64,000 nucleotides of DNA from Macrostomum lignano. Its lineage: Eukaryota. The position numbers and the translations under genes were made by a program. Location of the stretch: positions 1 through 64,000 of the forward strand of contig NIVC01002995.1 of NCBI GenBank assembly GCA_002269645.1, in the 5' to 3' direction. Positions 1 to 64,000 of this stretch are shown here, one piece after another (positions within the stretch are counted from its first letter, which is position 1; each line of letters starts with the position of its first letter). The notes beneath the pieces were generated by a model. That model was not told the DNA's origin, made no database searches, and saw only the letters and a list, made by a program, of their open reading frames with translations.

Positions 1-2
1 TA

Positions 3-436
3 GACACGCGTAGGGTTGAGTTACGGTTAGCCACAGAGTATCAAGTTGATTTCAGGGATGCACATTCCAATAACTTTAGAAGACTGTTGGGATTCAATTC
101 GGAAGTGTATTTGAAACCATTTGAGAGAGCTCAAATCCAGCTCGGATAGACGGAGCTAGAAGTGCGATCATGGTGTTTCTTCAATATCAAAGGGCGTTTT
201 ATCACTGATCCAGCAATGGAGATCATTTAATTGATAAGCAAATACTTCTTTCAATTCCATCGTTCTCTGTCCCAATGGAAGTAAAATTATTCAAGAACCT
301 GCAAAATCCTGTGTACCTACCACTAACTAAAACATGTTGAGCCACATTCGACTTTGTCATCGAAGATGAGTCTGGTGTTCTATACGACTTTGATGGCGAG
401 GAAATATTTATAAATTTACACGTACGACAAATATGA
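3..436 (+). pseudogene. Minor capsid protein (penton-like), C-terminal part, frameshifted
   Basis: Manual translation across indels gives FRRLLGFNSEVY...ILLSIPSFSVP(N)GSKIIQEP(A)NPVYLPL...FVIEDESGVLYDFDGEEIFINLHVRQI*. This fits the Polinton penton C-terminal pattern (LLGF; PG.KI.E.P..P.YLP; D..G...DF.GE.I.I.LH). It lies directly upstream of the protease. Confidence 0.75.
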
Positions 437-445
437 GTGTTAAAA

Positions 446-876
446 ATGAGCGAAGCTGAGACATGGAATGCATTTAAACAAATGTTTGGTACTGACACTA
501 CGACTAATATTGATCTGATAAATTGGGCAAAATATCTCAAGTTAAAACCATTTCGCTATGCCATGAGAGATGAAATTGTTGATTTACCACAGTATGGTTA
601 CTTTATGACAAATATTCACACTTCGAAAGAACGGGGTATACATCATTCAGCTATATTTTCAGCTCCTGATAAGGTTTATTTTTTTGATTCCTATGCCACT
701 ACGCCCACACTGCGAAATTATGGAAAAGTTTAATCACACAAAATAGAATATGTGGAGACATGGAAGAACAAATTCAAACTTTTGATAAGAAATTTTGTGG
801 TCAAATGTCGCTGTACTTTTTACACCGAATCGATAAAGGAGATAGCTATAATGAAATTTTGCAGCAATTAAAATGA
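446..876 (+). CDS. Adenain-like cysteine protease (capsid maturation protease), one frameshift near 710
   Basis: ORF 437-733 has NIHTSKERGIHH and YFFDSY (catalytic His/Asp region). After a one-base shift it continues LWKSLITQ...EEQIQTFDKKFCGQMSLYFL...QQLK* (oxyanion Gln and catalytic Cys), stop at 874-876. Confidence 0.87.
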
Positions 877-2219
877 GTTACAAGAATACTGCCAATCAAT
901 TTGGTTACTCGACAAATTCAAATGATATAGCACCTGGAATAACAATAGCGTTAGCTGATGATCGCTACATCAATGAAAATGAAGGATATAAGAGAGAGGA
1001 AATAGATAATTTATTGTTAGCAAAGAGAGATGTTTCAGACTCTTATTCAAAGGAAGATAGTGACGCAATGAATATCACCATGCTACAATTAATTGACGAT
1101 GCTCATGGGCGCGTAAACAATGTCTACACAAAAACCGAAATTGACACTAAGATGTATTCTAAAACCGAAATTGACACTTTGTTAGCAGAAAGGCAAGGTA
1201 CTGTGGGGGGTACAGAGAGTTCGAAATTAGTCAATATTCTTTCATTACTGACTTCAAACGCTTCCGATCCTGACATGAAAGTGACCGCCTTCTCATAACT
1301 CTTCAGCAGCATATCATGTTGCAGATTCAAACCAGCTTCAGAATGGAGCAGTGTAGATGACTCAGACAAGTGGATACGAGTTCAATTTCTGAAAAGAGCT
1401 AGGAAAGTTGTAGAGATTAAAGTTGGAAGGAGAGGTGTGGCCTGGTTGGTCTGTTAGTGTTAGTCTAAATGGAACAAACTGGACACCTGTTGAACAAAGT
1501 GCACCATTGAACTACGAAGGGGGCAATGCACATCTTAGGAAAAAATACCCAATCCCTCATATTATTTTCATTATTCTCTAAATTTTTCTGGTTCCGTAAA
1601 GCTTACAAAAGTTGAATTACTTGGAGACAAACAGTGGTTAATGATTTAGTGTGGCCTATAGATAGACTTCAAGCTGTACCAAAGCTATACGTAGACAATG
1701 CACTTGAATCAGTGGAGCTGCGACTAAGGCGGGACTAGGTTTCAAATCTTATACAGGATATATCCCCTCACTAGCAACACGTCAAAACTATAGAGAAAGG
1801 GGTTTCAATGTAGCGTCATCAGGAGCATTTGAAACGTCAGATAATTGGGGTTATATAGTATTTAATTCAGAATGGGCATCGAGGAATGAACCCAATTCTT
1901 ACATTGAAGTACAACTTCCTGAATCTATTCAAATTTGGAAATTCGGATTGAAAGGAACCAAAGCAGTAGGTAGTGAAATTATAAAAAATCAACCAAAAAG
2001 TTTTATTCTGAAAGGAGCAATAACAAGAGAGACTTTAGGAATATTTTTTCTACCGAAAATGCTGGTTTAGTTCCTGGAGTGATGAAATATTTTGAAGTAG
2101 CTTCCACCGAAAAATTCTCCGGTTATAGAGTGCATATTAATTCAGCCACTGAAGGATCAACTGTTCTTATTGTTTCAGGCTTTCAACTTTATCCGACTTT
2201 AGACATAATTGTCACATAA
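873..2219 (+). pseudogene. Putative fibre/receptor-binding protein: coiled-coil repeats plus two F5/8 type C (discoidin)-like domains, several frameshifts
   Basis: YTKTEIDTK/YSKTEIDTL repeats and PKLYVDNAL resemble fibre-shaft repeats. Domain 1 fragments: EWSSVDDSDKWIRVQF...WSVSVSLNGTNWT...KLTKVELLG. Domain 2 fragments: GYIPSL...GFNVASSG...VFNSEWASRNEPNSYIEVQLPESIQIWKFGLKG...FSGYRVHI...SGFQLYP, stop 2217-2219. AATAAA at 2282. Confidence 0.6.
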
Positions 2220-2312
2220 TTAGACATAATACCATAGTCACCATTAAACACAACATAAGTACAAAAACTCCCAACGGGGTCAATAAACAAAAATTACTAT
2301 CTTAGGAAGCTG

Positions 2313-2893
2313 GCAAGTAGGCAAACTTCACTCAGTGACTAACGCAGGAATTCGGGGTTGTATATTTTTCATCTACTTTTGCTACACACAGAAGCAATCT
2401 CGCAGAGCAATAATATGGTCGGCTATTGTCCAACCACCGTAGCAAAGCAAGTAGGCAAACTTTACTCAATGAGTAACGCAGGAATTCGGGTTGTATATTT
2501 TTTATCTATACTCTTGCTACACAGAAGCAAGCTCGCACCGCAACAATATGGTCGGCTATTGTCCGACCAAGATAGCAAAGCAAGTAGGCAAACTTCACTC
2601 GATGACTAACACAGGAATTCGGGGTTTTATATTTTTCATCTACTCTTGCTACACAGAAGCAAGCTCGCACCGCAACAATATGGTCGGCTATTGTTCGACC
2701 AAGATAGCAAAGCAAGTCTTTTTTTAGAGGCAAACTTCACTCGATGACTAACACAGGAATTCGGGGTTTTATATTTTTCATCTACTCTTGCTACACAGAA
2801 GCAAGCTCGCACCGCAACAATATGGTCGGCTATTGTTCGACCAAAATAGCAAAGCAAGTAGGCAAACTTCACTCGATGACTAACGCAGGAATT
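2313..2893. repeat. Tandem array of a ~133-bp unit (~4.3 copies) inside the viral element
   Basis: GCAAGTAGGCAAACTT recurs at 2313, 2447, 2580, 2712 (with a T-run insertion) and 2854. Confidence 0.95.
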
Positions 2894-3155
2894 TGCCTCG
2901 ACAAGAATTTGCCAAAATTTTGCCAGAAAAAAATATTTTTATTTTTTGTGCCACTTGGCACAGAATTGGCACCAATGAGAGGTTTCCGTTGTGCATTGTA
3001 AGTAAACCAACCAATAGGATTTAAGACACCGAAAAAATTGTTCTAGCAGCATTTAAAGCAGCATACAAATGGTTTCATCCAACCATCTATACATCCATCT
3101 TTTAAGCTAAATCTTATCTCTTAATCATGCCAGGCCAGCCAACCTTGCGAGTAGA

Positions 3156-3557
3156 TTGCTTGCTATTAGAGCCGAGGAAAACAATATTAAGGGTATTTTC
3201 TATACAGAATACGCTAGGTCGTCATTTGCTCGCCTAATCCCAGATCCAACTGCGTTCGTCGATCATTATCGACAAAATCAGGAACGAATTTCTGATGATG
3301 CTCGTCTTCTTAAGTTACTTAAGAAGATGTTGGCTAAGGAACGGACTGGGCGGCAATTACAGCGAGAAATCGCTGCTGCCGAGCAATTGAATAATGTGGC
3401 CATTCCTGATGCGCCACCAACCTATGAAGAGGCTCACGCTCAGCAGGCTCAGCAGGCGCAGGCTCACGCTCAGCAGGCTCAGCAGGCGCAGGCTCATGCT
3501 CAGCAGGATCATGAGATGGACGAACTTGTCCAACTAAACCAAGGCATTGGACAATGA
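3156..3557 (+). CDS. Hypothetical viral protein with PPTY motif and AHAQQAQQAQ repeats
   Basis: 133-aa ORF; a possible true ATG at 3127 is out of frame. CCAAT-like and TA-rich elements lie upstream (2972-3025). APPTYEEA at 3411-3434, followed by a 30-nt internal repeat. Confidence 0.55.
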   Translation: MLAIRAEENNIKGIFYTEYARSSFARLIPDPTAFVDHYRQNQERISDDARLLKLLKKMLAKERTGRQLQREIAAAEQLNNVAIPDAPPTYEEAHAQQAQQAQAHAQQAQQAQAHAQQDHEMDELVQLNQGIGQ

Positions 3558-3769
3558 AGACTTGAGTTTCCACTGTATAAGTGTTTAAAGTAGTTATAAC
3601 ATCTCTAGAAATAAAATGAATTACTATCATGCTAAATCTCTTTAAGCCAGGCCACAGAATGCTCCGCGGAGCCTGGCCATTTGTGTCTGAAAATATTTTC
3701 TTTTGTGTTCCCCCTTATTGTAAACTTCCACTCGAATCAGATTGTGACTGTTAAATTTTCCATAGAAAA

Positions 3770-4114
3770 ATGGAAGCTAATAACCCAAATGTTCGAAATG
3801 CTCTGCCACAAAAATATTATGATTCTATTATAAATTTCTCTCAAATAAAAACACCCATTCGAAAGGCTCGACTAATTGCAGAAATTGATAAAGCTTACGA
3901 TGAATATAAAGCAGAAATATTAAAACACACCGATTGTAAATGCCCCCCATATTTGTATTCATTCAGAGTATATCTTGCACATGTTGATAAATGGGCATTG
4001 ATTTCGAGACAGCACATAAGGAATGATGAATTTTTCGTCATGCTTAAGTTGAACATTTTCAAACTCCCCATAACCCTTGAGAAGTACATTGAAACTAATG
4101 AATTATATTGTTAA
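3770..4114 (+). CDS. Hypothetical viral protein (114 aa)
   Basis: ATG-initiated ORF in AAAAATGG context within the gene-dense viral block; no family recognised. Confidence 0.55.
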   Translation: MEANNPNVRNALPQKYYDSIINFSQIKTPIRKARLIAEIDKAYDEYKAEILKHTDCKCPPYLYSFRVYLAHVDKWALISRQHIRNDEFFVMLKLNIFKLPITLEKYIETNELYC

Positions 4115-4130
4115 ATTTATTTTAAATAAA

Positions 4131-6595
4131 ATGGAAAGAAAAAATCAAAACGATTCAAGTTTCTCTCCTGTGATCGTACAGGATCCGCTTCAAAAACATG
4201 ATGCCCCACCACCAAGATTGACAAATTTAAAACAAACAAAATCGTACGATAAACTAATTAATCTCTATGGAGAACTTAATTTTAAATTCGGAAGTTGCAG
4301 TGTAACATGGAATAGTAAAACAAAGAAAAAATACCGTCAGGAATGCCAAACAAAGCAGATAGGAATTCAACCTCCCCACCATTTCGACCAGAGGTAGACA
4401 ACATGATTTGGATAGATACTAGAAACTCAAATATAACCGTAATCGATATTGATAATGCTGACCTATGCCCTGAGTTGAATGAACTGTGTATGACTCATTG
4501 TGATTGGGTTGTTCAGACAAACAAGGGACACCACTTTTACTTTAACAAGGTAGATGGATTGAAAGTAACGATTCAACAAAGTGTGGGTTTTGATATTCCC
4601 GCCTTAGTATTTGCTCCACCAGGTTTCTATTATGTCGATGGTGAAATTAAGGAATACAAACGTATAAAGCCCGAAAGGTTAATAGACATGCCAGATGTAA
4701 TTTTTAATGAGATAAATAGATTAATTAAGCCACAGGATAAAAATGAAATCCAAGAACAAGATAAACAGGCACTAAAAAGCACCGTTCCACCACCCACTTG
4801 TGAAGGAGCTTCAAAGTTGTTAAGTATAATACAACACAAAAACCAAGACTATGATTCTTGGTACAAGGTAGCACTTATACTCCGCGACATAGACAGTGGT
4901 GATGAAATGTACAAAGTATTCACTGATTGGTCAAAAGTAAATTATGATAAGTTCGATTCCGAATCATGTAAAAAGGTGTGGAATAGCACCAATACCAGCT
5001 CTGCTGATGCACAGGACAGACTTACTATCGGTACGTTGAAGAAATGGGCTAGTGAAGAAAATTATTGTAAATATAAGGAATGGAAAAGCAAATATGATTA
5101 TTATGGTAGGATTGAGTATCTTGATGATAATTTCACTGACGTTAACATAACCAACTTTGTTTATGAATATAAGAAGAATAATATAATTTACAATAGCGAT
5201 GGTGTTTACTATTTTGATGATGATAAGTGGAGAGAACTAAGTAGTATAAATGACATATTTCTTAAAATATCAGACCTTGTTAGCGGTGAGTTAAACCACC
5301 GAAAGACTAGACTCGAAATTGCAATTAAGAAGGCGGCTGATGATAAAGAAAAGTTAAAAGCACTTGAAAAGAAACTACAGAGTACAATCAAGAATATAAA
5401 TTCAATACAAGGAGCCAACAAACTCAAACAGGTAACTACTTTGTTCAAAGAGAGGTTTACTAACAATGAAATTGAATTCGACATGAAATGGAATTTGCTA
5501 GGGTTTGATGATGGAGTATATGACCTCGATACAAGTGAGTTTCGCAAGCATAGATATGACGATTACGTTACTAAATCAGTGGGATATTATTACTCGGATG
5601 TACTTAGAGTGAGTGATGACGACTATGACTTCATTGTTAATCTGCATAACCAAATTCATCCCGATCCAGAAAATAGAAAGAGTTGGGAATCCGTTATAGC
5701 CACAGCTCTAATGGGTAAGAATGTTGAAAACTTTATAATGTTTGATGGCGCTGGTGGAAATGGGAAGGGGGTTGAGGACAACCTACTTCTTAGAACTCTA
5801 GGATCTGATTATGCAGCACCACTGAGTCCTGATGTTTTGAATTTACCAATAAGAATAGACAGGCCACAACCAGCCCTAGCACAAATTAATAAAAAGAGGT
5901 TGGTTATCAGTCAAGAAGTAAGTGGTGTCTTGAACAATGCATCAATAAAATTACTAACTGGTGGTGGGGTTATCCAAGCTAGAAATTTATATTCAAGCCA
6001 GTGTAATGTCGTTTTACACGCAACCCTAATAGTCGAATGCAACAACAAGCCTGACTTTAGACAAAATATTGGAGATGCAGAAAAAAGACGAATTATAAAT
6101 ATTAATTACCCATGTAAATATACAACAGATACCGACATCATTGATCATGCGAAACACATTTATAAAGCCGATTCATATCTTAAAACCGAGGAATTTAAGA
6201 ATAAATATAAGTTTGCTGAGATGAAACACCTACTAGAAATTTTCAAGCAAACAAAGGGTGAAATATATCTATCTCAAAATGTAATTGAAAACACTAATAA
6301 ATTCATACAAAATTGTAATGGGTTTTCTCGCTTCTTTGAAGAGAATTATGAATTTTTAGAAACTGAGGAAAAAACATTTTTGCTTATTAGAGAAATTTAC
6401 ACTGCCGCAACAGAAAGTGAATACTATAGGACTCTAGCCCAACGTGAGAAACGTGAATTCCAACAACAATACATAACAGATTTCTTCAAGAATCACAATG
6501 ACTATTGTAAGTATTATAAGGATAGATATAGGCGTAGGATAGATGGTAAACAGCAAGAAACTAGAAATGTTCTGTTTTACTGTGTAAAAAAATAA
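4131..6595 (+). CDS. Primase-helicase: PrimPol (AEP) + PriCT-2 + D5_N + SF3 helicase; N-terminus joined through a frameshift at ~4330
   Basis: AEP motifs VIDID and QTNKGHHFYF; PriCT-2 DYDSWYKVALIL...DWSK...LTIGTL; D5_N LLGFDDGVYDL; Walker A GAGGNGKG; motif C ECNNKP; RR finger. ORF 4131-4397 and ORF 4343-6595 join if one A is added to the run at 4326-4331. Confidence 0.92.
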
Positions 6596-6616
6596 ACGAA
6601 GATGTTATCAATGAGA

Positions 6617-9600
6617 TTACATTGGCTGATGAGGAATAGATCTGATAGGATCCAAATAATATCTTTTATCATCTAACGGACTCATTGTTTGTTTCATAAT
6701 CTCACGAATATATATTATATTTTTTTCAGATACAGTCATACTTACTCTACCTCTTTGAATATCTTTGTAATCTGTCAATAGTATGTTTTTAAAAGTTTCA
6801 AACTTTATATTTGTACTGCTTTTATCAACCCCCTTGATCGTAACACACTCTCCTGAAACTGTAGTGAAAGCATACTCCTTTGACCGCAAGAATACAGCTT
6901 CGGAAATTATTGAACCATTCATTTCATCTTTCAACTTTCCAATTACTTTCTTATTCTTCTCGGAGTATAGTGGATGCTCTCTTGGATAATCCGATGTGTC
7001 TAAGTGTTCTTTAACTTTTCCAAGATCCTCATAAACATCCTGAGTAATCACTGAGAATATTAGCGAATCACAATCAGAATAGTGCAATTGACAGCTTTTC
7101 CAATTCTTCTCAATAAAATTGTAATAGCAATCGTACATTAGCATTTTTGCATAATCCAGAATGGCCATCCCTAAATAAATTGGCTTGTCACACGCAATTG
7201 TCTTTTTGTACATTTGGATACCAACTGCATCCTCACTAAACATAATGAAATCTTTGAAATTTGGTTTAGAAAAATAACGCCTTGCAGTTTTTTCTTCAGC
7301 TACAAGATGAAAGTTCGACCTATTCTTTACATTTTCGATTGTTTTACCGTAGAATGAGTTGTTTAGTAGTTTCCACAGGTCTTTCTCAAATTTAGTTTTT
7401 GCTTCTATTCTCCGCCTGGTATTAAATTCGATGTATTTACTCAACCAGTTTGATTCTTTGAATGAAATAATTCTATGAACTCTCATAACTCGCATGCCCA
7501 TCTTCTCATAAAACTCAAGTAGTCTGTGATGTAAAACATATTTCTCCTTGTTGTAAAATGTCAACATCAACTTGGATTGAACAAACTTTTTCTTTTCGAC
7601 TTCGAGGTATTGCTTCTGTATGTCAGATAAATCCTCAAATCTAGTTGTTCGTTTCTCAGGAGCCAGTGGATATTTACTTGTAGCTTTCTTACATTCCTCT
7701 GTATATTGAAGGTCAACTTCAAGAAAACAACCCCTGCCATTAGGAATATTCTTGTGATACTCTAGATCATTTTCAAACTTGAAATCTCCCACAGGTAGAT
7801 TTTTCATCATTGCTTCACCATATAAATTATTCTTGTCCAAGTATAGCATGTACGACGATTCAGAATTGCTGTCATAACTTTCTAAATACTTGTTATTCAT
7901 TTTTTTATATCGATCTCCAAGAACTCCAGAGAAACCGCCGCGAATACCACTTTCTACCATGGATATCATTTCTTTATCACCAAGTAATTCCAATTCCACA
8001 TTAGTATATTTCAACCCACATGCCCACGATAATCCAGAAAGGGAAAAGCAATACGCAGGATCTATCTTGAAATATTTCAAAAATGTTGATCGAAACTTCT
8101 CAAAAGCATTGACAAATGAGTAAATCTTTCTAATTACTGCTGTTGTATCACTGGGTGGCAAATATTTTATTTCTTCTTCAGAGAGTGTAAATGGTGGTTC
8201 CAAAAACCTAGATCCATCTAAAAACACAACACCACTGGTATAATTCCCCCACTTGATTGCAACATGGTCTTCAGATGTTTTAGAAATGAAATCCAATTTA
8301 TACGCTGTATTCTTTATTCGTGTTAATGGAACTATCAAATAGTTTAGATCTTTTCCAGATTCATTCAGAAGAAACAACGGTACTGTTTGATTCGCCTTGC
8401 CCTCCTTGGTATTACATGATTGACATGCTGCGCCGCGATATTTACCATTGTAGTGATTATGCTCTCGAATTTTTTTACTATCTACAAATGGCCTTGAGCA
8501 GAGAAAACATTGTTCTGCCGCTTTGTAATCAGTCTCTTCGACATCACTTAATCTTGGATGTTTATATCTATCCATTTCATTTTTTATATGCTCAAACTTT
8601 TTTATTACGGTTTCAACGAATGATTCCACTGTAGTATTTGAAATAATATTTGATTTTATAATGTCCTCATAGTCGGAACTAGTAAAAAGTGTCCATTGTG
8701 ATAGCTCTAGTGATTTATCATCCATCGTTACATAATCTAATATTGCATGAAACACAAATGGTTTTCTTACACTCATGTGGTAGTTTTTAAACTTTAATAT
8801 CCTCTTATCAATCTTTGGAACTTCAATTGACACTTTGAAGTCATTACAGATTGCTTTATGATTATCCAGTGCATCCTGGGAGTATTTGACTTGAAGACAC
8901 TTTCGACAAAGAAAAACCCTGTTGTAATTTTGGGACGTGAGGAATAAACACGTCTGTTATTAAGCAATAATGATTTTCAACAAGTAGTAAATCAATAACA
9001 TTGGGGTTGTCGTAATCTTCTGTCAGACGAATAGAATATATTGACTCTTTAGTATTTATATCCCTCAATCCAAACACATTTATATGAAGACTGTTCAACT
9101 TTTCAATCTCAGAGATATCTCGAATGTCCACTGGAAATTTAACGTCTCCTAAGTTTATTTCATTTATATACTGTGTATACTTACCAACTCTATATCTATG
9201 TTCCTTCACAGGATGGAGCTTTGCTAAAATAGACCAGAGAAAGCACCTATTGTCTGTAGTGTTCTTAACATTTACTAATGCGTTTGATTTAATTCGAATT
9301 TGAATATAAGTTCCTCCTTTCAACTGATTAATGCCAACAACTTTCAACACAATCTTTACTAACTTAACAAAATAATATCCTGATCCCCTTTCATTAAAGC
9401 TATCCTTCCATCCATCGAATTCATCCAGAATATCCTGAATTGTACTTTCTATACTAGTTTCCACTTGGAGAAGATTTAACAAAGTTCGATACTTTGAATG
9501 ATATTGGAACTCAATCCAACTGTCGGTAGTTCCTTTATAAAATTCTGCGACAAAGGAAATTCTGTATTTTATTGAATCTCTAGCCATCAAATATTCGGAA

Positions 9601-9683
9601 AGAATTGGGGAGATTAAACCGCGAATTTCTTCAACGGAGTCGAGATCAAATTCATAAGAGGCCGCTGGTATTTTCCTTTCCAT
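6617..9683 (-). CDS. Polinton-type (protein-primed family) DNA polymerase B with an endonuclease VII-like Zn insert; frameshift at ~8947
   Basis: N-terminal part: GSGY, GGTYI, NVKNTTDNRCFLWSIL, FPV, INVFG, HYCLI. After a one-T loss: CRKC...H...C, CFLC...REHNHYNGKYRGAACQSCN, GIRGG, motif A YLDKNNLYG, motif B KLLNNSFYGK, motif C YSDCDS, LRSKEY. About 1020 aa when joined. Confidence 0.93.
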
Positions 9684-9708
9684 TTTTAAGAAAAAAAATT
9701 AAACAGAC

Positions 9709-10449
9709 TCAAGCATAGGGGGGTGCACTTGGAGCATTTGATTGAAGATTGAGTGTTGCCGAGTACTCTTTTGGCTTATCGGCTAGACCCAATTTTTCTC
9801 TCAGATCTTTCTCCAGCAGTTCCTTTTTAATTTTTTCCTTCGCTGAATGACCAAGTCTACTCTCTTTGAGAATTTTATCAACGACTTCCGAATGGTTAAC
9901 ATCTTCAGGCGCAACACAGGCGTCTAACAATTGGTCTCTTTTCTCTCTGTATTCTGAATAAATTGCAGCAGCTGCTTGAACCTCTTCAAGAGTTAATCTA
10001 TAATCATCAACTGCTTTTTGGGAGTAAATATACAATCTCTCTCTGTATTTATTGGCCAGATCTCTGAGAACAATGTATTTTGCCTTCTGCTTTTGGCAAT
10101 GAATTTTCACAGTTGCAAACAACGACGTGGATTTTACAGCTTCAAAACCACTCATTGCCCCGATTACTACTCCAATGACTAAGGGATTCAATGTCAGTAT
10201 CGATGTTGCTATGCCAATTCCTGTAGCAGCCAAGAGACTTACATTTCCTGTCACAATGTTGATCCAATTTATCCTGCTACTTTGCCGTTTGTACTTTTTT
10301 ACCTTTTTGCTATAAATTGTAAGATCTTTCGTAATGCATTCAATACTGCCTTTGATTTCACCCTTTCTCTGATTGAAATAGTCCCGCTCCCTCAAATCTG
10401 CTTCATGCAGCTCAACCACAGGATAGATGTGTTCATTTTTATCATTCAT
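9709..10449 (-). CDS. Putative membrane protein of the conserved Polinton/adintovirus family (GasderminX-like), C-terminal PSAPPY
   Basis: IYPVVEL...KKYKR, a Gly-rich hydrophobic segment (VSLLAATGIGIATSILTLNPLVIGVVIGAM), KAKYIVLRDLA...SQKAVDDYRLTLEEV. The pattern was recalled for adintovirus accessory proteins, not searched. ATG at 10449 in TAAAAATG context. Confidence 0.65.
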   Translation of the reverse strand: MNDKNEHIYPVVELHEADLRERDYFNQRKGEIKGSIECITKDLTIYSKKVKKYKRQSSRINWINIVTGNVSLLAATGIGIATSILTLNPLVIGVVIGAMSGFEAVKSTSLFATVKIHCQKQKAKYIVLRDLANKYRERLYIYSQKAVDDYRLTLEEVQAAAAIYSEYREKRDQLLDACVAPEDVNHSEVVDKILKESRLGHSAKEKIKKELLEKDLREKLGLADKPKEYSATLNLQSNAPSAPPYA

Positions 10450-10968
10450 TTTTATATGGCGATTATGCCTAATTGTCAATTATGTCTATACCTGACTGAA
10501 TATCTAAAGCATTTCCTAGAAATAATGGTTTACTGAAGGCCATTTTATATATATATAATTTACTATCGTTGAATTGGATGACACTTTCATATTGTATATA
10601 CCTGAAATTGCATTAAATTGACCCGTGAATCCAACTTTTCTCATGGTTTTAGAGCTGGAATCGTGAAAATTGCACTTTTTAAAAAAATTAGAAAATCACA
10701 AAAAATCGCTGTTTTCAGACCATTTTCACCTGTTTTTAGTCATTTTTCAGTTATTTTTAGTGATTTTCAAAATGAGTGAGGGCATGAGGGCGAGGGCACC
10801 CCCCCTTTTTAAAAGTATAAAAAATCCGGAAATTCTGTCTTCTGAGAAATATACCACAGGCCAATGCCCCCCACATGCCCTCACCCTCAACACCCTCAGT
10901 CACAGATATATGTATATTTATATATTTTTATATTTATCACACCCCACTTGAACCCATGACCTCCTGGT

Positions 10969-11067
10969 AGTAGTAGTATGTTATAAGGGGTTGAGTCATC
11001 CAGCGAGCTGGCGCGCAATGCGCCCGAGCAATAAGTGTGGCGCAACCCCTTATAACATACTACTACT
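10969..11067. repeat. Perfect 25-bp inverted repeat forming the Polinton-type terminus
   Basis: AGTAGTAGTATGTTATAAGGGGTTG (10969-10993) is the exact reverse complement of CAACCCCTTATAACATACTACTACT (11043-11067); 49-nt GC-rich spacer. Confidence 0.95.
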
Positions 11068-11069
11068 GG

Positions 11070-11378
11070 TGTTGTTGTTATCTGTTTACCTTTAAATATA
11101 TGCTTACACTACAGTCAGCAGCCGCTCTCGCCCTTCCCCTTGCTTCGCTTCTAGACCTAGGCTCGCTAACCCTTAGCTGTGACGCTGTCTGGCCTCCTTA
11201 CACCAACTCTTCCGCCGTCTACCTTGGCACACCAATTAGTTAATTAACTGATCCAGCAATTTTAAGTAGCACTAGCAAAAGTCTAAGGGTTGAAGCGGCT
11301 TGCCGATCTGCTAACTAATCGTGAACTATCTAAATTAACCGCTACACAAATCCGTCTTTATTCGCCTTATTCGTCACA
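11070..11378 (+). repeat. 5' LTR (309 bp)
   Basis: TGTTGTTGTTATC...TTCGTCACA; no mismatch to 19441-19749 found by eye. Confidence 0.97.
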
Positions 11379-11384
11379 TAAATT

Positions 11385-11401
11385 TGGAAGTCCCACCGAG
11401 A
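11385..11401 (+). promoter_or_regulatory. Primer binding site, tRNA-Gln
   Basis: TGGAAGTCCCACCGAGA lies 6 nt after the LTR. It matches 16/17 nt of the antisense of the conserved animal tRNA-Gln 3' end (TCTCGGTGGGACCTCCA, recalled). Confidence 0.85.
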
Positions 11402-11760
11402 CTCAACTCGATCCGCACGGCTCCACCGAGACCCAAGTCGATCCGCACGGCTCCACCGAGACCCAAGTCGATCCGCACGGCTCCACCGAGACCCAAGTCG
11501 ATCCGCACGGCTCCACCGAGACCCAAGTCGATCCGCACGGCTCCACCGAGACCCAAGTCGATCCGCACGGCTCCAGCGAGACTCAACTCGATCCGCACGG
11601 CTCCACCGAGACCCAAGTCGATCCGCACGGCTCCACCGAGACCCAACTCGATCCGCACGGCTCCACCGAGACTCAACTCGATCCGCACGGCTCCACCGAG
11701 ACCCAACTCGATCCGCACGGCTCCACCGAGACACTACGCGACCTGCACGGCTACACCGAG
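11393..11760 (+). repeat. 30-bp tandem array starting inside the PBS (11 near-perfect plus ~1.3 degenerate units)
   Basis: Unit CCACCGAGACYCAASTCGATCCGCACGGCT repeats with an exact 30-nt period from 11393. Confidence 0.97.
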
Positions 11761-12215
11761 ATCTCAGATCACCCATCTACTGTCTATTCTCGATCTGCGG
11801 CGATCTGCAACGATCTACGGCGATCTGCAGCGACCTGCGACGATTTCTGGCGATCCGCGGTGAGCTGAGGCGATCTGCTATCTGCAAGTGGCCCAAAGAC
11901 GATCTACATCGGCCGGAGCGATCTGCACATCGGCCGAGACGCAGTCTGCATCCGCCAGAGGCCATCTACGACTGTCCGAGCGACGATACCAGCTAAGCCC
12001 GCAATCACGCTTCGTAAACCGGTATGAATCCCTCTGTGTGTGTCTTTTAGGGCTCTTGTCTGGCAGGTTAGCATTTGGTTTGCGTGATTTTAGTTTAGAT
12101 TCTTTAGGTTGGGCATTAGGTCCTGCCAGACACTGTGTGCTTTTGCTTTTGTTCTTCTCTCGTTTTCCGCTTTCTCTCTCTTTCTTGCTGCCTTCTCTTC
12201 GTTGCCGAGCCGATC

Positions 12216-14225
12216 ATGAGTCACAGGGGTGCCACTGCTGGCTCTCCAAATCCAGCCGCTTCTGCTCAGGAAAGAAAGTTTGTGGCAAGCAACACTACAG
12301 ACTCAGAGCCACTTCTTGCTAGTACCATTGCCGCACTGCACCGGTTGTTAGAAAATCAATTCTGAAGAGAGTCCCGTTCTCAATCGTTCTACCAGAGTCA
12401 ACAGAAGGAAACAGCTACAGGCATTAAGCTTCGGCCGCCACCGTTGTTCACTTGCACCACGAAGTTTGATGCCTGGGAAGCTCAGTTCAATGCGTACATT
12501 AAAGCTCATAGGGTTCCTTACTTCCAACAGACTGCAGTCCTGCTGTCCCTTCTGGCACCAGAATGCCAGGAGTACTTTCTAAATAACAATCTCACGGACC
12601 AGACCTGTGAAGAGGCACTGAAGTCTATGAGAGCGCGTTACACTGACTCTAACGTTAGGGAGAAAAGTTATATGGAACTAGTTGTCGCTCACCAGAACAG
12701 CACCGAATCGATTGCCGAGTTTTACGATAGGTTAGCATCTTATGCCCGGTTAGCAGACCTCTCATCAACCGAAGCTGAACCTTTATTACGAGCGAGGCTG
12801 TGCCATGGCATTCGGGATAAGGTGCTCGCAGAAAAACTCTTGCTTTGGAGCAGTGATGCAGGGGTGAGTGATGAGTCTAGTGGGGCAAAGGCTAAGACTG
12901 TCCCGTCTGCCGAGTTGGTTAAGAAGGCCAAGGAGATCGTTGGTATTCAGCAACTTCTGCAACCCGCTCCAAACTCCTCTGCGAATATCCGTGTCCTTGA
13001 AACCGAGAAGGCGTCTCTGGAGGCAAGAGTAGAAGAGCTAGAGAGACTCCTTCGACTCCAGAACCAGGCTGGTGTCTCCAAGCCTGTTGCAGTCAATCAA
13101 CCACAACCTTCTAACAAGTCAATCCGAAATTCAAACCAACACAAGCCACATAACAAGCACAAGAATAAACAACCGCCAAATCACGGGGCAACTCAGCAAT
13201 TTGGTACAGCGGTGTCCAGATCAAGGAAATGCTACAGGTGCGGTGGTGAGGACCATTTCATTGCCGACTGTCCCATCACACCATCACCTCCAATAGCTCA
13301 CCAGACCGCTGCTAAGAGTCATCCTCCAAATAATCAGGCCCAGCATATGTCGGAGGTTGGTTCAATTGTTTCCTGGAAGGGGAACTTCGGGTTCATTCAA
13401 TCAGAACAACTTCCCGACCAGCTCTTCTTTCACCGTGGTGAGCTGTCTGAATCCTTGAACCGTTCGGCTGACCAGCACCAACTCGTGGGCACAAGAGTCC
13501 AATTCCATCGGAAAATTGACTCGGGTAAGAAGCGCGATCAGGCTTGTGGGGTAAGGCCAATTCCAGCGATCAATCAGACACATTTAGGCCAAACTAGTTC
13601 CGATGAGCCTGCGGTGGATTCCAGCTTCTTTGTCCAGTTGCGAATCGGGGACAACCAAGTCATGGCTTGCCTTGACTCGGGGGCAAACGCCAGCGTGATG
13701 GGGAAGCAGGCCATGGAGCGACTGGTTGAAGCCGATCCGATCAACAACATCTTTTCGCCAGCGCACAAAGGCGCAAAGGCGACGGCTTTCAACGGGTCCA
13801 CCACCCAGATTTTAGGCTCTTTACGTTGCGAAGTAGAACTAGGCAAAATTAGAAAGCATCACGTTTTCCTTGTGACCGAAGAATCCACTGCTGAATCGCT
13901 CTTAGGTATTGATTTCCTCCGTGGTTTCCAGGTGCTGCTGGACTTCACCTGTGGCCAGGTACTCGTGGCCGGTGGGGCAGTGCCTGTGATTGAGGGCGAT
14001 AAGGGGGTGTTTCGCATACGCCGTGTTTTGGCTGCTTGTACCTCTGAGCTACCACCTCACTCGGAAACCCTAGTGCCGAGTCGAGTGATTGACACTGTGC
14101 CAAACCTGAGTGGCACAGTCTCCTCTAAACTTTTCAATACAGACTCAGAATTTTTTGTAGCTAGGTCAGTGGATAGAGTCAGCCCGACGAATCACGTGTT
14201 AGTCCGATTGCTAAATACGACGTAG
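12216..14225 (+). CDS. Gag (capsid, CCHC knuckle, cold-shock domain) fused to aspartic protease; frameshift near 12360-12420
   Basis: ATG at 12216; PPLFTCTTKFDAWEAQF gag start; CYRCGGEDHFIADC at 13230-13271; CSD at 13353-13562; protease LDSGA at 13671-13685. Confidence 0.9.
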
Positions 14226-14299
14226 TAGCGATCAACCAGCTAGGATTGAGCGTGACCAAGAGATTGCATCTTTTCAAGAGCTAGGCCATGGAGAAGTTG

Positions 14300-16088
14300 T
14301 AGTACAACTGCTCTGTCTGAGCAGGATTTTTCCATAGACAACTGCAGTCTCCTCAACAGTAAGCTTTCAAGATTACCACCGCCAGAAAAAGGTGCAGCAG
14401 AATGGCTTGTGAAACAGTTCAGACTCGACCAGTCCAGTCTGACTCAAAATCAATTAGCCCTAACTTTGCGCATGCTTAATTACTTTTTAAGCCAGATCTC
14501 GCAGGATGATAGTGATCTCGGTCGAACAAAGCTACATGAAATGTCAATCGATCTGATTGAGAAGGACAGTCGTCCGGTTCTGCTCGCTTCGAGGAGAACA
14601 ACTCCAGCTCAAAAGGAGTTTTTAGACCAACATATTAGTCAACTACTCAAGCAGGATGTAATTGAAGAGTGTGATTCAGACTGGGTATCACCGATAGTGT
14701 TAGTTAAGAAGAAAGACGGGTCTCAGAGACTATGTATTGACTACCGAGCTGTAAACAAGTTAATTAGACCCTGTAGTTTTCCATTGCCATTAATTGAGGA
14801 GTCGTTTGACAGCCTGGCTGGTTCTTCGGTGTTCAGCAGTCTTGATTTAACCTCTGCCTATTGGCAGGTGGGAATCAAAGAAGAAGACAGAGATTTTACA
14901 GCTTTCTCTTGTCCACAGGGCACGTTTCGTTGGAAAGTAATACCATTCGGAATCAAAACAGCCCCAGCGAATTTCGCTAAATTAATGCACAAGGTATTTC
15001 AGCCATTGCTTATGAAAGTTAGCCTAATTTACCTCGATGATATAATAATAAAAGCACAGAATAATGACCAAATGATCGCGCACCTAGCGCTGGTGCTTTA
15101 GCAACTTCGCAAGGCCAATCTGAAGATTAAACCTGCGAAGTGTGAGCTATTTAAAGACAGAGTTAAGTTCTTAGGGTTCATAGTCTCGTCTAACGGTATC
15201 GAAGCCGACCCAGCCAAGACTCGAGCGGTCCAAGAGTGGTGTAGACCGAAAGACAAGAAACAGTTAATGGCGTTTCTTGGCTTTGCCAACTATTATAGGA
15301 AGTTTGTACAACGATTCTCAGTTATTGCCACGCCTCTGTACGCGCTGGCTAAAGGTTCGGAAAAGTTCGTGTGGTTAGAACGCCACGAACGCGCATTCCA
15401 AGAACTCAAGCGCTGTTTGTGCAACCCACCGGTATTAGCGTATCCGGACTTGTCTCCCGACAGTCGTGGGTTCGTGCTCGACTGCGACAGTTCACTTGAA
15501 GGAGTTGGCGGCGTGCTATCTCAGATAGGGCCAGATGGGTCAGAACAAGTCGTTGCGTACGCATCTAAGAAATTTTCACAGAGTCAGTCGAACTATTGTG
15601 CAACCATGCGCGAGTTACCAGGGTTAGTACTCATGCTAGAACACTTTCGTACATATCTGTTAGATCGACCTTTCACAGTCAGAGTGGATGCCGCAGCCCT
15701 GCAGTGGCTTCATTCTAAGAAACATGCCACAGGCATGCTTGCGCAGTGGCTCGCGACCATAGATTTGTACGAATTCAAGATCGAACAGTCAGCTCTTGAA
15801 AGAGTCGGAGAATACGACTTTGAGGTCCAGTACCGGCCAGGGAAAGACCATGTGGCGGCAGATATGCTGAGCCGAAATCCTCGCTTTCGTGCCGATCACT
15901 TCGACTGTCCGTCATGCAGCATGGTACCTGAATTTCAAGAGAAATTTAAAAGCGAGAAAGCTAAAAAGTCAGCATCAGTTAACATCAGAAGGCAACAAGT
16001 TGACGCCGCAGTGCAATGCTATGTTGCCAGGACGTATGTTGCCAGACAGACTCGCCTGTCACGAGCTGTCACAATATCGAAACAGTAG
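14300..16088 (+). pseudogene. Reverse transcriptase and RNase H with an in-frame TAG at 15099-15101
   Basis: SPIVLVKKKDG, LCIDYRAVN, LDLTSAYWQV, YLDD. The same frame resumes after TAG (KCELF...FLGF; DCDSS...GGVLSQ; YASK; REL). Confidence 0.92.
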
Positions 16089-18196
16089 TAACATCAGCCT
16101 GTCAAACCGAGAAATTCACAAGCAACACATCAACACAGTGCACATTTTTCACTACAGTTCCGGTCACAGAGGCCGCTTTCGAAGCGACAATGCCAATCGA
16201 AACGTCTCGACTAGCAGTCAGGGTAGCTGAAGTCGAACAATCGGCATCCAGCGAATCCTCAGTCGAGTCAGTTGACCCGGAACTAGAATGGGCACGTGAA
16301 TCACAAGAGACTTGCGTTGACATCGCTCAGCTGATCGATTGCGTGCAGGGCCGTACAGAAAAGCCTCCTAAGGCTAGCCTGCAGAGTTGCAGTCGTGAAG
16401 TTAGAATCTTGTGGTCGCTGTTCGATGAACTGAAAGTCGAAAATGAGCTCTTATATCACTTTAAGCCGAAAAAGAACACAAAATCAGTCAATAAGCTGTT
16501 AGTGATTCCAGAGACCGCAGATGTTGTCGAGTTGGTGTCAAGATACCACCGACAGCTCAATCACTGTGGCATAACAAAAACTCTGACAGCTATTCGATCT
16601 CGTTTCGCCATCGCCGACCTAGAAACTTATGTCAAGGGAATCATAGCTGAGTGTGACGTCTGCGCCAGAACAAAAAAGTCAAAACTGAAGCATAAAGCCC
16701 CGCTGCAGCCCGAACTCTCGGGCTACCCGAACCAGGTGGTCCACGTCGATCACGCAGGTCCGTTTCCCGAGCAAGCAGGATATAGGTACTTGCTCGTAAT
16801 GGTTGACCGATTTTCGGGTTTTGTAGAGGTCATTCCCGTAGCCGATGTCTCAGCGGAAACGACTGCAGTCAATATCCTGACCGAATGGATCGCGAGATAC
16901 GGGTGCATGGAACAGATAGTCTCGGACAACGGTACAGCCTTTGTCAACAACACCGTATCTGAGCTCACTCGACTTCTCGAGGTGGACATGGCGCGTGTCA
17001 CAGCACGACGTCCACAAGCGAACGGGAAGGTTGAGCGAATGATACAGACAGTAAAAGGTCAGATTCGTGCTATTTGCTTGGATCGGCAGTTCGATTGGCC
17101 TCTTGCAGCCCGGCTAGCAGCTCTCTCGATTCGGGCAACAGTCGCCGAATCCACCGGATTTTCTCCCGCAAAGATCTTCTTTGGACACGAGCTAAATCTG
17201 CCACTAGATCTTGTTCATAATCCACCAGTTCAAGATAGGTACAGACCTGAACTGTATGCACATTATCTGCACCAGACGCTCGTGGAGGTATCAGCGGCTG
17301 CGCGCCATGCCCGTGGAAAGGCCCAAGAGCGCCAAAAGCGCTACTATGACCGCAGCGCGCTGAACTCTAACTTCGAGATAGGCGATCTTGTATGGGTCCT
17401 CAACGCCGACCATCGTGGCCTCGACAGTGCTGTCTGGTTTGGACCATACAAGGTGGTGCAAAAGATTTCGGAGAGGAATTACAGACTCATTCCAGAATTC
17501 GCTAGAATAAATCCTTTGGAGCGCATTCCCAACCCGTCTCACAATGTGTACAATGTCGATCGGATGAAGCGCTGTGTGCGCAAACAGACTTATGAAGATG
17601 TTGTGGACAGGTACGGGACTCGCATGCCAGCCAGAATGCCGTCGTCAAGAGTAGGCTTGCGAGGAGAAGACCAGTCTACCTGGTTGTCTTCGTGCTCCAT
17701 CAACGGTTCCAATCAAAGTGCTGCGACTCAACCGCTCCAGGTATCAGAAAGTGCATCATCAGCGCTTGTGGATGAGTCCCAGCAGGTTACCACAGTTGCC
17801 GCTCCCGACCTGCCAGTTGCAGTGCCACCACCGCCGATAGAGCCCTTGGAAGGAGAGGCGGGAGTAATCGATGAAGGTGATCCGCACGAGGTTTCAAATG
17901 GTGAGCAGAGTGGCAGAGCTGTGTTCGATGAAAATGGCGATCTGTTGGAGGAGGCGGCAGAAGATGTCACCGAGGAGCAAGCTCCGGCTGAAGACAGTCC
18001 AGTTAGGGGGGAAGCCGTCATGCCGGTAGAAGCCATCGAGGATCCTGACAGTGAGACCACGATGGAAGCTGTCGCTCCACAAGAACAGATTGACGCAATT
18101 TCCTTGCCTCAATCGACACAGACGACTAGATCCGGAAGGATTGTTACCAAACCGGCACGTTTTCGAAATTTTCTAGCACAGCTATTTAATAAATAA
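16016..18196 (+). CDS. Integrase (HHCC, DDE core, long acidic C-terminal tail), frameshifted relative to RNase H
   Basis: YHRQLNH...CDVC; VHVDHAGP; SDNGTAF; QANGKVER; terminal TRSGRIVTKPARF. Confidence 0.93.
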   Translation: MLCCQDVCCQTDSPVTSCHNIETVVTSACQTEKFTSNTSTQCTFFTTVPVTEAAFEATMPIETSRLAVRVAEVEQSASSESSVESVDPELEWARESQETCVDIAQLIDCVQGRTEKPPKASLQSCSREVRILWSLFDELKVENELLYHFKPKKNTKSVNKLLVIPETADVVELVSRYHRQLNHCGITKTLTAIRSRFAIADLETYVKGIIAECDVCARTKKSKLKHKAPLQPELSGYPNQVVHVDHAGPFPEQAGYRYLLVMVDRFSGFVEVIPVADVSAETTAVNILTEWIARYGCMEQIVSDNGTAFVNNTVSELTRLLEVDMARVTARRPQANGKVERMIQTVKGQIRAICLDRQFDWPLAARLAALSIRATVAESTGFSPAKIFFGHELNLPLDLVHNPPVQDRYRPELYAHYLHQTLVEVSAAARHARGKAQERQKRYYDRSALNSNFEIGDLVWVLNADHRGLDSAVWFGPYKVVQKISERNYRLIPEFARINPLERIPNPSHNVYNVDRMKRCVRKQTYEDVVDRYGTRMPARMPSSRVGLRGEDQSTWLSSCSINGSNQSAATQPLQVSESASSALVDESQQVTTVAAPDLPVAVPPPPIEPLEGEAGVIDEGDPHEVSNGEQSGRAVFDENGDLLEEAAEDVTEEQAPAEDSPVRGEAVMPVEAIEDPDSETTMEAVAPQEQIDAISLPQSTQTTRSGRIVTKPARFRNFLAQLFNK

Positions 18197-19430
18197 AAAT
18201 CTATCGCAACTCGCTCGGACCGGGTAAAATTAATACTCAGAAAATATTCCTTTAAAAACGCATAAAAACTAATATAATTGTCACAAAAAATAAAATAAAC
18301 AGGGTTGTTCCAAGATAAAAAAGTACAGAGTTCATACATCATCAGTTCATACATGTAGTTTACGGTCCTAGAGTTTAGTTAATTTGCATCGTCATTCAAT
18401 CGCGTGTCGTCTGTACTTAAGTAGCGCTTGTCGGTTTTTAGCGCGTTTTCTGCCGCCGTTGTCAAGCCTGTGTGGCTGTGCAGAGCACCATAGGGTCTCT
18501 GTTCGTCTGGTTCCGAGGTCGGTTCCGGCGCCGTTGATCGGCGTGCCCTTGCGGTCGTTCTTGATCGGTCCTCGGCTGGGTTCGTGTTTGTGCGCGGACC
18601 TGAGCTCGCCTCCGGGCTTGCTCGAATTCTTTTCCCGTTTCTCTCGTGCTCCGTTTGCTTGGTGTTTCTAGGTTGCTAGGTGCGCCCTGTTTCGTCTCGC
18701 TTTGGTGTGTTCTCTTAGTCATAGGGTGTGCCTGTGCCGGTTTTGCGTCTCGTGATTTGCTTTGTAGTGTTTTGAGTTGGTTTGCGACACATTTGATATT
18801 TCCTATAATTAATCATTGTGAGTACTTTAATTCGGCTCTAACTCGTTGCACCAATATTGTTCAATATTTTGAAATGCGAGAAGCATTCCTTTGACAAATA
18901 TCTATTTTAATTCCTGTTCGTTCCAATGCTTTGTGTATTTTTCAATATTTTCATCCGAAACTGATTCCAACAATAATTGAACTCGCATGTAAAATATTTT
19001 GTTCGTTATTTTCGGAATAAGTTTTTGTTAATTTTTTTTCGTCGCTGTTCGAAATATTCGTATTTTCTGTTCTTCGCTTTTCAGTATTTTTTAGTAGAGG
19101 GGCGGGTGTGACAGTGTGATTCGTAGAAGCGCGTGTATCGTATTTCTTTATTTTCATATGCATACCGTGCTACTACTGTATTCTTCCATTTATTTTAACA
19201 ATATTCGTACGTATTATTATCGCGCTATTTTTACTGTTAATTGCTTTGTTTTTGTAGCCTCGTATGTATTTATTCTGTTATTTGTATTTCATTCATATCG
19301 TTATTATTTCTCGTAAAGTAGTTCTACTTATGTACATGTACTGACGTATGTTATTCTTGCATGATCTATTTATCGATTAATTTGTACATGTACATTGCGC
19401 GCCGCGTGGGGGGTTGTTTGTCTGGGTTTT

Positions 19431-19440
19431 GGATTAAGGG
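19431..19440 (+). promoter_or_regulatory. Short, atypical polypurine tract
   Basis: GGATTAAGGG abuts the 3' LTR; the upstream sequence is G/T-rich rather than purine-pure. Confidence 0.5.
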
Positions 19441-19749
19441 TGTTGTTGTTATCTGTTTACCTTTAAATATATGCTTACACTACAGTCAGCAGCCGCTCTC
19501 GCCCTTCCCCTTGCTTCGCTTCTAGACCTAGGCTCGCTAACCCTTAGCTGTGACGCTGTCTGGCCTCCTTACACCAACTCTTCCGCCGTCTACCTTGGCA
19601 CACCAATTAGTTAATTAACTGATCCAGCAATTTTAAGTAGCACTAGCAAAAGTCTAAGGGTTGAAGCGGCTTGCCGATCTGCTAACTAATCGTGAACTAT
19701 CTAAATTAACCGCTACACAAATCCGTCTTTATTCGCCTTATTCGTCACA
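19441..19749 (+). repeat. 3' LTR (309 bp)
   Basis: Direct repeat of 11070-11378. Confidence 0.97.
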
Positions 19750-20326
19750 CCAGATACCATTACTGCCCCCCATTTTAAAAAGTGGGGAAGCCATTGGCCC
19801 CACTTTCCCCCCCCGTTCCTACGCCTATGAAACTTTTTTTGTGGTCCAACTCCGGATAGCTTCAATCCTTTCTAAGTTTTAAGGAAAAATAGATTGCATA
19901 ATTTTTAAAACAATTGATTGTGCTTTTATATTAAAATTATTATTAAAGCATGTAATTCAAAATAAAACGGTTTTGTTAAAATTTTGTACCACATTTAAAA
20001 AATTATGGTTTTCTTTTTCTGTTGAGCTCTGCGCGCGTTCAGAGCAGTCAATTTTGAGTGTAGCTTTGCAGTCAGTCCACATGTTCGTATTGTGTCTAAT
20101 GCTAAACCTAAACGCCATGCACATCACATATATATTTTTTTTCCTTTGACCTATGCCTATAGCATCCTATGCTATGGCTATGGCTAGGCCTATTATCAAA
20201 TAGAGTTTTTTATTTTTATAGTTTAACTCTTTAAGTTTAGGTTCATATAGAGCCAGAAGGAAGCGTGCCATTTCAACAGGTTTATTACATTTTTATTACA
20301 TTTTAGGCCTACAACTAGGCTCTTAT

Positions 20327-20455
20327 TAGAAGGGCTATCCCAAAAGTAGTGTTACTTTCATTATATCTCCTGTTCTGTTGATCTAAATAACATTTAATTT
20401 TGTTTTACAATTTTATAAGAGGCAACTTTCTTTTCTCTTATTCAGTTATTCTCTT
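20327..20455. mobile_element. Degenerate partial copy of the MITE at 23150
   Basis: AGGGCTATCCCAAAAGTAGTGTTACTTTCATTATATCTC resembles the left arm at 23154 onward. Confidence 0.5.
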
Positions 20456-22063
20456 TCTCATTTCCTTTCTATATTATCTTTAATATCTTTAAACCAGCAC
20501 ATAGCCTGGATTCATGTAAGGGGGGACATAGACATCAATCTATCTCCAATGTTAGCAATAGAAACAAAATACAAAGGCAGTCAAAATTCTCCCACTCTAC
20601 TCTGCGGGAGAAGGTCCTCTTTAAAAACAATGGTAGCAAAAATATTAAAAATTTTGCAGGAGCTTGACTGTAGGGCCTAGACTTATATTAATTCAACAAG
20701 CTTGGCTAGCAAAATTTCAGGGAAGTGCTTATCCCTACAGTCCCATTCCAATAATTCTAATTTTTTTCGCACATATCTGTGTTGATAATTTCCAACTTAT
20801 CCCCACAGCAGCTTATTGTAATAGCTGCCACCATTCAAGTCAATAGGAGGCATGTCAAAAATTCCAATTTTATCTACACAGATCTGTGCCATAGTCCATT
20901 TCATGCTTGGAGTTACGCCGGAGGAAAAATGATAAAATTTCATCATTTATACCAGACTTATGCCAGCAGCCAGGCTTATGCGCTGCATGCTAGGCATAAT
21001 TCCTAGACTAGGGGGGGAGGTGCATGGGATGCCCGTTTGTATAAACATTTTTCATTAAAAAATATTTATTAGGCCTAATATTAATAATGTTTTTATTTGT
21101 ATATTATAATTAAAACTTTTTAAACATATAAGTATTAAAAAGATAATGATATAGTTTTTGCATTACAGCACAATTTTTTTACTTTAAACTTTGTTTTAAT
21201 TTTTATAAATACTTAAAAATGTACATATGTAGTTATTTAAATTCTCTGTTGTATTCAAATACTTGAAATAAGCTATAGTCATTAATGACCATAATCAACC
21301 ACAGTCAACATTTATTTCCTTTCAGGGAAATGTGCCAAAAGATCATCTATAATCTATAATTGTTTTTATGCTAGCCATTTACGCTAATCCAATTTTCTAT
21401 TAATTCTTATGTCAAGCATTTATGCCAAGGCCAATTTTTGTCTAGAATTATGCTGGAGATTTCCGGCATCATTTAACTTCCTCATTTCTAACATAAGTGA
21501 CATAATTTAGTAGGCTTAGGCTTATATTAAAGAAAACAAAGTTTTATTTATAGATAAAAGCCTGTCTAAAAATTTGTTGAAATAAAATTATGGCTTTTGT
21601 GATTTTTACAATACCTGTTTTATAGATGTATTGGAACCAAAACTTGAATATAGGTATTTTTATGATAATTTTTATTGGCTAAAAAGTACATTTTAATTCA
21701 AAGCCTCTTCTCTTAATTAAATAAAAAAGTGCCAGTTTAAATTGCATATTAACTTCTTGTGTCTACTATAGCATTTTTAAATTTTGTTTAGAATTCAAGC
21801 ATTCATTCTAAGACACTGCAATCATGTTCAGTCAATGCTACTACTTTTGTCTATGGTCAAAACACTATCTACGAGTATGATCTTTGTCACAACACAAAAT
21901 TTACTTATTTTGTTTAGTTTAAATGTCTGAATTCAACTGCCCAGTGTCTTGAGTTTAGTGCTCTCTCGCTGTACACAGTTTTGGCCATAGACAAGTTTCA
22001 CTCACAAAGCTCGCAAATGCTGTGTTAGTAAACAGTTTTTGATAAACATTGCATGCATAATTA

Positions 22064-22408
22064 ATGGCCCAGAAGGTGCAACTCAGCCAGGAAGAGCTGG
22101 CCTCCAAGGAGAAGGAAGAATTTGAGACTGGCCCCCTGAGCGTGCTGACCTATTCGGTTCGCAACAACACCCAGGTGCTGATCAACTGCAGAAACAATAA
22201 GAAACTCCTAGGCCGGGTCAAAGCCTTTGACAGGCACTGCAACATGGTGCTGGAAAATGTGAAGGAGATGTGGACCGAGGTGCCCCGGTCTGGCAAGGGC
22301 AAGAAGAAGTCGAAGCCGATTAACAGGGATCGCTACATATCTAAGCTGTTTCTGCGCGGCGATAGTGTCATCTTGGTTCTGCGCAACCCGCTCGCTTCAG
22401 GAAAATAA
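22064..22408 (+). CDS. SNRPD2: Small nuclear ribonucleoprotein Sm D2
   Basis: [11 protein letters not shown]...[41 protein letters not shown]...[21 protein letters not shown]; uninterrupted ORF. Confidence 0.97.
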
Positions 22409-22474
22409 TTCTTACTGATAAACTGTTTGCTCTTCTGTGCTCTGAACTGATGCTAAGCTTTAATAATTTCACGT

Positions 22475-22990
22475 TGAGAATCGCCCGTACCCCTCCACCG
22501 CCCCCCCCCCTGAGAATCGCCCGTATTCCTCAACCGCCCCCCCTAAGAATCGCCCGTATTCCTCAACCGCCCCCTGAGAATCGCCCGTACCCCTCCACCG
22601 CCCCCCCCCTGAGAATCGCCCGTATTCCTCAACCGCCCCCCCTGAGAATCGCCCGTATTCCTCAACCGCCCCCCTGAGAATCGCCCGTACTCCTCAGCCG
22701 CCCCCCTGAGAATCGCCCGTACTCCTCAACCGCCCCCCTGAGAATCGCCCGTACTCCTCAACCGCCCCCTGAGAATCGCCCGTGTTCCTCAACCGCCCCC
22801 CTGAGAATCGCCCGTACTCCTCAGCCGCCCCCCTGAGAATCGCCCGTACTCCTCAACCGCCCCCTGAGAATCGCCCGTACTCCTCAACTGCCCCCCTGAG
22901 AATCGCCCGTACTCCTCAACCGCCCCCCTGAGAATCGCCCGTACTCCTCAACCGCCCCCCTGAGAATCGCCCGTACCCTCACCCGTACCC
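22475..22990. repeat. Minisatellite, 31-32-bp unit
   Basis: TGAGAATCGCCCGTACTCCTCAACCGCCCCCC, about 16 copies, variable C-run. Confidence 0.95.
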
Positions 22991-23149
22991 AAGAATCGCT
23001 GTCTGCTAAAATTTTTACTCAAAATTCACACGAATTATTTATCTTATTGGTACCTAATTTTTTTATCTTACTAATTAAGCTGTAATTTTGATGTTACATA
23101 GGTTTAATATTAATAATTATTTGTTTAGGATTGGTTTGCATTTGTGAAT

Positions 23150-23448
23150 TACGAGGGCTGTTCCAAAAGTAGTGTTACTTTTGATTATATCTCTCCTAAC
23201 GAGAGAAATCCAAACGACATCATTTTGCACAGTTTTATAGCTGCAACTCTCTTCTCGATAATAACTTTAAAATCTTTAAAAACAAACAATGGAAACAAAA
23301 GTTATGATCAAAAATGTAACTGGAGCTGTTAAAGTTATAATCAAGAAGAGAGTTGCCGCTGTAAAATTGTGCAAAATGATGCTATTTGGATCATTAGCAC
23401 GAGAGTTATAATAATAAAAAACACAGTACTTGTGGGACAGCCCAAATA
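23150..23448. mobile_element. Fold-back MITE with Tc1/mariner-like ends
   Basis: TACGAGGGCTGTTCCAAAAGTA... versus ...TACTTGTGGGACAGCCC; long degenerate internal arms (CATCATTTTGCACAGTTTTATAGC / GCTGTAAAATTGTGCAAAATGATG); TA at both ends. Confidence 0.65.
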
Positions 23449-24116
23449 ATAACCGTAATTAATAAATCCGGTTTGTGCATATTCTGCTACTTATTAGTAG
23501 TAGAAGGCAACTTGGCAAGCTGTTTTTTGCTAATAGCTCTGTTTTGCAATGTTTAGTAATCTGCAATTATTGCGGTCTTTGTTCGATCTTTTTCCTTCTA
23601 CTAATTAGCCACACCTGGGAGCTGGAAATTTGGTCACTGGATCCTTTGATATCCGATAATCACCTGTGTATACCTGTGATTTAATCGTGTATGAGCTACT
23701 TTCCAAAGTCACATTCGAGCTCTCTAACTTCGTTTCCAAATCTTTTTAAGAAACAAGTGTCCCTTCCTAGTGGTCCTTGATCTTGATTATTAGCTGGGTT
23801 AGGAGGCAAGCAGTCACACGCTCACACTGTATCTACATGTAATATTACTTAACTTCCCCCCTTGTCAGGTGTTAAAACAGTTTGCTTGTCGGGTGTCAGC
23901 TTGGTGGATCTATTTCAACTTGATGCTAGACGGCTGCGCTTAATTCTGTGATAAAGGATGAATCAGATTTTGGGTGTTGCCAGATTTTTATTTAAGTCCA
24001 GTGTTTTTAGCTTCATGGGGTCATGCATGAATTCAATATTTACGAATAGCATACATTTTAGGCTTTCTGCATGTTCCTAATGGTGGCGGTCCTTTTGATT
24101 GTGGCCTCTAATAATC

Positions 24117-24865
24117 CACGATGGTCCTTTGAATGGCGACAAGTTACACACGATGGTCCTTTGAATGGCGACAAGTTACACACGATGGTCCTTTGGGTGG
24201 CGACAGGTTACACACGATGGTCCTTTGGGTGAGGACAGGTTACACACGATGGTCCTTTGGATGGCGACAAGTTTGCACATGATGGTCCTTTGGATGGCGA
24301 CAGGTTACACACGATGGTCCTTTGGATGGCGACAGGTTACACACGATGGTCCTTTGGGTGAGGACAGGTTACACACGATGGTCCTTTGGGTGAGGACAGG
24401 TTACACACGATGGTCCTTTGGGTGAGGACAGGTTACACACGATGGTCCTTTGGATGGCGACAAGTTTGCACACGATGGTCCTTTGGATGGCGACAGGTTA
24501 CACACGATGGTCCTTTAGGTGAGGACAGGTTACACACGATGGTCCTTTGGGTGGCGACAGGTTACACACGATGGTCCTTTGGATGGCGACAGGTTACACA
24601 CGATGGTCCTTTGGGTGAGGACAGGTTACACACGATGGTCCTTTGGGTGGCGACAGGTTACACACGATGGTCCTTTGGGTGAGGACAGGTTACACACGAT
24701 GGTCCTTTGGATGGCGACAAGTTTGCACACGATGGTCCTTTGGATGGCGACAGGTTACACACGATGGTCCTTTGGGTGAGGACAGGTTACACACGATGGT
24801 CCTTTGGGTGAGGACAGGTTACACACGATGGTCCTTTGGGTGAGGACAGGTTACACACGATGGTC
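24117..24865. repeat. Minisatellite, 32-bp unit
   Basis: ACACGATGGTCCTTTGGRTGRSGACAGGTTAC, about 23 copies. Confidence 0.95.
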
Positions 24866-25344
24866 TAGCAGCTTCTAGTTCCTGTCTGGGATTATCTCAG
24901 CAAATCTACAATTAAATTCAGGCCTTTTTTGTTTTGAATCGTTGCTGATATCATAATCTTCTTAAATCACAAAAAACTCTGGTACGTGCTTTTAGAAGCA
25001 GAAGACGGACTTGAGAGTTGTACGCAAGATTAACTGCATGCTTTTCAAGTGTTGGATTATCAAGAATCGGTGGAGGCTGAGTGAGTGACTTGATGGCACC
25101 TCGTCTCCAATGGACAATTCAAATTTTCTAACTTGCTTTTTTCGCGCGGTTCCGTAGTTAAACGAATTCGTGATGCCGAGTTTGCTAAAGCAGATTATGC
25201 AGTTCGCACTGGTGGTGCCTGCTTTTTTAATTGCATTTCTATTTATCCGCTGAGTGCGAGTAGGGAACGGGCTGTATACTAGGGATTTGAGTGAAGACTC
25301 GGGACAGGGCTGCTTTGGAAATACAACTGAACTCAAGCTACCAC

Positions 25345-26370
25345 AATGATTTAGTGACCTCCAATGATTCAGTGACCTCCAATGATTCAGTGACCTACAA
25401 TGATTCAGTGACCTACAATGATTCAGTGACCACCCACTCCAATGATTCAGTGACCTCCAATGATTCAGTGACCACCTACTCCAATGATTCAGTGACCTAC
25501 AAAACTCAGTGACCACCTACTCCAATGATTCAGTGACCTGCTCCAATGATTCAGTGACCACCTACTCCAATGATTCAGTGACCACCTACTCCAATGATTC
25601 AGTGACCACCTACTCCAATGATTCGGTCACCTACTCCAATGATTCAGTGACCTATAGAACTCAGTGACCACCTACTCCAATGATTCAGTGACCTATAGAA
25701 CTCAGTGACCACCCACTCCAATGATTCAGTGACCTAAAAAACTCAGTGACCACCTACTCCAATGATTCAGTGACCTATAGAACTCAGTGACCACCCACTC
25801 CAATGATTCAGTGACCTAAAAAACTCAGTGACCACCTACTCCAATGATTCAGTGACCTATAGAACTCAGTGACCACCTACTCCAATGATTCAGTGACCTA
25901 TAGAACTCAGTGACCACCCACTCCAATGATTCAGTGACCTAAAAAACTCAGTGACCACCTACTCCAATGATTCAGTGACCTATAGAACTCAGTGACCACC
26001 TACTCCAATGATTCAGTGACCTATAGAACTCAGTGACCACCTACTCCAATGATTCAGTGACCTATAGAACTCAGTGACCACCTACTCCAATGATTCAGTG
26101 ACCTATAGAACTCAGTGACCACCTACTCCAATGATTCAGTGACCTAAAAAACTCTGACCACCTACTCCAATGATTCAGTGACCTATAGAACTCAGTGACC
26201 ACCTACTCCAATGATTCAGTGACCTAAAAAACTCAGTGACCACCTACTCTAATGATTCAGTGACCTAAAAAACTCAGTGACCACCTACTCCAATGATTCA
26301 GTGACCTATAGAACTCAGTGACCACCTACTCCAATGATTCAGTGACCTGCTCCAATGATTCAGTGACCTA
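25345..26370. repeat. Minisatellite, 18/24-bp units evolving into a 41-bp higher-order unit
   Basis: Core CCAATGATTCAGTGACC alternates with TATAGAACTCAGTGACC. Confidence 0.95.
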
Positions 26371-27171
26371 ACACTAATGCTCAAGCACATCCGCATGCTC
26401 AAGTATAATAACCAAGGAAAGCACAGAAATCCTTAATGACATTGCATATATTAGTGTAACAGAATCAGCGCTTAAACAATTACAGTGGCGTTAAATATCA
26501 ATAAAACAATTTGTCGTAAATTCCACACATTTTAAGTACATGTACAGGGGCTTCGTTCTGGTCAATGTATTCGTAACATTGGATGCTTCCATAGGGTTGC
26601 TTCAATGGATGAGTCACTAACGTAAAAGTGCACGATACGGTACATCGAATTCCGATAAAAAATGTTCATTGATCAGCGTTACGCAATGTTGATAATAAGA
26701 AATGTGACCAAAGCTCTCGACCAACGTTCGGGCAGCTCGCGCTCGGTGGCATCGGTCTGCTGCGCCTTTAACCGAAGTTGACAGCGGTCACTGGCGAGGG
26801 CGACTGGGAGCTGAAGGGTTGGGATGCGGGGCATGCTTTAAATTCAATATTCTATATACTATTTCGATCACGGAAATTCATGCACGAAGATCTTGCAACA
26901 CTGTTTGACGCGCGGTCTGAAATTCAGGGCCGCTGTACACTTTGCGGCAGAGTCAGACGCCCAATTAACTTCAACTCACCAAAGCTGCGCCTCGCCGTTG
27001 CCAGCGGACTGGCAAAGACTCTGCGCGAGAAACCGGCTGCCCGGCTGAGGCAGCGTCTTCTGCGACCTCCTGCGGGAGAATCAGCAACAGCAAGATCTTT
27101 TTGCGCTTCAGGAAGCAAATTCTGTGATCTGGGATCGGCCTTCAAAAATTTGCGAGTCCCCAGAAAGAGAC

Positions 27172-27395
27172 TCACCTGGACGAGCCGAGGTTCTCGCAGT
27201 CAGTCAGCCTGACGGACAGGTCCAACGGCTCCGGGGCCCTGCTGGCACCCGCCGGTGGCTCCGGAATCGGCGAAGAAGTCGAATCCGCAGTCGGTGGCGA
27301 GGCGTCGCCCATAAGGGCCGACACGCTGAAGTCTTTGTTCGGCTGTCGACGAGCTCGAACGTCGGAGTCTTGCAACGGAGGAGGAGGAGGCGGCG

Positions 27396-27427
<32 letters not shown>

Positions 27428-28147
27428 AGCCGAGGGAAGCCGAGCGGCGGCAGGCGGGCCGGTGGGTGCGGAAACGGCGGCAGCGGGCGGATTCCAGCGT
27501 GGTACTGCGGCAGCGGCGGTGGCGGCGGCGGCGGTGGCAGATGCGGCGATGCCGAGAAGCCGTTGAAGGGGCGCGGCAGTCCGTAGCGCAGCAGCGAGTT
27601 GTAATAGTGAAGCGGCGAGCAGGCGAAGTCGAAGCCGCCGCTGCCACCGCCGACTCGACCGCCGCCTTGGAACATCGGCAGGAGGGCGGCGGCCGCGAAG
27701 TCCTGGGCCGCCGAGTGGCTGACGATGCCTCCGCCTACGGCGGCAGCTGCGGCTGCCGCGGCGGCTGCGGCGAAGCCGGGTGACCGCCGCCGCTGGTCGC
27801 GGAAACAGCCGCGGCGACACCGCGCCGGTCTTCTTCGTCCAACTGGTGACTGTGATGCAGCATGGGATGCTGCGACTGGCCGCCTCCCGTCTGTCTCTGC
27901 AGGCCGCAGTTCTTCGGCTTGCTGCCAGGCGCCGCGCACCTCGGCGGCGATTCCCCATGATGGCCTCCGCCGCCGCCGCCGCCTCCACCGCCTCCGCTAC
28001 CGGAGGAGCCGGACTTGATCAGCTTGCCGACAGCTGCGATGGGGCAGCCGGAGAGGCTGCGGTGCGACGACCGATTGCCGTTCACGTGACCGCGCCCCGT
28101 GCAGCCGATGGTGGGGCAGCGAAGGACCGTGTGCTGCAGGCCTAGCA
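27172..28147 (-). CDS. MYT1: Myt1-family C2HC zinc-finger transcription factor, downstream exon (frameshift at ~27779)
   Basis: Acceptor CAG at 28150-28148; [28 protein letters not shown] at 28118-28044; Ala/Pro-rich tail with FSVSALMG and PLDLS. It ends either at TGA 27174-27172 or at a GTGAG donor after 27176. Confidence 0.85.
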
Positions 28148-28177
28148 CTGCCGGGTGAGGGAGGATTCGAGGGGCTG

Positions 28178-28746
28178 ATGAGGCAGCTGAGTGAGGATGT
28201 GGGAGATTGATGAGGCTGCTGAGTGAGGAGGTGGGAGATTGATGAGGCAGCTGAGTGAGGAGGTGGGAGATTGATGAGGCAGCTGAGTGAGGAGGTGGGA
28301 GATTGATTGGGCAGCTGAGTGAGGAGGTGGGAGATTGATTGGGCAGCTGAGTGAGGATGTGGGAGATTGATGAGGCTGCTGAGTGAGGAGGGGGGAGATT
28401 GATGAGGCTGCTGAGTGAGGAGGGGGGGGATTGATGAGGCTGCTGAGTGAGGATGTGGGAGATTGATTGGGCAGCTGAGTGAGGAGGTGGGAGATTGATG
28501 AGGCAGCTGAGTGAGGAGGTGGGAGATTGATGAGGCAGCTGAGTGAGGAGGGGGGAGATTGATGAGGCAGCTGAGTGAGGAGGGGGGAGATTGATGAGGC
28601 TGCTGAATAAGGAGGGGGGAGATTGATGAGGCTGCTGAGTGAGGAGGGGGGAGATTGATGAGGCTGCTGAATGAGGAGGGGGGAGATTGATGAGGCTGCT
28701 GAGTGAGGAGGGGGGAGATTGATGAGGCTGCTGAGTGAGGAGGTGG
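28178..28746. repeat. Intronic minisatellite, 32-bp unit
   Basis: GAGGCAGCTGAGTGAGGAGGTGGGAGATTGAT, about 18 copies; fills most of the 643-bp intron 28790-28148. Confidence 0.95.
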
Positions 28747-28790
28747 GTCATGGGTAAATCAAAAAAACTTCAACATCAGCGCTAACTCAC

Positions 28791-29176
28791 ACTCCGCAGT
28801 GTATTTGCTCTTCCTCGGGCAGCCGCTGAGGCTCCTGTGATGGGAGTAGAGGCCGGTCACGTGACCCGTGCCGTCGCAGTCGGGGTTCGGGCACTTGCTC
28901 TGGCCCGCCTTGCCGGCGCCGTCTTCGCTGTCGGCTGACAGAGGCGGCGGCAGCAGCGGCCCCTGCAGCTGGTGGTGAAAGTGGCGCTTCCGGTTGCTGC
29001 CGGGCGCCTGTGGCTGCTTCCGCTGCTGTTGAAGAGGCGACCGGGAGCGGGACCGGCTGAGCTGCCGCTCTGGTGCCGGCGGCAGCAGCGGCGGCGGCGT
29101 CGGCGGTGGCGACTGCGGCAGCGGCGACTGCAGGGGACTAGACGGCATTGACAGGCTGCTCCTCTGGGGTGGGCAC
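28791..29176 (-). CDS. MYT1: Myt1-family gene, upstream exon
   Basis: Acceptor TTCAG before 29176; [28 protein letters not shown]; donor GTGAGT at 28790. The phase-1 join gives [16 protein letters not shown], matching the Myt1 inter-finger linker. Earlier exons were not found. Confidence 0.9.
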
Positions 29177-29193
29177 CTGAAGTGATGGGGGCT

Positions 29194-29510
<317 letters not shown>

Positions 29511-30596
29511 CTTTATGTCTGTCGCTCTCACCTCTGCAATCCTTTGTTGTAGACTGAGACGTCCTCAGCTTCCATAGAGCTCCACATTTGGTCCCTGGTG
29601 GGATAAGGAATAAACTTCGGGGAAGTGAAGTCAGGGTCTTCTAACCAGATTTTCTCGAAAGAAACTTTGCGGCAGGGCTGGGAAATAATCTGGAGGAAAA
29701 CTAGTTTTACTTACTTTTTTCCCGTTTCCTCCCCAGACCGCGGAGGCTGGGGTGGGTGCGATCCCCAACTCGAATCCCATTGGCTGTGCAGCGGCTGACG
29801 GGTTCGCCTCCTCCCCCGCAACCCGTGTTTGAGTCCTGCTCAAACTTGAGTATTGCCCATTCTGGGAGTGAAGCAATGATAGCGGCGGATAATGCTTATT
29901 GGGATTTGAATCCTTCTGATCCGTCTGCTTTCGTAGTTCGCTCCCAGCTCCCTGGACTTGTGGAGTTCCAAAGTGGAAATGAAATCATTACCTGGGGAAG
30001 CTCCGGTGTCTGACGTTGTCTGCGCCTCATTCACTCCTTATTGTCAGATCTGTAGCTTCTTCATATTCTTCTTTTCTTCAAAGCAATTTGTCGTCGAAAA
30101 AGCAGCCGTGGGAGCTGGGAAGATTGCAAGTGCCGTCACGCAAAGCGACTCGACATGGAATTGATAGCGGGGCTGTTGAAGCCCCTGATCCGCTGCGTCA
30201 CGGCAGCCAGTCTCAATTCTAGTTCGACGTTTTCGAAAGCTTCTTTTCTCTCTCTGTAGTCAGCTTCTTTGTTGGCGCTCTTCCAGGCTGGGTCGTAAGA
30301 GTTGACTGCTTGCTTTTTAGCGAAGCAGAGCAGTGGGGAAAGTTTGTCTTATCCCAGTGTGCCCCTCCCTGCCAACCTAAGCACAGCTCAGATTAACTGG
30401 GCTTGGCAACGGAGTTCAACCGGCTACAAAGGCGGACTGTGCTCGCGATAGTTGAGCTTAAATTGCATTTTTGTTGCATGCTCTTGTAGATTCTTTCAAC
30501 TTTCACATGCCCGTCGTTATGAAGAGTGGCCGCTCTGCAAGCTTTCACATTGGAGCGCTGAATGTTATTGCGGCTGTCATGTGATCCACTTGGGTG

Positions 30597-31590
30597 GCGC
30601 TGTGTGAATGGATATGGCGTTGTGTGAATGGAGGTGGCGCTGTGTGAATTGAGGAATCGCTGTGGGAATGGTTGGAGCGCTGTGTGAATTGCGGTGGCGC
30701 TGTGTGAATAAAAGAGGCATTTTGTGAATTGAAGAGGCGCTGTGTGAATTGGGGTGGTGCTGTGGGAATGGAGGTGGTGCTGTGTCAATGGATAGGGCGC
30801 TGTGTGAATTGAGGAATCACTGTGTCAATGGTTGGATCGCTGTGTGAATTGCGGTGGCGCTGTGTGAATGGAGGTGGCGCTGTGTGAATGGAGGTGGTGC
30901 TGTGTCAATGGATAGGGCACTGTGTGAATTGAGGAATCACTGTGTCAATGGTTGGATCGCTGTGTGAATTGCGGTGGCGCTGTGTGAATGGAGGTGGCGC
31001 TGTGTGAATAAAAGAGGCATTTTGTGAATTGAAGAGGCGCTGTGTGAATTGGGGTGGCGCTGTGTGAATCGGGGTGGTACTGTGTGAATGGATATGGCGC
31101 TGTGTGAATTGAGGAATCACTGTGTCAATGGTTGGATCGCTGTGTGAATTGCGGTGGCGCTGTGTGAATTGCGGTGGCACTGTGTGAATTGCGGTGGCGC
31201 TGTGTGAATTGCGGTGGCGCTGTGTGAATGGAGGTGGCGCTGTGTGAATAAAAGAGGCATTTTGTGAATTGAGGAGACGCTGTGTGAATTGGGGTGGCGC
31301 TGTGTGAATCGGGGTGGCACTGTGTGAATGGATATGGTGCTGTGTGAATGGAGGTGGTGCTGTGTGAATTGATAGGGCGCTGTGTGAATTGAGGAATCAC
31401 TGTGTCAATGGTTGGATCGCTGTGTGAATTGCGGTGGCGCTGTGTGAATTGCGGTGGCGCTGTGTGAATGGAGGTGGCGCTGTGTGAATGGAGGTGGCGC
31501 TGTGTGAATAAAAGAGGCATTTTGTGAATTGAGGAGACGCTGTGTGAATTGGGGTGGCGCTGTGTGAATCGGGGTGGCACTATGTGAATG
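30597..31590. repeat. Minisatellite, 20-bp unit with higher-order blocks
   Basis: GGTGGCGCTGTGTGAATGGA and variants, period 20. Confidence 0.95.
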
Positions 31591-34099
31591 GGTGGGGCGA
31601 ATGAACGAATTTCAAATTCGGAGTTGCCATTTTGGATGCAAATGACGACAAAGTGGCAGGCAAACCTTTGCCCAGAACTGAGCACAGATGCCGCTTCGTA
31701 AGAAAGATTCGTGGCTCGAGCAGACAAGAAAGAGAAAGGTAGATAGCAGATTTGCCGGATTGTGCGGCTTCCCCGAGTCCGCGCCTCTTCGTGTCTTCTT
31801 GTTCACGCAGAGCTGAACTTGGCCTGCGGAAGAAGCCGCAACAAAGGGCTTTTGTCGACGGCAAGGGCTGGTAATTGCTTCATAGACACCGAATATTGAC
31901 TGCAAAATCTGGATTTCCCTTCGGGCTTCTTTCCACTTGGCCGCGGAGGATTTTGCAGAAATCAATCACTTTCTGTTTCGTTATGTATGGGGTAAATAGA
32001 AGCAGAAGATTTGTTGCAAGCAGCGCAGAAGCAAGCAGTGGCACGCTTGGCCGGCCCCGCGATCCCCGAGTTTGAGTCGGGCACTGCACCACCGAAGTCC
32101 TGGCTGGAAATCGATGCGCGCACAATGGGGAAATGCGGTGCGCGTTTCACACTCCACTGAAACATTTCTCTTTCTTTTGCGTTGCTGGCCCATCTAGAGC
32201 CGCTCGCATCCGCCATGGCCTACTTTGCATTTTTTAATTCCCCATAATTTCCCAGCCTTGCAGTTATAAGCTGTTATCGCAGTTCAACAAGCGGCAGCTC
32301 CCAGGACCGCCTGATCCCAGTGACAGATTAGGAGCTCAAACTCCGCTCCTAGTTCACGTGCTCAAGTTTTACAATGTTAAACGAAGCGATCATTCTCTCC
32401 CTCATACACATTTCTCAGTCAGGCAGGCCCCTTATTTGTAAGTCCGACAAAAGCTTATCGGCCCGAAGCACTGGGCCGCCTCTGGAGTCGCCGCTTGAAA
32501 TTCTCTATGACGCTGTTGGCCTGCGCGAAATGAAATAAAATATTCTGTTTTTTTAATCCCCTTCTTCCCCTCCTCCCAGTCCGAAAAACTGCTGATGGAA
32601 TCGGGAGGGCTCTAATCTCCCGCCTCTTCCCTTAACCCCTTTATAGCGGCCAATATGCATCAGCTTTCACCAGGATATGTAATCCACTTTGCCCAACAGC
32701 TTGGCCACTAATGGCCGATCCAGTGAGCTGGCATAAGTCGAGCGCGAGCAGGCGAACACTGCATTCGGCCAAGGTGTGAAGAGCAAAGCACTGATCCTGC
32801 CCGTCCACTGCAGCCATGGCGTTGACAGCTATACCAGGGACTGTGTATGCAGCCACAGTAATTAGTATATACCCACTCTATAAATGATTCTCGTCTCCAA
32901 GGCCCCGCCAGCCTGTCCATCCCATTCCCATTGGGCCAGAACGGAAAACCCACTCTGATAAAAACGCCTCAACAGTTCCATAGGCCTGCCTGCGTTGTCG
33001 AATATCTTTCAATTACGCTGAGCAGCCACTTCAGTGTAGGCGCCTCCCTAACCCCAGCGGTGCGAGCACTCGCATGACACTTTTCTGAGAAGATCATTCG
33101 AGGAGAAACAGAAAATAGAGTAGGGGGGATGGCACAGAGCAAGCGAAGAGAAAGGAGACCCCTGCCCGCTTGTCAAAGCAAAGTCACAGCTGAGAGTAAT
33201 TGCTGTGGAGTGTTTCAACTGCATGGCACCGCCAGAAGGAACCCGAATGATCAAAACTGCAATACCAGCTCAACCAGTGCGCTCAACGGGCCGTGCAAAG
33301 GAAGGTCTTTGTCCAGCCAATTGGGGGAGAAGGTGTTTTAAGTTTCTGCGGTCGGTTACAAGGCACGTCCATGCCAGGTGTCACCAGGGGGGGGGGGTGA
33401 CTCGTGGCTGAGGGAATCCCATCGAGCCTGGGGTTTGGCACGTATCCTCCCCCAACCCCACAACCCCCAGGTTTTCTGCTTGTTTTTTATTTGAATTCTT
33501 CAATCCCGCGTGGAGAAGCAATTTCTGCAACAAACCAACCAGAAGCAAATCAATTCGAAATTACATGCTTTATATTTATAACCGAAAATGCGTAAAAGCA
33601 GAAGCAAGAGCAACCCTCTTCAGCAAGGAAGCTCAGGTGGCACGGGCTGTTACTGATCACTGACAAGTGCCCCGCCCCAGTCTCCTCAATCTCAGATCCC
33701 CTTCATCACTATTTCACACTTATCCCCATTTATTCTTTGCCCTCGGCGGCCGTGGCTGCGGAAGGCCCTCAAGCCGGGGCGAGTTTGCGTCTCCCTGCGT
33801 TGCGCAAGTTCCGCTCTGCTATTAGGAGCAGCAAGCGGCAGCAGCCTCTCATCCTTAACCCGCATCCACTTGTGGCCAGGAGCAGAATGCCGCTGAGGAG
33901 CCTTCGAGAGCTGCAACTAGCAGCTGACACCGAGTGCTCAGTTCTGCTTTTTTCTGTTCCATCTTCTTCTACTCGCTGCTGCGATGGAGTTTCAGCAAGA
34001 TTGAAACTGTCTGCTTTTTTTGCAGACTGGCACTGCGCACAGATATCTTCTCGCCTTGGACTTCTGCTTTTGGTCTGGGTGTATGAGGCATGAGCTCTC

Positions 34100-34515
34100 T
34101 GCCTTCTCCCCTCTCCCTCTCTGCCCTCCTCTCCCCCTCTCCCTCTCTCCCATCTCTCCCCTCTCTCCCATCTCTCCCCTCTCTCCCATCTCTCTCTCTC
34201 CCATCTCTCTCTCCCCTCTCTCCCCCTCTCCCTCTCTCACATCTCTCCCCTCTCTCCCATCTCTCTCTCCCCTCTCTCCCCTCTCTCCCTCTCTTCCCTC
34301 TCTCCCCTCTCTCACCTCTCTCCCCTCTCTCCCATCTCTCCTCTCCCCTCTCTCCCCTCTCCCTTCTCTCTCCTCTCTCCCCTCTCTCCCATCTCTCCTC
34401 TCTCCCTCTTTCCTCTCCCCTCTCATCCCCCATCTCCCCTCTCCCCTCTCCCCTCTCTCTTCTCTCTCCCCTCTCCCTCCCCCTCTCTCTTTTCGCTCTC
34501 TCCCCTCTCTCCTCT
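34100..34515. repeat. Polypyrimidine (CT-rich) low-complexity tract
   Basis: CTCTCCC-type degenerate repeats. Confidence 0.95.
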
Positions 34516-48307: not shown

Positions 48308-51119
48308 CTGCAATGAGCCCGGGGGTTGGGTGGGGCAGGCTTATAATTATTGTTTGCCTTTCGCCGGTGAGCTACCGACACTGAAAAGCAGAGAAAGAGA
48401 TAAAAGCGGAAAAAGAGACTTATGGTGTTTTTCTTTCGGTGCAATGAAGGAGTGGGTTGAGAAAGAAGAGCGAGCAGCGCCCGTGAAGCTTTCAGCGCGG
48501 AACGGCCGAGAGTCTCGTGGGGATGCCCCCCCCCCTGCCCTCCCCCTGGCTAGCCTTGGCCGAAGCGATCTATCAGGTGAGGAACCCGGCCAGCAATTTC
48601 ACGGCCTGGGGACGCGCCGGGGCCGATCTGTCACGGCCCTCCTCCGCTCCTCTCTCGTTCCTGTCGCCAAGGTGAAGCTTAAGGAGCGGCAAACCTTGTG
48701 TTTTAGGGGGCTGATAAATGAGGCCGCGGGAGCAGACTTGGGTGATGGGGAGCTGCCGAGGTTGAGAGGTGAGATCCTCCTGCCTCCATCAATCAGTCGT
48801 GGGGTCGCCAGAGACAGTGGAGGAAGTCTGTCTGGACGCCCCACACCTGTTGAGGCGGCAGCGATGCTGCGCTGGGGGTCGAACCGGTTAAAATAATCTT
48901 GCAAATTCGTTTAACCGCATTCGACACGTCAACTGGGCGACAGGCGAATGCGTGACTCATCCCTGACTATCCGGCAGCGTTGCAAGCTCCAATCCCAGCA
49001 TGTCACAAGCCAATCTGCCGCTGTGTTTTTTCTCACTCCTCTACTCCTTGCCAGCCTGTCATTTGCTTGGCTGAGTCCCCAGGACTCCCCTGGCCTCTTT
49101 GTGCTCTCGGCAGTTGTTAAGAGTGGCCTTTCCGGACTCGCCAGTTTGATGAGGCGGAGGCTGAGGCTTTGTCTGCCGCTACTACCTACGAGGGCGGAGC
49201 CCCTGATTAGGGGGGGTTAGGCTGACAGAGATCCCCACACTTTTTTCTCGCCCTGCTTGAGAAAGAAGATTCTCTGATCCCAGGCCGTTGAGTCGAAGGA
49301 AAGAGAAAGGTCCGGTGGCTCGCATACGCAGCCCGGACATCCCACGGGGCGCGGAGGTGGGGATGAAAATCCCCCTGGGGCCCGGTATAGCGCGGCGGGC
49401 AAGCATCCGTTAACAAGGTTTGCAAAGGTCCCAGGGTCCTCCGATGTCTCTCGATCTTCGCTCCCCGCCGGCGATATCCCCCTGTCGCGGCGGCCCCCTT
49501 TTTATCCCTCTACGCAGGCCGCCGCATCCCTCCTTGACTTTTTTCTCCCCTTCTTACGTCTCTCCGCCTTTCACGCTTGGAGTCGCCTCCCCTGTCCTGC
49601 TCCAGTTTGCTGGCCGTGCGCAGCGGCGGCGGGCACAACAGTTAATGACATTGGAAGCCGCGGGAGCTGGGGCGGCGGGTGGAGGGACTCAGACTCGGCC
49701 CAATTAACCGGAGAGGCAACACTTTCACCTATATAGTAGGCTCAGGTTTGAGCAGGTCGGAGGGGCGGGGCACAGGTTCACTCCCGGAGAGGAAGGGGCA
49801 AAAGCCGAATACGTCTGGCTATTGTATGTCGCATCCCCTGTCAATCTTTTGGCCCGGGGCTCGCACACGCCATCCCACTTAGTGAGATGGTAGTGCTCAC
49901 AGCTCCTAACCGTCTACCGACAATTAACTGGGACATCCGGTAAGCGGTCTCGCACCGAGGCGAAGCCAAGCCAGCTAATGCAGCCTTGAGCCGGATGCGT
50001 GCAGACTCTACTCTGTGCGTGCGACTTCTCTGGTGGGCAAAACTGCCAAGCATTGCATGGGACACCAATTATTGCAGCCTGCCTTGACTGCGCGAGTCCT
50101 CCGTTAGCTGTGGCGTAGCTATTCTCGGAGAAAATGGTGTGCGCTTGAAGCGACTCCCAGGTGACCGGGCGGATTAATTGCGCCCGTAGGCCCTCCGATT
50201 GGGGATTTGCACCTTGCTAATAACTCGGCTTGGCTCTGTCTCTTTTTAACTCTCCGCAATCCTCAATGGAGCCTCTGCCGTAAACCGCCGCACGCGCGAC
50301 GCCACCACCCCAGACGCACCGATTAATTTTTTTTTTGACTTTCGCCAAGCCTTTGAAGATTCTCCCCAATAAGCCCCGTCCTCTGAGACCCTGCTGGCCG
50401 GCTGCGGGAGGGAGGGACAGACAGATAATTAAAGACCCTCGTCCGACCGAGCCTTTTGTGTAGCTGAGCATCAAAGTTTTTTCCTCATTTTTATCGATAC
50501 GCCCATCAGAGTTGCAGCTCAGTGGGAGCCCCCCCCCCAGGTGACTTGAGATGACCGCACGCTGGGCCGGTGAGAGGGGGGATCAGAGCATCAGATTTGT
50601 CTGTCGTGCTGCTTTAACAAACTTGGTCGATCCTACCAGACCACTCAAGCATTGTCCATACAGCCCCTCTGCTGTTAAGGACAGTGGCCAGTGTAAAGTG
50701 GTCCTCAGTTCGTTGAGAATAGGGCAGCGCTGTCTGTCGGCAGTCGACAAAGGCGCAGGTGTTCCCGATCACCTGTGCTTCAATCCCCTCGGGTTGTCCC
50801 AGTGGCCGCGGCTCGAGTTGAGACACGTGCTGCTAAACACAAAGGAGCCGAAGATAAACCAGAACTGCACAGACAACTCCTTGAGGATCTTATTATGAAT
50901 TCGAATCCAAGATTCACGCAACTGGCCGGACTTATTTAGTAATGATCCCGGGCTGTTGCGATGAAGCTTCCTCGGGAGCGGTGGCAACACTTGGTGCTTC
51001 GAAATATTTCAGTTGAAGTGCGGTTGCCATGGGGAAATGCGCGCAGGGAAACCAAAGATAGAACTTTATGACTGAGGCTGTCATTAGGGAAGAGATAAAG
51101 CACATTTCCGCCACCCCCA

Positions 51120-52080
51120 ATTCCGCTCCTATCCTCCACGAATCCGCTCCTATCCGCCCTCGAATCCGCTCCTATCCGCCCCCGAATCCGCTCGTATCCG
51201 CCTCGAATCCGCTCCTATCCGGCCCCGAATCCGCTCCTGTCCGCCCCCGAATCCGCTCTTATCCGCCCCGAATCCGCTCCTATCCGGCCCCGAATCCGCT
51301 CCTATCCGCCTCGAATCCGCTCCTATCCGGCCCCGAATCCGCTCCTATCCGGCCCCGAATCCGCTCCTATCCGGCCCCGAATCCGCTCCTATCCGCCTCG
51401 AATCCGCTCCTATCCGCCCCCGAATCCGCTCCTATCCTCCACGAATCCGCTCCTATCCGCCCCCGAATCCGCTCCTATCCTCCACGAATCCGCTCCTATC
51501 CGCCCCCGAATCCGCTCCTATTCGCCACGAATCCGCTCCTATCCGCCCCCGAATCCGCTCCTATCCGGCCCCGAATCCGCTCCTGTCCGCCCCCGAATCC
51601 GCTCTTATCCGCCCCGAATCCGCTCCTATCCGGCCCCGAATCCGCTCCTATCCGCCTCGAATCCGCTCCTATCCGGCCCCGAATCCGCTCCTATCCGGCC
51701 CCGAATCCGCTCCTATCCGGCCCCGAATCCGCTCCTATCCGCCTCGAATCCGCTCCTATCCGCCCCCGAATCCGCTCCTATCCTCCACGAATCCGCTCCT
51801 ATCCGCCCCCGAATCCGCTCCTATCCTCCACGAATCCGCTCCTATCCGCCCCCGAATCCGCTCCTATTCGCCACGAATCCGCTCCTATCCGCCCCCGAAT
51901 CCGCTCCTATTCGCCACGAATCCGCTCCTATCCGCCCCCGAATCCGCTCCTATCCTCCACGAATCCGCTCCTATACTCCACGAATCCGCTCCTATCCGCC
52001 CCCGAATCCGCTCCTATCCTCCACGAATCCGCTCCTATCCGCCCCCGAATCCGCTCCTATCCTCCACGAATCCGCTCCTA
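51120..52080. repeat. Intronic minisatellite, 21-22-bp unit
   Basis: GAATCCGCTCCTATCCGCCCCC and variants. Confidence 0.95.
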
Positions 52081-52260
52081 ACCGAATTCATCGAAATTCT
52101 TTATCTATGGCTTAGGGCCCACAAAGTTAACTTCGCAAACTTAGAAAGTCCATGAAGTTGAAAGACCGTAAAAACTTTGCATAAATTTTGGAAAACTCCC
52201 GTAAACCCCAAGAGACCTCTTATAAACCATATAAACTTCCGGTAAGCCCCGGAAACTCAC

Positions 52261-52440
52261 CTTCCTTCCGCATGCCGCTCTTCAGGCACTTCTGAAACCG
52301 GCAGTACTGGCACTGGTTCCGGTGGTGAATGTCCACCGGGCAGTTCCGGTTGCCACGGCACGTGTAGGACAGCTTCCGGCGGACTGAACGCTTGAAGAAT
52401 GACTTGCAGCCTTCGCACGTGTACTGGCCGTAGTGCTTGC
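52261..52440 (-). CDS. NR2F: COUP-TF/NR2F exon 2 (DNA-binding domain)
   Basis: [59 protein letters not shown], flanked by CAG and GTGAGT. Confidence 0.96.
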
Positions 52441-52529
52441 CTGTGCGGTGATGGAGTGGGCCTCGATGTACGGTTTTGAGCGCTGTTTAATTGCCTTTTC
52501 GTCCTTTTAAAGTGCCATTTTTAATGGAT

Positions 52530-52800
52530 ATAAATTGGCATCCGACAACCTCACTCCCCTTAATGTACACCCAGTCTCCGACAACCTCGCTTCCCTCAAT
52601 TTACATCCAGTCCCCGACAACCTCTCTCCCCTCAATGTACACCCAGTCCCCGACAACCTCTCTCCCCTCAATGTACACCCAGTCCCCGACAACCTCTCTC
52701 CCCTCAATGTACACCCAGTCCCCGACAACCTCTCTCCCCTCAATGTACATCCAGTCGCAGTCCCCGACAACCTCAACTCCCCTCAATGTACACCCAAGTC
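52530..52800. repeat. Intronic minisatellite, 36-bp unit
   Basis: AATGTACACCCAGTCCCCGACAACCTCTCTCCCCTC. Confidence 0.93.
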
Positions 52801-53244
52801 CTCGACAACAAAGAATTTACCACGTCTGCAATTATTGCAACGCTAATCCATAGCATTATAATGAGACATTGGGAATTTCGTCAGCAGGCGAATTGAGTTG
52901 AGAAGCTGGAGTAGGTAGATTAGTTTTCGATAACTTCATCTACCCCATGGTATTGGAATTAGAGATTTTAATCTAGTCCTCAAACTCTATGTTCCGCTCT
53001 CAAGTGGCTCAGTTTAGATATGGTTTATGTTAATGAATTCCCACAACTATAAATATACGAGTTAAAGTTTACAATTAAATGATTGGTACAAGTCTCGATT
53101 GTTGTAACAATTGGCAGGTTTTTCGATAGCTGATGCTCTCAGCCAATCATTGGCATTTTTTCTGACTGCTTGTTGATTCGAGGTAGCTAAATTGTGTGGT
53201 TTTAGTCACTACTCGGTTACAGAAGGGTCTATGGTATCTATCCG

Positions 53245-54015
53245 CTCGCTATTCTGATTCGATCCGCTCCCTACTGTTTTGATCCGCTCCCTACTGATTC
53301 GTTCCGCTCCCTACTGATTCGATCCGCTCCCTACTGTTTACTGTTTCGATCCGCTCCCTACTGTTTACTGTTTCGATCCGCTCCCTACTGATTCGATCCG
53401 CTTCCTACTGTTTCGATCCGCTCCCTACTGTTTCGATCCACTTCCTACTGATTCGATCCGCTCCCTACTGTTTACTGTTTCGATCCGCTCCCTACTGTTT
53501 CGATCCGCTCCCTACTGTTTCGATCCGCTCCCTACTGATTCGATCCGCTCCCTACTGTTTCGATCCGCTCCCTACTGTTTCGATCCGCTCCCTACTGATT
53601 CGATCCGCTCCCTACTGATTCGATCCGCTCCCTACTGATTCGATCCGCTCCCTACTGATTCGATCCGCTCCCTACTGATTCGATCCGCTCCCTACTGATT
53701 CGATCCGCTCCCTACTGATTCGATCCGCTCCCTACTGATTCGATCCGCTCCCTACTGATTCGATCCGCTCCCTACTGTTTCTATCCGCTCCCTACTGATT
53801 CGATCCGCTCCCTACTGTTTCTATCCGCTCCCTACTGATTCGATCCGCTCCCTACTGTTTCGATCCGCTCCCTACTGATTCGATCCGCTACCTACTGTTT
53901 CGATCCGCTACCTACTGATTCGATCCGCTACCTACTGTTTCGATCCGCTACCTACTGTTTCGATCCGCTCCCTACTGTTTCGATCCGCTCCTCTGATCCG
54001 CTCCCTACTGTTTCG
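53245..54015. repeat. Intronic minisatellite, 20-bp unit
   Basis: CGATCCGCTCCCTACTGWTT. Confidence 0.95.
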
Positions 54016-54024
54016 ATCCGCTCC

Positions 54025-54240
54025 TCTGATCCGCTCCCTATACAACATCTGAATCCGCTCCCTATAACATCTGAATCCGCTCCCTATAACATCTGAATCC
54101 GCACCCTATAACATCTGAATCCGCTCCCTATAACATCTGAATCCGCACCCTATAACATCTGAATCCGCTCCCTATAACATCTGAATCCGCACCCTATAAC
54201 ATCTGAATCCGCTCCCTATAACATCTGAATCCGCTCCCTA
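54025..54240. repeat. Intronic minisatellite, 22-bp unit
   Basis: ATCTGAATCCGCTCCCTATAAC. Confidence 0.95.
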
Positions 54241-54299
54241 CCCGCCATTATCACCTGCTTACTCTCTGAGCAGCGCACGACCGATGGGGGGCACCTTAC

Positions 54300-54573
54300 C
54301 TGAGCTCTTGTCGCCGCAGACCACGCACTCAACGTTGACGGCCTTCTCCGGATCTTCATCGTCGCAGTCGATGGAGCCTCCGCCGATGCTGGCGGGCGAG
54401 CCGGGCTCCGAGTTGGCCAGCAGCGGGGTCGAGTTGTGCAGCAGCATCGCCGTGGTGTCCCCGGCAGCTGAGCCGCCACTGCCGTCGACGGAGTCCCAGA
54501 ACATCGGCTGATGCTGGTGCTGATGCTGGTGCTGATGCTGGTGCTGATGCTGGTGCCGACCTCCGTTTGACAT
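54300..54573 (-). CDS. NR2F: COUP-TF/NR2F exon 1 (A/B domain and start of first zinc finger)
   Basis: ATG at 54573: MSNGGR(HQ)n...AVNVECVVCGDKSSG, donor GTAAGG at 54299; the phase-1 join to exon 2 is in frame. Confidence 0.92.
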
Positions 54574-55607
54574 TGCGTTCAAATTTGTCTCTGAGAGCTT
54601 TAGGAGAGAGAGAGAGAGATTTAGGAGATTGCTTGAGAGCGAAAGAGAAATCGGCGATCGCGAGTCTGCTGTCTTTTATGCCGGAGATTTCCCAACTCCC
54701 GCAACTTCAGAGCGGAGCTGGGGTGGGTGGGGGGCCAGAGAGCAAAAGAGCGCTGAACCCTCCGCCCCAACCCTCTCACCCCGGGACCCCGCGGCCTCCC
54801 CTCCCCTCTCCATTCCACTCGCCTGATTCCCTGCAGTTGTCCCCCGGCTCCGCCGCCGCCGCCGCCCCGTCCCCTCCTCAGACCGGCGCTGATTTGCTGG
54901 GCCACCCCAGCCTACCGCTGAGGAATGCGGCCCAAGTCTCCTCTTTGTTGACCCCGTCTGGTCTGGTGGTAGCGGCAAGCGGCGACGGTGGTCACCAGCC
55001 CCCCCGGTTCCTTCTGACACTTTACCCCGGGGATTATCCCGTGGGATACAAACAGCAGCGGTTTGTTTGCTCCACTCTCCCCAAGCAGGAGAGGATCAGG
55101 GAGACTGATGGGGAAGAATTTCCCAGCCACGAGGCCGGGATTTACTACGCGGGACGCTTCTTGGGACAGCTAATCTTGGATTAAGCCAAGCGGCAATTAC
55201 TGCGGGACACCAGATAAGGATTGGTAGGGGCGCTGCGAGCTCGACTTGATGGAGCATTGACTCTCTTCCAGCCTCCGAATCGAGCGCTTTTCACTGTTCC
55301 GCTTGGCCAGACTCAGTCGCCGCCCGAGCTTGCAGTGGGGGAATTCAGCGAGAGAGATAACGAGAAACAGAGAGCTGCATGGGCAGGGAAGATCCTCATT
55401 CTTGTTCTGTCTGTTTTATTGTGCAGATCTGTTGTATGCAAATGCAATGCTTGGGTGTCTTATCGCTGTAAGATCTGCGCTGAGAGAATAAATTTCTCAA
55501 GCGCTTGCGCGTGTTATTTCTGCTGCAAATCAAAAATATAGTTATGGATTTCTGGCGGAATTGCAAGAATTTTTGTGTCAACATTATATGGGGGCAGAAG
55601 AAAAGCT

Positions 55608-56016
55608 TCAGTGAGGCGCCAGTGGAAGCAGTGAGGCGCCAGTGGAAGCAGTGAAGCGCCAGTGAAAGCAGTGAGGCGCCAGTGGAAGCAGTGAGGCGCC
55701 AGTGAAAGCAGTGAGGCGCCAGTGGAAGCAGTGAGGCGCCAGTGAAAGCAGTGAGGCGCCAGTGGAAGCAGTGAGGCGCCAGTGGAAGCAGTGAAGCGCC
55801 AGTGGAAGCAGTGAGGCGCCAGTGGAAGCAGTGAGGCGCCAGTGGAAGCAGTGAGGCGCCAGTGGAAGCAGTGAGGCGCCAGTGGAAGCAGTGAGGCGCC
55901 AGTGGAAGCAGTGAGGCGCCAGTGGAAGCAGTGAGGCGCCAGTGGAAGCAGTGAGGCGCCAGTGGAAGCAGTGAGGCGCCAGTGGAAGCAGTGAGGCGCC
56001 AGTGGAAGCAGTGAAG
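55608..56016. repeat. Minisatellite, 20-bp unit
   Basis: CAGTGAGGCGCCAGTGGAAG. Confidence 0.95.
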
Positions 56017-56920
56017 CTCAATAAACAGTCATTGTTACAATTGTTTAAATATCTAGAGCTATATAGCTGTTCTAATAAAGGAGTAAGTTCCTGTGTGGTA
56101 AACTCTAGATAAAATGCTATTTAGTATATTAGTCGAACATTTGGCGTCCCAGCGGGACTATGCTCCGACCAGAGCTGCCATAGTATAAAACTGACACAGC
56201 CGTTAATGAGCTGCGGACAATACAGATCTTAATGGGGATATTTTCACACATATCACCTAGTTCGCGACAGATCTCAGAGACTTCAACTGCACGCTTGGAT
56301 ACTGCGCATATAGCATTTTAACAGACACTAATTCCCAATCTCATTGACATCTGGGACCTGGCATGCATAATATATTCATATTTTATAATTCTATGCTCAT
56401 ATATGCCAATTGCATCACAGCCCAGTCCGTTGCAAAAGTGTGATGCAATTCTTGCTCCCCCCATTATCTTATAATAGAATTTCGAGAAGAAACTTGAGAC
56501 CACTAGCCGCATGGGAACTGCAGATCTGTATGGTTGCGGATATCTTAGAGACCAAAAGCCCAACCAACCCCCCCCCTCTGACTTTCGCTAATCATATTCC
56601 ACGTCTGCCCGTCCAATACCGCTAATTGTCTATGGGCCAAAGCCAACTCACAGCCCCACCCTGTTGCATCAGGCGCGGGGTCTCCGAGGGCGCGGCGCCT
56701 CCCTAACTCCTCTAACCCATAGTGCCAGGGCAAATATTATGTATTGAACAGTTTTTAAATAGTGTTCGATTTCATGCCAATTTCATAAGACTCATTGCTC
56801 CACGGACTCATTGCTTACTTGATGAGGCTTGAGAGCCTGTTGCGCTCAACCTGTGACCCGCTTTATACCCGAGTTTTTCCTCTCCGTATCTCCGTTCTCT
56901 GTTCAGTCTGATTTTCTCTC

Positions 56921-57480
56921 CCAGACAGACTCAGACTCTCCCAGACTGACTCAGACTCTCCCAGACTGACTCAGACTCTCCCAGACTGACTCAGACTCTC
57001 CCAGATTGACTCAGACTCTCTCAGACTGACTCAGACTCTCCCAGACTGACTCAGACTCTCCCAGACTGACTCAGACTCTCCCAGACTGACTCAGACTCTC
57101 CCAGACTGACTCAGACTCTCCCAGACTGACTCAGACTCTCCCAGACTGACTCAGACTCTCCTAGACTGACTCAGACTCTCTCAGACTGACTCAGACTCTC
57201 CCCGACTGACTCAGACTCTCCCAGACTGACTCAGACTCTCCCAGACTGACTCAGATTCTCCCAGACTGACTCAGACTCTCCCAGATTGACTCAGACTCTC
57301 CCAGACTGACTCAGACTCTCTCAGACTGACTCAGACTCTCCCAGACTGACTCAGACTCTCCCAGACTGACTCAGACTCTCCCAGACTGACTCAGACTCTC
57401 CCAGACTGACTCAGACTCTCCCAGACTGACTCAGACTCTCCCAGACTGACTCAGACTCTCCCAGACTGACTCAGACTCTC
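56921..57480. repeat. Minisatellite, 20-bp unit, 28 copies, each with a TGACTCA core except the first
   Basis: CCAGACTGACTCAGACTCTC. Confidence 0.97.
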
Positions 57481-57937
57481 CCTACAGTCTGTTGGATTTA
57501 CTTAATATTTCACTCGGTCTCAACTAACCATAAAATATGCGATCCAAATATCTGCACACTTCACTGGTCGATGAGAAAAATTTTACATTTGCGCCCAGGG
57601 TACAGACAGAGAATTCAACTCAAAGTAATGACGCAATCAGCGCCGAGGGGCCCCGCAAGCGGTATTCGTCAGACTACAGCAGCATCAGGTGCGAAATTAT
57701 TCCCCGTCTTTTCATCCTCTTTTTTCTTGGCCTCCCGCCGGCCACCACCCACCCACCTGAGAGGCACCTGGAGGCTGCGTAGATTAACCCCCACCTGCAG
57801 CAACAATTATCTTAATCGGTACACGTTCAGATTCAGACTGGAATCTAGGGGCGCCAGTCAGGCCCATCATCATCAAATATCAATTTTTGCATACGCCAAT
57901 CGAGTGCAATTTTTTAATCCTACTGCAGACACTGCAG

Positions 57938-59685
57938 CTACTAGCTCCACTACTAGCTCTACTACTAGCTCTACTACTAGCTCCAATACTGGCTCCAATA
58001 CTAGCTCCACTACTAGCTCCAATACTAGCTCCAATACTAGCTCCACTACTAGCTCTACTACTAGCTCTACTACTAGCTCCAATACTGGCTCCAATACTAG
58101 CTCCACTACTAGCTCCAATACTAGCTCCAATACTAGCTCCACTACTAGCTCCAATACTAGCTCCACTACTAGCTCCAATACTAGCTCCACTACTAGCTCC
58201 ACTACTAGCTCCAATACTAGCTCCACTAGTAGCTCCAATACTAGCTCCACTACTAGCTTTACTTTTAGCTCCAATACTAGCTCCACTACTAGCTCCACTA
58301 CTAGCTCCAATACTAGCTCCAATACTAGCTCCACTACTAGCTCCACTACTAGCTCTACTACTAGCTCCAATACTAGCTCCAATACTAGCTCCAATACTAG
58401 CTCCACTACTAGCTCCAATACTAGCTCCACTACTAGCTCCACTACTAGCTCCAATACTAGCTCCACCACTAGCTTCACTACTAGTTCCACTACTAGCTCC
58501 ACTACTAGCTCCACTACTAGCTCCAATACTAGCTCCACTACTAGCTCCAATACTAGCTCCACTACTAGCTCCAATACTAGCTCCACTACTAGCTCCACTA
58601 CTAGCTCCACTACTAGCTCCAATACTAGCTCCACTACTAGCTCCACTACTAGCTCCACTACTAGCTCCACTACTAGCTCCACTACTAGCTCCACTACTAG
58701 CTTCACTACTAGCTCCAATACTAGCTCCAATACTAGCTCCAATACTAGCTCCACTACTAGCACCAATACTAGCTCCACTACTAGCTCCAATACTAGCTCC
58801 ACTACTAGCTCCACTACTAGCTCCACTACTAGCTCCACTACTAGCTCCAATACTAGCTCCAATACTAGCTCCACTACTAGCTCCACTACTAGCTCCAATA
58901 CTAGCTCCAATACTAGCTCCACTACTAGCTCCACTACTAGCTCCAATACTAGCTCCAATACTAGCTCCACCACTAGCTCTAATACTAGCTCCAATACTAG
59001 CTCCACTACTAGCTCCAATACTAGCTCCACTACTAGCTCCACTACTAGCTCCACTACTAGCTCCACTACTAGCTCCACTACTAGCTTTACTACTAGCTCC
59101 ACTACTAGCTCCACTACTAGCTCCACTACTAGCTCCACTACTAGCTCCACTACTAGCTCCACTACTAGCTCCACTACTAGCTCCACTACTAGCTCCACTA
59201 CTAGCTCCAATACTAGCTCCACTACTAGCTCCACTACTAGCTCCAATACTAGCTCCACCACTAGCTTCACTACTAGTTCCACTACTAGCTCCAATACTAG
59301 CTCCACTACTAGCTCCAATACTAGCTCCACTACTAGCTCCAATACTAGCTCCACTACTAGCTCCAATACTAGCTCCACTACTAGCTTTACTACTAGCTCC
59401 AATACTAGCTCCACTACTAGCTCCAATACTAGCTCCACTACTAGCTCCACTACTAGCTCCACTACTAGCTCCAATACTAGCTCCAATACTAGCTCCAATA
59501 CTAGCTCCAATACTAGCTCCACTACTAGCTTTACTACTAGCTCCAATACTAGCTCCACTACTAGCTCCAATACTAGCTCCACTACTAGCTCCACTACTAG
59601 CTCCACTACTAGCTCCAATACTAGCTCCAATACTAGCTCCAATACTAGCTCCAATACTAGCTCCACTACTAGCTTTACTACCAGC
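57938..59685. repeat. Minisatellite, 12-bp unit (~1.75 kb)
   Basis: AMTACTAGCTCC. Confidence 0.97.
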
Positions 59686-60667
59686 ACACACTTGGCAGCC
59701 CTTCACTTCCCCGCCCAGCCTCCTGAACACAACACGCAAACACAGTTTCAAATGGAACATAATGAGCCACTCCGCACTGCTGCGCTGCCTTCCCAAGACG
59801 CAGGAAATGAAAAGTGATTGAACGAGTCGCTGGTTAAAGAAAATTTGACAAAAAAGGATGACCGCAGCTATAGCCGACTTTCAGTTGATGCTCGAGGCTC
59901 ATGAAATATTAATAGCGGATCCGGCAGCCAGCTGCATCTGGCCGCCACTCCCTCCCTCCCACAGGACCGCGGGTCGCCGCCGCCTCCGCTGGCGCCGCGG
60001 GGGTGACTTATTAAAGCGATAATCCGGCCGGACAGGTCCCTCGCGCGCTGACACGCGGGATTTAGGGGACCTGATAATTGCTCAATCAGTGAGAGGCAAG
60101 ACAGTCAGCGTAAGGAGTAAAAATCTGTCCTCCGGACAAAACCGGCCGACACCAATTGGTCAAATTGATAGCGTATCCGGAACGGCAGATGCCGGGGGGG
60201 GGATATTCGGCCAGGGATTCCTGAGCCCATAGGGATCTTCGTTATGCAAATCAGCCACCTCGGTCTTTGTCGCGCGATCGCGAGAAGAATTTTTGTCCAT
60301 TTCATTTTGCCAGGGCTAGGGGGGGGGGCTAGTAGGAGTTGGATGGATAATTGGGATTAGGGAACTGCCGCTTGGGAGTAGTTTGAGCATAGCTGAGGTC
60401 CGAGTCCTGCCATGCTGGGCTGTGCGAGACATTCAAGCTGTGGGGTACCCCGCTGTTTGACTCTTGGAGTGAAATTCCCAAAGCTGAGAGGCTCAGGTGC
60501 TCGCAAGTGGGTCAATTGTTAAAATTGCCTTTTTTGGCTTAGAAAGCTGACCGTAAGCATTCAGGCACTTTGCCTGCAGCTGTGCATGTCTGGCTGTGGA
60601 GTGCTTCCTACAGGTCAGTGACTGATTTCTGGCTAAATTCTGTTCTGGGAAGTTTTCAATGTGAGAA

Positions 60668-61492
60668 GTTTCGGGTTGGTGTAGATTCGGGTTGGATTCG
60701 GGTTTGTGTGGATTCGGGTTGGTGTAGATTCGGGTTGGATTCGGGTTTGTGTGGATTCGGGTTGGTGTAGATTCGGGTTGGTGAAGATTCGGGTTGGTGT
60801 AGATTCGGGTTGGTGTAGATTCGGGTTGGTGTAGATTCGGGTTGGTGTAGATTCGGGTTGGTGTAGATTCGGGTTGGTGTAGATTCGGGTTGGTGTAGAT
60901 TCGGGTTGGTGTAGATTCGGGTTGGTGTAGATTCGGGTTGGTGTAGATTCGGGTTGGTGTAGTTTCGGGTTGGTGTTGATTCGGGTTGGTGTGGATTCGG
61001 GTTGGTGTAGATTCGGGTTAGTGTGGATTCGGGTTGGTGTAGATTCGGGTTGGTGTAGATTCGGGTTGGTGTAGATTCGGGTTGGTGTAGATTCGGGTTG
61101 GTGTAGATTCGGGTTGGTGTAGATTCGGGTTGGTGTAGATTCGGGTTGGTGTAGATTCGGGTTGGTGTAGATTCGGGTTGGTGTAGTTTCGGGTTGGTGT
61201 TGATTCGGGTTGGTGTGGATTCGGGTTGGTGTAGATTCGGGTTAGTGTGGATTCGGGTTGGTGTAGATTCGGGTTGGTGTAGATTCGGGTTGGTGTAGAT
61301 TCGGGTTGGTGTAGATTCGGGTTGGTGTAGATTCGGGTTGGTGTAGATTCGGGTTGGTGTAGATTCGGGTTGGTGTAGATTCGGGTTGGTGTAGATTCGG
61401 GTTGGTGTAGATTCGGGTTAGTGTGGATTCGGGTTGGTGTAGATTCGGGTTGGTGTGGATTCGGGTTGGTGTGGATTCGGGTTGGTGTAGAT
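60668..61492. repeat. Minisatellite, 16-bp unit
   Basis: GATTCGGGTTGGTGTA. Confidence 0.96.
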
Positions 61493-62924
61493 TCTCAATA
61501 AAGTGCAGTACAGACTGCTGGCAATAAGCATTCTAATGAGCCGGATAATCATAATGACGGGGCAGTTCAGCTGTTTTGATTTCTCATTTCCACCCTCATT
61601 ATATTAATATTTCACCGTTTCAAGTCTTTGTGTGTCATACACGCATGGCACAGACGGTCTTTGTTGATTTCAACAGCCATTGAGTGTGTCGAGGGTAGCA
61701 GATGACGCAATGCGATTTTCAATCTCAACGGGCGGGCCGGACCGGCCACGAGTTCCCTCTGAGATGGGGGGAGATTTATCCCATGGCCAAGGAAGCGCTC
61801 TACGTGGCCAGATCATTATTAGGGAATACGCTGTGGGCTCCTCCCATCGCGCCTCCTTAAGCATTCCCTTTGCAGTCGATAGCCCCAGCCTTGGGTCTAA
61901 GCTGCCGTGTCACCTTGAGAAGCAGTGTCAGTTGTTGCTCCATCGATTGCACGGCTTGCGTAAGTTTTTGGCTCCGAAAATCTAGTTGCCAGGCTATCGG
62001 GAATACTCGCTACTCGTTAGATAGAGCACCGCTGAACAAGAGCTGCCCACTGACATCCTGCATAGTGAGGAATCTTCTAATTATTACTATAAGCCGAACG
62101 GCTAACAGAATGGGTAAATGCCTACTAATTAGAGGCATTGATAACTGGGCTGCGCGCAAGCAGTGTCCGCAGCAGCACTTTGATAGTCGGCTTTTGTAAA
62201 AGCGGAACAACTTTTTATGCTTTTCTTGCTGTTCCTTGACAATGAATGCCAAAAGCTGTGGCTACAGGGAGTGAGTAAGTCACTGGAGAGGCCTGATGCC
62301 CTGTGACGGCTTCCTGGCAGGGCTGAAGGTCTAATGGTCTGCTGGCCGTGCGATGCAGCAGGTCTTTTTGAGCCACACGACACCAGCGGCGATGAGGGGA
62401 GCTGGGTCTGGGACTGCCCGAAGGCTTTCTCCGTTCCCTGCTCTCTTCCCCTTTTCCCTAAAAAAATAGTGGGAAGACAGATAGATAGAGCGAATGAGAC
62501 AGCAACAGGGTTGAGCTGGAGGCTCCTCCATTCACTCGCCCTGTCACCCAGAGAAACACACGGTAGTGAAATCCCCACTGACTCTGGGTTGAGGTTCGGG
62601 TTACAAAGACTGGGAGATATACTGGCATAGTTGGGAGGGAAGAAGGCGGAGATCTTTGTAAAGAAATAAAGTTGACATCTTTCCACTTGGTCGGAGCCGC
62701 GGGGGTCGCAGGATTACTATGGGATACTATGGGATACTATGGGATACGAGGAGGGGAGGGAAGGGGTTGGTGGTGGAATCACAATTTTTGGCATATGTTG
62801 GATATGGCGAAGGAGAGAGGCATGGAGGAAGGGCTCTGCAGGGTTGGCTGGCCTGATGAGTTAAAGGTGGAGTTGAAGGAAGTGAGATAAGCAAAAAGAC
62901 GACAGGAAGAAACAGTATGAGAGA

Positions 62925-63705
62925 GTAGAGGGAGAGTAGGGGTGAGAGGTAGATTAGGGATAAGAGGTAGAGTAGGGATGGTAGGTAAAGTAGGGATGAG
63001 AGGTAGAGTAGGGGTGAGGGGAGAGCAGGGATGAGAGGTAGAGTAGGGGTGAGGGGAGAGTAGGGATGAGAGGTAGAGTAGGGGTGAGGGGAGTAGGGAT
63101 GAGAGGTAGAGTAGGGGTGAGGGGAGATTAGGGATGAGAGGTAGAGTAGGGGTGAGGGGAGAGTAGGGATGAGAGGTAGAGTAGGGGTGAGGGGAGATTA
63201 GGGATGAGAGGTAGAGTAGGGGTGAGGGGAGATTAGGGATGAGAGGTAGAGTAGGGGTGAGGGGAGAGTAGGGATGAGAGGTAGAGTAGGGGTGAGGGGA
63301 GAGTAGGGATGAGAGGTAGAGTAGGGGTGAGGGAGATTAGGGATGAGAGGTAGAGTAGGGGTGAGGGGAGATTAGGGATGAGAGGTAGAGTAGGGGTGAG
63401 GGGAGATTAGGGATGAGAGGTAGAGTAGGGGTGAGGGGAGAGTAGGGATGAGAGGTAGAGTAGGGGTGAGGGGAGAGTAGGGATGAGAGGTAGAGTAGGG
63501 GTGAGGGGAGATTAGGGATGAGAGGTAGAGTAGGGGTGAGGGGAGATTAGGGATGAGAGGTAGAGTAGGGGTGAGGGGAGAGTAGGGATGAGAGGTAGAG
63601 TAGGGGTGAGGGGAGAGTAGGGATGAGAGGTAGAGTAGGGGTGAGGGGAGAGTAGGGATGAGAGGTAGAGTAGGGGTGAGGGGAGATTAGGGATGAGAGG
63701 TAGAG
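62925..63705. repeat. Purine-rich minisatellite, 35-bp unit
   Basis: GAGTAGGGGTGAGGGGAGAGTAGGGATGAGAGGTA. Confidence 0.96.
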
Positions 63706-64000
63706 AAGCGCCAGCAGGTCCAGTCGGAGTCAGTGAGGGATGGTGGCAAGCCAATGAACGGGGCAGAAGCCGGTGTGTCAGGAGGATGACCGGCCTTGAC
63801 GCTTTTTAAGCAGCAGCGAGTCTCCATCAACCTCTACGCCTCATCAATCTTAAAAGCCCGGATTGCAGAGCTGGGCATTGGGAAGGCAGTGGGGGGGGGG
63901 AGGTCGCAGCGGCCGCTATCCATCTCGCCCCCTTGGACTGACACTTGCATAGATTAAAGTTCAGTTCGAAATTGGTTTGAGCCCAAATTGAGTGGCCGAG

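Follow-up and report, generated by a model that had tools for sequence, protein, structure and literature searches.

Analysis of a 64,000-nt stretch of Macrostomum lignano contig NIVC01002995.1 (the window) led us to a Polinton family whose polymerase lacks the proofreading site in every copy compared. With a probability of roughly 60%, replication of this family would combine that polymerase with protein priming that was likely kept and with a captured primase-helicase that likely supplies strand separation. Both genes, a pPolB and a convergent AEP-SF3 gene, lie inside an ~18-kb element with TIRs, 6-bp TSDs, capsid and integrase genes (Table 1), copies of which measured ~18.3 and ~18.7 kb.

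The element and its gene content

Matching 6-bp flanks were found in three of the six contigs in which both ends could be read. The remainder of the virion module was taken from a sister copy and comprises the ATPase, MCP and RVE integrase; Pfam rve scored above the cut-off in that copy, as did PF21738 and PF04665 for the double jelly-roll MCP and the A32-like packaging ATPase. Pfam gave no match for a minor capsid protein or a cysteine protease, for which candidate ORFs resemble ORFs of other Polinton loci; the corresponding labels in Table 1 are presumptive and draw on position, motifs and the matches in other Polinton loci. By its pPolB-vOTU, phi29-like fold, RVE integrase, MCP/ATPase, TIR/TSD and length, the element is a Polinton/Maverick (Polintoviricetes). 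Several homologues of the pPolB match PF03175 and the protein of this family does not; among Adintovirus PolB classes, OTU with pfam03175 defines Alpha and OTU without it Beta (PMC8502044).

Table 1. Features of the Polinton within the window, ordered by position.
Position	Strand	Feature	Basis or remark
1..2219	+	Part of virion module: minor-capsid-like 3' end, protease-like ORF, F5/8-domain gene	Remainder lost at contig start
2313..2893	.	Tandem array, period ~142 bp, 4.3 copies	
3770..4114	+	114-aa ORF accompanying the helicase cassette	Conserved across copies
4098..6595	+	AEP (Prim-Pol type)-PriCT-D5N-SF3 primase-helicase; frame break near 4330 here	832 aa in a sister
6617..8106	-	Polymerase domain through C-terminus; motifs A, B, C with catalytic Asp	
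8107..8385	-	Exonuclease remnant, Exo II-III part; Exo II Asp retained, ~72 residues including KGxYPY and Exo III Tyr/Asp gone	
8386..8562	-	Endonuclease VII-like insert; EH is the clade norm	Homologue comparison
8563..8788	-	Exonuclease remnant, Exo I part; Asp/Glu pair altered, ~20 residues gone	Sister and homologue comparison
8940..8960	-	Frame break splitting polB into two ORFs, nearly private to the window copy	Sister comparison, short-read contigs
8963..9310	-	vOTU protease domain of pPolB; Cys and His retained	Viral OTU structures match, Z ~8
9311..9683	-	pPolB N-terminus, terminal-protein-like region	Label from position and secondary structure, after PMC11161782
9709..10449	-	SLATT-like ORF, in the element body common to the exo-intact variant	Matches below curated cut-off
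10487..11067	.	TIR (~575 bp), ACTACT terminus; final ~100 nt form a long hairpin	z -8.2, 0/200 shuffles

Loss of the exonuclease site

An earlier note on this DNA had described a polymerase with intact catalytic motifs in a 738-codon open frame. Motifs A (YLDKNNLYG), B (KLLNNSFYGK) and C (YSDCDS) are present as quoted there, while the frame spans 719 codons from the ATG and 779 from stop to stop. The true start of polB is at 9683, and the 273-aa ORF (8862-9683) is the polymerase's own terminal-protein/vOTU part, which appears as a separate ORF in the window copy because of a frame break near 8950. This break was absent in 23 of 24 covering sisters, and short-read contigs from four runs match the sister reading at this site. 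The predicted pPolB structure, an AlphaFold model built on exo-intact relatives, aligned to phi29 polymerase over 508 residues through the polymerase end (Z 18.8), and a sequence search of solved structures returned matches to endonuclease VII and zinc fingers only. Motif A carries a Lys found in just 1 of 267 homologues, motif C has Cys in place of Thr (1 of 266), and the terminal-protein region is just 26% identical to its relatives; these three features count against the explanation that we prefer.

Alignment to homologous pPolBs revealed that the catalytic residues of Exo I and Exo III are lost and not merely shifted. Among the metal-binding carboxylates, the Exo I pair is altered, the Exo III Tyr/Asp is absent and the Exo II Asp alone is retained, so that the degeneration of Exo II previously proposed holds for its flanking His and Tyr but not for the Asp. 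That Exo I has lost its Asp/Glu pair was likewise borne out; the HAILD reading, however, is specific to the window copy among the sequences compared, since 23 of 23 covering sisters read YAILD. KGxYPY and Exo III are missing as claimed, not in one piece of ~100 aa but through a deletion of ~72 residues (the spacing is 38, whereas the 48 closest homologues have a median of 110) and a further ~20 residues after Exo I. The EH in the endonuclease VII insert, noted earlier as standing in place of DH, occurs in 46 of 48 homologues and is a clade trait, not a lesion. All four carboxylates are retained in 241 of 247 homologues, and the six exceptions are apparently one point change plus truncated or internally deleted gene models. 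Judged by its residues, this pPolB would not qualify as a proofreading family B polymerase, which carries the four carboxylates and the Exo III Tyr.

In 24 of 24 sister copies compared, the catalytic residues of Exo I and Exo III are gone and the in-frame ~72-residue deletion is present; none of these copies has an intact Exo domain. The exonuclease lesion is thus inherited and derived, and a damaged single copy is ruled out by the shared in-frame lesions together with the omega of shared variants. Beyond this host no close exo-dead relative was found, other best matches among the top ten being 37-53% identical; the sole near-identical protein matched is a member of the same Polinton family. 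Scanning viral contigs with single sequences brought up no relatives, and alignments were required for this purpose.

Estimates of omega, computed from variants present in at least two copies, were 0.14 (0.09-0.22) for palm-thumb, 0.16 (0.06-0.30) for the terminal-protein and vOTU part, 0.19 (0.11-0.32) for the exonuclease remnant, 0.12 (0.06-0.23) for SF3 and 0.31 (0.11-1.05) for the AEP core, where constraint is weaker. The palm, vOTU, terminal-protein part, exonuclease remnant and SF3 are therefore under purifying selection, and the proposal of a selected polymerase with a targeted, inherited loss of the exonuclease site is supported by sisters, homologues and omega alike. The remnant has evolved faster than its counterpart in the exo-intact sister lineage (47 vs 17 unique changes, p 2e-4); a significant rate excess over exo-intact lineages was not detected in the palm, vOTU and terminal-protein regions by what is a weak test.

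A convergent primase-helicase on an exchangeable cassette

The AEP-PriCT-D5N-SF3 gene converges on polB with the 21-bp gap noted earlier, its stop ending at 6595 and the polB stop starting at 6617. A break near 4330 cuts the start of the gene in the window copy and is absent in 16 of 16 covering sisters. AEP motifs I-III, PriCT, D5_N, Walker A and B, motif C and the arginine finger are all present, with a Prim-Pol Pfam match below the cut-off. The closest folds to the structural model, the AEP portion of which is of low confidence, were ASFV PrimPol and poxvirus D5/E5 (E 2e-26 and 7e-19). The three AEP catalytic motifs are essentially invariant across covering copies; a complete primase with near-invariant motifs is not needed for a pure unwinding role, which counts against our preferred explanation.

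Elsewhere in this genome, a body 98-99% identical to that of the element is linked to an exo-intact pPolB and lacks a helicase. This arrangement was seen at 11 of the 30 best loci, and the junction of this body with the exo-intact pPolB is also present in short-read contigs. Each of the two alternative cassettes has its own TIRs. These results show that an exo-intact pPolB lacking a helicase can take the place of the replication cassette. An exo-intact sister lineage resides in the same genome as well (SH-aLRT 98); AEP-SF3 had no match in 17 stretches from this lineage and other host elements checked. At related pPolB loci this helicase was found in 0 of 52, of which just 27 reach 10 kb and two carry an unassigned P-loop ORF. 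The association of exonuclease loss with helicase gain amounts to one event in this material.

Proposed mechanism and alternatives

In phi29, exonuclease-site mutants are described as losing strand displacement (PMC6351526), so that a helicase would make the exonuclease site dispensable, and gain of a helicase is reported to go with loss of the exonuclease in mavirus and PLVs (PMC11161782). According to the explanation that we favour, replication is likely still started from a terminal protein, while the captured primase-helicase likely separates the strands and replaces the displacement of which the altered polymerase by itself would no longer be capable. Judging from phi29, the exonuclease shell may have been retained because it walls the template tunnel. 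The AEP may have a secondary role in priming or repriming on the displaced strand. The helicase would have been acquired first, followed by decay of the exonuclease site. An SF1 helicase fused to a pPolB with complete exonuclease has been described (PMC12721341), and exonuclease loss is thus not forced by helicase gain.

A transition to primase-dependent replication, in which priming falls to AEP-SF3 loaded onto the hairpin ends and the pPolB is left with extension alone, is not favoured and appears unlikely. It is consistent with the complete AEP and its three motifs, the fold closest to ASFV PrimPol and poxvirus E5, the rare motif A and C residues, and the strong terminal hairpin, which is absent from the ends of the exo-intact variant. 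Furthermore, pPolB is described as often replaced by AEP-SF3 in group 2 Polintons (10.64898/2026.06.19.733378), and such an intermediate is predicted by a replacement model (10.1101/2023.10.16.562556). Yet the terminal-protein and vOTU regions remain under purifying selection with no rate excess, none of their 13 near-invariant positions is altered, and the vOTU Cys/His and phi29-like fold are retained, as are the AGTAGT ends, RVE integrase and TSDs; the constraint on the AEP is the weaker one, and a nested inverted end also occurs in the helicase-free sister family.

Pol alpha has a dead exonuclease domain, and a pPolB acting likewise would prime the ends and copy a short stretch before a host proofreading polymerase follows behind the element helicase, leaving its own proofreading unneeded. 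This division of labour would explain why no rate excess extends beyond the exonuclease remnant and why the mutation spectrum is unremarkable, in an element integrated in an animal genome; we nevertheless consider it improbable, given that the entire polymerase domain is conserved to its C-terminus at an omega of 0.14 and aligned to phi29 polymerase all the way to its end.

Loss of proofreading through selection for a higher mutation rate, in line with the low-fidelity enzyme suggested by the earlier note, is very improbable. In a quick tree the palm branch measured 0.68 against ~0.44 in the immediate sister lineage, and median copy diversity was 2.6% compared with 0.4% for the exo-intact variant on the same body. 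However, the palm excess over the exo-intact sister lineage is not significant (62 vs 48 unique changes, p 0.18) and vanishes against another exo-intact host lineage (72 vs 74), while diversity also tracks age and reached a median of 5.3% in the exo-intact sister family. The Ts/Tv of shared variants was similar to that of exo-intact families (2.3 and 1.9 vs 1.8 and 1.6), and neither rates nor Ts/Tv, both weak tests, carry a mutator signature. That the copy or the family is decaying and relies on exo-intact Polintons to copy it in trans, of which the genome has many (at least 150 exo-intact polB matches), is largely refuted. The window copy has two frame breaks and most sisters have some, but the exonuclease lesions keep the reading frame and recur in the sisters, shared variants give an omega far below 1 and no stop codon is common to several copies.

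Comparison with known systems

With the mavirus virophage and pMVRE group 1, as described in PMC11161782 and PMC13215967, the element shares a reduced-exonuclease pPolB, a separate SF3 helicase gene and an RVE integrase. In contrast, much of the exonuclease fold remains here, the helicase bears a full AEP primase where the mavirus gene is described as a helicase only (10.1101/2023.10.16.562556), and the pPolB comes from an exo-intact animal Polinton clade with the endonuclease VII insert. In a quick tree it was nested among exo-intact animal-type Polinton pPolBs at ~50% palm identity; on this tree, which contained no mavirus sequences, it does not classify as a mavirus-clade pPolB. Membership of the exo-intact animal clade makes the loss independent and recent, and the best reading is an independent new case of the mavirus/PLV pattern.

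The PLV/transpoviron pPolB-S1H (Tlr1-like) fusions likewise kept terminal protein, vOTU and palm, lost the exonuclease and gained a helicase, as described in PMC11161782; those fusions have no exonuclease and join an SF1 helicase to the palm, whereas the present family encodes an SF3 helicase in its own convergent gene and retains an exonuclease shell under selection. Multi-replicase polisuviruses (10.64898/2026.10.13.758929) and group 2 Maverick-Polintons with AEP-SF3 (10.64898/2026.06.19.733378) are described as combining pPolB with an AEP-type replicase in one element, with replicase turnover on a common capsid module. In the present family the pPolB is exo-dead, and selection acts on both genes throughout many copies. 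Neither source uses the word exonuclease in its main text; similar cases may be present in the figures and supplements. Nematode Polintons were reported to combine near-identical bodies with very different pPolBs, both classes of which keep all Exo motifs in a text that does not use the word helicase (10.1101/2023.08.22.554363); the alternatives here are an exo-intact pPolB without helicase and an exo-dead one with primase-helicase. ASFV PrimPol and poxvirus D5/E5 share the AEP-PriCT-D5N-SF3 architecture as best structural matches, at 15-19% identity, and serve primer-dependent replication of large viruses. Figures and supplements aside, no animal Polinton with an exo-dead pPolB and AEP-SF3 appeared among the papers listed by the literature searches.

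Implications

Krupovic and colleagues proposed exonuclease loss and helicase gain as mutually compensating in small DNA viruses on the basis of two ancient lineages. The pairing has arisen again here, and recently enough for the genome to house both the sister lineage with an intact exonuclease and an exo-intact counterpart on the same body; the exo-intact, helicase-free element on a near-identical body is a natural control, and phi29 biochemistry offers a concrete reason for the pairing, the exonuclease site being needed for strand displacement. These natural enzymes make both the compensation hypothesis and the route from pPolB to an AEP-SF3 replicon testable in vitro. Only tentatively do we consider that this animal Polinton stands part-way from protein-primed to primase-helicase replication, as an intermediate of replicon-replacement models, with the same capsid-integrase body also spreading with a proofreading polymerase. 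If true, two replication strategies would be in competition on one virus body within one genome.

Loss of the exonuclease site is common to the family

Comparison of the polymerase (pPolB) in the window with its other genomic copies, hereafter sisters, revealed that the shortened Exo II-III segment is common to all 24 sisters compared, and that Exo I reads YAILD in 23/23 covering sisters. The possibility raised by the earlier note, that other copies carry an intact Exo domain, was not borne out in any of these 24. The underlying DNA search returned 43 matches, 27 of them full-length (93-100% identity), and 40 of 56 candidates were scored. Among 267 aligned homologues, all four carboxylates are kept in 241 of the 247 spanning the exonuclease domain. 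The family pPolB has an altered Asp/Glu pair in Exo I and lacks both KGxYPY and the Exo III Tyr/Asp. The same alignment corrected parts of the initial description: Exo II had been regarded as degraded, but the family retains its Asp; the in-frame loss between FLD and AFE is real, but amounts to ~72 rather than ~100 residues, with a further ~20 residues missing after Exo I; and the EH of the endonuclease VII-like insert, previously read as a lesion, is the clade norm (46/48). Viral and metagenome collections contained related loci in which the Asp of Exo III is present in 27/27 and 20/20 of those covering it; one locus has Asn at Exo II. Class definitions followed PMC8502044.

Polymerase motifs A, B and C read as quoted before, and the 21-bp gap to the convergent helicase gene checked out, while the supposed 738-codon polymerase frame comprises 719 codons from ATG and 779 from stop to stop. 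The frame break in the polymerase is lacking in 23/24 covering sisters and that in the helicase gene in 16/16, and at both sites short-read contigs of four runs side with the sisters. As nearly all sisters lack these breaks, natural sister ORFs were used for comparison.

Coordinates of features in the window and in related copies
Feature	Position	Remark
Tandem array	window 2313-2893	period ~142 bp, between virion and replication blocks
Replication block	window ~3750-10472; L030, L047, L049 and others	two arrangements relative to virion genes
Helicase-gene frame break	window near 4330	
ORF	window 8862-9683	the polymerase's own N-terminus, split off by frame break near 8950
Switch point between cassettes	window 9680	
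SLATT-like ORF	window 9709-10449	
Hairpin	window 10969-11067	100 nt, at TIR end, z -8.2
LTR retrotransposon	window ~12600-18200	cold-shock domain match inside gag-protease ORF
Sm D2-like (LSM domain) gene	window 22064-22408	single ORF
RING-finger ORF	L022:437-751	variable region of sister copy; absent from window copy's ORF list
Integrase ORF	L234:4241-5629; L022:8631-9437	starts with PF08398 (phospholipase A2-like) domain; L234 match exceeds cut-off
Exo-intact variant of shared body	G000:C781 (L232-L234), C1449, C25 and others	

Selection, structure and origin of the polymerase

Omega was counted from codon states present in at least two copies, which are not all independent because some contigs share flanks; the endonuclease insert shows too few changes for a judgement. 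In pPolB, values were 0.14 from palm to thumb, in line with the dN/dS below 1 that the earlier note had proposed to check, 0.16 for the terminal-protein-like region (TP) plus the vOTU protease domain of the N-terminus, and 0.19 for the exonuclease remnant. In the helicase protein, SF3 gave 0.12, D5N 0.32 and the AEP core 0.31, the AEP interval reaching 1.05. No stop codon is common to two copies. At the level of sequence, the value for the exonuclease remnant indicates that it is retained for a purpose other than catalysis. The predicted model, which leans on exo-intact relatives in the alignment, renders the remnant as a compact alpha/beta domain; phi29 polymerase aligns with residues 276-970 over 508 residues (Z 18.8), and viral OTU proteases align with residues 99-219.

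A quick palm-region tree nested the enzyme among exo-intact relatives, its nearest neighbour being an exo-intact family from the same genome (SH-aLRT 98). Relative-rate counts revealed an excess confined to the exonuclease remnant (47 vs 17, p 2e-4), with none in TP, vOTU or palm. This nesting, together with the rate excess in the remnant alone, points to an exonuclease loss that is derived and specific.

The element and its primase-helicase

The replication gene pair belongs to a Polinton and lies close to one of its ends; as the window begins at a contig end, the remaining element was read from sister copies. The copy on contig C67 has TIRs of ~575 bp and encodes a double jelly-roll capsid protein and an A32-like ATPase along with an RVE integrase. 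A protein that its source assigns to the flatworm Macrostomum lignano is 95-96% identical. The 6-bp flanks match in 3 of 6 contigs with both ends read, the element measuring ~18.3 and 18.7 kb. Element ends on contigs C67, C5112 and C3947 have mismatched flanks, some equal to flanks on other contigs, which suggests assembly chimeras or duplicated loci; copy counts thus overstate independent insertions. Both arrangements of the replication block have TSD-matched copies, and the alternative junction is present in short-read contigs. In the exo-intact sister family, a nested inverted end of ~280-310 bp takes the place of the TIR hairpin.

Essentially all covering copies of the 832-aa partner protein retain AEP motifs I-III, Walker A/B, motif C and the arginine finger. 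The protein resembles ASFV PrimPol and poxvirus E5, the AEP part of the model being weak, and its relatives comprise one 42% match and otherwise distant proteins, including those of giant viruses. An AEP-SF3 profile search gave no match in 52 pPolB-anchored loci (27 of which reach 10 kb), 80 helicase-anchored loci gave no match to this pPolB class, and the surroundings of six exo-intact host elements contained no AEP-SF3. Within the host genome, an SF3-domain search recovered solely this Polinton family and its decayed pieces.

An exo-intact cassette on the same body

One exo-intact host element shares the family's capsid-integrase body at 97-99% nucleotide identity, with a 100% identical ATPase, and so provides a natural control. 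Its pPolB of 1275 aa has all Exo motifs and a palm 45% identical to that of the exo-dead enzyme; the variant has its own, different TIRs and no helicase. The 30 best loci for the SLATT-like gene, which both variants share, divide into 19 with the exo-dead and 11 with the exo-intact cassette. An assembly artefact as the source of this variant is unlikely, since the junction of the body with the exo-intact cassette is present in short-read contigs and, in the sole such element read at both ends, the flanks agree over the stretch that the contig covers. With a median distance of 0.4% from one another, the exo-intact copies are very young. Most of them cluster tightly in a single group among helicase-type copies, and part of the inner TIR of the helicase type survives in the exo-intact copies. 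Together, these features suggest that an exo-intact cassette captured the body, although the root is uncertain. An old copy on contig C12 (L294-L295, G000:C12), in which a helicase-type TIR, a 114-aa ORF and a 5' helicase fragment are joined to an exo-intact polymerase, is a decayed recombinant of both cassettes.

Proposed mechanism and relation to known systems

Protein priming is likely retained, given that the element still has its TP, the Cys/His of the vOTU, AGTAGT ends and the integrase, and that either polymerase is found with TIRs of its own. Counting against this are the completeness of the primase and a pair of rare residues, one in motif A and one in motif C; in phi29, the motif A position has a role in protein priming. 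Low fidelity may be a cost of exonuclease loss; as for the earlier proposal that it was selected, no mutator signature was detected in tests that were weak.

In phi29, the template tunnel is formed in part by the exonuclease domain, and strand displacement is lost in exonuclease metal-ligand mutants (PMC6351526, PMC4974454); by analogy, the exo-dead pPolB would need unwinding help. In the simplest history, the helicase would have been captured first, after which the exonuclease site, by then dispensable for displacement, would have decayed while its shell was retained.

Exonuclease loss with helicase gain has been described as a compensatory pattern in mavirus and PLVs (PMC11161782, PMC13215967), whereas a counter-example retains exonuclease and helicase together (PMC12721341). 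Elements with two replicases have been reported (10.64898/2026.10.13.758929), as has substitution by AEP-SF3 among group 2 Polintons (10.64898/2026.06.19.733378), and pPolB swaps are known from nematode Polintons in a survey whose classes, possibly excluding this pPolB class, have conserved Exo motifs (10.1101/2023.08.22.554363). A replicon-replacement model predicts such intermediates (10.1101/2023.10.16.562556). The main texts of the literature searched showed no animal Polinton combining an exo-dead pPolB with AEP-SF3, and one preprint figure marks pPolBs with a stand-alone SF3 helicase. To the proposed exonuclease-loss/helicase-gain rule, the animal Polinton described here adds a case that is recent, independent and well controlled.
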